In this document: one piece after another, positions 1 through 64,000 of the stretch
Numbering within the stretch: the first letter of the stretch is position 1
Layout of the letters: each line of letters opens with the position of its first letter
NCBI GenBank assembly: GCA_001179505.1
Contig: CDMY01000227.1
Location: 62,001-126,000 of the forward strand
From: Vitrella brassicaformis CCMP3155
Lineage: Eukaryota > Protista > Chromerida
Direction of reading: 5' to 3'
Length of the DNA stretch: 64,000 nucleotides
Notes under the pieces: model-generated
What the model saw: the letters and a program-made list of their open reading frames with translations, nothing else
The model's database searches: none
Told to the model about the DNA's origin: nothing
Translations under genes and position numbers: made by a program

Positions 1-72
1 CATCGGGCAACGTGCCCGGCCGACTGGCTCTCGTGTATCCTTCCTTGGTGTGGGTGGGTCTTGTGTGTGGGT

Positions 73-3000
73 GCAGGTGCGATCAGATTGGGAGAAGACG
101 GTGTTCGACCTGCGCAAGACCAACCACGAGCTGGCGGTCCAGCACTACGAAGACCTGCAGGCCAAAGGTACACACACACACACACAAACACATACCATAA
201 TCCACACACTCCCAAGCAATGAAAGCGCTGTCTCTTTGGTTATCTGTCTGTCTGTCTGTCTGCAGCCGCCCTCCAGACGGACGTGACTGAGCTGCGCAAG
301 GAGCTCTTCTCCCTACAGTCAGAGCTCGAGCAGCACAAAGCCCTCCTGGCCAGGCGGCTGACCACCCCCCAGCCACCACCCACCCCACTCCTGCCTGCCC
401 CAATGCCATACCCCCCCTCACACGCCCCCGACACCCACACCCAGACCGACACGGAAGAGATGGTGCAGCGGCTGCGTGCGGCCGTGCAGGAGAAGAACGC
501 TCTGCGGATGGAGCTGGACGTCCTCAAGGAGCAGCGACGCTTCAGCCTCATCGACGGCATCAGCGACGGCAACTCGCCTACACGTCATGGCACAGCGACA
601 GCAGCGGCGGCAGCAGCAGCAGCGGCATCAGGAGCACTCTCTGACACCGTCCTGTCGCCCAGAGATGGAGTGGGACTGGGGGTGACAGATACGGGTGGAG
701 AGGGGGTTGGTGAGGCGCAGCCGATGCCGCCCCGTGTTGGCAACGGGCGGGGCCCCGCGCTGCCCACCCTTATGGAGGAGAAGGACGAGGAAGAGATGGT
801 GGCCGACAAATCGCCAGCTGCCCCCTCGGTGCCACCTGAGCAGATTGCCCTCCACTCACACCCACCCCCTCCACCAGCACCCAAGACCGAAGACGCCCCT
901 CCCCCATCCCTAGCCTCACTCACACAGCCACAGCCACAGGCCCAGTTGCAGCAGCAGCGGCCGAGGGAGAAGGAGACCATTCTCAAGCGTGAAGACGACC
1001 AAGGGGCGGCGTTGCCGACACCTGTAGACAGCCGCAATGAGGGAATGCAGGAGGCGGGAGAGGAAGAGGATGAGGGAGATGGGGAGGAGTCGCCAGAGGG
1101 CGGGGGCCAGGAGGACGGCGGGCAGGCAGACATCATCTCACACCAACCCCCGCCTGGCCCACCACCATCACTGGCACCACCAGCCGCAGCAGCAGTAGTC
1201 ATGAAGGAGGTCCACCCGTCGTCGATGGGCGGTCGTCAGGAGACGGCGGAGACCGCTTCATCGGCTGGAGGGGGAGAGGCGGCCACCGTGGCCGTGGGAC
1301 GTGTCAAGGAGGAGACAGAGGGCCTGGGTGCTGCGAGCGCGTCGGCGACCGGGGCGATGGCGTCCGTCCAGGTAGTGGATGGTGGCGGGAATATCATGCT
1401 GTTGGTATCTATGTGTGTGTGTGCTGTCGTGTGTGTGCGTGAGAAGCCGCTGCAGCGCATTCGTGGGATGATATGTTCGTCTACCGAGAAGCTGCGTCGG
1501 GTGCGGGGTGCGGCGGAGGATCCTGAGCTGGAGGGGCAGATCAAAAGGATACTCGCTAAGGACATATTCGAGTAACTCAGCCAGCCAATCAGCGAGACAC
1601 AATGGCTCAGCACCATATCGGTGTGTGCTCTCTGTCTGCTCCAATGTCAGCTCTACAGTGCGCCGCATCGGCCCCGGCCTGTTCCAGTTTGGAGAATTCA
1701 CCTGCAAGGTACCCAAATCGACAACACCACACACGCACTCACACCCAACACACAGACCGCCCCAGCATCAACTGTGCCATCTCCTGTCCACCCGTCACCT
1801 ACGTCAGGTCCGTTTTGTAGCCGGCAGCCGCACCCAACTGGAGGCCTGTCTCGTCCATGACGCGCCTGCTCTCACCACCACCACCACAGCCGGCCCCCTC
1901 ACCCAGCGCGACGGCAGCCCACGCGAGGGCCCCTACAGCGACTTTGAGGTGTTTGTCAAGTTCCTCAACAGCGAGCGGTCCCGGGGCATGACCGACAGGT
2001 CCCACCACCATCCATACCACCACCACAAGTCGGCCTCCTCCAGCGACCTCCCCACCGCACCGCACCCCGTGGCCATCGCAGCAATGAAGTCACTCGCCAA
2101 GGCGGCTGCAGTGGCCAGGCAGGGGCATCAGGGCGCCCTGACGGTGGACGACACCCACCACCACCACCACCACCAGCAGCAGCAGGTGCATGTGGTGCCG
2201 CCCCCTGCGTCCGTCACATCCATGGCTGAGGAGCGGCGCATCAGGTTCGAGCCGCCAGGGGTGGTGGAGAGCTCGCCGTCGGTGTGTCTCGTGCAGCCAG
2301 AGGGGGACATGGACACGGGGAGCCCCGGCCGCATACCTGGGGCAGACCCGCAGCGTGTCGAGAGGAGGCCAGTAGCACAGCACAAGGGGGACGGGAGAGG
2401 GGGAGGGGGAGGGGGGGCTGCGCCGTTCACCACTCGCGCAGTGGTTCAGACCACCACAGGTGGGTGAGAGAAAAAGACTCTGACACAGGCACACTGCATC
2501 CATCTCTCCATCGATGCTGGCTGTTCTGTCCTGTTGGTCAGATTTCTCTGCCGCTCAGCAGCAGATGGGTGGGGGTAGTGGACCTTATGGCCCAGCGGCC
2601 GTCAAGTACGTCTTCCCCTCCGTCCGATACACCCTCTCGCCCTACAGCAGACCCCAGCCACATCCACACCCACACTCGGGTGTGCTGCCGGGCTACCAAC
2701 TGGCGAGAGGTCCTGGGATGCCTCCTCAGGCCAAGAAGGGTCAGGCCACCAGGCCGCCCATGGCCAAGTCGGCTGGCAGGGGGGCCATGGAGGGGGCAGG
2801 AGGGGGAGGGGCCGTGCGCGTGGGGGGGAGACAGATGCAGAACAACCCACCGTCGCCGTACCAGGCGCCCATCCGACCCGTGCAACACATGGTACGAGCG
2901 AGGAGAGAAAGATGGATGCCCCGTGCATGATTTGATTGTCGATGCATCCATGGCCTTTCTTGTCTTGTCTCTCGTGCAGGGTGTCCCTGGCCCTGCGATG

Positions 3001-3586
3001 AAGCCCTTCGCCTTCCAGCCCGTCCCATCGGCCGTCTATCCCCTGTCCAAGAGCGCCGAGAACACACCCCGCATCACGAAATCGCCATACGGCCAGGGGA
3101 TCGGCGTCCGGCCCATCCCGCCCATCCCACCTCCCCACTGGCTGCATCCGAGACCCGTCGGCCGACACCTCAGTGGGCCGTCGGTGCCAGTCCATGGCCA
3201 GAGCCAGGGACAGGCTGCCTACTGCCACGCACACACCCCTGAGGCGGTCCGTCGTTTCCCGCACGGGGACGTTGTGGTGCTCCCGAGGTCGCACTCATAC
3301 CTTCCTACCACATCCACCGCACAACAAAGTAAACCATCCGGGCAATTGGATGCGACACAGCAGAGACACCCACTGGATGCGTGTGTGTGCAGATGATAGC
3401 TTCACCGATGGCCGCGGCACGATGCACCTCCGCCGCCCAGTGCCACTCTACCCATACCCACCGGCACCAGCCCCCGTGCAGCTGCCCAGCCGTGCGGCTA
3501 TGTGGGAGCAGCACTTCGCCTCCGCCTTCCGGGCACTGCCCAACAACATGCAGCACCAGCACCAGCAGCAGCAGAGATGGATGTAG
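73..3586 (+). CDS. Multi-exon hypothetical protein, 5'-partial. It has N-terminal coiled-coil segments followed by Pro/Glu/Gln/His-rich low-complexity regions.
   Basis: Exons 73-167 (VRSDWEKTVFDLRKTNHELAVQHYEDLQAK) and 266-~1371 (TELRKELFSLQSELEQHKALL; RLRAAVQEKNALRMELDVLKEQ) have GT/AG boundaries and CA/CT-repeat introns. Further coding-like blocks run to a TAG at 3584-3586. No family was recognised, and the single-gene assignment is uncertain. Confidence 0.55.
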
Positions 3587-4458
3587 CTGAAGGGGCCGTG
3601 AGGGACTGATTGCTTATTGATGGGACGTAGCCGATGGCTGCCTAATGCATGATACGTCAAAGGCGATCTCTGTGTGTGTGTGTGTGTTGGCGGTGGTAGC
3701 TGTGGACTCTATGTGTGAGAGGAGGGAGGGAGGGAGGGAGGGAGGGAAGTAGCAGTGCTTGGCTGCTTGCTTGATTAGAAGACGATTTTGATCTCCGCCA
3801 TGCATCAATTAAGGGATTCAATGGCTCACGGACACACCACACGAACACGGTCTTAAACCCAAAATCAGTCCAGCAAACGACGCCCCTTACCCCTCCCAAC
3901 ATCCAACGAACAAAACGCCACACGTCACAGCAACCGACACAGCACAGCAACGGCAAAGGACTGATGAGTGGCCCACTACGGCTCCTCATTATTCCCCAGC
4001 GACGCATACACATGGTCATCTTTTCGCCTCCTAGTGGGGCTTTCCAACAGCACATCGATTCTATCCTGCCCCTGCTGCTGCCCCTCTCCCCCCTCCCCCT
4101 CAGGGTCTGCATGGGGGTGTTTGTCCGCGGCAGCGGGGGTCCGCCTGACCTTGAGAAACCCCAGCTGCAGCACCGGCCTCCGAGAAGACGATGCTGTGGA
4201 GGACTTCCCGCTGTCGCATTGTGGGGGGTAGGGGCAGGCGTCGTTGTTGTTGTCGTCGCTATCGTTGCCTTCGGGTCTGTGGGACCCGTGGGCTGGCTCT
4301 TCCTCTGTCACGGGGCAGCTGATACTGTCGCCTCTCGACTCACGAAGCTCTTGCGACAACAGGTCTTTCGTCTCTGCAGACAGACACAGCAAGGGAGGGA
4401 GACATTTGTGACACAGCACAACAAACAAATGTCCTCTTGCTTTGCTTCCTCTCGATGC

Positions 4459-5900
4459 TCACTCACCTAGAAGCTCATTGGTCTTTGCCGTGACGACACT
4501 CCGCCCGTCGCTTTCCTCCTCCTTAGTCTTGGTAGTGAAGGTCCGAGAGAGGCCCATCGACCGCATGCTCGTCACCGCCCCTCCCTCACTGTCCGCCCCA
4601 ATCGTGCGCCGCCGGCTGCTGCCCCCCTCCTTGAACGACACACCGGCGCCCTTCTTCCACCCGTGGCCGCCACTCTTGTTGGCATGGTCTCGCTCAGAAA
4701 CCGCCCCCAGCCGAGAGGCGTTCGTCGTGACGCCGGACCGCTGTGTCTCCGTAGTGGCCATCGCCCGCATAGCGTCCTTCAGCTTGCTCCGACGCCGCAC
4801 CGTCCAGATGGTGAGGGCAAGCGCGACAAGCACGAGCGCCAAGCCGATGGAGGTGCCGATGATCAACACGGACAGGTCGCTGCCAGTGGTGTCTGTGAAA
4901 AGGCGTCCGAGGGTCAGGTCGCCCTTTGTGATGAAGAACGGCCCAAAAGCGGCTACGGTGTCGCTGCTGATGGGCTCGAGGGCCCTCGCTGTGGAAGTTC
5001 CTTGGCATGGGACGCAGTCGGGCTCGTTGCACAGCCTGATGCTGCAGAAGAGGTAGCCGTATTGGGTGCCGGCGAATGAGAAGGATGGAGTGGAGAAGCG
5101 GACGGTGTGGCTTTCCTGAAAGTACACGTCAGTCGGGATGGGCCGCTCCAGAGCACAGCCGCCCTCTATCATTTTCTAAGCAACAGAATGCCACAACATA
5201 CCAGGATCGTGTCTCCTTGCCGGCCAGGTAAAGGCCCGTGACTTACATAGCCAAGGTTGACGGGCAGCGGGGAGCTCGCCCCCGCCCAACAGTCCACCAA
5301 ATTAACATATAGCTTCTCCACCAGCTCGGTGGGCAGGTTAGTGGTGTCCAGCTTGACCTCGACATAGAACTTGCTCGACGCCTCCTGCCCCTCCTCGACA
5401 GTGAACTTCTGAGGCGGGACGACGGGCTGCAGACATTCGTCATCGCGACACAGCGTCATCGACACGTCGTACGTGCTGTTGCCGGTCACTCGGATGCGCC
5501 TGTATCCGTTGGCGATGGGGATGTTGACCTGCCCGTCGCTATTGCGCAGACACTGCCCCGTGGCGTTGAACACCGTGTCGTTGACCTGTATAGTGCCCAC
5601 CTGCCCGATGACCTCAAACCCCTCCGGCAGATCTGGCGCGGCTGGGCCCTCGTTGTCCGCGAGGCAGCCCTCGAAAGGGATAGAGAGGCAGTACTCGTTC
5701 GGCTGTGTGACCCCAGGGCATGGCGCCCCGGACGTGTCAAGCCACTCGGCAGTGCAGTTGCAGAGCACCTCGTCGAAACACAGCACCATTGCGTCAGCCT
5801 GGCATTCCACCGTGGCCGTCAGGAATGAATCAGCAGCCACGGTAAAGGGCAGGAGGGCTGCCATGATGAGGCAGGCGGAGGCGAGGGCCGCCTTTTTCAT
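4459..5900 (-). CDS. Type I membrane protein with a signal peptide and a zona pellucida (ZP-N + ZP-C) module, about 456 aa in 2 exons
   Basis: Exon 1 is 5900-5247 (654 nt, phase 0, GTAAGT donor) and exon 2 is 5175-4459. The signal peptide is MKKAALASACLIMAALLPFTVAA. ZP-like motifs are VECQADAMVL, FYVEVKL, LYVNLVDCWA, Y-KMIEGGC, RFSTPSFSFAG, YLFCSIRLC and an EHP-like DTVAAFGPFFI. These are followed by a TM helix (VLIIGTSIGLALVLVALALTIWTV) and a basic stop-transfer RRRSK. Confidence 0.8.
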
Positions 5901-6207
5901 GGCGTGAAAGGCCTTGCCAGTCGCGGGGATGGCTATATGAAGAAAGGTCGGGGATGAAGCCTCGTGGGGCCGAGGAAAACGGCGGAAGAAAGCAGAAAAA
6001 GAGGCCGCTTCTTTACAAAGTGTGTCGTGGAAAGGGGGGGAGGGAGAGGGTGAGGCAATTGGGAGGGAAGGGAGAGTGCGAGCTGAGACCGTTCACACAT
6101 GCGAGCTAGAACGCGAGTCGAAGGGGAAGAGCGAGATCTTGATCAACCGTCGACTGCTGAGCCCGTTCGACCGACCGAGCGGCTTCATTTGTCAAGGATA
6201 GTTAAGG

Positions 6208-7570
6208 ATGGGAAGCCGCGGCGTGGCGGACATCAGCCAGGTGTACGAGCGCAACCAGGAGGCGACAGCCTACTGCGGCAATCTCGACCCGCGGGTGGAC
6301 GAGGAGACTCTCTGGGAGCTGTTCATCCAGTGCGGTCCTGTCAAGAACGTCCACATCCCCAGGGACAAGGTCACGGGAGGACACTCAGGTCGGTCAGCTC
6401 CACTCCATGCATACACACGTACCCAGCCAGCTGCCTGTCGTGTGCACGTGCGTCTATCTGTGGCGTGTCATCCATCCATGGTACGTCAGGGTATGGCTTT
6501 GTGGAGTTCCACAGCGAGGAGGACTGCGACTACGCCATCAAGATCATGAACATGGTCAAGCTCTACACCAAGCCACTGCGGTGCAACAAGTCGGCGCAGG
6601 ACAAGCGCACCCAGGAGGTTGGCGCCAACCTCTTCATCGGCAACCTCGACCCGGAAGTGGACGAGAAGCTCCTGTACGACACTTTCAGCGCCTTCGGCGT
6701 CCTCCTCTATGCGAAGGTGCCTCTAATCTAGCTGACACGGCTGGCACAGTGTGCGGCGCGTGTGTGGATGGGATAGGTGTGTGGGTGTTGTGTTAGGTGA
6801 TGCGTGACCCCGAGAGCGGGGAGTCCAAGGGCTATGGGTTTGTGGCCTACGACGCCTTCGAGTACTCGGATGCGGCCATGCAGGCCATGAACGGCCAGTT
6901 CCTATGCAACAGACCCGTCCACGTCTCATACGCCTACAAAAAGGACACCAAAGGTGTGCTGTGGACACACACACCAACACCAACACACTTCGGACGACAG
7001 GCGAGATGAGATCTCTGTGTGTCACCTGTTGGTGCGTTCAGGGGAGCGTCACGGTGCAGCAGCAGAGCGTCTCATCGCGGCGAATCGTCCCAAGGATTTG
7101 AAGATCCGCCCGCCACACACCATGTTCGCCAATGTCCCGACAGCCCCCGCACCTCTCGCCAGCGGTATGAGCCAGAACCCCACGACACACAACGCCAACA
7201 ACAATGTTGATCATCTTTTGTGTATGGCTGTTGTCACATATATCAGCTGGTCCCCCTCCGGGCCTGACGGCTCCCACCTCGACCTCAGCCGCGTCCATGG
7301 CCGGCCCGCCGCCCGGCCTGGCACCCCCTGGCATCCCTCCACAGAACTTCAGGCCGCCAGTGGGGATGCCCGCACCACCCATGGCCGTCCCAACTCTGCC
7401 ACCAGGTGCGGTGCGTGTGACTGCTGTGGATGGATGGATGGATGGGAAGACGATGACACGTGTGTGTGTGTGTGTGTGTGTGTGTGGTGGTTGTGAGTGC
7501 AGGTATGCCTCCCCCTCCGATGCCGTTCTTCCCCCCGGGCATGCCGCCCTTCGCTCCACCAGCGCAATGA
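6208..7570 (+). CDS. SF3B4: Splicing factor 3B subunit 4 (SAP49/HSH49), with two RRMs and a Pro-rich tail
   Basis: [14 protein letters not shown]...[32 protein letters not shown]; [20 protein letters not shown]; [27 protein letters not shown]; [30 protein letters not shown] stop at 7568-7570. Confidence 0.97.
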
Positions 7571-7799
7571 GGGAGGGAGGGGAATTTCACCAGCTGGCCA
7601 CACGGAATGGTGCGTGCGTGCGTGGTTCCATTTCATGGATGGTGGTGCGGTCGTGTGAACTTGATTGTTTCTGATCAAGGTGAATGAGATTGGGTTGGTT
7701 ATGATGGTATGCTGTGTTGCACGGTAGACAGACAGAGACATTGTTAAAGGTACGTACCAGAGAGAGAGCTGAGCAGCGTCCATCCATGCCGGGTGGCCA

Positions 7800-10700
7800 C
7801 ATAGGTAGGTAGAGGTCCATCCATTCCATCAGTCGACGCACGAAAGGTCCATCCATCCATCCATTGATTAGCAGTGAGTGAGTCGAGTCCTCGTGCTTAG
7901 CAGCTTAGGCGTGCAGGGAAGAGGGAGAAGAGGAAACAAAGAGAATACAAATACAAAAGACGCCACGCCAACCGAACGTTCGACACGCATCCATCCATCC
8001 AAACACTCATTCATTCAAACATTCAGACAGACATTCAGACAGACAGGCACCGGCATGCGCGCGTCAACGCATCAACAAGAAGCCAGCCAGCAGAAGGGAA
8101 AAAAGACCCACACACAACACAACACACAACCGCATACAGACAGACATAAGCTAAATTAAAGGCGATCAAAAGGAGACATACGTGCAAACAAAACTGGGCA
8201 TACAGACAGACAGACCAACATGCGTCGGGGTCGCCACCCGAACACACAAAGGAAACAAAGGGAAAGGAAGCAAAGCAAGGCAAAAAAGTCTTAGACAAGG
8301 AGCGGCGGGGAGGGGAGCGGTGAACCCGATGGTCGGTTCGGTTCGTGCGTGGACAAGGAAGGAGACGGGAATGCGAATGACATGCATGTCTCACCGCACG
8401 ATGGATGCCTGTGCCGATGTGAGAAAAACCCTCAAGGAATGAAGGAAACGTGTAGTAATTACAGACCGCAGACAGCCAGCCAGCCAGCCAGCCAGCCAAA
8501 CAGGGAGAGAGGCAGGTGAGTAGGCTCGTAGAAAGCGCACAAGGGACTGACTAGCTGCAGGCTGCATCTGGGGATGGCATGGCCGCGTCTGGGGCCATCC
8601 GTCTGCTCTGCTAGGCCTCGCAAGCAATGAAATGGATGGCATGGTGTGGGGTGGCATGGCAAGTCAAGGCAAGGCAAGGCAAGGCGTGTGATGTGGAGGC
8701 AATCCTTACCAGACAGACAGACAGACAGCCAGATAAGATAGACGAGCAGTATGCAATGAACGAACGCACCAAGGGCAGGGCAGGGCAGGGCAGGAAGGTC
8801 TGATCTGTACAGGCAGGCAAGTCAAGTCAAGGGAAGCTGAGTGAGTGAGTGAGTGACTGAGTGAGTGAGGGGCTGGATGGCATAATGGGAAATGGGCGGA
8901 TATATGGGATGGCATGGGTGAGTACGTCAAGTGAATGAGTCCCTCGATCAAGCTTGAATGAACAGCTGGGAGCTGGGCGGGGCCACACGAACGACCGGTA
9001 TCTTTGTATCGTCATCACGATACATCCGGCCAACCGCCCACCCAGGCATGCAATAGAGGCGAGAGATAGAAACCGGCGAGCTAGCTTGTAGTAGGTGACC
9101 AAGTAACACGGCGCACAGACACACACAGACACAGACACGGGGGGCTTATCAGATAATTATTAGATAAGATGCATGGCCATGGAGCGCTACAGATGGATGG
9201 ATAGATCTCACCCACCACAGACGCAGACGCAGACAGTGGAAAGACAGACAGACAGGTAATTGGTTAGTTGACCGATAGATAGATAGATTGGTTTGGTTGA
9301 CGAGAAAAATGGTGCATTGGATTCGATTGCATTGCGTTGCTGGCAGGCAGGCAGGCAGCTAGGTGGCTGCTGCCGCTATATTTCCCCGATAACACACAGA
9401 CTGACTAAGAAAAGACCAGACCACTGGCGACAGACAGACAGGCAGCCAACTGTTCGTTCAAACCGACCTCCGAGCGACAGACCGACAGACAGACAGACTC
9501 TCTCTGCGCGTGTGAGTGCGCGACAAAAATAGGACTCATTCGTCCCACCTTTTGTCGGTGGTGATGGTGGTGGTGGCTCACGCACACACCCACCCTCCCT
9601 CCCTCCCACCCACCACCCACACACGCACACGCACGAGGGACACTGGCCATGCGACGACGAGTGAAGCACAACAGCCCTCCTCTCTGGTCTGATCTGGCTG
9701 ACAGACGGCCCGTCAATCCGTCCGTCCGCTCACCCCCTCTCGCTGATGTCCACTGTGTCGCGTGTCCGTTTCTCTGTGTGTCTGTCTGTCGGTGGGGGAC
9801 GGCAGGCTCATGACATCGCCTCCCTTGACAGGCAGCTCAGCCGTCGTGTCGTGAGAGGAGATCCCAAGAAGCTGCTGGAGCACCCAGCAGACGGAAAGCG
9901 ATACTCACGCAGAAGACTGACTGATTCAGTGGATGGATGAACCGATCTGATCTGCGGGCCAAAAATCAGCGCCGACTTCATTCATGTCATCTCTCTCTGT
10001 CTGTTCGTTTCTGTCTGCGTTGGTGCCTCCCTCGCTTTAGATTTGGACGCGACGAACGCAGGCGGTCAGGCAGGTCAGCCCCCACTAGCACGTAAAGACA
10101 GACAGACGCACGCACAATAATCAGAGTAAACACCGTGCCGTACCATGCGCACACACGACACCAGACGACGCGACTCGACTCGACTCGACTCCAGCCAAAC
10201 ACAGCACACGATCCCCCTCCACTCCCCTCCACTCCTCTCCTCTGCATGTGTGTGCAGCCAGCCAGCCAGCCCACCGGTCAACACGAGCTCACACCCTCAT
10301 GCGTCGCACGCACACCAACGCGACCCCCATGAATGTAATGCAATGTGTGTGTAGTGTGAGTTTCCATCCCCGCGTGTGTACCCCTAGGTCCAAAAAAAGG
10401 CCCGCCACACGAACACGCTTTGAACACCGAACAACACAACACCAACACAGAAACTGCCCGCCCCTCATCACATGCATGCATCACCGCAACAGTCAGTCAT
10501 CCATCCACGTAGGCAGGAAGGCTCGTGATGTATGGTATGCAGATCATCATCACAGGTCAGTATGAGCGCAGTAAGCCATCCCTCCCTCCCTCCATCCATT
10601 CCTCCATCCGCCGGGCAGCCGGCCGGTCGTCCCATTGGGAAGACCAGAAAAAGTTAGTTGTCAGTGCCTCTGTCTGTTTTGCTTCTCTGTCTGGTTGCAT

Positions 10701-12620
10701 TGCATCGCGCCGCTCCTCGTGGGGACGCACGGACTTACAGCAGCCGTAGCAAGCCGTACACACACGCATCCATCCTTAGAAAACCACAAGGAAGGACGCC
10801 ACGCAATGCACGCAATGAGCGAGGAGAGGAGAGGAGAGGAGCGGAGCGGAGAGTGGAGTGGAGCTGCCCAGCCAGCCAGAGAGAGAAAGAGAGAGAGAGA
10901 GGCCCACAGGTAGGTAGGTAGCCGCAGACAGCAGTGAGTGAGCTGAGCGAGTTACTAAATCCGTTACATTACGCGCGTGCGCTAACCACAAAAAGCCAAT
11001 GCCACGCCAGGCTATACTATGCAATCGATGCTTGCCAGTAAGGCAGAGGTCGACATCCATCCATCCATCCATCAATTCATCCATTCAACGGTAGGACACA
11101 GCCATCCAGCCATATATTCGACAAAAGGCCACCAAAACCAGGGAGGGGAATCGGACACCAATATATGCGAGTGTGTGTGTGCCGCCCTGGTAGTGAGTGA
11201 GTGATGATGGCCCGCGAGTGAGTGAAAGTGAGAAACTCAGTCAGTGAGAGAGAGAGTGAGAGGCCGACAAATAGAGAATTCCCGAATGAATGCCGTTGAT
11301 TGAACAAAGGCGCCGGTGCGTCCATCCATCTAGCCACACAGAGCAAGAAGAGCCAACGTGACAGACAGAGAGAGAGAGAGAGAGACGCTGCCTGCCTTCC
11401 ACGCAGGCAGGAAGCCAGACAGACAGGCTCAGAGAAGTCAGACAGACAGACAGAAAAGTCAGACGGACAGTCAGTCAGTCAGAGAAACCGAGAAAATCAG
11501 CACCACACCACACCCCTTCTTCTGTTCTCTCCCTTCCGGTTGGTCCTCGGTGCATTGTTCATTGGCATGACAACAAACTTGTCCCCAGCAGGCAGACCGG
11601 CACGAGCCCGCCAGGAAATACCAGCCACGTCCATCCATCCACCCATCCCTCAGCGGGTTCCCCAGCTAGCTTACCATGAAGAGCATACACACACATAAGC
11701 CTTACTTCCGAGTCAGTCGCTTCAAGCACTGTCTGTGTAGTCCGTTCCGTTAAGTACGGGTGGAGACTCGAATTAGCACAATCCCAGCCAGCACAGCACG
11801 GAGGCAAGAGGCCAGCCAGCCAGCCAGCACGACCACACGACCACACACACACACACACACACATTCATTCTCATTCATTCGGTCATTCATAACCCAGCCA
11901 TCCATCCCATCGCACGGACGGACGAAAGTGATCAAGGCGTCAGTGTGAGTGTCGGTCTGAGTGTTATGCTATGTATTCCTTGGCGGATGAATCTGTTCCT
12001 GTGAATGAAATGAGGGAGGGGGAGGAGCACGTGTGTGTGTGGATGGATGTGGGTGGGTGTGGGTGTGGGTGTGGGTGTGAGTGAGGAGGGACTCCGGCAG
12101 AGGGAAGCTGCCAGGTGAGTGTTCGGGGGGGGGAGGTGGGTATCGTTGCCCGCAACATCCACCCATGCATGCTTGTGTAGACAACACACAGCACAGCACA
12201 GCACAGCAGCCGACCGACACGTAGAAAAACACCCATGTGAGGCCCGTCGGGCGGCCGCTAGCAGGCTACCTATCTCCTCTGCGTGTCTTGCTCTGATCCC
12301 TTTCATTCGGTGTGTGTGTGTGTGTGTGTCGAGCCGAGCAAGTGCCCCTCTATGCTACACAACACACACACACACACAGACACACATTCAGAGCAGAGCA
12401 GAGCAGAGCAGAGCTCTCACTAGACTCCATCCGTCCTCTCCGTTCCCCATCATCCACACACTGTGCTCGCCCCCTCCAAAAGCCTCGCCTCGAACTCACC
12501 TCGCCACGTCACGCCTCTCCAATAGCCAGAACTACTACTACCAAAGACACCCGTCCACTCACCCTCCCTCCCTCCCACCGCTCCATCCACCGCCCCCTAA
12601 ATCTGTCTGTCTGTCTGTGT
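7800..12620. repeat. Microsatellite-dense convergent intergenic region with (GGAT)n, (CAGA)n, (CAGC)n, (GAGT)n, (CA)n, (GA)n and (GCAGA)n tracts
   Basis: Directly visible tracts include agccagccagcc near 8475, gagtgagt near 8840, (CA)n near 11845 and (AGCAG)n near 12395. No convincing ORF with protein-like composition was found. Confidence 0.85.
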
Positions 12621-12655
12621 GTCGTCTGCGGACACCACCCTCCGACGCCCTCTCT

Positions 12656-20576
<7,921 letters not shown>

Positions 20577-20748
20577 GGCGTCAGTTGGCCCAGCACCGCC
20601 GCCGTATCTTGCCGCACATCTGAGTCGACCGGTTCGAAAGGTGTGCAGGACTCGATCTCACCGCTCCTCTACGCAGCATTGAGACCCTGAGGAGTGAGTG
20701 AAGCGAGGGACGTGGCGAGATAAGCCCGGCGTCCTCACCCTCTGGCAC

Positions 20749-20763
20749 GCGAGCTAAGCTCGC
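20749..20763. promoter_or_regulatory. Inverted pair GCGAGCT-A-AGCTCGC in the ABCC10/STAND divergent promoter (candidate bidirectional cis-element)
   Basis: This is a perfect 7-bp inverted repeat with a 1-nt spacer. The same heptamer is doubled in two other divergent promoters (6078/6101 and 52249/52263). Confidence 0.4.
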
Positions 20764-20978
20764 AAGAGGTCCTTCGTTTTGCCTTCAAGGATGCTACGCT
20801 TGGCTGTCACGTGATTCGATTCGTCGCACCGGTGTGAATCGTGATCTACACAGATCGATGCGGCAGCAGACAGCGTCCGTGCCGGCGGGATCATTTCGGG
20901 AGGGAGTCCATTTCGCCCCTCCTCCCTCGCCCTCGCCGTCACCCAGCCCGTCGCCCTACGGTCCTCAGTCAGCTGGGA

Positions 20979-23900
20979 TGGGGTATCAGCCTGGCTACGA
21001 TGCGGAGGTCGACGTGGCTGGCGGGGAGAAGAGACCCTTCACCTCAGGTACGACGCACGCACGACGGTCCGCCGGTCTGTCCAGATGGACTGACGGGTGT
21101 GTCTGTGTCATCACACGGGAGGGAATGAGGAGGGAGATCTCTACTGCCGCCTCTCTGCATTTGCATCTGTGTGCTGTGTGTGTTCTGTCGTGTGCTGGTT
21201 CATATCAAAGGGGATGGTCGCTGGTTCTTGCCTCACTGTAGCGGTCATGCGCTGGAGGGGCGCGTGAGTGCCGCGCCCAAGAAGAAAGATCGACTCGTCC
21301 TCGAGTTCGCACTGCCGGGCGGTGGCGTCAAGAAGGTACACACACGCAGAGGCGCACACAAACACAAACACACACGGGCGCGCACTCAGTGATCGATCTT
21401 TTGTCTGTGTGTGTCCTCTTCTCTCCGTGTGTCGTGTCGGTGTGTGTGTGTCAGTTTTACCAGTGTAACTTTTGTCGCGACGAGAAGGGCATTCAGGAGT
21501 GGGTCTTCCACAAGAACTACGTCCACCAGCACATCCCCCGCCACCACAAGAACCACTGCCGCCTCTGCCAGTGGTGCGAGCAGCTCATCTTCGAGGAGGT
21601 CTTCGACACTCACACCAAGACATGCGAGAAAAGGGGCAAAGTCGTCAAGTCACAAACCGGCAGACGCAAGCGGGTCCAGGTTCACCCCCACTACCACCAG
21701 CAGCAGCAGCACATGGACAACACACCAATGTCCATGCTCACCACAGCCGGCCCGCAGTCGCCCCAGGGGTCACAATACAGTGGAGTCGGCTCGCCCACGC
21801 CCTACCAGCAGCAGCAGCAGTCCTACTCGCCCCAGCCCAACTATGAGAGCGCTGTGCAGCACCGCCAGTTTATCGCGCAGCAGGCACTTGGCAGCCACGA
21901 CAGCCCGGCGCCCTTCGTCTTTGGCGAGGCGTTGGCCTTGCCGCCCTCCCTCAATATGAGCGGCGACACAGCCCCCGACAGCCAGCAGACACAGACAGCC
22001 AACTTCGGCAGCCAACCGACGGCCCACTTCGGGCTGTATCCCAATGGCAATGGCGGGGATCAGCCGCTGTCGCCCCCGACCTCCCCCCTTCCCCCTCCCC
22101 CTCCCTACCCACGAGTCAGCAACCCCTACCACTACTCCAACATCAACATGCAGCAGCAGCAGCAGCAGGAGGCTGCCACCCCGCCCCCGTCGATGATAGC
22201 TGGCCCCGCCTATGGTGTGCCAGCTGGGCAGGCGCAGCCCTCTCATCCCCCCACACCGTCGCCCGAGCCGCCCTCGTTCATGCAGCGTCTTGCCAGCCAG
22301 TTCTCGCGCATGGTGCCGGGGCACACGCAGTCGAGCCCCGCCCGTCCCCCATCTCTCGACCAGGCCGTCACCCCAGACCCATCAGCATCAGCTACAGCAG
22401 GCCAGCTGCAGCAGGATAGAGTGACGGTCAAGCAGGAGTCCGGTGGGTCAGATTACGGTCCCCATGGAACGATGTCTGTGGCCATGCCCTTGCCCGTGTC
22501 GATGTCCATGCCCATGGGCACCACCTTCGACACTGGCCTCCTCAAGTCACAGTCGGGGTCGTCACTGCAGCTGGGTTTTGATAACGAGGCCGGCCTGCCC
22601 TCAATCCCCGAGCACGACTACGGCGAGGGTATCCAGATGGACGGCACCGGGCCCGGCCTGACCCTCTCCCTCTCCCTACAGACCCCGCGCGACAACGACA
22701 TGGACGCCGACGCCCTCCCCGCCGCCCCGCACGAGAGCGACTACCTGGGTGGCGGGGTGGCTTCCTCATCGGTCGACTACGGCTACATGGGAGGAGGGGG
22801 TATGGGCGAGGCTATGGGTGGCCCCAACGCCCTGGCGCAGGAGCCGTGGCCATGGGAGGGGCAGCTGGACACCGCCGACATCGTCAAGCGGGAGGCGGCC
22901 GACAAGCGAGGGCTCACGACTTCGATGCAGGACGTGCTGCCGGGCGCCAAGCGGCAGCGGGTGCAGAGCGTGGCCGAGGAAGAGGACAGCGTCAGTGGCA
23001 GCGTCGACTCGAGCACGGACAAGGGCCACCGCAGCAACAGATACTCGGACAAGACATACGAGACAGTGGAGATCAGAAGCCCCTTCAGCCAGAACTCCGC
23101 TGCAGCCACAGCCACCCAGCGTGGCACGCCGCCTTTCGGCGGGCAGCCCGGGTCGATGCTGGCGGTGCCGCCCACTCCATATGACCTGGGAGCGCCTGTG
23201 GGCAGCACCAGTGGTTCTGTGGCGAGCTTCCCTGCTGGTGCGGTTCTGCCGACCAACCAGGTGCAGCTGAGTGAGAGCCTGCTGCAGCAGATCCGGGAGA
23301 GCGGCAATGCCGTGGAGCTGCTGAAGGAACGGTTTGACATCGACTCGGAGGTCGACCTGGACGCCCTGCTCATGTACGCAAGAGAGCGAGTTCGCAAGAG
23401 AGAGACAAGGAACACAGACAGGCCGACTGTCCATATTTCTCTCCTTGTCTGGTCTGCCTGTAGGTATCTGCTGAGCGAGTCGACGGCCGTCCCTCAGCCT
23501 CCCAACCGTGGGCTCGGTCCCGGCTCCGGCGTGGGCGACACGGCGTATTGGCACCCGGTTGTGTCCCACCTCTCACAAGACGACTTCTCGCGGGGCATGT
23601 GTATCGGCATGGACGCACGCGGCCTCGTCTCGTTCGACACCACCACAGCCGGGCAGACCATCGGCCTGGTGCCCGAGATCTCACGTGTGGCCGAGCAGCG
23701 TGACTGGTTCTGCTGCAAGATAAGCACGTCAGCTGTCGACTCGACTGCTGTGGTGGGCAAGGAGGAGCCGACCATCAAAAAGGAGAAGGATGGCGGCGAG
23801 AAGGCCGGGCAGGAGGGCACCACCGGCAAGCAGCGGATGCGGTCGCCCATGGGTGCGGTCAAGGCGCTGGGGTCGTCGATATCGCGCTCAGGGTCATCCC

Positions 23901-26900
23901 CCAAGGCGGCTTACGAGTCCATCCCCACTCTGCGGCGGCAGAGCAACACCAACGAGTCCCTGCAGCGCAGCCTCTCCATCCCACCCAACCACAGCCACGT
24001 CCTCGTCTGCCTCTATGGCCGACAGCTGGCAAAGGTGGCCTACGGCGTGCAGCCGAGCCCCGGTGATTTCCTGGTGCCCTCTGGCGACAACGACGGTCTC
24101 TGGCGCATCCGTGACGCCGGCCCGGCCCTCAACCGGTCACTCACGTCCCCCGGACAAATAAAGGAGGACACAAAGAAGGCCGCGGGAGACAGTGATGATG
24201 ACCTCAAGGGCGGTGCTGCGGGCGCGTCGGCGTCGGCTGACGACCTCCTGGAGAAGAGCGTGCGCAAGGGCGGGCAGCTCAACGGCACCATCAGCAGCGT
24301 GCGCGTGGTCTCGTCTCGAATGACGGCCGACTCGTGTGTGGAGGTGGAGGTGGTCATGAACCAGCCGCTCATCCAGTCCCTGCTCTCAGAGATCCTCGAG
24401 TACGTCAAGGCCACCAAGCCCAAGGACGGCGTCGACACCCTCACGAGCGAGGGCGTGCTAGGGAGCCCCACGTCCCTCGAGCGCCTCTACGCCTCCCTGG
24501 AGCGGCTTCACGCCGCCCTCCCTGCCAAGCTGTTCGTCCCCCCGCCGTACGACAAGCTGGTCGGCCGTTCGCGCGAGCTGCAGGCCATAAGCGAGGTGTA
24601 CCGGCGACAGGAGGCGGTGCACGGCGCCACGCCCCTACTTCGGGTGGTGCAGCTGTGCGGCCTCCCGGGGGTGGGCAAGACCTGTGTGGCGGTCGCCTAC
24701 TGCCACCACTACCTACGCGCGAGCGAGCCGGCGACGGTTGTCTCGACGGATGCGCCACGCCCACAGACGTCGGGCAGCGCCACGAGCACCAGTGCCAGCA
24801 CGGCCACGGGGGGTGACCTGGTGCAGCTGGTCAAGCGTGACATTCACGGCAGCGGCGGTGGCGGTGGCGGTAGTCAAGACTTCTCGGAGTACGACCTCAT
24901 CCTGTGGCTCAACGGGGAGTCGCGCGAGGATCTGCGCAAGAGCTACCGCCGGCTTGCGCGTGACCTCAATCTGTACCTGGAGAACCAGGACCTCACTGAG
25001 GATCAGGTGGCCGCTGCCCTCAAGATGGAACTCCTCAGGTGAGCCAGCCACACACAGAGGCAAACCAAACAGGAAGAGTGAGGTCACCCACTCCTGAATG
25101 TGTGAGTCTGGTGTCTGTGAGTGTGTGCAGGTCGAGTCAGCGCGGCATCCGGTGGCTGGTGGTGCTTGACGGTCTGGACGAGACGGCTCTCGCAGTGGAT
25201 GACATCGTCCCCACCAACGCCCGCGGCCACGTCCTCATCACCGCTCGTGTGCCACGACTGCAGTACGCCCAGCGAGGCCAGTGTCTCGAGATCGAATCTC
25301 TGACCCTCCAGGACGCCGCCAACATACTCATCCGGGCCATCCAGCCGCCGCCCGCACTGGCCCTCACCACGGCTGATACTAGCGATCGTGACGAGAGCAG
25401 CCCTCCTACCACCCCACACCGCCGTCTGCCCAAGAGCGAGATCGTGGCGGCTCGCAAGCTGGCGGAGGCGGTGGGGTGTCTGCCCATCCAGCTTGCGCAC
25501 ATTGAGGCCTTCTTCCGGGCTGGTGGGGAGCTGGGGCTGACCTACGACGAGTTCTACCAGCGGTGGTTTGTCGAGAACAACCCTGACCTACAGGTTCGCA
25601 CAGATGCGATGCAGGAGGGGACGGGAGGAAAGACAGACCCAGAGGCCCATCCCATTCGTCATGTGTGCGTGTGTGTGACAAACAGGAGGCTTTCAACACG
25701 TTTGTGGCCCGCACTCTGGACGAGGAGCCGGCGAGTGTTGCCATGGTGGCGACGTACGAGTCGTTGTCGAAGCAGAGTCAGGCGGGTGGCCGCATCGCCG
25801 AGATGCTGGCGTACTGGGCGCCGTCGCCCGTCGGCTTCCCCAAGTGGGAGGAGCTGTTCAACGCCATGGTGGGCGTCAGCCCCAGAGTCCACGACAACGG
25901 ATGGTCGCCATTCCTGGTACGCACGCAGCGCAGCGCAGCGCAACGCAGAGGGAGGGAGGGAGGTGGAGAGGTCGACTACGAGTACACGAGTGTGTGTGTG
26001 TTGCAGGACGATCCGAATCCGAATCGCGAGAAGTGGCTGCGTCGTTTCCAGAGAATATTCACCATCATACTGCTGCTACTCGCATTCGTCTTCGGTAGGC
26101 GAGACAGAAAGGCAGACAGCGACGAGTGTGACACCAGGCCTGTAGGGACATGGGTCGACCGCTGTGTGGTGTCGTCGTGGTGTGTGGCCTGTGCAGGTAT
26201 CCGTTCCGCGATGTTGAGCTGGGAATCGCTCAAGGAGTCCCTGCCGAAGCCATGGCAGCAATACCTCGTCGGTACGCCACCATGATAGCAACACACGCAC
26301 GCACACACTTTTTCTTGTTCTGCTTTTTTCCTGACACTACAGCGGCTGTGTTGGGTCTGGTGATTGTTGGCCTGATGTTGCTGGGGGCATACTACCTGTC
26401 GAGAATGCCATTCAGCTTCCTCAGGCGCCTGTGCCTCCGGAATCAACCCAAAGTCAACCCAAAAGAGGTGAGGTGCAAAGGCACACCGACCGACCCGACT
26501 GACGCGCACAGCACAGCACAGCACAGCACACGGATAGCTAACGGCAATGTGTTGTGTGTGTTTACTGACTGATGCTATGCAGCGCATCCTGTTTGTCGTC
26601 GATGTGGGCTTCGATGCACGCGGACGGCTGCCCACACAATACTGCGAATACGTAAGTGAGAGGGATGCAGTCAATGGCACAAGCACTACAGAGGCACAGT
26701 GAGTGACCTACACACGCTGTGTGTTGCTCTGAATCAATATCATCCATCCATCAGATTGAGAGCGGTGCCGATTGCAGCGGCTGCGGGCGCCACATCGACC
26801 TGAAGCAGCCCCACGCCTCCATCTTCAGCTGCGTCCAGTGCGACGGCTTCATGCTCTGCCGCAAGTGCTACTACTCCGAGCGCTTCCGCAAGCACAAGAT

Positions 26901-28460
26901 CCCCACCCCCTGCCTCTCTAACGAGGCCTCCAACGTCGCCTCCCCAGGCAGTCCTCTCGGCTCGCAACTCACCGCGACAGACGAGTGTGAAACCACCGGC
27001 CATTGTTGCGGCGGCTGGTGGATCGCTCTGTACCACAGAGGGCCGAAGGAGCAGCTGGTCGGCGAGTCGGCGCCTCGTGAGGAGGAGGAGGAGGTGTTGT
27101 CTGTGTGGGGGATCCTCAAGACGCATGGCATCCTCAAGCTGGACATGGCCGACAAGACGGGTCGCGTGCACCCCTTCTTTCAGAAGGCGCTGCGGGACCA
27201 TTTGGCGCACGAGGCGGAGGTCACCCTCAGCTGGGAGGCCAAGCGCAAGATCCGAACCAGCCTCTTCACCTCCATGTGGATACTTCAGCGGCTCATGACA
27301 CGAGACAACCGCTCCTCGAGACCTGCAGACCCATCACAGGTCGGTCAGCAGCCTGATACACACACACACACACACACACACAGAGGGAGAGAGGGAGAGA
27401 GAGATGCGTACTTAGCTCTATATCTCCTTCCTTCTCACTGACAGCGTGAACACTTGGCTGCGATGAATCCGCACATCGACCACGTGGCGCGTTACATGGA
27501 GCGCTGCAAGCTGATGCGCAAGGGCCTCTTCAGGCGGTACGTCATCCAGAAGAAGTGGGCGGGCGAGCCAGAGCCAGAGGACGTCGCCGTCGACGTCTCC
27601 CTCCGCGGCATGCCCACCGGCGACCTCGAGGTCAAGCAAGTCGTCTCAGGCGTCACCAGCCCCTCCCTCGACTCGCAGGGCGGCGAGCAGGGGCAGAGCA
27701 ACCCCGACAGCGATCTGCAGGTGCAGAACAGCAAACTCAACGTCTCCCTCTGCGCCATGGCCGGCTCCCCCCAGCTCTCCGGCCACTCGCGCGTCTTCCC
27801 CTCCGTCTCCTTCCTGTCCAACATGTCGGGACTCGGTGACATGTTCCCCCCGTCAGCCACCGACCTCCTGGCCTCCCTCCCTGCCGCCCGGACCACCGCC
27901 AACAGCGGGCCGTTCTACATCGACTCCACCTCACCGGACAAAGGTGGCCGCCGGGTTGTGCGTGTCAAGGACGTGGGCGGCACGCCGTCCTTCGGGATGC
28001 CGTCGGACATCATGACGAGCTCGCATCGGGTGTTTATGTCGAGCCCTGACACGTACAAGTCGGCGTCAGGCCGGCGGACGGCCATGAATCCGCGGATGAA
28101 GCTCGAGGTGCCTTCGTCCTTGAGTGGGCACCAGCAGCAGCAGCAGGTGCAGGGGAGGGTGTCTGACGGGCGGTTCAGGGTGTATGAGAGCCTGCTGGAG
28201 GCGTTTGAGAAGCGGGGAGATAGGGACAAGGCTCGCCATCACACCGCCCCCGCCCCCGAGCCGTCACCCTCACCCTCACTCTCGTCAGCTGCCGAGGTCA
28301 GGAGGAGAGAGAAAGACAGACAGCGCAGTAACGAAGGGATCAGGTCACGACTGGTGGTTGTGTTGTGTGGACGTGTGTGTGTATGCAGGCGTTGGTGGAT
28401 CGCACCGTGGTCAAAATAATGGAGTCCCCCCGCACCCCACACCAGGAAGGAGAACCCTAG
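20979..28460 (+). CDS. Large multidomain protein: 2 N-terminal zinc fingers, Gln/Pro-rich region with NLS-like basic motifs, peptidase-G2/IMC-like domain, NB-ARC/STAND P-loop NTPase, 2-TM hairpin, ZZ zinc finger and Ser/Pro-rich tail
   Basis: Exons were assembled with consistent phases from ATG 20979 to TAG 28458-28460. Zinc fingers: CNFC..HIPRH and CQWC..HTKTC. G2-like: GDTAYWHP..GMCIGMDARGLVS..VCLYGRQLAKV..PGDFLVPSGDNDG. STAND: LVGRSREL, GLPGVGKT, WLVVLDGLDE, GHVLITAR, GCLPIQLAHI and RVHPFFQ. ZZ: CSGC..CVQCDGFMLCRKCY..H. Confidence 0.8.
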
Positions 28461-28599
28461 CGGCGAGGCGAGCCACCACCACCACCACCACCAGGCTCGC
28501 GGCCAGACTGCGTGCTTTCTGGCTGGTGCTGGTACATATCTCTTGGTGGTCTGCCTGGTCTGTCTATCTGTGCCGCCTTGCCTTGGTCCTTATCGGTCT

Positions 28600-30815
28600 G
28601 TGTGCTCTTGTCTGCCTTTATCACCTCTCGTCGTGTGTGATGCCGTGCCGTGCCGTGTCGTGTCCAGCTGGCTCTGTGCTGTCTTGATCCAAATGGCTGG
28701 CTGGCTGGCTGGCCGCCTCGGTCGGGGAGTCCGGGTGATTTGTTTTGATAAAGGGGGTGGGGGGTGGGAGGTGGGCCGGTGGCGGCGATGGGTGGCTGGT
28801 TTCGGATGGCTTGACTGACTGACTGGCAGCGCAGCGTGATGTGATGGATGGGATGCTTTATGACTGACCATTTTTTGCTGTCAATGTGCGACCGACAGCC
28901 GAGCCGGCTCTGACTGACTCACTCACTGACGCACTGACGTGCCCTTGTCTGTCTGTCTGTCTGTCTGTCTTGTCTGTACCATATCACCGTCACCATCGTC
29001 CGTCCATCAGAATGAGTTGAATGAGATGAATGGATGAGAGCAGGCCAGGTCTGCTCGCTTTTCATGACTTTCAATCAACGGCCGGCATGCAACCACTGCC
29101 TGCGAACCTGGGCGTGGGTGTCGGTGTGGGTGTGTCTGTGTTTCCCCTACCTACCACCCTTTTTTAATAGATCGATCCATGCGTGAGCAAAGAAAGGGGC
29201 TGGGCTGGCGATGGATGATATCAGACCACATTCTTGTCTGCGAATCGACCGTCGGCAGCCGTCAGTGGCCTGTTTCCAAGTGCGACAGCAATCTCTGTCT
29301 CTGTCCGCCGGTTTGCGGGGAGAGGTGGCGGTTGCCTTCGCCGTGTGGAAGCAGCCACCGATGTTGGGTGGGTGGATGGATGGATGGATGGACGAAGTAG
29401 TGGGTGGAAGACAGGAACCTAGTGGTCTCTGCTGGTGGAGTCAGTCGGGCGTGTACTCCCTCCTGTATTTTTTGCCCCCATCCGTGCACGAGATGGATGA
29501 GGATTCATTCGTATGGATGATTGGATGGTGGATAAGTGTGTGTGAGCTTTGGATGGAGTCGATCTGTCTGTTGGATGTCGGATGGATGGATGGATGTGCC
29601 TTAAGCCTCTTCTCAGTTCTCGAGGAGGTAATTGTTTAGTGCCTGGCTGTCTACCTTCCTGGCTGGCTGACTGCCTGCCTGCCTGCCTGCCTGCCGAGAA
29701 TGCAGCAATGGAGTGTTTAAGTGCACACATCAACACGGGCAGGCGGCACAGCGGGCTTCACTCACTCAGGCAGTCTGTCTGTCTGTCTCTGCGTGTGTGT
29801 ATGGGCGGTGGGGTTGTGTCGTGTCGTGTTGTGTGGCGTGGCGCGGCGTGATGTTTTTTTATCCAGTGATACATGTGTGTGAGTGCGTGTGCGTGTGGCC
29901 CTTGCTGAATAGGCGTTGCGTCGCATGGACACCTTTCTTTCTCTCCAACTCGTTGGTGGTCGGTGTGTATGTGTGTGTGTATGTGTGTATGTGTGGATGT
30001 TGGGCAGGGGTGTCTGTCTGTCTGGCTGCGTTGGTGACTCAGCGTCGTGTGCTGATTGAGTCAATGCATTGCAGCCCCTATATCACCCGCATGGCTGCCT
30101 GGCTGGTGGCAGGAGTCATTCGACCGATACACACACACACACACACATTCACAGGTCCACATGGATGCTGTCATGACACTTTATGGATCGCCATGTCTTG
30201 TCGCCCCGGCCACACCCCACCCACACACACGCACCAGCCATCGATTAGAAAAGGGCTCTTCTATCATTGACGAGCCGAGCCGCCTCCTTTCGCCCCTCAC
30301 GCCCAGCTGTAAACACATCAGAAAAGACCATAAAAGGACCAAAATAAACGTCAATCGACGGACGAGAAAGAAGCGGCCAGTCTTCTAGTCAGATCAGTCG
30401 TTTGGCAGTGTGGAGAGGGGACAGGCGCCTATCCTTTGACGCCATACCCTTAATTAATTACGTGTGTTGTTGTACACTCGGCTGAGCTGGCTAAAGATGG
30501 TAAATGGTGTGTTGTGTTCTGTGGCCTGCAGGGTACCTACCTAGCCAGCCCCACACCATCCTAGGTGCTATGTATGACCCACTGCAGGCGAAAACAAAAC
30601 ACACGACGGACGAAGCACAGCACCCTAGTAGGGGTGCAAAAACCGACAAAGAGCGATCCAAGGCCAGCAAACAGAGCAGCCAAACAGCCAAACAGACAGA
30701 CAGGCTAACAAACGCGTGTGTGTAGACCACCGCCAGACCAACCAAGCAGCCAAGGGGGCACCACTATAAGCAGTGAGTGAGAGCCATCCTTCCGTATCCG
30801 TGCCCTCCTGCCCTG
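28600..30815. repeat. Microsatellite-rich convergent intergenic region with (GGCT)n, (GACT)n, (GTCT)n, (GGAT)n, (GCCT)n and (CA)n tracts
   Basis: Visible simple repeats run throughout, and only low-complexity shadow ORFs are present. Confidence 0.8.
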
Positions 30816-31115
30816 NNNNNNNNNNNNNNNNNNNNNNNNNNNNNNNNNNNNNNNNNNNNNNNNNNNNNNNNNNNNNNNNNNNNNNNNNNNNNNNNNNNNN
30901 NNNNNNNNNNNNNNNNNNNNNNNNNNNNNNNNNNNNNNNNNNNNNNNNNNNNNNNNNNNNNNNNNNNNNNNNNNNNNNNNNNNNNNNNNNNNNNNNNNNN
31001 NNNNNNNNNNNNNNNNNNNNNNNNNNNNNNNNNNNNNNNNNNNNNNNNNNNNNNNNNNNNNNNNNNNNNNNNNNNNNNNNNNNNNNNNNNNNNNNNNNNN
31101 NNNNNNNNNNNNNNN
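30816..31115. other. Assembly gap (300 N)
   Basis: Run of N. It interrupts the 3' end of the SH3-like gene. Confidence 1.
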
Positions 31116-32392
31116 TTCCTCGTACTGCGTGTGTGTGAGGTGCCACTTGGTGACCTCACTGATCTGCCTGTCATAGCCCGGCACCCTGGCACGGTTGTCG
31201 GCTATCACGCCCTCAAAAAGGGGCGCCGACACGACGAACCACTCGACCATATCGCACCCCCGACACACCACCACCAGCCGCCCGCCAGTCAGAGTGGACG
31301 CCAGCCCCTCGTACTGCCGCTGCATGAACCTGGGCATGTGGGACAGGCCCACCCACATGGCCAGGCCCACCGCACCGTAAGGATTGCCCAGGGTATTGAC
31401 GTCCCACCAGTTGGCGAAGAGCTCCGTCCCCTCCTGCCTCTCCCTCTCGGTGGCTGGGGTAAATAGGTTGACCTGCTTCATGGCGCCATAGGATGTCGGG
31501 AACCACCCCACCGCCCCTGCACTCGGGTCGGTCAGCACCACGCCCATCACCGTGCCCTTCCGCGCGCCTCTGCCCTTGGAATTCACCTCCATCAGCACGC
31601 CCTCGCCCAGCACGCAGCTGCCGCTCACGTCACTGACCAGGGCGTACGTGCGCCAGATCTGGGGCTGCTTGAGGTGCTTCTCGTCCTCGGTGTCAGGGAA
31701 GACGTCTGCCAGCGACTGATGTAACACACCACACACAGTGACACAGACACCCAGAAAAGGTCAAGAGTATGTGTGTGTGTGTGTGTGTGTGCTGCGTACC
31801 TTGGCCTTTGAGAACTTCTCGAGAAGTTCCTCCCTCGTCATGCCCATGAGGGTGGCGGGGGCGTCTGTTGGTGTGGAGCTGCCTGCACAGCACATCCAAA
31901 TGCGCACGCACACACACCTGTGAGTCCATCGTACGTATCATCTGTGTGCGCACCTGTGGGTGTGTAGGTGCAGGTGTAGGTGTCTGTGGTCGATGTGCGA
32001 CTCATTGGCGAGGTACACGTATCCTCGTAGGTCCTGAAGAGGTCGTCACACACAGACGAGAACGTCAGTGACCTTGTGGAATGCAATGCATGCTGCAGCC
32101 ATGGAAAGGTGTGTGATCGACACTGCCGTACCCGTAGTTGCAGACGCGTCCGTCAGCACTGCCGTACCCGTAGTTGTACTGGTAGTGCCCCTGCATGCGC
32201 CCCTGCATGCGACAAGTACAGCCACCAAGACAGACATGACATGGGTGTAATTGGTGTGCAATGTGCATGCCATTGGTGGTGTGAAGTGCGCGTCCAGTCT
32301 GGACAGCAGTGTCTTTCCCCTCTTACCTGCATGTGGCTGGTGGTGCTGCCACCCTGTGGCCAGCCGCTCGTAGCTACGTTGGGCATAGGCAT
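31116..32392 (-). CDS. Hypothetical protein with a degenerate SH3-like segment, 3' end lost in the gap
   Basis: Manual splice: MPMPNVATSGWPQGGSTTSHMQ|GHYQYNYGYGSADGRVCNYG|TYEDTCTSPMSRTSTTDTYTCTYTPTG|SSTPTDAPATLMGMTREELLEKFSKAK|SLADVFPD...LGEGVLMEVNSKG...GAVGWFPTSY. All junctions are GT-AG and phase-compatible. Confidence 0.6.
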
Positions 32393-32689
32393 GATGCCTG
32401 CGCCCCAGCCTCAGCAAATTGCCGTCCCGCGGATGGAGCGGAGAGCAAATGTCACTTCTTCAATCGAATACGCCAAGTGCGCTCTGGTGGCAATGCACGT
32501 GCCGCACTCCTTTGAACTCTGCAGAGCCTCTCGAATGCCTGCTGCAGAGCCGATGTTTCTGATTGTCCGTGAAACTGTTTAAACCCTGACGATCGAAACC
32601 CGACTCACGGAGCCAGCCGTCCACGGAGCGGCCATTTGGCTCTCCCCCTCAGCCGCTCGTCACCACTGCACACAACAGCAACAGCAGCA

Positions 32690-35173
32690 ATGGAGATATT
32701 GAGCCCAGCCACGGTGCAGATCTTCCGCCTTCTCCTTACTCTGCTGGTCCTTGGGAGCCTTGGCGGACCGCAGCTCACTGCCACCGGCCTTCTGAGGGAC
32801 AGCCTCACTGCGTCGGACAGGAGATCCCGGCTGTCGGCTGCCTTTATCCCGTCGAGAGGCACATCGCCATCTCATCTGCCCGCGCTAGAGCCCTTGCTGC
32901 GCCGAAGAGCTGCTGCAGATGAGCTGTACCGTCTGCCGCAGATCCCGCAGACACCGCATCTATCGCATCGGCTGCCGCTGCTGAGCAGGCTGTCGTCTCA
33001 GCTGGAGAGTGATGGTGGCAGTACTGACAGAGCTGACGTGTCACGGTTTGATCCGGACCATCGGTGGGAAGGCGCATTCGCCGGTGAGTGATGAGCAGCG
33101 ATGTGCCTTAGGCGCCTTACTTATGTATATATCTGTGTATGACTACCGGCTGTGCTGTCTGTCCTGCAGACACTCCCATCCTGACTTTATCTGGGAATCT
33201 GGTGGACACGCGTCGCACAGTGATGCGTGACTTCCTCGAGTACATGGGCATACCCACAGTGTACCTGGGGGACCTCCAGGACACATTTGACGCCCACACG
33301 GACCGCCTCAGGTGGTCGGCCAACGCCGCAGACGAGCAGGCATCGAACATCTGGTACCCAACCACACACATATGCGAAGGGAAGCGGGTTGTTGATTGGA
33401 GTTCTTCTGTGTGTGTAGGCGTGCCGCCCAGGAAGATTTCCTGCGCAAGGGGTTCCGTCTGCAGCCCAACCAGCCCATCGCAGGCCCCCCGTGGCCACAG
33501 CAGCAGCCCCAAGCCGTCCCGCAGCTGCGAATTCTGCTGCTGGGGGGGGACGGCACCGTCGGTTGGGCGTACGAGACGCTGCACCGGCTGTTTGACGGGA
33601 CGGGGTACTTCCCTTTGGTGGCGGTGATGCCTTGCGGGACGTACAACGACATTGGCCGGCTGTCGGGGATGCAGGTGCGGCTGTCGGCACGCGACTGCAG
33701 CATGGGCGAGCTTCCCAAGATAGTCAACTATGTCCTCAACTGCAACCAGGTGATTGGGGGATTATTGAGTAAAAACTGGTGATATGCGTAAGACGACCGA
33801 GCAAGGACGTGTGTGTGTGTGTGTTTGTGTGCGGCTGGTTGTGTGTAGGTGTATGACTTGGATGTGTGGCGGTTGATTCCTGAGGGCATGACCGACCTTG
33901 AGAACTTCCACAGGTGGGTGGGTACCGACCGTCTCAACCGGCTGACGACACAGTCAATCAAGGAATGTGTCTACGGTGTGTACGGATGTGTTGTGTGTTT
34001 TGGTGTCCTGCCCTGTCCTGCCTTGCCTTGCCGTCCTCACAGCAACTACTCCGTCCACTCGGTAGCGATGGGATTCATCGCCCGGTCGCTGTTTGACTTC
34101 GAGAAGTGGCGGTCGACGCACCCCGAGGCGGGACGGCTCTATCGCAAAGCCTTCATATGGGCATCCGGGCTGCTCAAATACATACAAAACGACGCACTAC
34201 AGGTCCGGTCCGCCCCCCTCCGGGCACACGCACACGCACACACAGACGATGGATGCACTGCAGGTGCTGTCCTGTGCTTGTCCGCAGGATGTGGTGCGGC
34301 TGACTTACGACACCGAGGACGGTCGGCATGAGGCCAACGCCAGCCTGCCGGGCGCCTTCTCGTGCTTCCAGGCGCACAATATCCCGATTTACGGGGGCTC
34401 GCCATTCCTCAGCCCCGACTACGCCAGCTCCCAGAAGGTGGTGCAGGACGGCCTGCTCGACGTGACCGTGCACTCCAAGCCACAGATGTTCGGACAGCTT
34501 GTTCTCAACACACAGGTGCCTGACTGACTGAGGCCGCACCGGACAGACAGACCCTCACTCCACACGCACCGATCCATCCCTTGCTTCCTTGTGTCATTCA
34601 TTGCCCCGCCACAGGGCCGGCACGAGCTCTCTCGCTTGCGTGATCTGACTATCGACGTCCCACCAGGGCGGCGGACATTCTGGATGATTGACGGGACGGT
34701 GAGGAGCCGAACAAGCACAAACCAGACGCAGCACACACCACAACAGTGAAGGCGAAATGTAATGTCCCTCCCCGTGTGTGTCGTGTCGTGTCGTGTCGTG
34801 TCGTGTCGTTGGTTGATAACAGGCGTGTTCGGCGGTGGGCGGCCAGCTGCACGTGCAGAAGGCCGGGCAGATGACCCTCCTCACCGGTCCCAGACTGCAC
34901 CACCAGTCCCAGTCGACCTCAGCCACCAAGCAAGGACGGCGTGTGGCGCTGCCCCCCAGCTACGACCACGCCCAAACCCCCGTTGACGACACAGCCCTCC
35001 CCTACAAAGTCCGATCGGTGTCGCCAGTGATAGATGAGGACACCGTGCGGCGGTTAGACGCCTTTCTCCTGCCCTCGCCCACCATACCTTCTGCTTTTGC
35101 GGTGTCGGAGGTGGTGCCTCAGCCGCCAGCTGAGGCGTCGGCGCATGGGCAGGAGATGGTCCAGCTAGCGTAG
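32690..35173 (+). CDS. Diacylglycerol-kinase-family (DAGKc + accessory domain) protein with an N-terminal hydrophobic signal or anchor, divergent
   Basis: [60 protein letters not shown] and WMIDGT..QMTLL. The N-terminus is [29 protein letters not shown] at 35171-35173. Confidence 0.8.
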
Positions 35174-36588
35174 GGGCCACACCACACAGGGGTGTGGGTG
35201 TAAAAGCGTGTGCGAATGAGTCACAGATAGACAGAGGAGGGCAGTAGGGGGACGAGGCAAGAGGCAAGAGCGAGATGGCAGAGAGAGGGGAGAGGCAACG
35301 AACGACGTGCCATTTTTGGTGATTCGAAGAATTCAGTTACAACAAACAAATGGTATGCAATGCATTGCATTCATTGGGTAGATAGGTCGGGTGGAATGAG
35401 TGAGTGAATGAATGAATGGCCGCATTTGTCTCGCACGCACCATCTGTGCGACACAGACTGATACATGGATGGATGCATCGATGGGATATGTTGTGTGCCC
35501 CTGGGGGCACGGACGGGCTTTTTGGTGTTTGTGTAAGTAAGTATCTCCCTACCTACCTGCATGTGTGTATGCGTGTTTGCCTAGCTGTCTAGCTGCCTTT
35601 GCGTCTCGCGTCTTGCCTCCCTCCCTCCCTGTCTCCCTGCCTCCCTGCCTCCTTGCTTTGTGTGTGTGGCCTGCGAGTGAAGTGAGGGCTCACAATGTGA
35701 GATGAGAGAATGCACACACATGCATACACGCAAATACGGAGAGAGGAAGAGAGAACGAGCAATCGAATCGAGCGGGTGGCCGCCCTTCCTTCTGTCTTCC
35801 TGTCACCCTATCTCTCTTGCCTGCCTGCCTATCTCTCCATCAGTCCATCCATCCATCCATTCATCTGTCCATCTATCTGCCTACTCGGGTCAGTGAGGAG
35901 GCGAGGCACGCCCTCTCTTCCCTCCACTGCGCACTGGTGTGAATACGCTAGCTACATACCATACATACGCTGACTTCCTGACCGACGACCGACCGACCTA
36001 CATATGGAAAGAAAGATGGGGACGTCGCGTAGCACCCATGCTGTGATGGCATGGCGGGCTGCGGGGGTGAAACACCGCCATCCATCCATCCACCCATCCA
36101 TCGGCGGGGTGCGATGTAGCCATCTTCCCATGGGTTACAGGTCACAGCTGTGAATGAGACAAAATGAATGCTCGAGTAGCGGACGGACCGAAGTGACGAC
36201 AGATTGATTGATGATGGATGAGGTGGGGTGCGCGCGCGCGTGTGTGTGTGTGTGTGTGTGTGACAATCAATGATGGGAGAGAAAGAGGGTGCGAGAGGGA
36301 GAGGGATGGAGGGAGGGAGGGAGGGACTTTTATGGCTCAGAGAGGAACTCGCTCGTGCATGCGACAAACGGTCGAGATTTGTGTCTGTCTATCTGGATTT
36401 CATTGAATGAAGCGGTGGATGGATGTGATGGTATGGTCAAACATGAGAATGAAAGGATCGATTCGATGCAGGCAGGCAGGCTATGCAATGGACACTGGCA
36501 TCAACACGGAGGCAGAGACCCACATACCAGACAGACCCGACGACCCGCCCCGCCAACTCAGCTGTGGACCGGACAGCTCCCAGGCCGG

Positions 36589-39500
36589 CTAGTCTCCTCC
36601 TCCCGCCTCAGACTGTCCTCCCTTGACGATGTAGGTGACCGATATCTTGATGCACTCCCTGCAGGCAGTGCAGACCACACAGGGAGGGAGACAGAGACAC
36701 GCAGAGCACACGCATCGGCATCGCATCGCGCGTCTCTCATGCATCGATCGCATCGCAGCCATCCACCTACCTGAGCTCGTCATCGGTCGTGTCGTAGACC
36801 ATCAGGAAGTAGGAACGCTCAGACGGATCCGCAATCTGCATATGAGTGAGACACGCCAAGACACACACGCAAACAAAAAGACATACATGCGAATTAAGAA
36901 GCATATCGCCCCTCCCTCCCCTCGCTGTCTGACTGACCGGCGCGAACTTGAGTGGGAATTTGCCTTTCGAGTTGGCGGTGACCGTCACCTCCTTCTGCCT
37001 GTACGGACGCAGAAAGGCGTCCAGACAAAACACCCACATTGATGTCATGTCTCGGCTCATTGCTGCAGAGCTGCGCTGCGGCGTACCGTACCTGCATTGC
37101 ATGAGGTCGGGGTCAGAGCTCTTCAGGCGGAAGCTGACGTCATTCGACTCCTTGTTCTCATACGTGATCTTCTGCACACATAAGAGTGAGGCACTCACAC
37201 ACACGTACACACACATATCCTCTGTGCCCGTCTACTCCATGCACACCGACCTGGTTCTTGGCCACCCCGCATGCGAGAACGAGCTCGTACTCCCTCGTGG
37301 GCTCCGGTATGGCCTTGTCCTTCTCCTCTTTGGGCGGTGGCTCCTCCTCCTGCACTGGGGGGGCGGGCGGCTCCACCTCCTCGACCGCAGGGGGGGCAGG
37401 AGGCCCCGGGGGCTCCTCTGACACATAAATGAACACATCCACACATGAATGCGGCTGACCTGACAGAGAGACATGTACCCTTTTGCGCAGCTTCGACGTC
37501 ACTCGGCATCTCCTCGGCAATGGGGGGCGTCGCTGAGGTAACGAACGTACACACAGAGAGAAATGGATAGACGGAGACAGAACAATATTGCGTGCACGGC
37601 ACTGCGTGGAGTGAGTGGATGTGTAAGGAGGCGCTGCGCTCACCGGCCCCGGTGACGACGTCGAGCTTGGTGGCGGTCTCCTTTTTGGCACAAGGAAGCG
37701 GCCCGCCGAACGAAAACTGTTTGTCGCCACCAGCCGCACCCTCACCTATCGCCACCGGCACTCCTCCCTGCCCACCACCACGAGACGTCACACTCCCCTC
37801 AACTGACACACAATACATTACAGAACAAAACAGGACAGACAGACTCGTGTGTGTCTGACTTTAGTCGTTGTCTGTCTGTCTGGTGGCTGGCTGACTTCCG
37901 GGCGGGGGAGTGGGTGCCCCGCTCTCGTCCGCCTGCATGGATGCGGAAGGAGTCGAGGCTGCGTGGAAGGTGGCGGTGGCTGCCGTCTGGGCGTGGTAGG
38001 TGCTGGCGCTGCTGGGCCGCGTGGGGGTGGCGGTGGTGACCCCCGTGGCCGCCTGCCTGTCCTTGTCCTTGGCCATGGGCATCGTTGCCCGCATCGTCTC
38101 CATGTCGTGCAGCACCTCCGCTACCGAACACTCCTGGATGGCATTGCATTGCACAGACAGGTGCACTTGGGCTGGGGGGGGTGAGGGAAAGGAAGGGGAC
38201 TGTGTACCTGCAGCATGGCGAGGAGGTCTGCGAGTGTGGCGAGTCCGTCTCTGTCGGCGTCGACCAGCTCAAACAGCTCATTGAAGTCAAAAGACTCGTC
38301 AAACACAGGCCACGGATAGAGCTCTGCATTCACACGCACACACATATGTGGGTGTCAACACACCTCATGCCGACTGACGTGCTTTGCCGACCTTCTTTGA
38401 ATTCCTGAAGTGTGAGCCGTTCGGTGAGGCCCCGCCTGAGGTAGTCCCGCAGGAACTCAAGCAACGGCTGGTCGCCACGCGCACGCAACAAACGCGCCTG
38501 CAACTCCACTGCAGCCATCTTGCGATCTATGCGACACACCCGCAACACACATTTGCACCCCAACTTCTCTTCTCCCTCTGCTTGAGAGTGTGTGTGTCTG
38601 ACCTTCCCGGCCCACAGGAGGCGACAGCACCGGTGGTCCGCCCTCACTGGGGGCCACGGGGCTGGCGGGGTGGCTGGGCATGGGTGTGGGGAAGACGCTC
38701 ACGTCGGTCATGAACGACGCCCCCAGCCGCTGGGAGCCGCGCGTGCTGCCGGGCTGCAGGTACACCGTCGACCCCAGCGACTTGCGGGAGTCCAACAGAG
38801 GGTCTTGACCGGTGGCAGATCCTGTGCAGTGCAGTGCAAAGGGACATATTGTTCGTGTGGTGGGGTGGGGTGTGTGGCGTGGTCTGTTGTCCCTTTCTCT
38901 TGCTTGCCTGGCCTTTCCATCGGTGTGTCGATGCCTCCCACGTCGGCGATTGGCAGGCTGTCCAGAACACTCTGGCGGGGAGGCCTGGATGCAGGCACAG
39001 ACGGAGACACAACACGGGTATTGAAAGGAACGCATCTTATGCTGTGTCATCTTGCTCACTCCTGGAATGTGATTTTGCGCTTCAGCTGAGGGAGGGCAGT
39101 CTCGCTCGGGGTGACCTATGCACCACGCCACACATCAAACGGCCAGGACTTTCCCCCCACGCCGTCCGCTTGTGTATATCTCACTGCGATGGTGACGCGC
39201 CGCTGGTCGGCAGCGTAGTGCCTCATGAAGTCCCTGAGGAAGCAAGAAAGAGAGAAAGAAAGAAAGAAAGACGCATCCACACACAACACAGTGAGCGGGC
39301 GCATCGACCAGTCTGTCACATGTGGGATGGAGTGTGTCCTTACTGGTACTTGACGCCTCCCGCGGGGTCCTCAAACGCCTCACAGAGGGCCCGCAGCTGA
39401 CCGGTTGGGAGGGATATGTTCCCCGACGCCAGAGCCTGAACGGGGGGAGACACGAGAGATAGAGAAGGATACCATCTAAGCTTTCTTTCAATTACCTGTT

Positions 39501-40788
39501 GGAACTCAGCCCTCGAGACGGCGTGTGTGTTCCATCGGTCGAGGGCCTGGAAGGTCGACGTCAACACATCAGCCTTTTCACTCGCCAAAGCACGCAACTC
39601 CTGCAGGAGCACACACCCGATGTCACAACGAGCACACTGACTCTCTTCCCTTCCCAATTCTGGGCACCTCCTCCGTGATTGGCTGCGGCTCCTGCGCCGC
39701 CATGGCCGACAGCATACTCATCTGCCGCCTCGTGTCCCACAGATCCTCCTTACCCGCCACCACCACCTGCTGCTCCGTCGCCATGCTCGCCCGGCTCGGG
39801 GCCGCCGCAGACTTCGGCCTCGTCGATGCGACGGTTGTCACAGAGGGTGCGCGAGACGAAGGGGCAGCCTGCGAGGGGGCTTGCCTGACCGAAGGGGCCC
39901 TCTGTGGCTGAGGGGGTGCGTATGAAGGTGCGTGGGACGGTGCGCGGCTTGCGCGAGGGGAGGGGGTCTTCTGCTGTTGCTGCTGTCCCTTCACGGGGGG
40001 CTGTGGTGGCGGGACTGACTCGCCCTGAAGCACTTTTTGGACTTTCTGGGCGACCAGCCAGGCATTGGGCCACCGACCCACCGTCAACTTGGAGAACACC
40101 AGCTGCCAGACAAGAGGGCAAAAACGGAGCCGAGAGACGCGTGTGTGTCCGCTGACTGACTCTGAGTTACCTACCTGTCTTTTGGAGTGTCGAATGACGG
40201 AGACCTCGAAGGCTCCCAGTTGAGGGTACCTGAACCTTCGGACGGCGCCACCTGACCCCTTTACGACATCTGACAGAACAAACATGTCCTATCGGATGGA
40301 TGTCCCCTCTGCTCTCTTGTTTGTGGACGCGTGCATACAGGTGCGATGGTGGTGATGGTCCATGAGCCACACCTCGTCCCCGTGCCGACCTAGCCTCGGG
40401 GGAGGATTCACCTGCAGACAGACAGACAGACAGACAAACAGGCAGACCACAGGGATGGGACGAAACGAGCCCGGATGTCAGGTGCGAGTGAAGGATGTCT
40501 CACGTTGACCACGACGTCATCGCATGTTGTCTCTATCTCACTCTTGACTGAAACACGCAAGGAGAAGAACAGAGTAGGGGCTTCCATATGTTGTCTGCAT
40601 CTCTCTCCCCCCGCTCACCCCTGGATGCGTAGTCCTCGTATTTGGCCGCCACATGGCGAGTGCACCACGCGTGCTCCTCGCAGTCAACGCTGCAACCAAC
40701 ACAAAGGCACAATGACAAGGAACAGTGACATGAAGTCTCAGGGATCTTTTCCTTCCCACCAGTGCTCTATCTCGACAGAGTTCGACAT
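36589..40788 (-). CDS. Multi-exon protein with an N-terminal Rdx (SelT/SelW/SelH-like) CxxC domain, EF-hands, Pro-rich linkers and a C-terminal NPHP4-like Ig domain
   Basis: Spliced N-terminus MSNSVEIEHC|VDCEEHAWCTRHVAAKYEDYASR, then RYPQLGAFEVSV|LVFSKLTVGRWPN. EF-hand-like segments are FQALDRWNTHAVSRAEF and FELVDADRDGLATLADL. The C-terminus is YELVLACGVAKNQ|KITYENKESNDVSFRLKSSDPDLMQ..KFPLKFAP..YFLMVYDTTDDELR|ECIKISVTY. Confidence 0.75.
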
Positions 40789-40956
40789 CCTGGGATCGAG
40801 AAATGGGATGGGACGGCACTCTGAGCACGAGCTTTCAATTTCGGCTCGTGGGGGCTGCGTGGGGGCGATGACGGACTCAAGCCCGCACTGGCAGATTGGG
40901 CCAAATCCCCCACATGCAGGAGAAGGGAGCCCGAAACTTGACGCGCTGCGATTGAA

Positions 40957-43900
40957 ATGGCCTCGTTATCACCGTCGTTGCAGTCCTATGGGTATCAGTT
41001 GGGCAGCCGTGTGGGCGGCGGACAATTCGGGCAGGTCTACTTTGTCGCGAAGGCCTCTGACAAGGCTACCACACTCGTCGCCAAGGTCTGCCGACGGCAC
41101 GTGATTTCCTTCCTCTCTCATCCATGTGGTGTCGCGTCATGCAACGTCGTGCAGTTGATCCAGCCAGCTGATGACAAGACCAAAGAATCCGCACTACAGG
41201 AGGTATCTACCAGGGGGCAAAGAAAATCATGATGGAGCGTGTTTGACTGCATATTCGTTTATCTATTTACCCGCATCGCGTGCAGGCCCACCTACTCAAG
41301 ATGCTCAGCCATCCCCACATCGTGGCCTGTGTTGATGCCCTGCAGCTCGACACGGGCCACATCGCGATCGTTCTCGAGGTAAGGCAGCTGCTAACTACCT
41401 CCATGTCGTTGTGGCGATCTCCTGATTGGCACGTGCGTCAGTTCAGTACTGCGCCGGGGGCGACCTATCGGCAAAGGTCGAGACCTGCAAACAGAATCCC
41501 AATCAGGCCCGCTTTACGGAGGAGAGAATCATGTTGTGGTCAGTCCGGAGACAGAGAGGAAAGGCTCACTGGGATGGATCGACGCTGGTGTGTGTGCAGG
41601 TTTGTGCAGATGGCGGAGGGCATCCACTATCTGCACCAGCAGCGAATTTTGCACAGAGACATCAAGTCAAAAAATGTCTTCCTTGATGGGGCAGACAATC
41701 TGAAAATTGGTACGGACATGCGCCCGTGATTTTACTCTTGAGCAGTACGATTACGTGGTTTTTGTCTTGTGCAGGCGATTTGGGTCTGTCAAAGGTTTTC
41801 ACAGGGCAGCAGGAGGAGGCCAAGAGCTTTGTCGGCACCCCATTGTATCTCGCACCTGAGGTAGGGGAGAGAGACGGAGGCAGACAGGCACCTGCATGGA
41901 TGTATTCACCCGACCATCAGATATGCGAGAACAAGCCCTACACCTACAAGGCCGACATATGGGCGCTGGGCTGTATCGTCTATGAGCTGGTCGCGCTGCA
42001 GTCGGCCTTCCACGGCACCGGGTTGCTCCAGGTGGTGTGGAAGATCGTTACAAACCAGCCGCGGCCGCTGCCGCCCGATTGCCCAAGTGGCATCAGAGAC
42101 ATTATCATGTATGGGATGATGGAATAGCGAGGGAAGACGTGACGGTGTATGCGGCGTTGGCTTCTCAGGCGAACGCTGGAGAAGGACCCAGCGAAGCGCG
42201 TCAGCCTCGCTGCGTTGCTGCAAGGTACTTGGTTGGAAGGATCGGGATCTTTGTTTGTGCTCATTTGTGTCTGACTCCATTCAGATGAGTACGTCAAGGG
42301 CTACGTCCAAAAGAATGCATCAAGACACCAGCAGGCAGCGATCCCCTCCGGTCCCCCACGGCCAAGTGTCCCGACAAAAAGCACACGTACGCAGCGCACC
42401 ATCACCAACACTTTTCTCAATATTCGAGCCATCCATGTGTCTCCTTACCTCCCCATCCCACAGATCCACGTCACGCCCTGCAGCCGACGGTCTTCTCCTT
42501 CCCGTCCCCCTCAAAGCCGTCCCCCTCGCCCTCTCCCGTGCCGCCCACCGCCCCCGTTCCCCACAATCAGAAGACAGGCGGGTCACTCCGTGCTCAGGTG
42601 CGCAAATCTGTCAGACACACACATCAACACATGCACACAATCGAAAGGATACACAAAGACCTCGCCCCCTTCCCTCAGAGATACTCGGCGAGACCAAGGC
42701 TGTCAGTCGACAAGTCGCAGGCATCCTCAGGTGCGTCCACTGCCGCCCCGCCGAGGCTGGAGATATCGGCTGTCGGGAGGCGGTCGGGAGACACACTGGA
42801 GTACTCGGTGAGCACTGCGGGGGGCGGTGAGAGGAACAAGGACGTCGGAGGGGAATCTAGTCAAGACTTTGTGATGCTTTTTGCAAATCGGGGTAAGTCA
42901 GTCTGTGTGGGCATGTCTTCCTTCACCACCCCTGTGTCTGTGTCTCCTTCTCCATCTGCAGAGGCGAGTGAGCGTGCCATGGATAATTCGTCGGAGTTGC
43001 ATGTGCTGTCTGAAGCGTACGTGTACGGCGTCCTCCTGAAGATGCGCATAAAGCTCGAAAAGGCCGGCAGCACCGTCGAGAAGCTGTTCGCCAGATTCGA
43101 CACATCCAAGGACGGCATGCTGAACATGCAGGAATTCATTCAGGCCCTCTCTGCCTTTCCCCAGCTGGGCCTGTCCTCCTGGGAGGTCGTGGAGCTCTTC
43201 AAACACTTCGACTACGACAAGAACCAGCAAATATCTTTGGCCGAGTTCCGCAGCACACTGGAGAATGCCAACAAAAATGACGAATGGTCAGGTTTGAATT
43301 CGCCCATCAGATCTGGTTTCGGAACTGCCGTCCTCGTGGGCAGTCGTCATGTCCCGAAGGAGATGCTGACAAATGGGGACGAGGCTGATGTGATGCTGCC
43401 GCTGGGAATGGTGAAAGAGGCGGTGGAAAGGGCCGGCTACTCACTCAGAGAGGTCTTCGAAGAATATGACACATATGGACGAGGGGCGATTGCACAGGCA
43501 CGTGTATGGCGCGACTGCATGCCTAGGGTGCATTCTCTTCTTCTTGTTGTGTTCAGCACGACTTCCAGAGGTTGGTGGCCATGCTGGTCCCGAGCATGCG
43601 GCCGATCGACATCGACAGGCTGTTTGCCATGATGGACAAGGACAAGAGCGGAGACATCAACTTCAAGGAATTTTTAGCCAACTTCGAAGACCCCACCTCC
43701 CCATACCACAAGATGGTCCACTCCCCCTTCAGCCCAATGTCTCCGGACGCATCGCCTGGAGGCATGGGACAGCATCACGGTATCAGCAGCGAGTCGGGCA
43801 TGTCGTGGAGGAAGCGGGACCCGCTGCACCGGCTGCCTGGGCTGGTGATGAGTGAGAGGTACAGCAAGCACGTCCTGGCCCGGCTGCAGCGGCGGCTGGT

Positions 43901-44615
43901 CAAAAGAGGCCTTTCCGTGCGGGAGGCCTTTAACCTATATGACATGGACGGGTGGGGGCACACATGTGCACACGCGCGAGACACAAAAGGCAGCTGCGTC
44001 TCTGTGTCTGTGCGTCTGTCCGTATAGTGATGGTGCGCTGGACTTATCTGAGTTGAAGCTGGTGATTGCCTCCCTGAATCTGGGGGTTTCAGCGGCAGAG
44101 GTTGACCACCTCTTCGCTCGTCTGGACCAGGACGGTGACAAGGTTGTCACACTGAGTGAGTTCGAGAGGGCGCTGGCCTCCGCATCTGAAGACAAGAGTG
44201 TGCTGGCCACTCGTGCGTGGGCCAAGGGGGTGCTCGAGAAAATGGGCGAGGGGATCGCACGAGCAGGTAGGGACAGAGAAGGACAGACGTGTCCCCTTCG
44301 TCAAGCGATCTGATGGACATCCATACCAGCAGGCATGACACTAGAGGAGGCATTTCACAAGTTTGACCGCCACAACACTGGCAAGATCCCGCGGGCGTCG
44401 TTCCGGGCGGTGCTCCATCTGTTCGAGCCATCGCTCACCAACCGAGAGCTCGACTCTGTTTTCGAGGTGGCCGACAAGGTGACCGATGGACTCACTGACC
44501 GCAGCAAAGTGTCATGGGCGCTTTTGGTCGTGTGTCTCCCTCCTCCCTCCCCTCTCAGGATAGTTCTGGCGATGTGGATTGGCAGGAATTTCTGGAGGGC
44601 ACCACAACAAGCTAG
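40957..44615 (+). CDS. NIMA-related (NEK) Ser/Thr kinase with about 8 C-terminal EF-hand motifs
   Basis: Kinase motifs: [45 protein letters not shown]|[35 protein letters not shown]-loops: [52 protein letters not shown]|[34 protein letters not shown]|[13 protein letters not shown] at 44613-44615. Confidence 0.92.
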
Positions 44616-45255
44616 CTAGGCCGGGATTGGAACATTTGAGTGTGTGGGACGGCCGCTTGGTCAGAACTTGTGCATGTGAGTGCGCCTGCTACATTCAAGA
44701 CTTTTTCACACACATCACATTCACGTACCAAAGGCAAGTGTCGATCACATGTGCAGCCGGTCAGCCAGTCTCTCTTCGTCACCCAATGTATGGTCACAGC
44801 ATCAACCAACCAAAAATCACCAAAGACAGCCAGTGTATGGTGTGTGCTGTACATTCGGCCGTGTCAGACAGGGACAGGCAGACGGACAGACAGACACATA
44901 GACGTACCAGGGTGTGGTGTGGGGGCTCAGGTGAGGTGCGTGTCAATGACAGACAGACAGACAGACAGACAGACAACCAGACAACCCAACACACACCATC
45001 CCTCGTAGGGAACAAAAGACCTCACGCTCAGATACATCCACACGGCATACTTACGTGCATACATCGTGGATCCATCCATCTACTCATCCTGTCTGTCTTT
45101 CATTCCCGTCCCTCACCTCCTCCCACCCACCGGGTCGCATACACATGAAGGAAGGAATGACTGAATCGCCATAAAGCACGTTAGTTAGTCAATAGTTGGG
45201 CATTTGGGATTGGGGGACACATTACTTCTCTTACGTCAGGGCCGTCGGTTCTTAC

Positions 45256-46078
45256 TTATCCCTTTCCCTCCCCACCAACCGCACCTGCTGTTGCCTGCTG
45301 GGCGGCTGTGCTGGTCAGCAGGGGCGTCTTCTCGTCAGTGGTCGTGTAGGTGGGATGAAGAGAGGGGCTGCCGGCCTTATCGCCGGTGTGTGACTGCTGC
45401 TGCTGCTGCTGCTGCGGGGAGCCCGATGGCCGGCGGTCTTCATCGGACGATGAGGCGCCCTCTGCTCGTCCCCGGCTCTGCTGCTTGATGTAGTCGCGGT
45501 GCATGTGGATGAAGCGCGCACACACGAAGATGAAGTACAAGGAGGAGGCGATCTGCACGCCCAGCACGGCCATGAAGTACACCTTTATGCCGTAGGCCTT
45601 CTTGTGGCCGGGCAGGGGGGGCGGGGTGAAGAACAGCCAGATGTGGCACATGACGCCGGTCCATATGATGGTGTTGAAGGCGAGGCTGGCGATGAACACC
45701 ATGGCCGTGTGGATCCTCGACTTGATGTAGCGCGAGAAGGTGGCGGTGGCAGAGGCCAGGGACGAGAGGGCCGTGACGATGAACAGTATGCCGAGAGCCC
45801 ACATGTCGGTGGGCAGCACCTTGAGCGCCTCAAAGCCGCTGAAGGCCGCCGAGCCAAACTGATAAAACGCAACTGCACCGCACGCACAGCACAGAGAACC
45901 ACCAGCAGCTCAATCGAGATCTCATTGCATGTGTGATGCATACTTGCAAGTGCAGTGCAATGGACACGTACTCACCGGTGATGATGGCGGATCTGAGGCT
46001 CTGGCAGCAGCAGTAGCACGTCTGCATATCGAGGTACGTCGCCATGAGGAAGTAGTAGCACTGGTCGAACAAACTCAT
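45256..46078 (-). CDS. Small 4-TM membrane protein, LAPTM/tetraspan-like, with a C-terminal acidic dileucine motif
   Basis: Two exons give CYCCCQSLRSAIIT|VAFYQFGSAAF, four hydrophobic segments and a polar tail ending DEKTPLL...GKG. Confidence 0.65.
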
Positions 46079-46477
46079 ATCATATCAGAGGGCCGTGGGG
46101 GGACGGGACGGGCAGACTCCGAGGGCTTCTTTGGGGGTTGGTGGACGCGGGGATAGGAGTAAGGGGCTCGGGAAAGATGGACAGATGAGGCGCAGCGGGC
46201 AGGAACCCGATGCAAGGCCTTCAGGATGCCATCAGGCCATGATCTTAGTGGGGCTGGCCGAGAACCGCGGACAAATCACGTTCAGCCTCCAGCAACACAT
46301 GGAGCCACCATTGCTCAACTCTGTCTGGCTCTGCAACCTCACAGTGACGCTTCTTTGTCGGTTTTTTCTCGAGGGTCGATCCGTGGCCGGGTAGGGTACA
46401 GATGCGTTTCTTGCCGCTTGGAAGCGTCTGTCTGTTGCCGTCACCGCAGCTTTGCCTCCTTGAGCTTTGCTTTGGAG

Positions 46478-48261
46478 ATGGCTTTTGGCGGGAGTCTGCA
46501 CGTGGATCTGTCTGCTGAGTTGGAGGACAGAGTGTTCCCCACCTACAGCGCACCACTCGGTCCCATACCCCAGTCATCCTCATGGTAAGTCATCTCGGGA
46601 GCGATGGATGGATGGATGAATGGATGAATCCGACAGACACCGGGTGACCTCTGTTTGCGTGTCTGTGTTGATGTTGGCTGCTATGGTGTCGTGCAGGCAA
46701 GACGTGCTGCTCAAGTATGCGGCAATTGACTGCCAGAAGGGCCAGAGCATCCACCATGCGTCGCATTTTGTGTGTTGTGTCGTTGGCTGCCACCAGGGTG
46801 ATTGAGACGCCCGAGAAGTATGAGGACCACATATTCATGCAAAGTGAGCCCACAGCCGGGACGGGATGAACAATCAGCGGCTCTCTCTCTGTGTGCATGT
46901 GTTGTTCGATTTCAGCTCTCAAGTTCGTCGTCATGTAGTAAGCGCCGCGCCGCAAGGCAGGGGACACGGCACGAGCTGATGTGGTGTGGTTGGCAGCGAT
47001 GGCTACCCCAAGGCCAATAACCATCTGCTGATCGTGCCGCGACAGAAGATACTCACACCAAGTCAGTGAGCTAACGGACGCCCCATGGACACGTACGTAC
47101 GTGTCCATGCGTTGTGTTGGTGCACACTTTATGATCCATTCATTGTACCAGATGCGTTGAATGTTGGTCACTTGGACCTGCTCAAGGACGCCCGCAGGCT
47201 GGCGCAGTGGATTGTGCAGCGGTAGGTACGGTGAGGACGTTTTCACGCCACCTCACACCCACCCTTTCATGGGAATGTGTGTGTGTGTTGAGGTTGAGGG
47301 CCAAGTCGCCCCATCTGACCTTTGCCTGTGGCATGCACACCATTGCTAGCCTCCAGTAAGCCATACATACCAGGCCATTCACACACGCAGGCCGGGTCTC
47401 GTCATGGGGTGTGTTGTTATATTCTCAGTCAGGTGCACTTCCACGTCATCAGCCAAGACTTTGACTCGGTCACAGATACGCACAGCACAGCACAGACAGA
47501 CAGAGAGATGAAAGCGCGGCCCTGCCCTTGTCCGTCACTATGTGTGCCACACTTGGTGCAGGAGCGTGTCAAGCATGCCAAGCACTGGCTGTCGTTCAAC
47601 TCACCCTTCTTTGCCCCTCTCTCGCTCCTCATCGAGCAGCTGGAGGGACACGCCAATCGCAAGGGATGGGGCTCACTCGCACCACCACTAGAGGTAAGAG
47701 GTGAACACAGGCACGCAGCGCCACACAAGGACGCGCTCATTCTCTCTGGTGTGTGGGGGCCTTTGTGTCAGTTCCCGCCTGCCCGGTACGAGCCGTACTT
47801 GAAGGGCCCTCTCCGCTGCAACCGCACGGGATGCGGCCGGGACTTCGGACGTGAGTTCAAAAAATTCCAACAGCACTACCTCTCCTGCACGTAAGCCAGC
47901 TAGCTGAGATGGCGGGATGACCACACACACATACTCACACAGATGCGTTTATCTCTCTGTTTTGGTACGAGTGTGTGTCTACAGGCTTCCCCTGCCGCCC
48001 AACAGGGGTTTGGACGAGCCGTCTCGCGGCAAGTCAGCGGCGTCTTCGCCATCGGGTGAGCCTGCCCTGAAGAAGAAGAAGACGGGGGCCGAGGGCGAGG
48101 CGGCCAACGAGGGCGCCAAGAGTATCAGTACCGCTGCCGCGGCAGCAGCAGCTCCAGCTGCCCCTGCTGGTGGCGATGATGGGGGCGGAGGAGACAGTGC
48201 TGTTGCAGGAGGTGGTGGTGGGGAGGAGGCCAAGCCGGGCGAGAAGCAAGATGGGCCATAG
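46478..48261 (+). CDS. APTX: Aprataxin (HIT-family DNA 5'-deadenylase with a C-terminal zinc finger)
   Basis: DGYPKANNHLLIVP, GMHTIASL..VHFHVISQDFDS, KHAKHWLSFNSPFF and LKGPLRCNRTGC..FQQH. A basic NLS-like KKKK lies in the last exon. Confidence 0.88.
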
Positions 48262-48501
48262 TCTGTCAGAGGGGGTTGCGCCAGAGTGGGTGACTGACAA
48301 TACAATGAGTGTACAGTCAGTACCGTTAGACGAATGAATGCATTACTTTATCTGCTTCATGTGCCTCATGCATGGCGCCTGTGTCGCGTAGAACAAACAG
48401 GTAACACCGTTACTCTTATTTCTCGTCCATACAAATGAATAAATGGATACATACATACAGGCAGGCACATATGAAATACATGAGAGGTCCGATCTGTCAC
48501 G

Positions 48502-51500
48502 TCACGCAGCCTTACACACATCTGCATGTCGTGTCCGTGCACTATCACCACCACCAGACAGCAGTCTGTGAGCAGCAATGGCCAGGAGTGGGGCCAGGCC
48601 GTGCAGCAGCAGCATCGCCATGCCGTCATACAGATACTTGGGCGCAAACACAGACCACACCTGCACGCAACACACACACACACACACACAGACAGGGAGA
48701 GCGAGAGAGAGAGAGAGAGAGATCGCCACGTGCAAATCTGTCTACTTGGATGCGTGTGTGCCCTGGCTGACCATGAGGTGTCTTCTCAGTATGATGAGGG
48801 CCACCTCCGAGGCCACATACCGCAGCGACGCCGCCACCAACACGCTGAACGCACAACACACCACACACACACACACACTCCCTCAGTCTCCCTCAGTCTC
48901 CCTCACTCTCCTCTCACATCCGCAATGCTTACCTCGCCATCACTCTCACAAGGCGCACCAAGAGCACAGGCGGGGCGGCATTCCTGTCACCGCTGCCTCC
49001 CTTAGCCGTGGTTGTCACCACCACGGCCGCCGGCAGTGCGCAGAATGCCAGGATGAATGAGCAGTACGTGTGGAGGAAGACGAGCATGGGCGAGAGGTTG
49101 ATGTCGAACTTGAGCAGACCCACAAAGGCGGCCGAGACCGGCACCGCGTTGAACGTCATCCGGTGGCCCGTCGTGAAGAACATCGCGAAACCAACCAGCA
49201 CCACCATCGCACCCACGGACAACTCGGATAGCCCACCAAGCACCACTGTTGAAGACGCCCTGCGCTCCTTCTCTCTCTGTCCGCGGGAAGAGTGCACAGC
49301 CGTCAGCAGCAGTGGCAGCTGGATGAGGCATGACGCAGCCGGGGTCACCTGGGAGGCGCCGAGGAGCGTCATGGAAGGGAATACCTGGCTGCCCACCACC
49401 ACTAAGGCAAGTGCGTGCAGCTGGGACTCAAGGCTGCCGCTGTTGGTGGTCTGGATAAGGCGACCAGGGAAGGAGAGGCAGGCGAGCAGCTGAATGCCGC
49501 AAAGGGCATAGACGATGCGGGGCAGCACCACCACGAGAGCGTCGTGGATGGGGAGAGCCCATAGGGTGGCGCCCAGCCGCTGCTCACGAGCCTCGGATGT
49601 CTCGGTCGTGCGCTGGTAGAACTGACAGACAGACAGACAGAGTGACTCCCTGACTGACAAGCATCGATCGGTCTCACCCACTCTACTTACCTCCACATGC
49701 ATCTGCATGGCAGTTGCAGCGAACTGCAGGCCCCACGCCACTGCAATACACCGCCGCACCCAGCCCCTACGCACACATGAGTGCCAGAGCAGCGCCAGCA
49801 TCACTGCAAGAGGGACGAGCATGACGGCCGATGCTGCCGTGGGGTGGTCGATGACGACAGAGGGCTGCGGCCGGTCGCCCGGCATGGCCTCCAGCTGGTC
49901 GATCGACGGGCCCAGCCGAACCGCACACAGAACACCCACCATTCTGCCTACAACAAGGTGATGACAGCAGGGGCAATCGAGACACGATCGATGCATCGCT
50001 TGGCTTGCTGCCTCTTGTTTGGTACCCGAGTATGAGCCTCCGTGGCCGTGTGTGTTCTCCTGCTGCAGATGGTCTCCCGAGGGCCCTTCTCGCCACATGG
50101 CGGAGCACGGCGGCAGTGAGGTGCAGCAGCAGCAGCGACGAGAGCAGGAACCGCACACACGTGGCCTCCAGCATGGAGTAGCAGTCAGAGAACAGACACG
50201 CGCACAGACACACCACCACCAGCAGCTCGCCACCGCCAGTCACCTCCACACGGACGGGGAGCAATGACAGCACCCTCCCACCCTTCACAAAGGCGGACCA
50301 CATGTAGCTGCCGACCAGACCGGCGCCGAGGCAGCCACCCGTGCAGGTCGGTAACCCGATCAGGCGCAACGTCGCAGCAAGAGGCGCTGTGAGCACCAGA
50401 CCGAGGCAGGCGCGCCAGAGGACGGTCAGAGGTGAGGGCAGAGCCCCAGGCCACTCGGCGGGTGCAGTGGTCTCCATGCGGGCGAGGGATAGAGTGAACA
50501 TGACCTGCGCTGCGACTGCCATCAGGGACGTGGCGACACCGATCGTCAAGGCGACTGGGTCAAAGGTCGTCCACTGCGCTCGGGCAGCATCGAGCACCGC
50601 CGCCAGATACCCACGACATGCCGCAATGAACGCCCTCAGATCATCCGCCACGCCGCCATCGCTCTGCTCCCACTCGGCCCTTCTCAATCGACCGGCGTGG
50701 GAGTCAACTCTCTCCCAGAGTGCCGCCAGATGCTCGCCGTCGGCGAAGGACTTGCCGGAGGCCTCGTCGTATCTGCCGAGGTACCGCCTCACTTGCGCAG
50801 CATTGAGATAGAACGCCTCGGCGTGATAACGGAGCTCGCCCACAACACCAGCAGCACCAGCAGGGGCACCGTGGATGTGGCTGACGGACGGCAGCATGTC
50901 CGGCGTGATGCAGCCGAGGTTGCCAAAAGGGATGGGGACACCGAGCAGCAGGGCGAGAGTGGGCACGAAGTCCACCTGGGGGATGGCGTCGTGGTGGGTG
51001 CGTGTGGAGGGGTACGACGGGTGCATCGAGGTCTCTGAGAAGGGCCTCCTCGAGTAAACGAACAAGGCCGAGTCCACCTACACGCACCAACCAAGACATA
51101 CATATACGGTAGGGGCGATTGCATCGCTATATCCATCCCGTCTGTGTGTGTGTGTGTGTGTGGTGTGACCTCTTCCGGCAGGGCGCCTCCGTGAGCGCCA
51201 TCGTCGGTCTGTCCGTGGTCGCCGAGAAGCACCACCAGTGTGTCGTCATCTACTCGATCGACAGTGTCCGCGAGCACCCTGTCCATCTGAGTGAGCTTCT
51301 CGCGCATGGCCGGGTGGTTGACCTCATACTTGTGGCCCACATGATCCACACCCAGGAAATGGCCAACCAACACAGACCAGTCAGACCTTCAACCACACAG
51401 ACGGACAGACAGGCAGGCAGACAGGCACATCCATGCTTTAGCCGAGCAGCCTGCATTTATCAGCCCTTGTGACTTACTTGTTCATTTCGGCCCATATGTG

Positions 51501-52166
51501 TGCCATGACGCCGTCATCCACAGTGTGCAGGTCCTTGACGTCAAACGAGGGGTACGGAAACGCCCTCGACAGACCATTCTCAACCACTGGGAAGAGGTCC
51601 ACCCAGGTCTCGTCCCCCATGGCCACCACGCCCCTCCCCTGCCGCCGCACCTGCTCAACCAGGTTGTCCTCACTCAGTGCCGACGACTCAAAGGTGTCAC
51701 GCACTTCGAAAAAGGTCGGCAGTGAGCCCGTGGTGAGGGCCTTGAGCCGCTGAGTGGTTGCCGTCGGCGCGTCAGCAACGAAGCGATACAGACGAGAGTT
51801 GTGCGGCTGCTCCGTCATGAGCCGATGGATGGTCGGGAGGCCGTTGATGTGATAGGGGCCAGCATCTGTGACAGGCAGGTCGGGCTGATAGAGTGCAAAG
51901 TCCCACCGCAGTCCGTCCACAATGAGAATGACCACTCGCCGATACTGAGCTGGCAGCCACGATGCTGCACCTGTAGCATCAGATGGATGATGCTGATGCA
52001 GGTCGGGGAAGAGCGGCTCTGCTGGTGGCGTGTCTGCAGCGCTGCGGTCCTTGATCTCGTATCGCGTGAGGAAGAAGCCTTGCAAAAAGAAGAGGATGCC
52101 GACAGACAGCAGCCCTATCTGCCACACCAGATGAAATGCAAGGCTCCATCCGATATGAGCAGCCAT
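48502..52166 (-). CDS. PIGO: GPI ethanolamine phosphate transferase 3 (PIG-O/Gpi13)
   Basis: [127 protein letters not shown] and [11 protein letters not shown]. Confidence 0.95.
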
Positions 52167-52386
52167 GACCGCATCGCATCTGGAGATCCACTCCTTCACG
52201 GACTCTTCTTTTCCATCATTTCTCTCAAAAGCGGTTTTGCACACGTCTGCGAGCTTAGCTGTGCGAGCTCGGATTTCCCTGCCTGTTTTCGTAGCTTTTT
52301 CGTGCGTTCGTCGGCTCTCACACGCTCCTCCCAGTTGTCTTCGCCCTTTCCACTCCTCCATCTCCTTTCCCAACTTGAAAGACGGC

Positions 52387-53140
52387 ATGTCGTCCATTCC
52401 CGTGCTCGGCGCTGCAGGCGGCAAGGGAGGCAAAGGTACGCAGCACACACTGACAGCAGCCGGGCAGACACAGCGGCAAGCACAGAATCCCGGATCTTTG
52501 TGCCTGTGTCTTGTGCTGCAGTCGGCGGCAAGGGCGGCAAAGTTGGCGGCAAGGTCGGGGGGAAGGGCGCTAAAATCGGATCAGGTGACTCACCCACATC
52601 ACCACACACCAGCGGCAGGCACGTCGTTTCTGTCTGTCTGTGTGGATTGTGGCCTGCAGGCAAGTCCAAGAAGCAGCCTCTGTCTCGGTCAGCACGCGCC
52701 GGTCTGCAGTTCCCAGTGGGCCGTATCCACCGGCTGCTCAAGTCACGCGTGAGCTCATCCAGCCGTGTGGGCGCCACCGCCGCCGTCTACTCGGCCGCCA
52801 TTCTCGAGTACCTTACCGCTGAGGTGCTCGAACTCGCCGGCAATGCGTCCAAAGATCTCAAAGTCAGTGACACAGCACCCGCAACACCACGCGCAGCACA
52901 CCGTTGCCCTGATTGGTATCCTGTGTTGTGTGTGGGATGTGTGTGTAGGTGAAGCGTATCTCTCCGCGGCATCTGCAGCTGGCGATCAGGGGTGACGAGG
53001 AGCTGGACACTTTGATCAAGGCGACCATTGCGGGTGGCGGTGTGATTCCGCACATCCACAAGTCGCTCATGAAGAAGTCGGGCGGCGGGGCCGGCGGCCA
53101 AAAGGGCAAGGGCGGACAGAAGGGACAGCCGCAGGAATGA
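52387..53140 (+). CDS. H2AZ: Histone variant H2A.Z, 4 exons
   Basis: GGKVGGK-repeat N-tail, [52 protein letters not shown]|[40 protein letters not shown]. Introns start at about 52436, 52585 and 52863. Confidence 0.97.
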
Positions 53141-53149
53141 ACGAGTAGA

Positions 53150-54480
53150 AGCATCGGTCGATACACCCGTGTTCGTGGCTGTGCCTGGGTAAGTGGCTGT
53201 ATGGTTGTTTTCGTTCGGTGTCTGTGTGGTGTGTGGTTGGGTGTGTTTTGAGTGAATTGCATGGACGGACGTGGTGTGGGGTGGCGGATCCATCGCCGCA
53301 TTTGTAGCGTGAGCGCAGCCATGTGGCTGGCAAGCCCAGGTGTATCTCGGTGTGGTGGGTGTCTGTCTGCCTCCCTGCCTGCCTGCCTGACAAGAAAGCT
53401 TGGCTGTGTACACGCGTTTTTCTTTTCGCTACACGTGGGCATCTATCTGCCTATGCCTTTTATGGCTACACCTGCATGGATGAGCGCACCAGAGAGCTAA
53501 TTCTGGCACTTAGTGGTCGTCTTGAGTCAGTTGACGCTTCGAAGCCTTGCGAGCCATCGCTGCGCTGCGCTGCGTCCACTGCTTGGGCCTACCACTGTGA
53601 CGGATGCAGCTCGACCAAAAGGAACGACAGACGGGGTTCGTTGCTGCCTTGTTCTTCTGCGGCCGTTTTGTTGTCTCTTCGCGTGGTGGGCACCTGGCGT
53701 GTCTTGGTGACCGTCTGGAACGTCTAAAGAGTCACCATGACCCTGGTGGCGCTTTCTGCGTTCCGGTGGGCTGTGTGAGACACGCCAGCCACACACACGG
53801 AAAGAGATGGGCGCAGCCCACAAGTTCGCCATCACCGCATCACTACACCTGTGCGGTCATATGGATACGTCGATGGATTGGATAATCGGGCGGGTCAATA
53901 AGAATTGGAATTTCCTCGATCTTCTGCCTGCCTGAATCTCTCTCTCTCTCTCTCATCTGCGTGTTGTGCATGTTTTGAGGGACTGGCTGATCGGCAGTCT
54001 GCCGTCGGCATGCAAAGACACACACCACGTGCGCTGCAAAACCGTGCGCGCGTAGCCCGTTGGCTTCTCTGTGCGCGGCCGGTAGGGGAGAGGGGAGCGT
54101 GTTGAATGGTCTTTCTCAGTGAAGGACTCATTGATTGCATAATGTGACGGGTGTGTGCAGAGGTCCCCTGCACGTGTGCTGCCTAATTCCCTGCATGTGA
54201 TGTGAGACGTGAATGACTGACTGACGAGTATGCATGGATGACATGAATGCACCGCACCGTTTGGTCAACCACGTCTGGCTTCTCGTCTTTGCTTTCCATT
54301 CGACACAGTATCCACACGAGTGCGGCCTCACTGAGTCGGTCGAGCGTAGGTGTGTGCTGCAGCACAGGAGCCAACCGCTGCAATGCACGTCCACACTCAA
54401 CACCACCAGTGAGAACGTGCACTCGCACATCCATCACACGGTTCAGCCCAAGTGAACCACACGTGACACACACACCAAAT
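53150..54480. repeat. Convergent 3' intergenic region with simple repeats (GT, GCCT, CT, GACT)
   Basis: Visible microsatellites and no protein-like ORF. Confidence 0.6.
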
Positions 54481-54516
54481 GTCTGAGAGCAGTGTCCCAG
54501 CAGCTGTAGCTGTCGG

Positions 54517-56284
54517 TCAGTTGTCATCATCGAGCTCTCCCTCGTCTCCCTGATCCTCCTCCGGTAGACTTGGTGTGTCCCTCGCTTCCTTCCATTTCTC
54601 CCACCAGCTGCCCCGCTCACACTGGATCTTCATGTGCAGCTGCACACATCACACCACACCAGCACACAAAGGAGGAGGAATCGACGTTTTCGTCCGTTGT
54701 GCGGCTGCTCACCATCTGCAGCCACTCGTCGAAGACGTCTTCTTGCAGGCGGCCGGCAGCGCGGCTGCTGCAGGCAGCGACCTCAGGCAAGATGGCCCGC
54801 CTCACGTACGCTTCTGCCATGTCGTCATAGGCATCCAGACGCAGCGGCAAACCCGACGGCCTAACAGAAACAACACACATTCCCCGTGAACACGTCTGTC
54901 CGTTCATGTGTTTGTCGGCTGGATAACTCACTTTCTGTCATAGAAGCCGAATTGACATCGGTCAAGGAAGAGTCCACACGCCGGCACCAGGAGTATGTGG
55001 CCCCTCACGGCCGCGTCAGGCACGAACATCCGCTCCAGCAGTGAATCGATATCCACACACTGACCGTCCTCCAGCTGCACCAGTCGGCATCGGTCTCCGG
55101 CTTTTCGGCGGAGGAATGCCTCACACGCGAAGCCGACCATGCGACGGATCTGGTTGTACAGGAAGCCTGACCCTTTCACCTGACCGAACAAACAAGACTC
55201 AATCAGCACAGCACCTGTATGGGTGTGATGTCGTGCGGTGTGTGATCGATCTTGCCTCAATGCGGAGGAACTGCTCGCCGTCGATGGTGACGGGCTCGTC
55301 CAAGGCCTCACAGCGGTCCATTGATCGCATGGCCTGCGGACTGCCGGCAGCCACACCTTTGGCGAAATTGCTGTAGTCGTGCCGGCCGATGAACCTCGCG
55401 AGCAGACCGTTGAGGGAGGAAATGTCCTCTCGGGTGACCCTACAGAAAACACCTATTGTTTGTCAGTTTGTTTGTCGCCAGTCAGTCAGCACTCACCAGA
55501 AGCTCTTTCTTTCGCCCTGGATGGCCGCCAGGTGTGGCTGCACATCAGACAGTGCGAAGTCATCCCGGATGGGCACCAGGGGAGCCAGACAAGAGGCGGG
55601 GAGCATGTACACGTACTGCCGCGAGCTGCAGAGGAAGCGAGGGCTGAACGAAGGCACCACCCTTTGGATGCCCAAGACCTCGATAGCGTCGCCGCGCCGC
55701 CTGAGCTCCTCGTTGAGCAGACTGCGGTACTCCTCGAAGCCCAATGTCCTGTCGGGCTGGACCTGGGCAGCCAACACCCAGCGGGCAGCATGGACGCCCT
55801 TGTCAGTCCGCGCACTCCTTGATAGGTCCAACTGCATGTCAGACAGGCAGCAAGAAAGCCTACAATGGATTCCCGTTGCTGCTTTGGTCACTCAGTTACC
55901 TTCCAGTCGCTGGCGGCCCTCTTGGGGTCGACAATCAGCCTGACGTTCTCTGACGCCATGGCGTCGATGAGGGATCTCTCGATGGTTGGTTCAGCCGTGG
56001 CAGATCTGACATCGGAAGGGCACCCACTCTATATATGCACAGACACACAAGCTTTCTCACCGTTGGCAGCCATAGTAGGGTGTGCCGAGGTAGCCGACGA
56101 CAAACAATAGCTTCCGGCTCTTCCGTGGCTTGAACGGAGGCGGTGTGGTGGGAGCAGGTACTGAGTCAACACCCTCCATGTTGCGCCGAGTCTGGTGCAC
56201 GCTGCTCGGCAGAGATGGGATGAAAGAGGGCCGACACTCTCCTGCAGCTACACTGATGATCAGGCCGATGGCCACAAGGAGCAT
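54517..56284 (-). CDS. tRNA pseudouridine synthase, TruA/Pus1 family, with an N-terminal signal plus transit-like leader
   Basis: KLLFVVGYLGTPYYGCQ, catalytic RSARTDKGVHAA, SSRQYVYMLP, FIGRHDYSNF, VKGSGFLYNQIRRMVG and LLVPACGLFLD. The leader is MLLVAIGLIISVAAGECRPSFIPSLPSS. Stop at about 54517. Confidence 0.92.
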
Positions 56285-56612
56285 TCTCTTCGCCTGGCCT
56301 CGCGCAGATCTCCAAGAGCGATCGCCTCATGCGAGCTAAACAAAAGGTGAGATTTAATCCATCCGTTTGGGACTGCCACATGCAGATTTGACCAATGTTG
56401 ATCAGGGTAGACCGATGAAGGTGTCATTTGCAGAGCGATGGTGCGATAGGATGTCATTGCATGCATGGATGCCATAGAGGGTGAGGGTACCATGCAGCTG
56501 GAAAACGAAAAGGCGAGGGCGATATCATCCATCAGACATGCATCAGACATGCAGACACGCACACGTGGGTACAAAGATGAGTGGGTATGATCTCAGACAA
56601 AGGATGGTCGGT

Positions 56613-59478
56613 TCAGAAGGAAGCCGTCATCATTCTGCAGAGAGAAACGACACCATTGGTGTCCATGGACGGCCGGGGAGATCGCAGAGCATGATTGCAG
56701 CTGGACCCGACCCACCTGATTCGTTTGATTTCGTATTCGTCGGTGGTCGTCTGGCCGGGGCGCAGCTTGTTGCCGTACACGTGGTACTGCACGATATGAT
56801 CACACACACAGGCTGATGATCTGTGTGGTGTGTGGATGGGTGGGTGAATGCCACACGTACCACAAGGGCTGCGAGGGAGAAGAATATGCAGCCGAAGGCA
56901 GACCACCAAAGCACAATGCGATAGCCCCACCTGCGGGCCAGCCATGCGCCACACGTGTCCTTCGGTCTGAGACTCGCGTGTTGTGCTTACGTGAGTGGCG
57001 ACTCGAATGGGAAGTGATGGCGGACATAGTCCATGACAAAGCCTGAAGGGAGAGAGAGAGCAACCGCACACACACACATGGGCAAGCGGCCTCCATTGTC
57101 TGCGTTATTCATGAACGCACCAGGTATGATGGGTGCGCAGAAGTATCCGAGTGTGTTGTAGATGATCTGAGTCAAAGCACTGCTGAAGGAGCGCATGTAG
57201 TCTACACACGCAATACAGCACAGCACACCACAGAGGGACAAAGACCCTCTCTTTCTGTGCTCGGTGTGTCTCGTCTATGTGTGTGTCCCGTGTGTCACTC
57301 ACCTGGCACACATGACACGAGAATGCCGAAAGTGATGGGCGTCAAAGCACCGCCTAAACACCCCCAGACACACACACCCCCACACATCGGACGGATGGTT
57401 GCCTCGTGTGTGTCTGTCTCCGCCTTGTGTTGTGTACCTACCGCAGAAAAGGCAGATCCAGAGGCACGCGATGAATCCCCCGAGGTTCCAAGCGAAGGTG
57501 GCGAGGACGCCACACCCAGTGGCCACCACCGACCACACTATGCCTAGGTAGAAGGCGTTGTTGACTTGCTCACCCTTGTACCCTCCAAGCTTGTCACTTA
57601 TCCAGCCACCCGCAGGCACGCTGATCACCAGAGAAGAAGTGTCTATGCTTTGGAGGGCGGTGGGGAGGGGGGGACTGATGTCGTCACACGTACCCGCAGA
57701 GAGGTGCGGTGACCGCGGTGAAGGTGTAGAGTGCGATGACGTGAGCTCTGTCGCACTGCAGCACGTTGACGAGGTAGTCGGTCGTCCAAAACTGAATGCC
57801 CGTCACCACAAAGTACAAAGACGCCATGCCTGACACACACACATCCACCATTTGGTGCCTGTGTCATGCCTGTGTAGGTCTTCCGGTCGGTTGGTTTACT
57901 GAGTGAGAGGCAAAGGTAGAGTGGGTTCGAGATCAGAGAGAGTGTCCACTCGCCCAACTTGCTGCACACACCACAAACACCACAAACATCAGATCAACCG
58001 TGGGGACATGCAGAGAGTCGTGCTGTGTGTAGATTTGTCGGTCCACTTACGCGCAGAAGCCGAAGAATGTCTCCGTCTCCTCAGCCCTCTCCTGAGCCGT
58101 GATGCTGTCAAGGCGAATCCTACACACACAAACAGGCACACACACACATACACACCCTTGTCTCTCCCTCTCCCTCCCCCACCCTCCCCACTCGACCGAC
58201 CCACCTCGAGAATTTGGGTCGAGTGGGCTCCTCAATGAGCAGTCGGTCCTTGCCGGCGTCACACTCGTCAAGGTCGACGACATTCCCCATCTCGATGTCG
58301 ACCTCATGGTCGTCCGACTCGTCTGCTCGCGGGGCCCTCTGCGGGATGCGCCTGTGCCTCTCCGAGTGGTAGAGGGTGTAGTCGATGACGTTGTTGTCCA
58401 TGAGAGCAATGCCGATGACGGCGGGGACGATCATGACGGCCTGGAAGTAGAAAGCGGTGTGCCAGGTGATGTACTGGCCGATGGTGGGAAGGCGCTGCAG
58501 CTCCGTGATGGAGCCAGCGATCGAGTAGCCCACGATGGAGCCAAGCACGGAGGCCGCCTGGGTCCAGCTCATCCACCTAGACACATGCATGGTGTGGGTG
58601 AGAAATCCGTGCATTGCATCAGTGGGGTGGATCTTTGTTTGCCTACGATGACGAAGATGCTTTGGGGGCGAACTCATCGACCCACACCGGGGTGTACACC
58701 AGAGGCAATGCCTGACGACCGACCAAGAGAGGAAGGTGCGTGTCGTTCGTCTCTCTCGCCTGCCATATGGTTGTGTGCCCCTGCCACCCCGCCCACGCAC
58801 CTGTCCGATCCCAGCAACCAGGCGCGACGCGAGCATCCATTTGAAGTCTCCAGTGAAGTGACTGAAGAGACGAATAAACAGTGAGGGGCCCATTCCATTG
58901 ATGGTGTCTGTCTGTGGGGTGGGTGGGTGGTTGGGGCACTGCACTCACGCGAAAGAGAAAGCGGAGAGAGACATGGTGGCGAGGGCGGCAATGAGGATGT
59001 ACTTGGCGGGGAAGCGGCCGTAGATGACACCGGCGAGTGGGCTGCCGATGAGCAGGCCGGTGTACACGAGCGACCCGAGCAGCGACTGCTGCACGTAGCC
59101 GAGAGGGAACTCCAGGTTGATGAAGTGGAGACAAGCAGGGATAGCACCTGCACAAACACACAGACAGACAGACATACATACAAAAGTGTGGCACGGCGTC
59201 CGCGGGATGGCTGGCTGGCTGTCTGACCGTGGTCGAAGTTGAGCATCACCACGATGTACACCAGCATGACGAGCATCACACGACGGGAGCACAGCCCCTC
59301 TGTCCAGACAGGCATGCTCAGCCTTTCCTTACTTTATCTTGTCCCTTGTTCCTCACTCACCGTCTCCGCCGGCACGAGGCGGTGCGAATCGGAACTCCTT
59401 GGGCGACCTGGGGTGCGGGGGCAGACGCGTGACCACAGGCTGCACCGCCGAGGGCTCGATTATGCCCTCCATCGACAT
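56613..59478 (-). CDS. Major facilitator superfamily transporter, Spinster-like
   Basis: VMLNFDHGAIPA, QSLLGSLVYTGLLIGSPLAG, RLVAGIGQ, VYTPVWVDEFAP, WMSWTQAASVLGSIVGYSIAG, WHTAFYFQA, SALYFVVTGIQFW and GGWISDKLGGY. The true start may lie further upstream. Confidence 0.85.
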
Positions 59479-60110
59479 CTGCCGCGGAGCCTCAACCTGG
59501 GGCTGACCCTGGGGCTGACGCACCACCCTGCAGGACAGTCAGTCGATCAAGGACACCCACAGAGATGTGAGGCAGAAGGGTGTCTCTCTACGTGACTTGG
59601 CCTGCCTTACGTCGGCAGAGACGGGGCGCTCTTCTGCTGAGGATCTTTCGGCTCTTCGCCCTCCCCCTTCGATCGTCCAAACAGGTTCAGGTTGGGCAGT
59701 CCAGGCACACGCCACTGGGACAGCGCTGCAATTGAGAGAGGGGCGGGGCGCACACACCGCACACACAGGCATTAATGGCAGGGCAAGGCGCCCTCGAGTC
59801 AACGTCACGTACGCCTGAGGGTGTTGGTGTTATTTCCCGTTTTGGGCAGCAGTGCCGCTTCCGCCCCTGCTGCCGCACCCCCGTGGCCGTCAATCTCGGC
59901 GGTTTGCGTGACTGCACGCACAAACAAGACGGCAGCGCGTCACACAGGTGCGCCGGCTTCCCTCCCCCTCTCTCCTTTGCAAAACGGCCTGCCGCTTTGT
60001 GACGGGCCATGCCTGCCTGACCATCGCTGGCCTGCTGTGCTCGTGTGTGCTTACGGCTTCGTGCAGCCTCCACATCCACGTCGGCTTGCGCGTAGTGGGT
60101 GTGCTCCGCC

Positions 60111-61431
60111 ATGTGCGTTGGGTAATTTTTTGGCGGCCGTCGACGTTATCACGAGTTAGTTGAGTCAACCCTGCAGGCTTCTTGCGTTGCTTTATCAAAC
60201 GATTTGTTCGCAAGGAGAAACTCGGGAAGGGGGCAGGTGGGGGCTTCCTGGCCAAGAAGCTCGCGCTCTGAAAACTCAAGTTTACTCGCTAGAGCATCTG
60301 CCGGTCGTTTTCGCGATGGCCTGTGTCGGTATGGCTTGCTGGTCCTCCTCGCCCTCTCTGTATCCATCACGCGTAAGTGGCCATGCGAAACAAGGCCAGA
60401 TCAGATCTTCAGCGAGAGAGAGGACGGACGGCATCAACATGCGGACGCGCCGCACACGCCTTGTCGGTTCGGTTTCTCTGTGCGTGTGTTGTATTGGCAG
60501 ATGGCGTGGAGGCGTCTGGCAAGATAGCGACGGAGGAGAAATCTTGCGGCCTCATCGAACAAGGTATGAAGGCCCTTGGATAATGGCTTCCGGCTGGCTG
60601 CATTCCATACACCGCAGCCCATCTCATCCATCCATCCATCCATCCATCCATCCATCCATCCATCTGTGTTGCCGTCGTGCAGGTGCGTTTGCGGCGTCGA
60701 ATGCCACCTACATGGCGGGTCTTCATCTCGTTGAGCGGCAGATCCAACTCGCGAAACAACTCACCCAGTCGGGCGTCGACCTCTCACAGTCGGCCGCCAC
60801 CCTCAGCAGCACTGCACACGACAGCGTCACCGGAACCGCGGGCCTCATCGACGCCCTGGTGTCGCGCCAGACGGGCAGCTTCCTGCAGGCGGGCGACCAC
60901 TTCAATCAGCCACGGCGCCCGAAGCCGGATTGGTACAAGAGACCTAGCGGTTCGGAGATGGTGGAGTTTTTCGAGCAGCACTTCCCCTCATCGCTCACAC
61001 CGGCGAACGGAGTTTGCATCCGCGAGACAGAGAAGAGAGGCTCCCGGCCCACCCTTTGCTACCTGACGTGTCCAAACAAGGACTTCAGCATCGACTGGGG
61101 CCACCCCATGCTGGGGCGCATCCACACGGGGACCCCGAAAAAGATCGAATGTCTAACGACGGGGGTCACGGGGCCTGCGCAGAAGGTGTGCCAACCCGGC
61201 TCCAAGAGCAGCAGCCGGTTGGACTTCTGCGCCCTCAACAGCATCGGGTTGAACATGGAGAACCTGCGCGAGTACGATGGCCAGTGGGGCCATTTCTTCC
61301 ACGTGAAGCGGGGGCAGCGCTCTGAGGGGCAGAACAAGTGCGAGGGCATTGCTCTGGAGTTTTACTGGCGCGATTCCTACTCAGCGTATAAAGTCCCAGT
61401 GCCCGACCTGGGGGCAGACTCGCGCTGCTAG
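60111..61431 (+). CDS. Secreted or signal-anchored hypothetical protein with a Cys-containing C-terminal domain
   Basis: The phase-compatible model is CCGCC-ATG 60111-60121 | 60293-60372 | 60501-60562 | 60683-61431. It gives MCVGASAGRFRDGLCRYGLLVLLALSVSITHGVEASG..., with C-terminal Cys residues at CIRE, CYLTC, IECL, KVCQ, DFCA, NKCE and a terminal C. The first exon is tentative. Confidence 0.6.
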
Positions 61432-61710
61432 CAGAGCGTCTGACGCATACACACAACACACACACACCGCAGCCCATCATGTAGCCGACTTTACAAGGGA
61501 GAGGGAGGGGGGGGGGGCTGTATTGATGATCGGATGATTAAGCCATGACGTCATCGTTTTTCGCCTTACTTTTCCCATCTGCGCCACACCCACGCGCACA
61601 CACACGCACACAGCGTCTGTTTCTGTGTCTCCTTCTCACCTGTGCGACTTTTGGCACCTTTGCTTTTCTGGACGACAGGGCGCACACTTGTACAGAGCAG
61701 CAGGGATGCA

Positions 61711-61748
<38 letters not shown>

Positions 61749-62019
61749 CACAGAGAGGGAGAGAGAGATAAGTGGGGGTCGCATGCCGCAGAGCCAGGCT
61801 TCTCTCCCCACCGGTGGCCGTAGACAAGATCCGCGTCTGCCTGGTGGTGTACGTGTGACGCCTGCCTCGCCCCGATCCCACTCTCTCTGTGTGTTCTGGC
61901 TGGCCGGCATATCACGGACACACCTCACACACATGCACACACAGACTGACAGGGGGATGGCCGGTGTGCCGAAGTAGCTAATAATTAAAACGAGACGGGT
62001 GTGTGTGTGGGGGGGGGGG

Positions 62020-62319
62020 NNNNNNNNNNNNNNNNNNNNNNNNNNNNNNNNNNNNNNNNNNNNNNNNNNNNNNNNNNNNNNNNNNNNNNNNNNNNNNNNN
62101 NNNNNNNNNNNNNNNNNNNNNNNNNNNNNNNNNNNNNNNNNNNNNNNNNNNNNNNNNNNNNNNNNNNNNNNNNNNNNNNNNNNNNNNNNNNNNNNNNNNN
62201 NNNNNNNNNNNNNNNNNNNNNNNNNNNNNNNNNNNNNNNNNNNNNNNNNNNNNNNNNNNNNNNNNNNNNNNNNNNNNNNNNNNNNNNNNNNNNNNNNNNN
62301 NNNNNNNNNNNNNNNNNNN
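62020..62319. other. Assembly gap (300 N) flanked by poly-G on both sides
   Basis: The N run is bordered by G homopolymers, which suggests a sequencing or assembly failure at a G-tract. Confidence 1.
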
Positions 62320-62692
62320 GGGGGGGGGGGTTGAGGGTGTCGATACACGGCTGGCCGGTGGAAAAGGGATGGATGGCTGCACACGTGAGATGGCATGGTG
62401 TGGACTGATGGTCGCTGGATGGATGTGTGGATGGGCGGACAAACCGATGATTTTGAAAGAGCTGTCGGACGGTAACAGATAAACCAATGCAAGCCAAGCA
62501 GCCATCAATCACACAGCACACAGCTTGTCCGTCACGATGCACATGTACACATAGGGATGAGTGCTATGCACGCTACCGTCTCTGTTTCTCTCTCGACTAG
62601 CCAGTTGACTAAACAGCAACCCACCCCCGCCCCGCCCCGACCAGCCTGGCCTGGCCACTGGTGGCCGGCCCTTCCTCAGTCACTCATGTCAC

Positions 62693-63910
62693 TCATTCTC
62701 TGACGAGCGTGCCGCGCCCCCTCCCCAGCTTCCTGAGCAGGTCGAACACGGTGAACACGTCGGCTGTCGCATTATCGGTCTCGTCGTTGCCCAACTCATC
62801 GCTGCCACGCACGCAGCACACACGCTCTAGCCGGGGAAACCTGGCCTGCTTCAATGGGAAGGGCAGACAGGCGTCCTCCGCCCCACTCAGACGCAGCACG
62901 CGGCACTGGCGGAACACCAGCGGCCTCATGGTCGGCTGCCGACCGCCCCACCACCGCCACTGGTCCTCGCTGTTGGATGTCGTGCACGCCACCGTCACCT
63001 CTCGCGCATGGAAGGCGGCGAACAGGGTGACCTTCTTGACGATGTGGCGAATCATGTCGTTGTCGTGGCTGGCGTCGGGGGAGAGGACGTCCAGCGTGAC
63101 TCGCTCGACAGTGATGTGGAGGTAGGGCCGCTCGAGGACGTAGAGGAGGCACCTGGCCATGTCGAGTGAGATGACGATGCTCTTGAAGTGGATGTGCAGG
63201 GGGCGGGAGGCCTCACGGTTGGGCAGGGTGGGCGGGAAGTGGTACTGCGTCTGGATCAGCTGGGGCATGAACGGGTCACTCTCGGGCTGCGCACGCAGGT
63301 ACGCAGGCAGCGTGGCGTAGCCGTGGTCGGCAGCTGGACTGTGGCTGGGACCAGGGGTGGTGGTCACGGTGGCGCCCCCGCGGCTCGTGCTGGTGTGCCC
63401 CCACCCGTCGCCCTGTTTCTGCTCCTCCACGACGCCGCTGGCAGTGTAGCTGACGTTGGTGTTCATCTGGGTGCGCGAGCTCCACTCGTCGACCACCACC
63501 CGCTTGAACTGCCGCATGGCCGCGTGGTGCCACACGAGGGAGTGCTCGAACGTGCTGGTGCAGTACATGGGCAGACGAGTGACGGCAGCGGTCCTCTCCC
63601 CCTCCCCACTCAACACCTTGAGCCACCTGTCCCGCTGTCGACTCGGCATGCGGCGCATCAATGGCTCGCCAAGGGCCAGGTGCGAGTGTGCTGAGGGGGA
63701 GCGCGACGCAGCCAGGGCGTCACGCGACACGTCGCCGTATGTGATGACGCGAGGCGTCTCGAGGAACGAGAGGATGTTGCCGTAGACCTCCAAGGGCACG
63801 GAGAAGCCCTGCATGGGAATGGTGGTGAGCAGCTTCGCGTCACAGTGGTGGAGGGGGAGGGAGGGACTGGGCGGGGGGAACAGGCGCGCCACCAACTTCG
63901 AAGACAACAC
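62693..63910 (-). CDS. Hypothetical protein with an F-box-like N-terminal motif, 5'-partial (upstream exon beyond the window)
   Basis: One long exon starts after the acceptor at 63911-63912. It contains FSVPLEVYGNILSFLETP (LPxEixxxIlsfL-like) and an LRR-like C-terminal stretch (VFRQCRVLRLSG; FPRLERV). Confidence 0.6.
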   Translation of the reverse strand: MLSSKLVARLFPPPSPSLPLHHCDAKLLTTIPMQGFSVPLEVYGNILSFLETPRVITYGDVSRDALAASRSPSAHSHLALGEPLMRRMPSRQRDRWLKVLSGEGERTAAVTRLPMYCTSTFEHSLVWHHAAMRQFKRVVVDEWSSRTQMNTNVSYTASGVVEEQKQGDGWGHTSTSRGGATVTTTPGPSHSPAADHGYATLPAYLRAQPESDPFMPQLIQTQYHFPPTLPNREASRPLHIHFKSIVISLDMARCLLYVLERPYLHITVERVTLDVLSPDASHDNDMIRHIVKKVTLFAAFHAREVTVACTTSNSEDQWRWWGGRQPTMRPLVFRQCRVLRLSGAEDACLPFPLKQARFPRLERVCCVRGSDELGNDETDNATADVFTVFDLLRKLGRGRGTLVRE

Positions 63911-64000
63911 CTGTCAACAATGACGCAACACGGATGAATGGTAATTAATGTCTGTCTGCTCGTGTGCCCACCTTGTTGTGTGCGCTCTTGCAAGCGCCAT

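What the first reader, a model, noticed from the sequence alone, without database searches (positions are those of the whole stretch)
4459..5900. Complete zona pellucida (ZP) module membrane protein in a protist-like genome
Seen: the spliced 456-aa protein has a signal peptide and a Cys pattern matching ZP-N (VEC, GAPC, FEGC, GQC). It also has ZP-C hallmarks (YVEVKL, VNLVDCWA, Y-KMIEGGC, RFSTPSFSF, YLFCSIRLC..C..C), then DTVAAFGPFFI (4962-4930), which resembles the external hydrophobic patch of ZP3 (DVTVGPLIF), then a TM helix and tail. Established: full ZP modules (ZP1-4, uromodulin, tectorins, cuticlins) polymerise into extracellular filaments and are generally described from animals. Inference: this organism may build a ZP-type polymeric coat or matrix (cyst, zoosporangium or gamete wall). 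The origin could be horizontal transfer or an older ancestry of the module. The canonical RxRR cleavage site before the EHP is replaced by TARAL, so activation may use a different protease.
Basis: partly seen in the sequence, partly recalled or inferred. Interest (0 to 1): 0.92.

Follow-up and report, generated by a model that had tools for sequence, protein, structure and literature searches.

The report
ZP-module membrane protein in an alga
A single-celled alga (apparently Vitrella, a relative of malaria parasites) has an expressed gene for a membrane protein that carries at least the second half, and probably both halves, of the zona pellucida (ZP) module that animals use to build egg coats, which reviews still treat as animal-only.

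Summary
Its gene model is short. RNA contigs confirm the 71-nt intron and show a second 93-nt intron, so the protein has 586 residues, not 456. The extra part is cytoplasmic tail.

**ZP-C: real.** Pfam PF00100 matches the two exon pieces separately on collinear halves of its profile (15.7 and 24.4 bits against a cut-off of 24.6). The only solved-structure match is uromodulin.

**ZP-N: likely, not shown.** Pfam and PDB sequence searches find nothing. Protein-language-model features point specifically to ZP-N clusters (0.92, falling to 0.66 when ZP families are left out).

**Fold: untested.** Both single-sequence AlphaFold runs failed. The spliced protein has no reference, so it could not be folded.

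**Rest of the architecture.**
- A hydrophobic-patch-like strand, a membrane helix and a 242-residue tail follow ZP-C.
- There is no polybasic cleavage site.

**Origin.** The gene looks native: matching composition, short GT-AG introns, and DNA contigs from three runs that link it to the neighbouring RRM gene.

I read it as a membrane-anchored ZP-module surface protein. Release and polymerisation remain open.

This scan has already noted ZP-like modules at other loci of this genome, two of them followed up. I found no paper reporting ZP modules in chromerids or alveolates.

The parts
5247..5900 (-). Coding exon 1, residues 1-218. It starts at the first ATG of the frame.
   Evidence: Sequence and ORF list. 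The splice donor at 5246 is confirmed by an RNA contig of run X6.
5176..5246 (-). Intron 1, 71 nt, GT..AG. It splits the ZP-C domain.
   Evidence: The X6 RNA contig joins 5247 to 5175.
4467..5175 (-). Coding exon 2: residues 219-454 and the first base of codon 455.
   Evidence: RNA contigs; translation.
4374..4466 (-).
   Evidence: RNA contigs of runs X1 and X6 both join 4467 to 4373.
3976..4373 (-). Coding exon 3: the rest of codon 455 to residue 586, plus the stop at 3978-3976. All of it is cytoplasmic tail.
   Evidence: The X6 RNA contigs run unspliced across 3845-4373. The spliced coding sequence is 1761 nt, in frame, with a single terminal stop.
5832..5900 (-). Signal peptide, residues 1-23 (KK, a hydrophobic core, then VAA|D).
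   Evidence: Hydropathy scan. Inspection only; no dedicated predictor was available.
5529..5819 (-). ZP-N-like domain, residues 28-124. It has eight Cys (33, 41, 47, 49, 61, 71, 79, 117); Cys33 and Cys117 are spaced like Cys1 and Cys4.
   Evidence: Atlas features give ZP-N/CUT_N clusters at 0.92 with 181 of 256 features shared. Leaving out ZP families drops the best named cluster to 0.66. There is no Pfam or PDB sequence hit, and the AlphaFold model was poor.
5247..5480 (-). ZP-C domain, first half, residues 141-218. Cys151, 156 and 204.
   Evidence: Pfam PF00100 profile positions 2-61, 15.7 bits, E 0.017.
5005..5175 (-). ZP-C domain, second half, residues 219-275. Cys225, 262, 267, 272 and 275.
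   Evidence: Pfam PF00100 profile positions 71-132, 24.4 bits, E 3.4e-5. Uromodulin chain 28yj_A residues 259-315, E 0.0079, with Cys225, 262, 267 and 275 aligned to its cysteines.
4963..5004 (-). Spacer, residues 276-289, at the position where ZP precursors carry their cleavage site. It has no polybasic motif, only the single Arg283 in TARAL.
   Evidence: Direct reading of the translation.
4930..4962 (-). External-hydrophobic-patch-like strand, residues 290-300.
   Evidence: Sequence and position only. It lies 15 residues after the last ZP-C Cys and 18 before the membrane helix. It was not tested structurally.
4798..4875 (-). Membrane helix, residues 319-344, followed by RRR.
   Evidence: Hydropathy maximum of 2.74 over 19 residues.
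3979..4797 (-). Cytoplasmic tail, residues 345-586, interrupted by intron 2. It has no recognisable domain. It contains ETKDLL (455-460) and YASL (577-580).
   Evidence: No Pfam family on either tail piece; translation.
5901..6070 (-). 5' untranslated region covered by an RNA contig.
   Evidence: X6 RNA contig covering 5642-6070.

Best explanation
This is a native, expressed, three-exon gene on the minus strand. The coding sequence runs from 5900 to 3976. The genome is a non-animal alga that earlier scan notes name as Vitrella brassicaformis.

**Architecture of the 586-residue type I membrane glycoprotein.**
- Signal peptide, residues 1-23.
- An eight-cysteine ZP-N-like domain, about 28-124.
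- A short linker.
- A ZP-C domain, 141-275.
- A 14-residue spacer without a polybasic site.
- A hydrophobic strand like the external hydrophobic patch, 290-300.
- A membrane helix, 319-344.
- A 242-residue disordered cytoplasmic tail.

**Shown.** The gene structure, its transcription, the ZP-C domain and the topology elements.

**Inferred.**
- The N-terminal domain is a true ZP-N, so the ectodomain is a complete ZP module.
- The patch-like strand completes the ZP-C beta-sandwich, as it does in animal ZP precursors.
- There is no furin-type site and the tail is long and carries sorting-type motifs. I therefore think the protein most likely stays anchored in the membrane. There it would act as a surface or wall-attachment ZP protein, possibly tying a matrix built by cleavable paralogues to the cell, unless a non-furin protease releases it.
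For: **Gene model and transcription.** Spliced RNA contigs from two runs give a 1761-nt in-frame coding sequence.

**ZP-C.**
- PF00100 hits both exon pieces on complementary, exactly collinear halves of the profile: 15.7 bits (E 0.017) and 24.4 bits (E 3.4e-5) against a cut-off of 24.6.
- Uromodulin is the only PDB sequence match, with four cysteines aligned.

**ZP-N.**
- Language-model features of residues 26-126 alone give ZP-N/CUT_N clusters at 0.92 with 181 of 256 features shared.
- With ZP families left out, the best named cluster falls to 0.66 and is still a ZP1/ZP4 Ig-like cluster.
- The whole of exon 1 gives ZP-N/ZP-C clusters at 0.92 with 201 features shared.
- Cys33 and Cys117 are 84 residues apart, similar to the 80 alignment positions between Cys1 and Cys4 in nematode modules (PMC7456536).

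**Native gene.**
- GC by codon position is 0.59/0.49/0.78, like other long coding ORFs of the window.
- Window GC is even, at about 0.6.
- Contigs from three DNA runs carry both ZP ORFs next to the RRM gene.

**Staying anchored.** There is no polybasic site between Cys275 and the patch-like strand, and the tail is 242 residues long.
Against: - ZP-N has no Pfam or PDB sequence support.
- There is no structural evidence. AlphaFold on single sequences gave pLDDT 37.6 and 43.0. The spliced protein could not be submitted because no reference exists for joined exons.
- PF00100 was never scored on the joined sequence, so 'above the cut-off' is a sum of two pieces.
- No homologue was retrieved by any search. 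Conservation of the patch-like strand, the linker and the tail is therefore unknown.
- The searches also failed to list the window's own ORF products, which one search shows are on record. The blanks therefore say little.
- A single Arg (283) could still be a cleavage site for a trypsin-like protease, which would favour release.
- The organism's name rests on an earlier scan note, not on my own test.
Confidence: 0.7

Rival explanations
1. Released polymer subunit. A non-furin protease cuts between Cys275 and residue 290 and the patch-like strand leaves. The freed ZP module then polymerises head to tail into filaments of a cell, sporangium or zoospore coat, as uromodulin and ZP3 do.
For: - The order and spacing of the elements (ZP-C, spacer, hydrophobic strand, membrane helix) are those of polymerising precursors.
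- The cleavage and patch-release mechanism is established for animal ZP proteins (PMC7456536).
- Arg283 is a possible monobasic site.
- First-reader notes report furin-type sites in other ZP-like genes of this genome (unchecked leads).
Against: - There is no polybasic site.
- Polymerising ZP precursors such as ZP3 and GPI-anchored uromodulin have short cytoplasmic tails or none (from general knowledge, not tested here). This tail is 242 residues long.
- There are no expression, proteomic or structural data.
Confidence: 0.35
2. Standalone ZP-C protein. Only residues 141-300 are ZP-related, and the eight-cysteine N-terminal domain is an unrelated beta-rich module. This would not be a complete ZP module.
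For: - Pfam ZP-N and CUT_N models and PDB sequence searches find nothing in residues 26-126.
- Standalone ZP-C domains exist in nematodes (PMC7456536, title and abstract).
- This N-terminal domain has eight cysteines, whereas canonical ZP-N has four.
Against: - Language-model features of residues 26-126 alone point to ZP-N clusters and to nothing else above 0.66.
- The domain sits directly before ZP-C with a linker of about 16 residues.
- The spacing of its first and last cysteines matches that of Cys1 and Cys4.
Confidence: 0.2
3. Animal contamination, a chimeric scaffold, or very recent horizontal transfer from an animal such as a coral host.
For: - ZP modules are otherwise described from animals (PMC13361971).
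- Chromerids are associated with the coral holobiont (PMC4501334).
Against: - Contigs from three DNA runs carry the ZP ORFs beside the RRM gene.
- GC and codon-position GC match the rest of the window.
- The introns are 71 and 93 nt, and the neighbouring RRM gene is likewise split into short pieces.
- No animal protein came up in an exhaustive search of 1.84 billion representatives with exon 1. A recent transfer would have given strong hits.
- An ancient transfer is not excluded.
Confidence: 0.03
4. Chance resemblance. This would be a cysteine-rich beta-protein that is not homologous to ZP domains. The first half also weakly matches CBM60.
For: - Each Pfam hit is below the gathering score on its own.
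- CBM60 scores as well as PF00100 on residues 136-198 (16.1 bits).
- There is no fold evidence.
Against: - Two independent pieces hit the same family out of 24,736, in the right order and with zero net gap across the junction.
- CBM60 has no continuation in exon 2.
- Uromodulin is the sole PDB match.
- Language-model features independently give ZP clusters.
Confidence: 0.03

Closest known systems
Uromodulin / GP2 / ZP3-type ZP-module precursors of animals
   Same: - The same order of parts: signal peptide, ZP-N, linker, ZP-C, hydrophobic strand, membrane anchor.
- The second half of ZP-C aligns with uromodulin, including the GC motif and the C-x4-C pair at the end of the domain.
- The ectodomain carries N-glycosylation sequons at N48, N107, N112 and N141 (positions; motifs read from the sequence).
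   Different: - No polybasic cleavage site.
- Eight rather than four cysteines in the ZP-N region, and two extra in ZP-C (Cys156, Cys272).
- A 242-residue cytoplasmic tail.
- A non-animal host.
- No detectable pairwise similarity outside about 57 residues.
Endoglin and betaglycan (TGF-beta co-receptors): ZP modules that stay on the membrane and do not polymerise
   Same: A type I membrane protein with a ZP module next to the membrane and no activating cleavage site. This is the functional model I favour. The comparison is from general knowledge and was not tested here.
   Different: - There is no sequence match to either in the PDB search.
- Their tails are short and conserved, whereas this tail is long and has no recognisable domain.
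- Endoglin has lost the Cys6-Cys8 bond (PMC7456536). Here candidates for both cysteines are present.
Nematode cuticlins and standalone ZP-C proteins
   Same: - Variable cysteine numbers and reshuffled disulfides within a recognisable module (PMC7456536).
- CUT_N clusters are among the language-model neighbours.
   Different: - Cuticlins carry a consensus cleavage site (PMC7456536), and they form cuticle polymers (from general knowledge, not tested here).
- No Pfam CUT_N or CUT_C hit here.
ZP-like domains of choanoflagellates (Salpingoeca rosetta)
   Same: A ZP-related domain in a unicellular organism (PMC13361971).
   Different: - The review describes those domains as lacking the full two-part architecture and cysteine pattern.
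- They belong to close relatives of animals, whereas this gene is in an alveolate-type alga, far from animals.
- This gene has candidates for all eight canonical cysteines plus the CysA/CysB pair.
Other ZP-like genes noted by this scan in the same genome (s1-197146, s1-080116 and others)
   Same: The same genome and the same claimed module. Two were followed up and read as ZP modules.
   Different: - I could not retrieve or compare their sequences.
- None lies in this window.
- Several are said to have furin-type sites, which this one lacks.

Membership tests
ZP module proteins (ZP-N + ZP-C) | ZP-C domain recognised by the family profile (Pfam PF00100) | tested here: met
   - Residues 141-210 match profile positions 2-61 at 15.7 bits.
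- Residues 220-275 match profile positions 71-132 at 24.4 bits.
- The two matches are collinear with no net gap. The cut-off is 24.6 bits.
- Caveat: the two pieces were scored separately, because the joined protein has no reference.
ZP module proteins (ZP-N + ZP-C) | ZP-N domain directly N-terminal to ZP-C | tested here: inconclusive
   - No Pfam ZP-N or CUT_N hit and no PDB sequence hit.
- Language-model features give ZP-N clusters at 0.92, against 0.66 for everything else.
ZP module proteins (ZP-N + ZP-C) | Eight conserved cysteines (Cys1-4 in ZP-N, Cys5-8 in ZP-C), with CysA/CysB in many modules | tested here: inconclusive
   - Candidates exist for all of them: 33 and 117 as Cys1 and Cys4; two of 41-79 as Cys2 and Cys3; 151, 204, 225 and 275 as Cys5-8; 262 and 267 as CysA and CysB.
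- Only 225, 262, 267 and 275 are backed by an alignment.
- The rest are assigned by spacing, following PMC7456536.
- Six further cysteines are present.
ZP module proteins (ZP-N + ZP-C) | Two Ig-like beta-sandwich folds that superpose on solved ZP modules | tested here: inconclusive
   - AlphaFold on single sequences gave pLDDT 37.6 (residues 24-218) and 43.0 (residues 27-124).
- No fold search was run on such models.
- ZP-C is split by intron 1, and the joined protein could not be submitted.
Polymerising ZP precursors (ZP3, uromodulin type) | Consensus polybasic (furin or hepsin type) cleavage site between ZP-C and the external hydrophobic patch | tested here: not met
   Residues 276-289 hold a single Arg (TARAL) and no dibasic motif. 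The 2026 review notes that the site is not universal (PMC13361971).
Polymerising ZP precursors (ZP3, uromodulin type) | External hydrophobic patch between the cleavage site and the membrane anchor | tested here: inconclusive
   A hydrophobic strand with a central GP (residues 290-300) sits 15 residues after Cys275 and 18 before the helix. This is a resemblance by position and composition only.
Polymerising ZP precursors (ZP3, uromodulin type) | Demonstrated assembly into extracellular filaments | not testable with these tools
   This needs expression, microscopy or wall proteomics.
ZP module proteins (ZP-N + ZP-C) | Secretory-pathway entry (signal peptide) and an extracellular location for the module | tested here: met
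   There is an N-terminal hydrophobic leader with an AxA-type end, one membrane helix followed by RRR, and four sequons in the ectodomain. This is by inspection and hydropathy, not by a dedicated predictor.

The most novel reading that the evidence does not exclude
The complete ZP module is not an animal invention. Chromerid algae carry a diversified family of ZP-module genes, this one included. The family arose either by descent from a much older eukaryotic ancestor or by an ancient transfer between reef animals and their algal associates. These algae use the family to build or anchor a ZP-type filament matrix in their cell or sporangium wall.
Probability: 0.3. Interest if true: 0.85.

Novelty: new member of a known kind. 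Interest (0 to 1): 0.66.

Why it matters

A genuine ZP module in an alveolate alga would do one of two things. It would push the origin of the module far below animals, or it would document an ancient gene exchange between animals and coral-associated algae.

It would also give a simple, culturable unicellular system for asking what ZP modules did before egg coats existed, and how a ZP protein without a furin site is activated or used.

I found no paper that mentions zona pellucida together with Vitrella, Chromera or alveolates, and no report of a ZP domain in apicomplexans or dinoflagellates. The chromerid genome paper and its 16 text supplements do not mention it either.

**Limits on novelty.**
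- This is one of several such loci that this scan has already noted in the same genome.
- Public domain databases may already label such proteins automatically. I could not check that.

Tried and rejected
1. **Homologue searches, all blank or spurious.**
   - The word-index search found nothing with exon 1, exon 2, or residues 219-313 at E up to 10.
   - The exhaustive search of 1.84 billion representatives with exon 1 gave three hits. All three are repeat proteins without ZP domains: two carry PKD and CHU_C (type IX secretion) domains and one carries TIG repeats.
   - Two metagenome scans found nothing.
   - These blanks are weak. The window's own ORF products are on record yet were not listed, so proteins of this genome seem not to be returned.
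2. **Structure.** AlphaFold without an alignment gave pLDDT 37.6 for residues 24-218 and 43.0 for residues 27-124. I ran no fold search on them, since low-confidence models give meaningless matches.
3. **The joined protein.** Folding or Pfam-scoring the spliced protein was left out.
4. **ZP-N by Pfam** on two slices of the N-terminal domain gave no family.
5. **PDB sequence search** with exon 1 gave nothing. With the first half of ZP-C it gave only a chance-level hit to translocon subunit delta.
6. **CBM60** as an alternative for residues 136-198 was rejected. It scores 16.1 bits against a cut-off of 28.2, matches only part of its profile, and has no continuation in exon 2.
7. **Tandem paralogue in the window:** none by tblastn or in the ORFs downstream.
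8. **Tail function:** no Pfam family on either tail piece.
9. **More RNA runs:** none was listed.
10. **Run accessions.** Mapping ERR558149, ERR558151 and ERR558200 to the Vitrella study through papers failed.
11. **File search.** A script looking for local profile files timed out and was dropped.
Full report
**What is there.**

The finding lies on the minus strand. Reading 5900 downwards gives an ORF that starts with a typical signal peptide and runs to a GT at 5246. A 71-nt intron ends at the AG at 5177-5176, and the frame resumes at 5175.

Laying public contigs on 3600-6400 showed two kinds of run:
- Runs X2 and X4 hold the locus unspliced, so they are DNA.
- Runs X6 and X1 hold spliced contigs. 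X6 joins 5247 to 5175. Both X6 and X1 join 4467 to 4373.

The coding sequence is therefore 5900-5247, 5175-4467 and 4373-3976. That is 1761 nt, in frame, encoding 586 residues. RNA contigs cover 3845-6070 apart from a 21-nt gap at 5621-5641.

**The observation.**

The ectodomain has 16 cysteines:
- 33, 41, 47, 49, 61, 71, 79 and 117 in the N-terminal part.
- 151, 156, 204, 225, 262, 267, 272 and 275 in the second part.

A membrane helix (319-344, then RRR) and a 242-residue tail follow.

**Is it a ZP-C domain? Yes.**

The joined protein has no reference and intron 1 breaks the frame, so I scored the exon pieces apart.

| Piece | Residues matched | PF00100 profile positions | Bits | E-value |
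|---|---|---|---|---|
| Whole exon 1 | 141-209 | 2-60 | 13.0 | 0.11 |
| Whole exon 2 | 220-275 | 71-132 | 21.8 | 0.00021 |
| Slice of exon 1 | 141-210 | 2-61 | 15.7 | 0.017 |
| Slice of exon 2 | 220-275 | 71-132 | 24.4 | 3.4e-5 |

- The family cut-off is 24.6 bits.
- The two matches are in the right order. The 9 residues between them (211-219) correspond to the 9 unmatched profile positions (62-70).
- Once the second half has picked the family, the first half is a one-family test with P of about 7e-7 (0.017 divided by 24,736 families).
- Against all solved structures, the only match of the second half is a uromodulin chain (28yj_A residues 259-315, E 0.0079). Its alignment pairs the GC motif and the cysteines at 225, 262, 267 and 275.
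- A CBM60 match of equal weakness on residues 136-198 has no continuation, and I reject it.

**Is there a ZP-N domain? Probably, but it is not shown.**

Evidence against:
- Pfam finds no family in residues 26-126.
- PDB sequence search finds nothing.

Evidence for:
- The language-model Atlas, given residues 26-126 alone, returns ZP-N and cuticlin-N clusters first, at 0.92 with about 180 of 256 features shared.
- When clusters with ZP families are left out, the best named cluster drops to 0.66 and is still a ZP1/ZP4 Ig-like cluster.
- The whole of exon 1 gives ZP-N/ZP-C clusters at 0.92 with 201 features shared.
- By the tool's own figures, a first hit at 0.9 occurs for 4-10% of shuffled proteins. 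Landing on ZP-N, directly in front of a profile-detected ZP-C, is a much narrower target.
- Cys33 and Cys117 are 84 residues apart, similar to the 80 alignment positions between Cys1 and Cys4 in nematode modules (PMC7456536).

I put about 0.8 on a true ZP-N.

**Structure.**

Both AlphaFold jobs had to be run without an alignment and on exon-1 pieces only. They gave pLDDT 37.6 and 43.0. I ran no fold searches on such models. This is the main gap in the report.

**Relatives.**

No search returned a relative. The three hits of the exhaustive search are repeat proteins with no ZP domain. Two carry PKD and CHU_C domains and one carries TIG repeats.

These blanks carry little weight. The two ORF products of this very locus are on record as gene calls on contigs of ERR558151, ERR558149 and ERR558200, yet no search listed them.

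There is no paralogue within the 64 kb.

**Native or contaminant?**

- GC is even across the window, at about 0.6 around the gene.
- The coding sequence has GC 0.59/0.49/0.78 by codon position, like other long coding ORFs here.
- The introns are short GT-AG introns.
- Contigs from three DNA runs carry both ZP ORFs next to the RRM-domain gene that starts about 6100 on the other strand.
- Nothing suggests an animal contaminant. A recent transfer from an animal would have given strong hits.
- The name Vitrella brassicaformis comes from an earlier scan note. It fits the 2015 date of the runs and the chromerid genome paper (PMC4501334), but I did not test it.

**How it probably works.**

In animal ZP precursors, cleavage just after ZP-C removes the external hydrophobic patch and the membrane anchor. 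This frees the module to polymerise (PMC7456536).

This protein has the same order and similar spacing of elements:
- Last ZP-C cysteine at 275.
- Hydrophobic strand at 290-300.
- Helix at 319-344.

The 14 residues in between hold a single Arg and no polybasic site. The tail is long, has no recognisable domain, and carries ETKDLL (455-460) and YASL (577-580). Short motifs of this kind arise often by chance.

My best reading is a ZP-module protein that stays in the membrane as a surface or wall-attachment protein. It may tie a matrix made by cleavable paralogues to the cell. I give the membrane-anchored reading about 0.45 and release by a non-furin protease followed by polymerisation about 0.35. 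Nothing here tests either.

**Known or new.**

- A 2026 review treats the canonical module as a metazoan synapomorphy and choanoflagellate domains as incomplete relatives (PMC13361971).
- I found no paper linking zona pellucida with Vitrella, Chromera or alveolates, and no report of a ZP domain in apicomplexans or dinoflagellates. The few papers that hold those terms concern animal proteins.
- The chromerid genome paper and its text supplements do not mention it.
- This scan has already noted ZP-like modules at other loci of the same genome and followed up two of them. I treated these as leads only.
- This locus is therefore a further, somewhat unusual member: no furin site, extra cysteines, a long tail.

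Noticed in passing
window 6070-6125: The ZP gene and the RRM-domain (SF3B4-like) gene are transcribed divergently. The RNA contigs of the two genes end only about 55 nt apart (6070 and 6125), which suggests a very compact shared promoter region. Word depth differs about 30-fold or more between them in run X6 (about 6 against 180-280).
   Followed up: no
window 4467/4373 (residues 455-460) and 3997-4008 (residues 577-580): The exon 2/3 junction creates ETKDLL, which fits the acidic dileucine pattern [DE]xxxL[LI]. YASL near the C-terminus fits the Yxx-hydrophobic pattern. Both are sorting-type motifs that exist only in the spliced 586-residue form. Such short motifs often occur by chance.
   Followed up: no
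L001-L003 (contigs of ERR558151, ERR558149, ERR558200): The 243- and 237-residue ORF products of this locus are on record as gene calls. Neither the word-index search nor the representative search listed them when queried with identical sequence. Blank homology results for this genome should therefore not be read as absence.
   Followed up: partly
window 4081-4101, 5519-5539, 6033-6050: Two other contigs of DNA run X2 match only about 20 nt at these places, which produces an apparent joint from 4101 to 5519 with 1253 foreign letters between. This looks like short shared words, not a rearrangement.
   Followed up: no
window 30001-32000: GC drops to 0.49 here, against 0.55-0.65 elsewhere. An ORF at 30708-31760 (minus strand) has an unusually low GC of 0.45/0.34/0.56 by codon position.
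   Followed up: no
window 283-1575 (+): A long ORF (430 residues) that is Ala-, Pro-, Gln- and Glu-rich and low in complexity lies downstream of the ZP gene. It was not examined.
   Followed up: no

Follow-up and report, generated by a model that had tools for sequence, protein, structure and literature searches.

Membrane-bound transcription factors of the MYRF/MrfA type contain the intramolecular chaperone of phage tail spikes, Peptidase_S74, and self-chaperone domains of this kind act by self-cleavage. SREBP is anchored by a membrane hairpin with both ends in the cytosol. In animals, plants, fungi and bacteria, STAND/NLR NTPases serve as the central switches of cell death and innate immunity; in NLRs, the effector usually comes first, on the N-terminal side of the NOD. 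To our knowledge, almost nothing is known about such NTPases in alveolates. The window analysed here, a stretch of 64,000 nucleotides from Vitrella brassicaformis CCMP3155, encodes a large protein that is predicted to be held in the membrane by a two-helix hairpin and combines elements of these systems in a layout for which we know of no earlier description.

The coding region (20978..28460, + strand, as all features below) was resolved by sequence reading and translation into 13 exons with a product of 2,082 aa: 20978-21047, 21211-21335, 21455-23373, 23464-25038, 25131-25593, 25686-25916, 26007-26094, 26197-26271, 26343-26467, 26583-26651, 26755-27339, 27445-28296 and 28389-28460. The ATG at 20978 and the stop codon at 28458-28460 are within one base of the ends given by a sequence-only reading of the locus (20979-28460). 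A second in-frame ATG at 20858 is also within the transcript; the product would then be about 40 aa longer. Spliced RNA contigs of the runs X6 and X7 carried ten joints: 21047/21211, 21335/21455, 23373/23464, 25038/25131, 25593/25686, 25916/26007, 26094/26197, 26271/26343, 26467/26583 and 26651/26755. All ten introns are GT..AG on the + strand, and a single X7 contig of 6,828 nt contained every one of these joints, from the 5' end into the exon of the Cys-rich finger. Because the ten junctions sit on single contigs, the locus is one expressed gene with one mRNA for the whole chain, as had been claimed. The earlier exon chain was correct in this respect, but had overlooked an in-frame 90-nt GT..AG intron without stop codon (23374-23463), whose joint was present in X6 and X7 contigs. 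The introns 27340-27444 and 28297-28388 are predicted from GT..AG sites, the reading frame and the similarity to a Digyalum homologue. The CAG/Gln-rich part of the linker attracts chimeric joints in assembled RNA contigs.

This homologue, a transcript of Digyalum oweni with 1,145 aa (P0001), was the sole relative found. It is collinear with the window protein from the N-terminal motif and the fingers through the GDTAYW domain, P-loop, Walker B, hairpin and Cys-rich finger to the tail; two distant myzozoans thus share the layout. Near the N-terminus, the motif RW..G..L.G.VS.APKKK.RL..EF (21211..21335), which contains a KKK-x-R basic patch, had 51 % identity in tblastn to P0001 residues 19-55, and short strands are possible in an AF2 model of low confidence (pLDDT ~50-58). 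Two small zinc fingers follow (21455..21628), C-x2-C-x18-H-x3-H(H) and C-x2-C-x2-C-x11-H-x3-C, described previously as CNFC-x18-HIPRH and CQWC-x11-HTKTC. Both are conserved in P0001 (residues 58-120, 47-48 % identity) and were modelled as small strand-strand-helix fingers with pLDDT 78-90. Their assignment as DNA-binding domains gained no support: Pfam contained no zinc-finger family matching the window pieces or P0001, and Foldseek with the finger array yielded Cep104 (E 0.18) as best match, then GTSF1 and XAF1, all with E >0.1 and none significant. The Atlas language model led to C2H2-like clusters (0.89-0.92). The models weakly suggest that the fingers are closer to protein- or RNA-binding arrays (Cep104, GTSF1, XAF1/TRAF-type) than to classical DNA-binding ones. 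Directly after the second finger, a regex search on the model located the NLS-like basic patch KRGK...RRKR (21629..21673); the corresponding position in P0001 is only partly basic. According to composition and alignment, a low-complexity linker of about 550 aa extends over 21674..23335 (residues 139-690: 12 % P, 12 % S, 10 % G and 10 % Q) and includes a KRQR motif at ~22949-22960. Its counterpart in P0001 is far shorter and shows no sequence conservation. The basic NLS-like motifs and the long Gln/Pro-rich region of the earlier description are thus present.

The NB-ARC/STAND NTPase (24560..25916), identified by motifs and profile matches, comprises Walker A GLPGVGKT (24659-24682), Walker B WLVVLDGLDE (25153-25182) and, downstream of the latter, the motifs T-A-R (sensor-like) and G-x-LP (GLPL-like). 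Both proteins have intact Walker A/B, T-x-R and GLPL-like motifs, with GLPGIGKS and WLIVLDG as Walker motifs of P0001. P0001 passed the Pfam cut-off for NB-ARC (PF00931; 29.3 vs 23.5 bits), and pieces of the window NTPase matched the NTPase part of NF040586 with E 7e-13 and 9e-11, which upholds the NTPase assignment made before. The window's own Pfam matches were weak, sub-threshold P-loop families; weak matches in the PDB were plant NRC NLRs. The first winged-helix helices (T-Y-E-S-L-S ...) are in exon 25686-25916, and a putative second half with an MHD-like V-H-P was read at 27094..27204 by comparison with the usual NB-ARC pattern. This latter segment had no Pfam match; the language model placed the P0001 tail near DUF7779/WHD_NWD1/WHD_MalT clusters (0.84). 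The hairpin and the Cys-rich finger appear to be an insertion inside the winged-helix domain.

The hairpin (26052..26405) is distributed over four exons. Kyte-Doolittle hydropathy in 19-residue windows placed TM1 at residues 1478-1496 and TM2 at 1513-1531, with means of 2.36 and 2.57; the matching place in P0001 had 2.69 and 2.79, so that the claim of two TM helices is borne out by values above 2.3 for both helices in both proteins. The helices are separated by a loop of about 14-20 aa. Basic residues flank both outer ends, therefore the N- and C-terminal parts with all soluble domains would, by the positive-inside rule, be on the same cytosolic (or nucleoplasmic) side. The Cys-rich cross-brace finger C-x2-C-x15-C-x2-C-x5-C-x2-C ... 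H (26773..26895) is conserved with P0001 residues 948-994. It had been labelled a ZZ finger, a label not sustained by PF00569 (E 0.33, 11.2 bits vs a cut-off of 21.4), which also had no match on P0001:940-1000; zf-UDP (RING-like) was below the Pfam cut-off as well (E 0.0076-0.037). A Ser/Pro-rich tail of about 300 aa (27445..28460), defined by composition and alignment, had no match in Pfam; the first part of it weakly resembles the tail of P0001. LRR, WD40 or TPR sensor repeats were found by Pfam neither in the window protein nor in P0001.

Between linker and NTPase is a beta-rich domain of about 150 conserved residues, named here GDTAYW (23464..24370). Two lineage-specific low-complexity inserts part its three blocks (23464-23722, 23948-24112 and 24281-24370), for which the identity to P0001 is 64 %, 52 % and 53 %. 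Among 1.84 billion representative proteins, a profile search retrieved only P0001. The sequence-only reading had assigned this domain to Peptidase-G2/IMC, for which Pfam (E up to 10; window domain and P0001:370-540), PHROGs and a PDB sequence search provided no match, and a custom G2 HMM run with --max found nothing in the domain. The language model scored 0.95: 34 of 100 matches carried PF11962 and 65 were unnamed clusters, the top ones from phages. Alignment with phi29-type G2 by hhalign yielded P values of 0.01 and 0.006 at a probability of 4-6 %, and shuffled controls equalled the score in 8/300 and 2/200 cases (1-3 % of trials). The strongest match was a single strand-turn-strand motif of 26-36 columns; further motifs in the hhalign alignment were collinear with gp12 (IS-E-T-A-G, G-x-x-x-F-x-W, L-K-N-E-F-G-G, VVGLLGQ...GD). 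The AF2 model of the domain (pLDDT 35) was unusable. Possibly, the domain is a diverged phage Peptidase_G2 or intramolecular-chaperone-type domain.

If the G2 alignment is right, a conserved acidic patch (23336..23373; pairwise alignment of F-D-I-D-S-E in the window with I-D-E-S-E-N-F in P0001), about 25-30 residues ahead of GDTAYW, would be the counterpart of the phage cleavage site. Cleavage had been expected near GDTAYW, which homology would not predict: in the only available alignment, the counterpart of the cleavage site is about 40 residues upstream of GDTAYW. In 39 phage-type G2 sequences the motif D-x-x-E-Y-F-E has invariant E, Y, F and E and a nearly invariant D. In gp12 the motif comprises D692 and E695-E698 at the cleavage site, residues with a catalytic role. 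The global hhalign alignment paired D-E-S-E-N-F of P0001 with D-x-A-E-Y-F (D-F-A-E-Y-F) of gp12; P0001 keeps only D, E and F of the G2 motif and retains the D-x-x-E-x-F spacing. The window protein does not keep this spacing, and the motif is not recognisable in its F-D-I-D-S-E-V-D-L. The domain is internal, following the low-complexity linker, and not C-terminal behind a trimeric beta-helix.

With a probability of roughly 45 %, we regard the protein as an NLR-like switch that stays uncleaved in the membrane and uses its zinc-finger head, made up of the short N-terminal motif and the two fingers, as output. Its core would be an NB-ARC-type STAND NTPase with a winged helix interrupted by the hairpin and the Cys-rich finger. 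As the NTPase exchanges nucleotide and oligomerises at the membrane, beta domains and zinc-finger heads would be brought into clusters, and the clustered heads would provide the output by binding protein or nucleic acid. The chain would remain intact, with the beta domain as oligomerisation or sensing module rather than protease. This domain, seen in Vitrella and Digyalum only, could go back to the phage Peptidase_G2 self-chaperone. In favour of this view are the single mRNA, the collinear homologue, the NB-ARC and NF040586 profile matches, the intact NTPase motifs and the hydropathy of both helices. The order of head before NTPase fits the usual NLR layout, and the absence of the G2 cleavage motif from the window protein also counts for an intact chain, as does, weakly, the resemblance of the fingers to protein- or RNA-binding arrays. 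Against it count the missing sensor domain in both proteins, the Gln/Pro-rich linker and the basic motifs beside the zinc fingers, which have the look of a released transcription regulator, the strong and consistent language-model match to phage G2 clusters and the spacing at the predicted site of P0001.

A rival, the model of the sequence-only reading, is a MYRF-like tethered transcription regulator, in which a G2-like domain trimerises and cuts the chain at the N-terminal edge of the domain. The cut may be gated by STAND oligomerisation, and the zinc-finger head, together with its Gln/Pro-rich linker, would be set free and move to the nucleus. We consider this unlikely. The domain order parallels the MYRF logic in two distant lineages, NLS-like motifs are present, a third of the language-model matches (34/100) carry PF11962, the hhalign P values are 0.006-0.01 with several motifs collinear with gp12, and P0001 has D-E-S-E-N-F at the place of D-F-A-E-Y-F. 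The use of a phage chaperone domain for such a release has a precedent in MYRF (PMC3742443, PMC3742440). However, no link to G2 or S74 emerged from Pfam, PHROGs, a sequence search of the PDB or the exhaustive HMM search, and the hhalign probability is just 4-6 %. Neither the E-Y-F-E motif nor the hairpin of about 15-20 residues behind it in G2 is present in the window protein, a chaperone would have no beta-helix upstream to fold, and DNA binding by the fingers is without support. We also know of no self-cleaving chaperone with an NTPase between chaperone and anchor. Membership in the MYRF family itself was rejected: an Ndt80/PhoG-type DNA-binding domain was absent from Pfam results for the window pieces and the homologue even at E up to 1-10, and Peptidase_S74 (PF13884) had no match in Pfam and none in PHROGs. 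Of the MYRF-like interpretation in the sequence-only reading, the conserved layout on one mRNA is real; Ndt80 and S74 domains were not found, the G2 assignment is weak, the G2 cleavage motif is not recognisable in the window protein and DNA binding by the fingers gained no support. That a phage tail-spike self-chaperone (G2, not the S74 of MYRF) was domesticated a second time, independently, and releases a tethered zinc-finger regulator in a cut gated by the NB-ARC/STAND NTPase of its own chain, an arrangement predating the Digyalum-chrompodellid split, is graded as improbable.

Alternatively, the likeness to G2 arose by chance or convergence, and GDTAYW is a lineage-specific beta domain that serves as the missing ligand- or partner-binding sensor of a STAND switch. 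This proposal overlaps with the membrane-resident switch except for the origin and role of the domain. Strand-turn-strand patterns, as in the strongest hhalign match of 26-36 columns, are common in beta barrels, shuffled sequences attained the hhalign score in 1-3 % of trials, only two members exist among 1.84 billion representative proteins, and the protein contains no other sensor candidate. The language-model matches are consistently phage and G2, however, and further motifs are collinear with gp12. We consider this proposal about as unlikely as the MYRF-like one. Least likely is a tethered regulator freed by another protease, as SREBP, or by the proteasome, as Nrf1 and Spt23/Mga2, with beta domain and NTPase regulating rather than cutting: the hairpin, whose two ends would share one side of the membrane (an inferred topology), resembles SREBP, the long disordered linker would be open to proteases and the N-terminus has zinc fingers and basic motifs, but the inter-helix loop of about 14-20 aa offers scant space for a luminal site-1 cut, neither a partner nor a cleavage motif could be identified and the doubts over DNA binding of the fingers apply equally.

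Novel in the layout are an NTPase fixed to the membrane by a hairpin seemingly within the winged helix, the part that moves on activation, and a head of zinc fingers and a domain from two organisms only, in a protein without repeat sensor. Should the head stay attached, the protein would be a compact model for the coupling of membrane attachment to STAND activation. A released head would present a MYRF-like pathway built from different parts and a direct link from an NLR-type switch to gene regulation; with G2 self-release, sensing, switching and transcriptional output would be united in one polypeptide.

The protein shares with MYRF/MrfA a nuclear-type N-terminal region (basic motifs, Pro/Gln-rich), possibly a phage-chaperone-like domain and an anchor further C-terminal. 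It differs in the lack of Ndt80-type and Peptidase_S74 domains, the candidate chaperone being G2-type at best, in the NB-ARC NTPase between candidate chaperone and anchor, in a two-helix hairpin instead of a single pass, and in a cleavage that is only putative. With the C-terminal Peptidase_G2 (PF11962) of the phi29 pre-neck appendage gp12, it has weak collinear motifs over about 140 columns and the language-model match in common, whereas the window domain is internal, is not preceded by a beta-helix and has no Pfam match, and the D-x-x-E-Y-F-E motif and the subsequent hairpin are missing or altered. As in SREBP, the hairpin puts the N-terminal putative regulator and the C-terminal regulatory part on one side; unlike SREBP, the protein has no bHLH and a very short loop, and the regulatory role would fall to an NTPase of its own chain instead of a SCAP-binding domain. 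NB-ARC/STAND proteins (Apaf-1, CED-4, the plant NLRs NRC and ZAR1) have the P-loop, Walker B, T-x-R and GLPL-like motifs and an N-terminal non-NTPase head in common with the window protein. In contrast to them, it is devoid of an LRR, WD40 or TPR sensor, its hairpin and Cys-rich finger are apparently inserted in the winged-helix domain, and the zinc-finger head and GDTAYW domain replace CARD, CC or TIR.

One expressed gene encodes, in an order conserved between two organisms, small zinc fingers, the GDTAYW domain (window 23464-24370, a beta domain of three conserved blocks with two low-complexity inserts), an NB-ARC NTPase and a membrane hairpin. The window is eukaryotic DNA with a GC content of about 60 %, and its introns are short, of the GT..AG type and often flanked by GT/CA microsatellites. 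The open reading frame on the plus strand was read from an ATG at 20978 to a stop codon at 28458-28460, and the ends proposed by the sequence-only reading (20979-28460) agree to within one base. RNA evidence came from Logan contigs of four public runs, mapped over 20900-26899, with spliced forms in runs X6 and X7. A single X7 contig of 6,828 nt (depth 132) spans 20908 to past 26899 and has ten introns removed, all GT..AG on the plus strand: 21048-21210, 21336-21454, 23374-23463, 25039-25130, 25594-25685, 25917-26006, 26095-26196, 26272-26342, 26468-26582 and 26652-26754. One mRNA thus carries everything from the zinc fingers through the GDTAYW domain and the NTPase to both hydrophobic helices and the first part of the exon with the Cys-rich finger, and the locus, read earlier as a single gene, was not split. 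The final gene model comprises 13 exons that encode 2,082 aa; the two introns nearest its 3' end are predictions. The RNA contigs and a collinear homologue rule out that this model is chimeric or an artefact. Two minus-strand ORFs within the gene, 22766-23569 and 25976-26686, were dismissed as GC-rich chance ORFs, since every splice site is on the plus strand.

The transcript reaches upstream of the ATG (20785-20980). Since an X6 contig reaches about 115 nt further upstream than 20900, translation may instead begin at an in-frame ATG at 20858, which would add 40 Pro/Ser-rich residues; an upstream ORF of 7 codons begins at 20791. The 90 nt intron 23374-23463 had first been read as coding because it is in frame and free of stop codons. 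Its retention may give an alternative isoform; 30 residues, including the hydrophobic H-I-S-L-L-V-W-S-A-C, would then be inserted between an acidic patch and the GDTAYW domain. In the CAG/Gln-rich part of the low-complexity linker (21690-22170) contigs of all four runs show many chimeric joints and loose ends, e.g., from 21711 to 22150, which are repeat-driven assembly artefacts and not splicing. Across 21097-28388 many intron borders lie in GT/CA microsatellite-like runs (e.g., GTGTGT... and ...GTGTGTGCAG), which explains the C-V-C-V and H-T-H-T runs in ORF translations. A multi-exon ABC transporter gene on the minus strand (13644-20493; one ABC_membrane and two ABC_tran regions in four long ORFs) is arranged head-to-head with the studied gene, the starts being about 0.4-0.5 kb apart. 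Rfam families were not found within the window.

Among 5.8 billion proteins searched through a word index, one relative came up: P0001, a complete ORF of 1,145 aa from the transcriptome of Digyalum oweni (EukProt EP00916). Word-based searches begun from the window ORF or from P0001 itself brought up no other. The transcriptome originates from a single-cell study that placed Digyalum outside Apicomplexa proper, near Platyproteum (PMC6733595); the NCBI taxonomy still lists the genus among gregarines. An exhaustive HMMER search with a GDTAYW-domain profile against 1.84 billion representatives returned P0001 alone, and scanning metagenome and viral contigs for DNA patterns yielded no confirmed relative, so the family is known from just two organisms. 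Searches of the literature brought up nothing relevant on the TSA accession, on a eukaryotic Peptidase_G2 or on NB-ARC in Vitrella, and a survey from 2026 devoted to membrane-bound transcription regulators names no NB-ARC and no peptidase domain (PMC13294678). In the alignment the two proteins are collinear, which makes P0001 a second protein of the domain order that had been sought. Identities were 51 % in the N-terminal motif, 47-48 % in the two fingers, 64 %, 52 % and 53 % in blocks 1, 2 and 3 of the GDTAYW domain, 27 % in the P-loop region, 24 % in the Walker B region and 38 % in the Cys-rich finger (E 0.4); the two hydrophobic helices aligned weakly and the tail had weak similarity. The window protein has almost double the length of P0001, and low-complexity inserts in the linker, in the GDTAYW domain (two), after the P-loop and in the tail account for the whole difference.

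The assignment of an NB-ARC/STAND NTPase was borne out. P0001 matched Pfam NB-ARC with 29.3 bits (cut-off 23.5), with NACHT and nSTAND3 below threshold, and the two NTPase exons of the window matched the NTPase part of NCBIfam NF040586 (E 7e-13 and 9e-11). In the PDB the weak matches were to ZAR1 and to NLRs of the plant NRC group. Both proteins retain intact Walker A and Walker B motifs together with an intact T-x-R and GLPL-like motif. The two transmembrane helices also recur in both: averaged over 19 residues, their hydropathy is 2.36 and 2.57 for the window protein and 2.69 and 2.79 for P0001. The loop between them has about 14-20 residues and the outer flanks are basic; the helices probably form a hairpin that would leave both large parts of the protein cytosolic. 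Ahead of the hairpin the sequence resembles the opening helices of a winged-helix domain of the STAND type, and past the Cys-rich finger it resembles the remainder, with V-H-P at the MHD position. We infer a winged-helix domain split by the hairpin and the finger. An Atlas language-model search assigned the P0001 tail to winged-helix clusters at 0.84, a lead only, and Pfam had no match for this region. The Cys-rich finger, earlier called a ZZ finger, fell below the Pfam ZZ threshold (E 0.33). A repeat sensor was not found with Pfam in either protein.

An AF2 model of the N-terminal head, built on a three-row alignment, reached a pLDDT of 71 overall and 78-90 across the fingers. Foldseek gave no significant match; the best was the Cep104 finger array (E 0.18, probability 0.92), and the other non-significant matches were the CHHC fingers of GTSF1, the TRAF-type fingers of XAF1, Sgf11 and ZC2HC1A. 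Fingers of these proteins bind mostly protein or RNA. Atlas matched the head to C2H2-like clusters (0.89-0.92) through few shared features. As the finger matches are non-significant and mostly of protein- or RNA-binding types, DNA binding by the modelled head is unsupported, though possible. The fingers and basic motifs described from the sequence are all present and the fingers are conserved, but of K-K-K-x-R (N-terminal motif), KRGK..RRKR (after finger 2) and KRQR (linker) only K-K-K-x-R is clearly conserved.

The label of a peptidase G2 for the GDTAYW domain, after the phage self-chaperone domain PF11962, fared unevenly. Matches were absent from Pfam and PHROGs (both E up to 10), from NCBIfam and from PDB sequence searches with profiles A1 and A3; tblastn against 50,697 phage records gave E values of at least 3 only, and a custom G2 HMM found nothing within the domain in either protein. 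Atlas, in contrast, gave a top score of 0.95 for P0001:370-540, a value that shuffled proteins reach about once in 100 according to the tool; 34 of 100 matches carried Peptidase_G2, and 65 clusters had no common Pfam family (the two shown were phage). For an independent test, phi29 gp12 (PF11962 at residues 643-854) and 120 relatives were assembled into non-redundant alignments. Against these the two-species profile scored weakly in hhalign (P 0.01 and 0.0064, probability 4-6 %), and 8 of 300 column shuffles and 2 of 200 block shuffles equalled the score. The top segment pairs H-V-L-V-C-L-Y-G-R-Q...G-D-x-L-V-P-S-G with V-V-G-L-L-G-Q-V...G-D-x-I; relaxed alignments add collinear pairs, L-S-E-S-T-A / I-S-A-G with I-S-E-T-A-G, G-D-T-A-Y-W with G-E-S-S-F-E-W, and L-K-N-D-A-F..G with L-K-N-E-F-G-G. 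AF2 on the shallow alignment was unusable (pLDDT 35); G2 sequences had been left out since their addition would impose the answer. From these similarities a G2 ancestry has a slightly better than even chance.

We favour, at a probability of about 0.45, an uncleaved NLR-like switch resident in the membrane, whose oligomerisation would gather the zinc-finger heads. Possibly the resemblance to G2 is spurious and the GDTAYW domain is the missing sensor, a reading that overlaps with the uncleaved switch. The MYRF-like self-release proposed earlier draws on the G2 likeness and is possible but less probable. All 39 G2 sequences compared share the E-Y-F-E motif and nearly all the Asp before it, and GDTAYW, near which cleavage had been expected, aligns about 40 residues downstream of the G2 cleavage site. 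On that alignment the site would correspond, in both proteins, to an acidic patch that is conserved and lies 25-30 residues ahead of GDTAYW: D-E-S-E-N-F in P0001, where D, E and F are kept, and F-D-I-D-S-E-V-D-L in the window protein, where the spacing is lost. About 15-20 residues following the G2 motif are missing from both. The defining catalytic motif is not preserved in the window protein. Having neither an Ndt80 nor an S74 domain, the protein is not a member of the MYRF family. Less probable again than self-release as in MYRF would be a release through another protease, as with SREBP.

What the first reader, a model, noticed from the sequence alone, without database searches (positions are those of the whole stretch)
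23530..24115. Phage tail-type peptidase G2 / intramolecular chaperone-like domain with an apparently substituted catalytic motif
Seen: GVGDTAYWHP...FSRGMCIGMDARGLVSFDT...IGLVPEISRV, then an insertion of about 90 aa, then HVLVCLYGRQLAKVAYGVQPSPGDFLVPSGDNDG. Established (from memory): C-terminal G2/IMC domains of phage appendage proteins and related bacterial proteins start with a DxAE(W/Y) motif and end with a V.l.GqvpVkV...GDy..psg.ndG-like motif, with the DxAE glutamate implicated in autocleavage. Inference: this is a phage- or bacteria-derived domain in a eukaryotic regulator. The Glu-to-Tyr change (DTAYW) suggests it may now be a non-cleaving trimerisation module.
Basis: partly seen in the sequence, partly recalled or inferred. 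Interest (0 to 1): 0.75.

Follow-up and report, generated by a model that had tools for sequence, protein, structure and literature searches.

The report
Conserved orphan domain, weakly phage-G2-like
An expressed gene of the alga Vitrella carries, just ahead of its NLR-type ATPase, a strongly conserved beta-rich domain that may be a distant, non-cutting relative of a phage tail-spike "auto-chaperone", but ordinary profile tests do not confirm this kinship.

Summary
The sequence is there as described. It lies in one exon (23464-25035) of an expressed gene. It is conserved in one other organism, the gregarine-like parasite Digyalum oweni, at 62-68% identity per block. Digyalum lacks the two disordered Vitrella insertions (91 and 57 aa), which are nevertheless kept in the Vitrella mRNA.

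The phage Peptidase_G2 reading is not established:
- Pfam, PHROGs, NCBIfam and PDB sequence searches find nothing at E up to 10.
- My own G2 profiles, shuffle tests and a six-frame background test are negative for the Vitrella sequence.
- Only one hairpin (LVCLYGRQ...GD.LVPSG) matches the start of the second half of G2 domains above shuffles (P about 0.003).

A protein-language-model neighbour search puts the Digyalum domain next to G2 clusters (0.96). It puts the Vitrella domain next to unnamed viral and phage-cement clusters (0.93). The literature says these share the tandem beta-tulip fold. An unbiased AlphaFold model failed (pLDDT 32).

The supposed catalytic motif keeps Asp and Ala but has Tyr where all 118 G2 domains with the motif aligned, of the 120 examined, have Glu. 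That alignment is not statistically supported.

Verdict: a real, new, lineage-restricted domain. I put G2/beta-tulip kinship of some kind (cutting or not) at about 50%, and self-cleavage as unlikely. No earlier finding of this scan covers this domain on other DNA.

The parts
23464..25035 (+). Exon that holds the whole domain and the P-loop of the ATPase
   Evidence: Transcript contig, run X6 record 25, continuous over 23464-25035; GT..AG joints at 23373/23464 and 25035/25128
23374..23463 (+). Intron (90 nt, in frame, so the raw ORF reads through it)
   Evidence: Joint 23373->23464, ends GT..AG, in an RNA contig; sequence
23528..23716 (+). Conserved block N (63 aa, GVGDTAYWHP ... RVAEQRDWFCC)
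   Evidence: 63% identical to Digyalum P0001:383-446; no significant match to the first half of G2 domains
23534..23557 (+). Motif GDTAYWHP, identical in both species. MAFFT places it on the G2 cleavage motif xDYAEYFE. The Tyr codon is at 23546-23548, where G2 has its invariant Glu
   Evidence: 8/8 identical; Glu in 118/118 G2 domains with the motif aligned; MAFFT placement; not statistically supported
23717..23989 (+). Vitrella-specific insertion 1 (91 aa, disordered type)
   Evidence: 14 aa in Digyalum; 82% disorder-promoting residues; retained in mRNA
23990..24109 (+). Conserved block M (40 aa, HSHVLVCLYGRQLAK...GDFLVPSGDNDGLWRI), the only part with a G2 match above shuffles (shown for the Digyalum-led profile)
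   Evidence: 68% identical to Digyalum; hhalign P 0.003, 0/100 shuffles; blastp 46% over 26 aa to G2 protein P0124
24110..24280 (+). Vitrella-specific insertion 2 (57 aa, disordered type)
   Evidence: in mRNA
24281..24367 (+). Conserved block C (29 aa, NGTISSVRVVSS...CVEVEVVMNQP)
   Evidence: 62% identical to Digyalum P0001:~502-528
24659..24682 (+). P-loop GLPGVGKT of the STAND/NB-ARC-type ATPase that follows the domain
   Evidence: AAA_16 and nSTAND3 sub-threshold hits; the ortholog passes the Pfam NB-ARC cut-off (29.3 bits vs 23.5)
21453..21643 (+). Conserved N-terminal Cys/His double finger of the same protein (context)
   Evidence: 47% identical to P0001:58-120; exon start 21453 from RNA contig record 23

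Best explanation
The three blocks 23528-23716, 23990-24109 and 24281-24367 form one folded, beta-rich domain of about 145 residues. In Vitrella it is split by two disordered loops. It sits about 45-90 residues ahead of the NB-ARC-type ATPase of a membrane-anchored STAND protein that also has an N-terminal Cys/His finger. That protein is shared by Vitrella and Digyalum. I read the domain as a very distant relative of the viral tandem beta-tulip modules, meaning the D4 'auto-chaperone' (Peptidase_G2) of phage tail spikes and the phage cement proteins. It has lost, or never had, the catalytic Glu, so it does not cut the chain. It would instead act as a fixed self-association (probably trimer-forming) or docking module beside the ATPase. 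Shown here: the domain exists, is expressed, is under strong constraint and is lineage-restricted. Inferred: the fold, the viral kinship, the lack of cleavage and the oligomerising role.
For: Conservation: blocks are 62-68% identical between Vitrella and Digyalum, against 27% at the P-loop and no detectable match in the flanks. Expression with both insertions. Neighbour search by language-model features: Digyalum domain 0.96, 193-197 of 256 features shared, 17 of 30 hits in PF11962 sets, all top clusters viral. Vitrella domain 0.93, 22 unnamed viral clusters plus Phage_cement families at 0.91-0.92. These two answers name one fold class. The phi29 gp12 D4 is a pair of beta-tulips like decoration proteins (bioRxiv 10.1101/216911, read). 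Fold searches with a G2-type model return both gp12 D4 (3gqh) and cement proteins. MAFFT on its own lays GDTAYWHP on ADYAEYFE, at the N-terminal edge of the domain in both families. Glu is invariant in the 118 G2 domains with the motif aligned (of 120), and both eukaryotic copies have Tyr. A natural G2 member without the Glu exists (P0219).
Against: No hit in Pfam, PHROGs, NCBIfam, PADLOC or PDB sequences at E<=10. The search of 1.84 billion representatives finds only the ortholog, so no bridging sequences exist. Smith-Waterman against a wide G2 profile gives z 0.3-1.7 (Digyalum) and below 0 (Vitrella). Matches at conserved G2 columns equal those of shuffled sequences. The N half equals shuffles. 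The Vitrella domain is not the best G2 scorer among 825 six-frame ORFs of its own window. The neighbour search flags low recognition (2081 and 1781, under 2300), which it calls weak evidence. The AF2 model without G2 rows is useless (pLDDT 32). The model with G2 rows (pLDDT 64.6) is circular, and it leaves the best-conserved stretch IGL.P.I.RVAEQR.WFCC at pLDDT under 50. The context is unlike any G2 protein: internal, with no beta-helical fibre upstream.
Confidence: 0.42

Rival explanations
1. The domain is an orphan, lineage-specific fold with no evolutionary link to phage G2 or cement proteins. The resemblance is then a generic beta-hairpin-plus-GD pattern. The seven Cys/His residues conserved in both species (H in YWHP, C in CIGMD, CC in WFCC, H.H and C in H.HVLVC) could form a metal site at the base of the variable loop. 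The domain would be the effector or adaptor head of the STAND ATPase.
For: All standard profile and shuffle tests are null (N half, 84, 87). Only one 25-residue hairpin scores. The same hairpin pattern occurs twice inside G2 itself and aligns to either copy (P0078 and P0096 rows). The best-conserved stretch has no G2 counterpart. Both neighbour searches have low recognition scores.
Against: The top named family of an independent feature search is exactly the family proposed beforehand. Every near neighbour of both orthologs is viral and of one fold class. The local match has P about 0.003 at the predicted place. No other family scores at all.
Confidence: 0.38
2. The domain is a working self-cutting module. 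After assembly the chain breaks at Gly|Asp of GDTAYWHP (23534-23539) by chemistry that does not need the G2 Glu. This frees the N-terminal finger and polyQ-rich part from the membrane-held ATPase, as MYRF does with a different phage domain (S74).
For: GDTAYWHP is identical in two distant species and sits exactly at the domain edge, where G2 proteins are cut (the Dpo31 D4 chain is traced from its Asp, PMC13317679). The layout (finger, disordered Q-rich linker, this domain, then membrane spans further on) resembles MYRF logic (first-reader note s1-226913).
Against: The Glu is invariant in 118/118 aligned G2 domains and is absent here. The alignment of the motif is unproven. There is no upstream trimeric beta-helix for a chaperone to fold. 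No protein-level data exist. RNA data cannot show cleavage.
Confidence: 0.08
3. The stretch is not a protein domain at all, but an unspliced intron, a mis-read frame or an assembly artefact.
For: None found. The raw ORF does read through one in-frame intron just upstream (23374-23463).
Against: A transcript contig covers 23464-25035 without joints. The ortholog in a transcriptome of another genus matches at E 1.7e-27. Three DNA runs from at least two other studies hold the identical DNA.
Confidence: 0.01

Closest known systems
Peptidase_G2 (PF11962), the D4 auto-chaperone domain of Bacillus phage phi29 gp12 (PDB 3GQH, 3SUC) and of Dpo31
   Same: Similar size once the loops are removed. The motif at the N-terminal edge begins with Asp-x-Ala-aromatic. 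The hairpin hVxLxGxxxxxxxxxVxxGDxhxPxG opens the second half (P 0.003). A length-variable loop lies between the halves (about 25 to over 130 aa in G2; 14 vs 91 aa here). G2 clusters are the nearest named neighbours by language-model features.
   Different: No Pfam hit. The invariant Glu is Tyr. The motifs YFE, NEFGG and R..R.EW are missing or blurred. The domain is internal rather than C-terminal. No beta-helical tail spike lies upstream. The host is a eukaryote and the domain is fused to an NB-ARC ATPase. Cleavage, ATP binding and trimer state are unknown.
Phage cement / decoration proteins (PF09956 Phage_cement_2, PF22758 Phage_cement, PF23968)
   Same: They are near neighbours of the Vitrella domain by features (0.91-0.92). 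They have the same beta-tulip fold class as G2 D4. They are non-cutting trimer formers, which fits the proposed role.
   Different: No sequence-profile hit. Cement proteins are free-standing capsid proteins, not domains of a cellular ATPase.
MYRF / phage endosialidase ICA domain (Peptidase_S74, PF13884)
   Same: It is the only established case of a phage tail-spike chaperone domain reused in a eukaryotic membrane-tethered regulator, so it is a functional analogy for the cleavage rival.
   Different: It has a different fold (helical/tentacle type; PMC4690869) and a catalytic Ser-Lys dyad (this detail from memory). No S74 hit here.
NLR/STAND ATPases with diverse N-terminal effector domains
   Same: The domain sits directly N-terminal to an NB-ARC-type P-loop module, the usual place of an effector or adaptor domain.
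   Different: No known NLR head domain matches. The protein also has two membrane spans and a ZZ-like finger after the ATPase (seen in P0001; first-reader note s1-227172) and no repeat sensor.

Membership tests
Peptidase_G2 (PF11962) | Reaches the Pfam gathering score (25 bits) | tested here: not met
   No hit at E<=10 for the Vitrella domain whole or in pieces, nor for the insertion-free Digyalum domain. True G2 domains score 99-325 bits.
Peptidase_G2 (PF11962) | Cleavage motif x-D-[YFL]-[AG]-E-Y-F-E with invariant Glu | tested here: not met
   Glu is present in 118/118 G2 domains with the motif aligned, of 120. Both eukaryotic copies read G-D-T-A-Y-W-H-P. Asp and Ala are kept; Glu, Phe and the second Glu are not.
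Peptidase_G2 (PF11962) | Second-half signature R..R.EW-VGLLGQ....D.TV..GD | tested here: inconclusive
   The hairpin LVCLYGRQ...V.AGDLLVPSG matches (hhalign P 0.003, 0/100 shuffles; HMMER 2.8 bits). The R..R.EW part matches only loosely (RVAEQRLW). The Vitrella copy alone scores at background level.
Peptidase_G2 (PF11962) | Tandem beta-tulip fold superposable on 3GQH | tested here: inconclusive
   The unbiased AF2 model has pLDDT 32. The model built with G2 rows in the alignment gives TM 0.55 to 3gqh_A, but it is circular.
Peptidase_G2 (PF11962) | Lies at the C-terminal end of a trimeric beta-helical tail spike or fibre | tested here: not met
   The domain is internal, preceded by disordered Q/S/P-rich sequence and followed by an NB-ARC ATPase.
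Peptidase_G2 (PF11962) | Self-cleavage, ATP binding and trimer formation | not testable with these tools
   Needs protein biochemistry.
Phage cement proteins (PF09956, PF22758, PF23968) | Profile hit to one of the families | tested here: not met
   No Pfam or PHROGs hit at E<=10. There is only feature-space proximity of 0.91-0.92.
Peptidase_S74 / MYRF ICA | Profile hit to PF13884 | tested here: not met
   No hit.
NB-ARC STAND ATPase (context protein) | Pfam NB-ARC above cut-off, with a P-loop | tested here: met
   The ortholog P0001 scores 29.3 bits against a cut-off of 23.5. The Vitrella exon has the P-loop GLPGVGKT but only sub-threshold AAA_16 and nSTAND3 hits.

The most novel reading that the evidence does not exclude
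A phage tail-spike auto-chaperone of the G2 type (not the S74 type used by MYRF) was captured by an ancestor of chrompodellids and gregarine-like parasites and welded to an NLR-type ATPase. There it still cuts the chain at Gly|Asp once the ATPase has assembled, releasing the N-terminal zinc-finger and polyQ part as a signal to the nucleus. This would be a second, independent invention of the MYRF principle, joined to an NLR switch.
Probability: 0.07. Interest if true: 0.85.

Novelty: new variant of a known kind. Interest (0 to 1): 0.42.

Why it matters
If the kinship holds, this would be the first eukaryotic cellular protein I know of with a G2-type, tandem beta-tulip phage module. It would then be a second phage tail-spike chaperone domain reused by eukaryotes, after MYRF's S74 domain. 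It sits beside an NLR-like ATPase whose output domain is otherwise unknown. That would give a concrete, testable idea (a trimer-forming head) for how this unusual membrane-anchored STAND protein signals in relatives of malaria parasites. If the kinship fails, the domain is still a strongly constrained orphan fold found so far in only two myzozoan genera, and it is worth a structure.

Tried and rejected
- **Family libraries:** Pfam, PHROGs, NCBIfam and PADLOC scans of the domain, its pieces and the insertion-free ortholog found nothing.
- **PDB by sequence and profile:** nothing relevant.
- **Protein searches:** the word search and the search of 1.84 billion representatives found only the Digyalum ortholog. 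tblastn against 50,697 phage records gave only noise.
- **Pattern scans:** metagenome, viral and prokaryote genome contigs hold no relatives. The first tries (46-48) failed because the alignment had fragment rows.
- **No paralogue in the window**.
- **Own G2 profiles:** I built a narrow set (59 sequences) and a wide set (73 sequences). HMMER gave 2.8 bits for Digyalum and background for Vitrella. hhalign gave P 0.003-0.23 depending on the profile.
- **Shuffle and background tests:** Smith-Waterman shuffles were null. The conserved-column match test was null. The six-frame background test was null for Vitrella.
- **Internal repeat test:** the two halves show no similarity, but neither do the two halves of true G2 domains, so this is uninformative.
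- **AF2 with the two orthologs only:** pLDDT 32, unusable, so no unbiased fold search was possible.
- **AF2 with G2 rows added** and its fold searches: circular. I used them only to show that G2 D4 and cement proteins share a fold class.
- **Locating the ortholog:** looking up its contig failed.
- **Literature:** a paper search for Peptidase_G2/PF11962 in eukaryotes found nothing.
- **Joined sequences:** I did not build or search a joined spliced protein or a Vitrella domain with the insertions cut out. Pieces were always given apart by reference.


Full report
**What is in the sequence**

The + strand carries a long ORF, 21389..25042. In its frame, 23528-23716 reads GVGDTAYWHP...CIGMDARGLVSFDTTTAGQTIGLVPEISRVAEQRDWFCC. 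A 91-residue stretch rich in Ser, Thr, Lys and Gly follows. After that, 23990-24109 reads HSHVLVCLYGRQLAKVAYGVQPSPGDFLVPSGDNDGLWRI.

It lies behind a second, 57-residue disordered insertion.

**Gene and expression**

Earlier notes of this scan name the genome as Vitrella brassicaformis. I did not test that.

Contigs of public run X6 skip GT..AG introns, so they come from RNA. One 4.8-kb contig lies on 23194-23373, 23464-25035, 25128-25589, 25682-25915 and further on. This shows three things:
- The gene is expressed.
- 23374-23463 is an in-frame intron that the raw ORF reads through.
- The whole domain, with both insertions, lies in a single exon and stays in the mRNA.

All searches used exons or pieces by reference.

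**Relatives**

The word-based search, restricted to the domain, found one protein, P0001, at E 1.7e-27. It is from the transcriptome of Digyalum oweni, which NCBI files under archigregarines.

P0001 has the same layout:
- a Cys/His double finger, 47% identical
- a non-conserved, low-complexity linker
- this domain at residues 383-528
- an NB-ARC ATPase (Pfam 29.3 bits against a cut-off of 23.5)
- two hydrophobic spans and a ZZ-like finger

The domain blocks are 63, 68 and 62% identical, and GDTAYWHP and RVAEQR.WFCC are identical. The P-loop region is only 27% identical. Digyalum has 14 and about 6 residues where Vitrella has 91 and 57, so both insertions are Vitrella-lineage loops.

Nothing else turned up. 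An exhaustive HMMER search of 1.84 billion representatives found nothing further. Neither did pattern scans of metagenome, viral and prokaryotic contigs, tblastn against phage records, or a search of the window for paralogues.

**Testing the G2 idea by profiles**

- Pfam gives no family at E<=10 for the Vitrella domain, for its pieces, or for the naturally insertion-free Digyalum domain.
- PHROGs, NCBIfam, PADLOC and PDB sequence or profile searches are also empty.

I then fetched phi29 gp12 (PF11962 at 643-854, 325 bits) and collected 223 G2 proteins. From these I built narrow and wide profiles.

Against these profiles:
- The Digyalum domain gives only a local hit, LVCLYGRQVAKTDSCVSAGDLLVPS on VVGLLGQvyvridetvkaGD. 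HMMER gives 2.8 bits and E 0.0035 for a single comparison. hhalign gives P 0.003 and 10% probability. The best pairwise match is 46% over 26 residues.
- Split into halves and compared with 100 column shuffles, the C half against the second half of G2 stands out. Its score is 18.8 against 9.9 +/- 1.9, and no shuffle reaches it.
- The N half, which holds the supposed catalytic motif, does not stand out (35/100).
- Whole-domain Smith-Waterman scores give z 0.3-1.7 for Digyalum and below zero for Vitrella.
- Matches at conserved G2 columns after MAFFT --add equal those of shuffled sequences.
- The Vitrella domain is not the top G2 scorer among 825 six-frame ORFs of its own window.

The rest gives none.

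**Other evidence**

The language-model neighbour search placed the Digyalum domain next to viral clusters. Of its 30 hits, 17 carry PF11962 (score 0.96, 193-197 of 256 features shared). It placed the Vitrella domain, insertions included, next to unnamed viral clusters (0.93) and phage-cement families (0.91-0.92). Both searches carry the tool's warning of low recognition (2081 and 1781), so they are leads, not proof.

The two answers turn out to name one fold class. A preprint on the P74-26 decoration protein states that gp12 D4 is a pair of beta-tulips, structurally like phage decoration proteins (10.1101/216911). Fold searches with a G2-type model return gp12 D4 (3gqh), cement proteins of HFTV1, BB1, TW1, T1 and XM1, and PF11962 and PF09956 clusters side by side.

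That model, however, was made with G2 rows in the alignment (pLDDT 64.6; residues 81-146 reach 66-85; residues 42-78 fall below 50). It is therefore circular as a test of kinship. The unbiased model from the two orthologs alone failed (pLDDT 32).

**The catalytic motif**

MAFFT on its own puts GDTAYWHP on ADYAEYFE. Both motifs sit at the N-terminal edge of their domain. In G2 proteins the chain is cut just before the Asp. The Dpo31 D4 chain is traced from its Asp664 (PMC13317679). The cut site Ser691|Asp692 of gp12 and the role of Glu695 are from my memory of Xiang et al. 2009.

Under that alignment Asp and Ala are kept and the invariant Glu is Tyr. One natural G2 protein, P0219, also lacks the Glu (GDTCHLLEW). 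Because the N-half alignment is not statistically supported, 'Glu-to-Tyr substitution' is a reading, not a finding.

MAFFT also offers a second placement for the central conserved stretch, RVAEQRLW on RSERPEW. This shows how loose the N-half alignment is.

**How it most likely works**

I commit, at about 0.42, to a non-cutting tandem beta-tulip-like module of distant viral type. It would serve as a self-association or docking head next to the NB-ARC ATPase.

The rivals are:
- an unrelated orphan fold, perhaps with a Cys/His metal site (seven Cys/His conserved in both species): 0.38
- a still-active MYRF-like self-cutter: 0.08
- an artefact: refuted

**Comparison with the known, and novelty**

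The domain fails four defining tests for membership of PF11962: the Pfam score, the Glu, the C-terminal position, and a tail-spike context. Two tests are inconclusive. So I do not file it as a G2 member. The claim that it 'works like a beta-tulip trimer module' stays open.

I found no paper on G2-type domains in eukaryotic cellular proteins. PDB chain 8h2i_cU, 'P22', carries a G2-like stretch. From memory that entry is a chlorovirus capsid, which I have not verified. If so, it would offer a route from viruses of algae.

Notes of this scan report S74-type chaperone domains in other Vitrella genes. I did not check them.

**Verdict**

The domain is a real, new, lineage-restricted domain of uncertain, possibly viral, ancestry. 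Interest is moderate.

Noticed in passing
window 21453-21643 (+): A conserved N-terminal double Cys/His finger (FYQCNFC...HIPRHH...CRLCQWCE...HTKTC). It is 47% identical to Digyalum P0001:58-120 and has no Pfam or NCBIfam hit.
   Followed up: partly
window 21690-22170 (+): CAG/polyQ-type low-complexity coding repeats attract many foreign contig ends and false 'joints' when reads are laid.
   Followed up: no
window, upstream of 21209: RNA contig record 23 of run X6 has 261 nt before position 21209 that do not lie in 21000-21208. At least one more 5' exon therefore lies upstream of 21000. The start codon of the gene was not located.
   Followed up: no
P0219 (G2 family protein), residues ~154-170: A natural Peptidase_G2 domain (99 bits) reads GDTCHLLEW where the family has xDYAEYFEW. 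It is a G2 member without the Glu that is invariant in the other 118 aligned domains.
   Followed up: no
PDB 8h2i chain cU ('P22', 1343 aa), residues 1133-1277: It carries a G2-like stretch (E 7e-6 to phi29 D4). From memory this entry is a chlorovirus capsid, which would mean G2-type domains occur in viruses of eukaryotic algae. Not verified here.
   Followed up: no
window 25036-26341 (+): Further GT..AG introns of the same gene are supported by the RNA contig: 25036-25127, 25590-25681, 25916-26005, 26094-26195 and 26271-26341.
   Followed up: partly

Follow-up and report, generated by a model that had tools for sequence, protein, structure and literature searches.

Rdx proteins (SelW, SelT, SelH and MIEN1) are among the least understood proteins of the thioredoxin fold, and to our knowledge their physiological substrates are largely unknown. 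Those of the MIEN1 (C17orf37, 2LJK) and SelW types (PF10262, TIGR02174) are single-domain proteins of about 90-115 aa, with CxxC or CxxU after strand 1 and GAFE[IV]...LVFSKL..G.[FW]P further on. Nephrocystin-4 (NPHP4) is a ciliary transition-zone protein of ~1,400 aa; the third and fourth of its several Ig-like domains have Pfam models of their own, and PF26187 (Ig_NPHP4_4th) is modelled on the fourth. Both domain types occur together in database proteins that include OMJ81809.1 of Stentor coeruleus (UniRef100_A0A1R2BYJ0, named 'NPHP4 Ig-like domain-containing protein' in UniRef), for which matches to PF10262 and PF26187 are precomputed. As a point of contact with cilia, this Stentor homologue belongs to a ciliate. 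The Rdx-Ig architecture is already auto-annotated and is uncharacterised, and we found no paper on family members in the literature.

We examined a window of 64,000 nucleotides (the whole stretch of DNA analysed, on contig CDMY01000227.1) from the chromerid alga Vitrella brassicaformis. Reading the DNA by splice sites and phase, we obtained a minus-strand gene model of 22 exons that runs from an ATG at 40788-40786 to a TAG at 36591-36589 and encodes 745 aa. All of its introns are GT-AG and 60-188 nt long, and a script translation kept the frame unbroken through the 22 exons. We put the probability at roughly 0.7 that the locus is one nuclear gene for a soluble protein of ~745 aa, composed of an Rdx domain, an EF region and an Ig-like domain.

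Like OMJ81809.1 and the database homologues P0004-P0011, the predicted protein has an N-terminal Rdx signature, a long low-complexity spacer and a C-terminus of the Ig_NPHP4_4th type (KKITYxN...SSxPxxM...KGKFxLxF...YLYV...ECIE), but it differs from them in its many introns and in a four-EF-hand-like module within the spacer, those relatives carrying no EF-hand Pfam domain. The MIEN1 and SelW types share both of their motifs with it, whereas they have no EF-hand or Ig partners and lack the H-x-W-C-T-x-H signature as well as an insertion of 30-40 aa between strands 2 and 3. The top matches to exons 5, 6 and 7 are relatives of a further type, represented by the open reading frame (ORF) L163 and the fragment P0003, with the same order of Rdx domain, 'TDDELRxL' and two EF-hand pairs. 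In L163 an Rdx domain of the same type is followed by four canonical EF-hands, whereas the Vitrella loops are mostly degenerate; conversely, L163 has C-S-D-S in place of CxxC and is missing the first His, both of which Vitrella keeps, and its ORF stops without the Ig domain that Vitrella has. No other sequence among those found unites Rdx, EF-hand and Ig domains, and the EF-hand insertion is a new variant of the architecture.

Single exons were too short for Pfam, and a degenerate DNA pattern was used on metagenomes instead. It recovered at least 120 loci of one family as uninterrupted ORFs, with a signature, C-x2-C-x2-H-x-W-C-T-x-H-x3-K-Y, that is also present in the Vitrella exons and whose residues are invariant in an alignment of five full-length ORFs (A4). 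Judged by its sequence, the gene belongs to a widespread protist family (Rdx, low-complexity spacer, Ig_NPHP4_4th) that takes in the Stentor protein and many metagenome ORFs. Own-genome searches with single pieces returned no paralogue; only a two-sequence profile (A2) found one, on contig C272, in which an acidic spacer links an Rdx-like domain bearing C-T-S-N to a doubled Ig domain. Rdx domains of the signature-bearing subtype are also fused to multi-domain phosphagen kinases, in a layout that presumably resembles flagellar creatine kinase; in this arginine-kinase-fused branch the third Cys of the signature is Asn.

In an exhaustive phmmer search with exons 5 and 6, the 131-aa metagenome fragment P0003 was the only true relative, and two further matches, P0001 and P0002, proved to be repeat artefacts. 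Neither P0003 nor the C-terminal ORF gave any match in word-index searches, owing to the length window and the short exons. Strict peptide patterns gave no confirmed locus in the first metagenome scan, Pfam and NCBIfam were mostly blank on single exons and ORFs, and a PDB sequence search with exon pieces returned nothing useful. Against a profile built locally from 78 SelW-like proteins of bacteria, exon scores were collinear and insignificant. Also set aside were L004 and L012, as low-complexity or chance matches, and the loci C104, C366 and C565, which are ordinary Rdx genes unrelated to the Vitrella fusion gene.

The C-terminal Ig-like region (36589-37295) starts in the 3′ portion of exon S (up to 37251) and continues through exons T (37092-37171), U (36938-36998), V (36771-36835) and W (36589-36658), the last carrying the stop codon. 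These five exons read ...YELVLACGVAKNQ|KITYENKESNDVSFRLKSSDPDLMQC|RQKEVTVTANSKGKFPLKFAP|IADPSERSYFLMVYDTTDDEL|RECIKISVTYIVKG... up to the TAG, and they fall in order along the C-domain profile of the family, S covering positions 7-29, T 32-56 with 29.0 bits, U 60-78 with 16.7 bits, V 81-92 and W 99-107. PF26187 is precomputed on eight database homologues (P0004-P0011), with which the Vitrella exons align at up to 56% identity (exon T against P0005, the highest for any C-terminal exon). An earlier note on this DNA had proposed an NPHP4-type terminal Ig domain, and these homologues bear it out. Contiguous homologues also gave weak ASH, PF22544, MSP and PapD-like matches; a protein-atlas lead (0.80-0.82) pointed to the ASH clan for the C-terminal region, with OCRL-like ASH among the neighbours, and AlphaFold on the intron-containing C-terminal ORF returned a pLDDT of 34.2. 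By way of its homologues, the C-terminus can be assigned to the ASH/MSP class of Ig-like domains, in the type that Pfam names Ig_NPHP4_4th. The likeness to NPHP4 itself is one of shared domain family only: a single such domain in 745 aa, the rest being Rdx domain, EF region and spacers with no other NPHP4 regions, rules out an NPHP4 orthologue.

ASH-class domains are associated with cilia, the centrosome and the Golgi, and ASH/MSP domains occur also in the Golgi and ER proteins OCRL, TRAPP and VAP (PMC4094338). In the mechanism that we propose, the Ig-like domain would anchor the protein to a structure of the cilium, the basal body or the centrosome. The occurrences in OCRL, TRAPP and VAP and the OCRL-like atlas neighbour lend some weight to a protein unrelated to cilia, whose Ig-like domain would be a generic ASH/MSP-class module working at the Golgi, at ER contact sites or in the cytoplasm; consistent with this, no axonemal chain in the 2026 PDB copy (assumed to include axoneme cryo-EM chains) matched the family profile. 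Yet the Pfam model matched by the homologues is specifically the NPHP4 one, the named family member comes from a ciliate, and the kinase fusions of the same Rdx subtype have what we take to be a flagellar creatine kinase-like layout. We consider a non-ciliary protein unlikely, while giving it the most credence among the alternatives.

At the N-terminus, the CxxC motif is split by an intron, as the earlier note had claimed. Exon 1 (40760-40788) supplies the ATG, MSNSVEIEH and the TG of Cys10, ending in ...GAG CAC TG|gtggga, and exon 2 (40619-40689) begins after ttgcag with C GTT GAC TGC. The Cys10 codon is thereby divided as TG|C across intron 1 (40761-40760 plus 40689), Cys13 is TGC (40682-40680), and the N-terminus reads MSNSVEIEH-C-V-D-C-EEHAWCTRHVAAKYEDY. 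Neither codon is TGA, in agreement with the further claim of Cys rather than Sec. Since the CxxC is split in this way, the Rdx domain is hidden from ORF- and exon-level searches. Exon 1 would form β-strand 1; its VEIEH matches the VEIEY of the canonical consensus (VEIEYCxxC), and it lies collinearly at positions 2-7 of the family N-domain profile, on its own not significantly. Exon 2, which after the third base of Cys10 continues as VDCEEHAWCTRHVAAKYEDYASR, completes the CxxC and carries H-x-W-C-T-x-H-x3-K-Y; it scores 28.5 bits against the profile (E 1.7e-9, positions 11-29) and matches 14/14 family proteins with up to 68% identity.

The rest of the domain is predicted to spread over four more exons. 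Exons 3 (40504-40547, VKSEIETTCDDVVVN) and 4 (40373-40411, VNPPPRLGRHGDE), placed by GT-AG sites and phases, would together supply strand 2 and the last part of helix 1; exon 3 resembles the consensus AVKSEILAEAPEVKVLKNEVP by eye and, though weakly scored, falls in line at profile positions 34-46. Exon 5 (40175-40288, ...RRFRYPQLGAFEVSVIRHSKRQ) contains YPQLGAFEVSV, the putative strand 3 (11.4 bits, positions 71-86). The next intron (intron 5, 40174-40103) is missing from P0003, which confirms it, and at the equivalent position the paralogue also has an intron. Exon 6 (39668-40102) holds the putative strand 4 and helix 2 (LVFSKLTVGRWPNAWLVAQKVQKVLQGE), followed by a P/S/A/Q-rich low-complexity spacer to ...PITEE; it scores 24.6 bits (E 2.8e-8, positions 90-115) and is 61% identical to P0003. 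The YPQLGAFEV..LVFSKL..RWP stretch that the first reading reported is thus recovered as YPQLGAFEVSV in exon 5 and LVFSKLTVGRWPNAW in exon 6. Other phase-0 donors are present in exon 6; we preferred the one at 39668 for the parallel between ITEE|ELRAL and TDD-ELRQL of L163.

Exons 5 and 6 matched the G-x-FE[VI]...[FW]SK...G-x-[FW]P half of the Pfam Rdx model (E=0.026, profile positions 40-73). At 15.2 bits the Vitrella pieces fall below the 22.6-bit gathering cut-off of PF10262, since six exons share the domain and were searched piece by piece; P0003 is likewise sub-threshold, at matching profile positions (PF10262, E=0.0023; TIGR02174, E=1.2e-4). Contiguous homologues with the same signature pass the gathering score at positions 1-74, covering the full profile with 42.2 (L111), 34.5 (L149), 32.9 (L171), 31.6 (L138), 29.8 (L167), 28.1 (L143) and 26.1 bits (L119), which upholds the Rdx call of the first reading. 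Its description of H.WCTRH as typical of SelT/SelW/SelH did not survive: the bacterial consensus is CTGCRWLLRAAWMAQELL, and the motif marks an Rdx subfamily of its own. The solved structure closest to the family profile is human MIEN1 (2LJK, E=4e-6), with no other PDB chain at E<=1. Protein-atlas neighbours of P0003 are Rdx clusters, and an AlphaFold model of that fragment (pLDDT 43.7) has a strand-strand-helix order that fits a thioredoxin-like fold. The collinear agreement with profiles from independent homologues (28.5, 11.4 and 24.6 bits for the N-terminal exons; 29.0 and 16.7 bits for the C-terminal ones) is far beyond chance, and we read the N-terminus as an Rdx (thioredoxin-like) domain that is MIEN1/SelW-like but divergent and has only Cys in its CxxC.

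At this proposed docking site, the Rdx domain may switch a partner locally by thiol-disulfide (or metal-dependent) chemistry. The family-invariant residues of A4 are all present in Vitrella (C10, C13, H16, C19, T20, H22, K26 and Y27), yet the CxxC is not universal in the family, being C-T-S-N in the paralogue and C-S-D-S in L163, so dithiol chemistry cannot be the whole story. A doubtful alternative is that C-x2-C-x2-H-x5-H, often joined by a third Cys, binds Zn or Fe in a structural or regulatory role rather than forming a dithiol-disulfide redox center, on an Rdx fold serving as a binding module. Both Cys and both His are invariant across the five ORFs and are seen again in the arginine-kinase-fused branch, histidines of this kind are missing from canonical Rdx proteins, and the branches without CxxC (paralogue and L163) are also without them. 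However, the CxxC sits exactly at the strand 1/helix 1 place of the Rdx redox motif, side chains spaced i, i+3, i+9 on a helix would probably not share one face, and no metal-binding family was matched, R-spondin matches being not significant.

Downstream of the Rdx domain, exons 7-9 (39496-39600, 39344-39435 and 39185-39233) hold a first EF-hand-like pair with the degenerate loops DRWNTHAVSRAE and EDPAGGVKYQD, and exons X4 (38392-38518) and EF (38208-38323) a second. The X4 loop, LRRGLTERLTLQE, has likewise lost its ligand residues. Exon EF contains a canonical 12-residue loop of the EF-hand family (PF00036, PF13405 and PF13499), DADRDGLATLAD (38226-38261), with ligands at positions 1, 3, 5 and 12, Gly at 6 and Asp at 12; against Pfam EF-hand_6/EF-hand_1 it reached E=0.0013 and 18.7 bits, under the cut-off of 25, when exon and ORF pieces were scanned. 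Exons 7-9 and the three degenerate loops had no Pfam match in exon- and ORF-level scans. Exon 7 can be aligned from end to end with the first of the canonical L163 EF-hands (E 1.6e-5 for the match to L163), while X4 and EF gave no significant BLAST match to L163, the parallel layout of the second pair being seen by eye only. The EF-hands of the earlier note therefore stand as one canonical loop and a homologue of the first L163 EF-hand, three of the four loops being degenerate, and the Vitrella sequence does not appear to offer functional paired Ca2+-binding loops. Its spacer is best read as holding a four-EF-hand module like that of the L163/P0003-type sister branch, in which only the fourth loop is still canonical. 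Such a module would contribute at most one Ca2+/Mg2+ site and serve mainly as a scaffold.

Two further stretches of the model were placed by splice sites and phases. The linker exons X1, X2 and X3 (39060-39085, 38942-38984 and 38703-38753), with strong splice sites and a phase chain of 0>2>0>0, are its least certain part, and BLAST against family proteins found no homology for them. Between the EF region and the Ig-like domain (37296-38133), exons P (37896-38133), Q (37644-37802) and R (37479-37532), together with the 5′ portion of S, form a T/A/S/P-rich and E/P-rich spacer, assigned by GT-AG sites and phases. In its acidic/proline part this spacer is similar to those in L133 and the paralogue; within it, splice signals are what predict the P>Q junction. 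This junction bears on whether the locus instead makes a short, L163-type Rdx and EF-hand protein, ending at an in-frame TAA (37863-37861) downstream of the P donor if the P>Q intron is retained, plus either a separate downstream transcript for the Ig domain or a long form made by alternative splicing. That reading is improbable: L163-type relatives do end ~90 aa past the fourth EF-hand in a similar S/T/A/P-rich tail, to which exon P can be aligned (E=0.008), they have no Ig domain, and an ATG-initiated ORF starts at 37818, but P and Q join cleanly by splice sites and phases, the stop at 37861 lies only 43 nt from that next possible ATG, leaving no room for a 3′ UTR, a promoter and a 5′ UTR, no stand-alone Ig protein without Rdx occurs among the homologues, and the paralogue has both domains. 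Rdx and Ig domains co-occur in every full-length homologue and in the second Vitrella gene, and with the phase-consistent exon chain this paralogue suggests a single transcript from Rdx to Ig.

Together, these comparisons bring out a large, previously undiscussed protist branch of Rdx proteins with its own invariant Cys/His signature, always tethered to an NPHP4-type Ig domain, to EF-hands or to tandem arginine kinases. These fixed partner modules give testable hints on where and on what the Rdx domain acts. The subtype CxxC-x2-H-x-W-[CN]-T-x-H-x3-KY might even be a portable redox or metal-sensing module of cilia and flagella, mounted by protists on different flagellar effectors (NPHP4-type Ig domains, EF-hand sensors and multi-domain arginine kinases); we consider this unlikely. 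If true, it would reveal an unrecognised layer of redox control over ciliary gating, signalling and energy supply, and the Vitrella protein, the only case found that combines redox, Ca2+-sensor-like and Ig modules, would be the one instance in which redox, Ca2+ and docking modules are united.

The Vitrella brassicaformis assembly (72.7 Mb in 1064 contigs, ~58% G+C) is characterized by short GT-AG introns, and none of its contigs appeared to be human. Read from the DNA with each boundary checked by script, the window gene comprises 22 exons on the minus strand, running from an ATG at 40788 to a TAG at 36591-36589, with a 2235-nt coding sequence whose 745 codons include the stop; its introns are all GT-AG, span 60-188 nt and have compatible phases throughout. 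With CAC TG|gt at the end of exon 1 and C GTT GAC TGC at the start of exon 2, the N-terminus of the protein reads MSNSVEIEH-C-V-D-C-EEHAWCTRHVAAKYEDY. This junction bears out the claim of an earlier note that the CxxC is interrupted by an intron, and each CxxC cysteine has a Cys codon, as opposed to Sec, as that note had also stated. The other motifs it had listed (YPQLGAFEV, LVFSKL..RWP, an EF loop and KITYEN..FRLKSSDPDL..KFAP..VTY) were all found, in consecutive exons. Since several introns are in frame and stop-free, they produce misleading long ORFs at 40288-39626 and 37231-36770. Short tetranucleotide runs are also present in the introns, with (GTCT)n 5' of exon 4 (intron 40412-40503) and CCAT/CATC runs. 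A divergent neighbor gene lies ~170 bp from the start of the window gene (interval 40789-40957), which suggests a shared bidirectional promoter.

Every search on the Vitrella gene started from an individual exon, a stop-free stretch or a natural homolog, and the spliced protein was translated by script for a frame check. Because the domains are split over exons of 9-38 residues, profile searches were weak: Pfam Rdx matched exons 5+6 with E=0.026 (profile positions 40-73), Pfam EF-hand matched one exon with E=0.0013, and exon-by-exon Pfam searches of the C-terminal exons gave no match. In an exhaustive phmmer search, P0003 was the one true relative; this fragment of 131 aa comes from a 753-bp metagenome contig. 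P0003 lacks exactly the 24 residues assigned to intron 5 of the window gene, matches PF10262 (E=0.0023) and TIGR02174 (E=1.2e-4), and has Rdx clusters as its protein-atlas neighbors. The C-terminal ORF of the window gene fell near ASH-clan Ig families, including Ig_NPHP4_4th, in the protein atlas (lead-level scores of 0.80-0.83). Word-index searches, a first metagenome pattern scan and PDB searches with fragments or pieces yielded nothing usable, nor did AlphaFold on two fragments.

To define the family, metagenome contigs were scanned with the degenerate pattern FE[VI]–(6-12 codons)–FSKL-x2-G-x-WP, which returned at least 120 loci with identical spacing in nearly all and long uninterrupted ORFs at many. 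The motif C-x2-C-x2-H-x-[WY]-[CN]-T-x-H-x3-K-Y was found in 19 of the 28 ORFs with enough upstream sequence, and the 'H.WCTRH' previously noticed in the Vitrella gene is exactly part of it. PF10262 exceeded its gathering score of 22.6 bits, with the whole profile covered, in 7 of 10 ORFs scanned (L111, 42.2 bits; L149, 34.5; L171, 32.9; L138, 31.6; L167, 29.8; L143, 28.1; L119, 26.1). C-terminal domains of these ORFs gave weak but consistent Pfam matches to ASH, HYDIN/CFA65-Ig, MSP, DUF1573 and PapD-like domains. A profile of five full-length family ORFs then retrieved eight database proteins, all of which carry precomputed PF10262 and PF26187 (Ig_NPHP4_4th) annotations. Among them are Stentor coeruleus OMJ81809.1, with the UniRef name 'NPHP4 Ig-like domain-containing protein', and another with the JGI name 'selT/selW/selH-like putative selenoprotein'. 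The eukaryotic contig carrying the database relative P0005 is gene-dense, and neither of the two Pfam matches listed there, PF10262 and PF26187, is marked as weak. Human MIEN1 (2LJK) was the sole solved chain matched by the family profile (E=4e-6).

We built local profiles of the family N and C domains from natural homologs and searched the Vitrella exons one by one. Against the N domain, exons 2 (positions 11-29; 28.5 bits) and 6 (90-115; 24.6 bits) scored highest, followed by exon 5 (71-86; 11.4 bits), a weak match to exon 3 (34-46) and a non-significant one to exon 1 (2-7). Against the C domain, exons T (32-56; 29.0 bits) and U (60-78; 16.7 bits) were flanked by weak matches to S (7-29), V (81-92) and W (99-107). 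Exon order was perfect against both profiles, validating the exon model, and a scan of every stop-free stretch in the region gave the same picture. In single-exon BLASTP against family members, identity reached 68% (exon 2) and 56% (exon T). Together with the domain annotations of the homologs, this collinearity upholds the proposed Rdx and NPHP4-like Ig domains. The identity of the domains and their order along the window gene are shown.

Searching the Vitrella genome with a two-sequence profile identified contig C272, which bears a paralog (L102) on the plus strand (~108596-113105; L102:1597-6106) with an Rdx-like N domain, a long acidic spacer and two Ig domains. One piece reads MSDPVEVSIEYCTSNGFSTTYKVEKYPQ..., and in ..RRGSFEVSVKSGNVSR | EMFSKLKSGTWPNVSKLAKEIAK an intron between strands 3 and 4 is placed as in the window gene, whose exons match the paralog pieces in collinear order. 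The first of the tandem Ig_NPHP4_4th-type domains (KTYDLKLAVGQGKNQRLTYTNTTGEDQ ... CEKTFYLYVEDENLAILDCIAVSVTYIE) is followed by a second similar set, and a scan of stop-free stretches confirmed two full C-domain copies. Unlike the window gene, the paralog has C-T-S-N at the site of the CxxC. It also has a MIEN1-like 'GFSTTY'.

The EF-hand region was compared with L163, a locus on metagenome contig Ga0115104_11296482 (972-2528, minus strand) that encodes an Rdx-like domain of the window-gene type, with C-S-D-S, and four canonical EF-hands (Pfam EF-hand_7, 93 bits; EF-hand_1, four stretches) without an Ig domain; the fragment P0003 is of the same type. L163 appears to be a full-length transcript that includes a 3' UTR. 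Vitrella exons 2, 5, 6 and 7 match L163 in collinear order, with exon 7 covering its first EF-hand (E 1.6e-5), and by eye the later exons parallel its layout of two EF pairs. Loops 1-3 of the Vitrella protein have lost ligand residues, and the sole canonical loop is DADRDGLATLAD, with Asp at position 12. The earlier designation 'EF-hands' is thus correct as homology, while from the loop residues Ca2+ binding would be expected at one site at most.

We consider an obligatory Rdx-EF-Ig fusion in a putative single gene probable (roughly 0.8). The exon chain is continuous, an Rdx and an Ig_NPHP4_4th-type domain occur together in every full-length homolog and in the paralog, both EF pairs go with the Rdx domain in L163, and the sole alternative boundary is 43 nt, from the stop at 37861 to the next ATG at 37818. 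Homology support was not found for exons X1-X3. A short Rdx+EF-hand isoform is possible, since exon P is similar to the tail of L163-type proteins, which end with no Ig domain; retention of the intron after exon P would lead to an in-frame TAA (37861-37863) 34 nt downstream.

Rdx domains also occur with other partners. L119, on metagenome contig Ga0208544_10010690 (1-5195, minus strand), joins the Rdx subtype of the window gene, at the N-terminus (VVESCQNCKxHxWNTRHDEAKY ... GGYWPN), to several tandem arginine/creatine-kinase-like domains (PF02807, E=4e-20; repeated motif 'NVDSGIGVYAGSHDS'), a layout reminiscent of flagellar multi-domain phosphagen kinases. This 'GGYWPN' type accounts for 47 of 80 loci examined (L119 and 46 others, L104-L183). 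Within Vitrella, a canonical SelT-like Rdx gene (L014; C366:349185-349748, minus strand) reads ...ITIQYCQS, an in-frame TGA and QYKG, a C-Q-S-U selenocysteine motif, so Sec is present in an ordinary Rdx protein of this alga whereas the window gene has Cys. Two further ordinary Rdx genes lie on the minus strand at C104:163717-164130 and C565:46500-46682, one of a bacterial SelW-like type (RRYCVGCRWMLRAAWMAQELL) and the other with GATGNFEITVDGQLV.

ASH-class domains are associated with ciliary and centrosomal structures (PMC4094338). The Ig_NPHP4_4th domain, a member of this class, may tether the protein to such a structure, where the Rdx domain would act via its CxxC. Alternatively, the four invariant residues (C, C, H, H) could make up a metal site instead of a redox CxxC. 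The motif is lost in the paralog and in L163, suggesting that some family members work without it. The architecture joining Rdx to an NPHP4-type Ig domain is already in public annotation, and a literature search found no paper on it. The family-wide signature and the alternative partner domains appear not to have been described before, and the EF-hand module is what the Vitrella protein adds to the Rdx and Ig architecture.

Follow-up and report, generated by a model that had tools for sequence, protein, structure and literature searches.

NEK (NIMA) kinases govern the length of cilia, the basal bodies and mitosis, and the tails known for them carry coiled coils, RCC1 repeats, armadillo repeats, PH domains and similar elements, NEK9 being autoinhibited by its own tail. 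Flagellar beating and shedding are under Ca2+ control, and CDPKs are regarded as the kinases that couple Ca2+ to phosphorylation in alveolates. These enzymes of plants, ciliates and apicomplexans join a CAMK-group kinase, through a short autoinhibitory junction, to a four-EF calmodulin-like domain in one polypeptide, so that Ca2+ can be read in cis. Vitrella brassicaformis is a free-living, zoospore-forming relative of the apicomplexan parasites.

The C-terminal tails of NEKs are generally lineage-specific, with the kinase domain at the N-terminus and a variable regulatory tail behind it (PMC2031824); that account treats the tails as protein-interaction domains only and mentions neither EF-hands nor calcium. 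A protist precedent for EF-hands on a kinase other than a classic CDPK is provided by PITG_08008 of Phytophthora infestans, an RT-PCR-confirmed combination of EF-hands, a PH domain and a non-CDPK kinase (PMC3019232), which is not a NEK; its EF-hands are N-terminal, are poor matches to the consensus and showed no binding of 45Ca (PMC3019232). No description of a NEK kinase joined to EF-hands was found in the literature.

The gene model described here, from V. brassicaformis CCMP3155, resembles the CDPKs in placing a kinase ahead of EF-hands in one polypeptide, but its kinase is a NEK, the short junction gives way to a linker of about 165 residues, and the tail has eight EF-hands grouped into four units that are set apart by spacers. 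With NEK1/NEK2-type kinases it shares the N-terminal catalytic domain and the motifs HRDIKSxN, GTPxYLxPE and ICENKPYxxKxDIWALGC, differing from them in its eight-EF-hand tail, in reading DLG instead of DFG and in its long branch. The "CDPK-like architecture" proposed in the first-pass annotation therefore stands as far as the domain order is concerned, but extends neither to the junction, replaced by the linker, nor to the EF modules, which are kin to giant multi-EF-hand proteins.

Gene structure

The window analysed was a stretch of 64,000 nucleotides (contig CDMY01000227.1, positions 62,001 to 126,000 of the forward strand), to which all coordinates refer; every feature described below lies on its + strand unless stated otherwise. 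In our own gene model the interval 40957-44615 is divided by 15 GT-AG introns of 53-83 nt into 16 exons, which lead from the ATG at 40957 to the TAG at 44613-44615 and encode 876 residues with one terminal stop only. These limits are the same as those of the first-pass annotation, which had also placed the kinase and the EF-hands at the right coordinates. The deduced protein is composed of three parts, namely the kinase (residues 1-267), a Ser/Pro-rich linker (residues 268-430) and the EF units (residues 432-876). Judged from sequence, this single gene joining a NEK kinase and four EF-hand pairs is probably real. Intron 6 was confirmed by the NEK1 alignment, which skips its 20 codons, and the removal of introns 13 and 15 restores the canonical loops of EF5 and EF8; across introns 8-11, at 42225-42284, 42387-42463, 42598-42678 and 42893-42961, where homology support is lacking, the 876-residue fusion is a prediction from splice signals and codon usage.

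Minus-strand genes flank the locus on both sides. A reading of the upstream minus-strand neighbour as "NPHP4-like" was dropped, as six of its open frames gave no Pfam match. The protein of a neighbour gene, P0160, led only to a spliced RNA contig of that gene, from run ERR558152.

Kinase domain

Exons 1-8 encode the kinase half. Exon 1 (40957-41085, residues 1-43) begins with the first ATG after an in-frame stop, encodes the Gly-rich loop GGGQFG and the VAK lysine, and ends at the donor AAG/GTCTGC; in local alignments it is included in the whole-kinase-domain match to NEK-like ORFs. Exon 2 (41155-41202, residues 44-59) covers beta3 to helix alpha-C with its conserved Glu, has AG/GT borders and keeps the frame, and its length would suit the lysine-to-Glu spacing of kinases. 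Exon 3 (41286-41378, residues 60-90), with checked splice borders, extends from alpha-C to beta5 and gave a weak Pkinase match (profile positions 50-78). Exon 4 (41447-41538, residues 91-120), likewise checked for frame and borders, contains the hinge, helix alpha-D and YCAGGDL; it closes with two bases of a split codon and, being so short, gave no family match of its own. Searches of the PDB with the short N-lobe exons gave nothing useful. The catalytic loop is encoded by exon 5 (41600-41709, residues 121-157; Pkinase E 9.3e-11, profile positions 105-139), and the DLG motif and activation loop by exon 6 (41775-41860, residues 158-186; Pkinase positions 141-167), which aligns with NEK1 residues 168-196. 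Exon 7 (41921-42108, residues 187-248) encodes the C-lobe, whose closest solved relatives are NEK1, then NEK7 and NEK2, and exon 8 (42169-42224, residues 249-267) the end of the domain, local alignments to NEK-like ORFs reaching residue 267. Pfam Pkinase matched exons 5, 6 and 7 at E 9e-11, 5e-4 and 1e-6, respectively.

The kinase thus spans residues ~12-267 of 876, at the N-terminus, and its catalytic residues are complete (GGGQFG, VAK lysine, alpha-C Glu, HRD, catalytic-loop Asn, D(L)G and APE). Its AKSFVGTP segment aligns with ARACIGTP of the NEK1 chain and presents a Ser at the activation-loop position, which could be a regulatory phosphosite. Compared with solved structures, exons 6-7 scored 57 bits with NEK1, 49 with NEK7 and 41 with NEK2, against 38 for the best non-NEK, SLK; exon 7 alone reached 47 bits with NEK1, and 57 bits together with exon 6. 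The 14 top solved relatives of exons 6-7 were all NEK1, NEK7 or NEK2, and no CDPK or CaMK was found among solved structures at E<1e-6. The whole kinase domain is 36-45% identical, at about 190-200 bits, to NEK-like metagenome ORFs (local script), one of which, L055, scored 295 bits with NEK1 in the PDB, where the best non-NEK reached 129 and a CDPK 118. A search of the ESM Atlas with exon 7 returned the label "protein kinase" only. These results bear out the earlier description of an intact NEK-type kinase, and the comparisons support its placement in the NEK family, nearest to the NEK1 type and outside the CDPK/CAMK group.

EF-hand tail

The EF-hand tail is encoded by the 3' exons, four large ones of which gave Pfam EF-hand_1/6/7 matches above cut-offs, with E values from 2e-15 down to 2e-6. 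Exon 12 (42962-43503, residues 418-598; EF-hand_6/7/1 at E 2e-15 to 6e-14) comprises EF unit 1 and, beyond a spacer, the beginning of unit 2, and holds the loops of EF1 (43099-43134), EF2 (43210-43245) and EF3 (43468-43503). Exon 13 (43557-43951, residues 599-729; EF-hand_1, E 6.6e-6) finishes unit 2, whose EF4 loop lies at 43635-43670; after a Ser/Pro spacer it encodes the lead helix of unit 3, and it breaks off 11 bases into the EF5 loop (43941-43951), which is completed by positions 44028-44052 of exon 14 after removal of intron 13. Exon 14 (44028-44266, residues 730-809; EF-hand_7, E 3.6e-8) continues through EF6, whose loop lies at 44125-44160, into the lead helix of unit 4. Exon 15 (44333-44478, residues 810-858; EF-hand_6, E 2e-6), preceded by an acceptor of the NAGNAG type (CAGCAG), carries EF7, with its loop at 44365-44400, and at 44473-44478 the opening bases of the EF8 loop, whose remainder (44559-44588) lies in exon 16 (44559-44615) together with the C-terminus and the stop codon.

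Overall, the tail is built of four repeats of ~88 residues, mutually alignable and each consisting of a lead helix and an EF-hand pair; the helix ahead of each pair is amphipathic and basic. PROSITE PS00018 is matched by six of the eight loops, four within single exons (EF1, EF2, EF4 and EF6) and two, EF5 and EF8, after splicing, while the degenerate EF3 and EF7 have no Ca2+ ligands at loop positions 3, 5 and 12. The ligands are complete in the second EF-hand of each pair and in the first of pairs 1 and 3. The first-pass count of about eight EF-hands, most of them canonical, was accurate, and six of the loops look competent for Ca2+ binding. In an AlphaFold model of exon 12, residues 16-104 fold into a long helix and then an EF pair (pLDDT 73-86), and the remainder is disordered.

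By sequence, EF unit 1 is a generic EF-hand, with hippocalcin, RIB57, RSP7 and calmodulin all below 40 bits, and a fold search with this unit gave no match at E<=0.001. Its top weak fold matches, a lead only, were EF-hand proteins of ciliary doublet microtubules and EFCAB6. The best matches of exons 12, 14 and 15 were giant multi-EF-hand proteins, with up to 42% identity over 81 residues. These proteins occur in alveolates and other protists, with examples of 800-5300 residues from Picozoa and metagenomes; they share with the tail the unit of lead helix and EF pair, and differ in carrying 12-36 EF-hands plus further domains such as an RPGRIP1-type C2 domain, IQ motifs or ankyrin repeats; none of the best 150 EF-hand relatives contains a kinase domain. 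The closest tail relative found was a Vitrella protein of 2836 residues, CEL93043.1, which carries an RPGRIP1-type C2 domain, and the best among the kinase-less multi-EF-hand relatives was Vitrella P0012.

Linker and occurrence of the predicted fusion

The kinase and the EF units are connected by exons 9-11. Exon 9 (42285-42386, residues 268-301), the post-kinase segment at the start of the linker and without homology support, scored +4.7 bits of codon usage in the model frame versus -16 and -3 in the other frames; the corresponding values were +8.2 versus -21 and -7 for the Pro/Ser-rich exon 10 (42464-42597, residues 302-346), and +10.6 versus -33 and -23 for exon 11 (42679-42892, residues 347-417), which ends at a GTAAGT donor. 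Jointly the three exons reached 23.5 bits, a score as high as which occurred in 2 of 732 control windows, the codon table being trained on about 1,080 codons with the majority from this same gene. The splicing of intron 9 (42387-42463, borders GTACGC...CCACAG) brings the kinase and the EF-hands into one frame. The linker of ~165 residues (28 Ser and 20 Pro among 187 residues counted) is probably disordered.

EF-hands were absent from all 80 NEK-like metagenome loci inspected, and none of five other Vitrella NEK-like loci had an EF-hand downstream. Because of this absence, the combination of NEK and EF-hands lies far beyond chance; by the same token the fusion was found at one locus only, and conservation cannot vouch for the model. 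An exhaustive protein search with exon 12 returned no identical protein, though the library includes other Vitrella proteins, which suggests that the public annotation may lack this model or that the gene may be weakly expressed. When exons 7-8 were aligned on the open frame of a paralogue, the search recovered that paralogue, P0151, and not this gene.

Alternative readings of the locus

The lack of homology support for introns 8-11 leaves room for two adjacent + strand genes misread as one, a short NEK kinase ending in the linker and a separate EF-hand protein. Exon 9 could, for example, be read on to a stop near 42806, giving a kinase of ~441 residues, and the EF-hand protein could start at an in-frame ATG at 42631, 42873 or 42979, a short way ahead of the first EF unit. 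Both intron 10 and intron 11 have a length divisible by three and contain no stop, so the frame from 42464 on is silent about their splicing, and the protein libraries gave no identical fused protein. On the other side, the unspliced read-through past intron 9 scored -36 bits, as opposed to the positive joint score of the spliced linker exons; most of exon 11 would be untranslated, yet it has a coding score in one frame only; and the linker introns resemble the 11 domain-supported introns in size and borders. An EF-only protein was not found either, since the 364-residue open frame over exons 10-12 had no match of 200-637 residues in a database of 5.8 billion proteins, and a 3' end and a promoter would have to fit into only ~700 bases. 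We consider two genes improbable, in which case the locus would be an ordinary NEK adjoining an ordinary EF-hand protein. Far less probable still is that the gene is unexpressed or decaying, or that the assembly has fused two loci: the missing identical protein would be compatible with this, but the 876 codons run through 16 exons without any shift of frame or early stop, the full set of catalytic residues and six EF loops are preserved, and the sequence has neither N runs nor a composition break. The pseudogene reading was rejected.

With a single gene preferred, its kinase could in principle belong to the CDPK/CAMK group, making the protein an ordinary long CDPK; downstream EF-hands are a CDPK hallmark, and exon 5 alone, whose PDB matches are generic kinases and specific neither to CDPKs nor to NEKs, matches MARK and CHK1, both of the CAMK group, roughly as strongly as it does other families. 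Against this stand the solved relatives listed above, with NEK1, NEK7 and NEK2 in the lead, and the motifs, the catalytic loop HRDIKSKN and the C-lobe ICENKPY contrasting with HRDLKPENFLF of the Vitrella CDPK-like loci. The kinase domain scored only 94 bits with a Vitrella CDPK-like kinase, half or less of its score with the NEK-like ORFs, and in a quick tree, with rows picked by likeness to exon 7, it was placed, on a long branch, on the NEK side of a split (98% SH-aLRT) from the CDPK-like and other Vitrella kinases. Bit scores, motifs and tree all favour a NEK, and membership in the CDPK/CAMK group was rejected as extremely improbable. A NEK could nonetheless be a true functional analogue of CDPKs, with an EF tail that folds back and inhibits the kinase without Ca2+ and releases it on Ca2+ binding. 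The domain order is that of CDPKs, six loops look Ca2+-competent, the lead helices of all four EF pairs are amphipathic and basic, and other NEKs, such as NEK9, are held in check by their own tails. However, the kinase domain is followed by the long Ser/Pro-rich linker, in which no CDPK-type junction or pseudosubstrate helix could be read, the eight EF-hands form four separable units instead of a compact four-EF calmodulin-like domain, and their relatives are stand-alone multi-EF-hand proteins. Such direct gating of the kinase in cis by the tail appears unlikely.

Proposed function and origin

The explanation that we slightly favour as a whole is a single 876-residue NEK protein with a recruited, Ca2+-binding EF-hand tail that would act as a docking or targeting module. 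As far as the loop sequences tell, the tail would quite likely bind up to six Ca2+ and change shape on binding. A rise in Ca2+ would then let it bring the NEK to its partners or substrates, or free it from them, and flagellar or basal-body microtubule structures would be the probable site of this action. Of the roles envisaged for the tail, a Ca2+-dependent docking or targeting module is the most likely one, if still tentative, and is preferred to a pseudosubstrate clamp on the active site because of the long flexible tether and the absence of a CDPK-type autoinhibitory junction. A flagellar or zoospore role is hinted at by NEK biology, by the RPGRIP1-type C2 domain in the closest EF relative and by the weak fold matches to ciliary-microtubule proteins. 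The sequence relationships also suggest a probable origin of the tail in the giant multi-EF-hand protein family, by recruitment within the chromerid lineage.

If a NEK has its own Ca2+-binding tail, it would represent a second, independent wiring from Ca2+ to a kinase, and a natural experiment in the recruitment of EF-hand modules to enzymes. A bolder and rather doubtful extension is that Vitrella has independently invented a kinase outside the CAMK group that reads Ca2+ in cis, with four EF-hand pairs, derived from cilium-associated multi-EF-hand proteins, switching the activity or the place of a NEK; Ca2+ transients in zoospores would then be tied directly to NEK-controlled flagellar or cell-cycle events.

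The same genome encodes a further NEK-like kinase with a cilium-related C-terminal domain, P0151 (733 residues), whose tail is IFT57 and not EF-hands. Whereas the EF-hand fusion was found in the present Vitrella gene alone, the IFT57 layout recurs in two other organisms, as P0152 and P0153, and its occurrence elsewhere in the Vitrella genome is a further sign that NEK tails have been freely shuffled there.

Gene model

Vitrella brassicaformis is a free-living chromerid alga related to the apicomplexans. In its assembly (G000; 72.7 Mb, 1064 contigs), where the window is G000:C227:62001-126000, the gene predicted on the plus strand at window positions 40957-44615 comprises 16 exons and 15 introns of 53-83 nt, all with GT-AG borders. 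The spliced reading frame is open over 876 codons, from the first ATG following an in-frame stop to a TAG at 44613-44615, and the limits proposed in the first-pass annotation coincide exactly with these two ends. Database searches used the exons one at a time, with joining of exons confined to local scripts. The predicted product, a NEK kinase whose tail is an array of EF-hands, is a testable architecture that rests on the predicted join of the two parts.

Kinase domain

Pfam recognised Pkinase on exons 5, 6 and 7, and the catalytic residues are complete in the joined exons 1-8, namely GGGQFG, the VAK lysine, the alpha-C Glu, an 11-residue motif and APE. Among all solved structures, the nearest to exon 7 alone was NEK1 (47 bits); for exons 6-7, read through their in-frame intron, the 14 highest-ranking distinct sequences were all NEK1 (57 bits), NEK7 or NEK2, ahead of STE20-type kinases (38 bits) and PknA, with no CDPK or CaMK at E<1e-6. 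The NEK1 alignment passes over the 20 residues encoded by intron 6, which confirms this intron. Exon 5 alone represents a generic catalytic loop, matching GCN2, MAP3K and MARK, and the N-lobe exons are too short for classification against solved structures; the whole domain was therefore compared locally, its exons being joined inside the script only. Residues 13-267 showed 36-45% identity (~190-200 bits) to NEK-like open frames from metagenomes; with a CDPK-like kinase of Vitrella the score was just 94 bits. The metagenome relative L055, 40% identical to the domain, scored 295 bits with NEK1, 201 with NEK2, 168 with NEK7, 129 with the best non-NEK kinase and 118 with a CDPK in the PDB, and on these scores is plainly NEK1-like. 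In a quick maximum-likelihood tree, with rows chosen by likeness to exon 7 and a long branch for the studied domain, the latter was placed with the NEKs, which a split (98% SH-aLRT) divides from one CDPK-like kinase of Vitrella plus three further kinases. The NEK/EF gene has the ICENKPY motif, and its catalytic loop is an 11-residue sequence other than the HRDLKPENFLF read at the Vitrella CDPK-like loci, which have EF-hands downstream. The NEK-type assignment made earlier is thus borne out by both the solved relatives and the whole-domain scores, and no grouping with CDPK/CAMK was found; a CDPK/CAMK identity was rejected on the lack of such matches to exons 6-7 among solved structures at E<1e-6, the low local score and the tree split.

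EF-hand tail and its relatives

EF-hand families were identified by Pfam on the four large 3' exons. The tail consists of four mutually alignable units of ~88 residues; in each, the lead helix terminates in a Gly-x-Ser/Thr turn and precedes an odd and then an even EF-hand. Of the eight loops, six conform to PROSITE PS00018, those of EF5 and EF8 only with introns 13 and 15 spliced out, a point in favour of both introns. The other two, EF3 and EF7, each open a pair (pairs 2 and 4) and no longer have the ligands at positions 3, 5 and 12. The first-pass description of an intact NEK domain with four EF-hand pairs, most of them canonical, therefore stands, and six loops are Ca2+-competent as judged by sequence. 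Modelled by AlphaFold from its single sequence, exon 12 shows a confident long helix and EF pair (pLDDT 73-86), the remainder being disordered. The acceptor of intron 14 (44327-44332) reads CAGCAG, a NAGNAG site possibly yielding two isoforms one residue apart.

With exon 12 as query, an exhaustive HMMER search across 1.84 billion representatives recovered 1,722 proteins (E<=0.001), of which the best 150 are large multi-EF-hand proteins with 3-19 matched stretches at ~30% identity. None of these 150 carries a kinase according to BLAST with the NEK exons or a kinase HMM that recovered all Vitrella kinases in a control run; in nine of them scanned with Pfam, EF-hands were accompanied only by IQ, ankyrin or similar domains. 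Exon by exon, the closest relative is Vitrella CEL93043.1 (P0012; 2836 residues), with 42% identity over 81 residues, and no close exon 12 paralogue was detected in the Vitrella genome at E<=1e-6. CEL93043.1, a giant multi-EF-hand protein encoded outside the window, also carries an RPGRIP1-type C2 domain (PF11618; 29.9 bits, just over the cut-off of 29.2), which suggests that this EF-hand family may be tied to the ciliary transition zone. The EF unit is a generic EF-hand by sequence, and the leading rows of a fold search were EF-hand proteins of ciliary doublet microtubules and EFCAB6, with weak E values (0.03-0.1).

Evidence for a probable single gene

Domain continuity backs 11 introns and does not extend to linker introns 8-11, which are the weak point of the model, their size and borders being the same as those of the other introns. 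Codon usage, scored from ~1,080 confident training codons that exclude the linker exons and come mostly from the NEK/EF gene itself, favoured the predicted frames of exons 9, 10 and 11 (+4.7, +8.2 and +10.6 bits), with the other frames negative; among 732 windows presumed to be non-coding, just 2 attained the joint score of 23.5 bits. In the alternative model, the kinase gene continues past exon 9 without splicing until a stop near 42806; this read-through scores -36 bits. An annotated EF-only gene is argued against by the absence of any protein of 200-637 residues matching exons 11-12 in a database of 5.8 billion proteins, whereas two negative results count against a single gene: searches turned up no annotated protein for the locus, and exon 12 had no identical match in a library that includes other Vitrella proteins. 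On balance, the kinase and EF-hands probably form one gene, joined across introns 8-11 as predicted.

Occurrence in other organisms

When JGI metagenome contigs were scanned with exon 7, 80 NEK-like loci emerged, many of which need the ciliate genetic code; the nearest relatives (L008-L027) have long open frames only with that code (TAA/TAG = Gln) and are probably ciliate NEKs. The open frame after the match spans at least 300 residues in 40 of the loci and at least 500 in 20. All 80 lack PS00018 patterns on both strands as well as matches to an EF-hand HMM that detects the window's own EF exons, and five other Vitrella NEK-like loci showed no EF-hand within 6-9 kb downstream. Full-text literature searches retrieved no NEK with EF-hands: a NEK phylogeny (PMC2031824) mentions neither EF-hands nor calcium and reports NEK tails with protein-interaction domains only, and the Phytophthora kinome (PMC3019232) has EF-hands only on CAMK-type kinases and one PH-domain kinase. 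As far as searched, a NEK with an EF-hand-array tail is undescribed and occurs in one species. EF-hands are fused to many different partners in the Vitrella genome, and the NEK/EF protein probably arose within the chromerid lineage, its tail being drawn from the local multi-EF-hand proteins.

NEK-like kinases of Vitrella acquire other tails as well. One of them, P0151 (L005, G000:C518:52538-55630; 733 residues), combines Pkinase (residues 7-242) with a full IFT57 domain (PF10498, residues 295-693), a layout also seen in two proteins from other sources, P0152 (Logan) and P0153 (ENA).

Possible role of calcium

In CDPKs, an autoinhibitory junction helix directly behind the kinase packs on a compact four-EF domain. 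The NEK/EF protein instead has a ~165-residue Ser/Pro-rich linker and a tail of four separable units with spacers. It shows every NEK-family feature tested and departs from CDPKs in two defining ones, the kinase group and the junction with its calmodulin-like domain; the CDPK-like architecture proposed in the first-pass annotation thus holds at most loosely, in that Ca2+ would be read in cis. Calcium control of the protein is conjectural. The tail probably binds Ca2+ and shifts its conformation, and this change could either gate the kinase directly in cis, which is unlikely given the linker separating the kinase from the tail units, or dock or target the kinase in a Ca2+-dependent manner. Docking is tentatively preferred on the predicted domain layout, because the linker is long, no junction helix adjoins the kinase and the units are separable. 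The known roles of NEK kinases, together with the C2 domain of CEL93043.1 and the ciliary fold matches, weakly suggest a flagellar or basal-body setting.

Neighbouring genes

Both flanks of the NEK/EF gene are occupied by minus-strand genes. The downstream neighbour (L006, 44954-46344) encodes P0160, a membrane-protein-like product of 239 residues without a Pfam family; it is expressed, since a spliced RNA contig (Logan, ERR558152) aligns to it as two blocks, an intron of ~96 nt having been spliced out, and this contig comes within 340 nt of the NEK/EF stop codon. Between these convergent genes lies a (GACA)n-like microsatellite (~44900-45010) that translates as DRQTDRQTD. Upstream, the open frames of the divergent minus-strand gene (37161-40285) extend up to ~40285; the six long frames gave no Pfam match at E<=0.01, leaving its earlier 'NPHP4-like' label without Pfam support. 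By eye, long minus-strand open frames at 48929-52448 contain motifs of the GPI ethanolamine-phosphate transferase type, one of them ten residues long, and a histone H2A-like exon is seen on the plus strand near 52700-52950.
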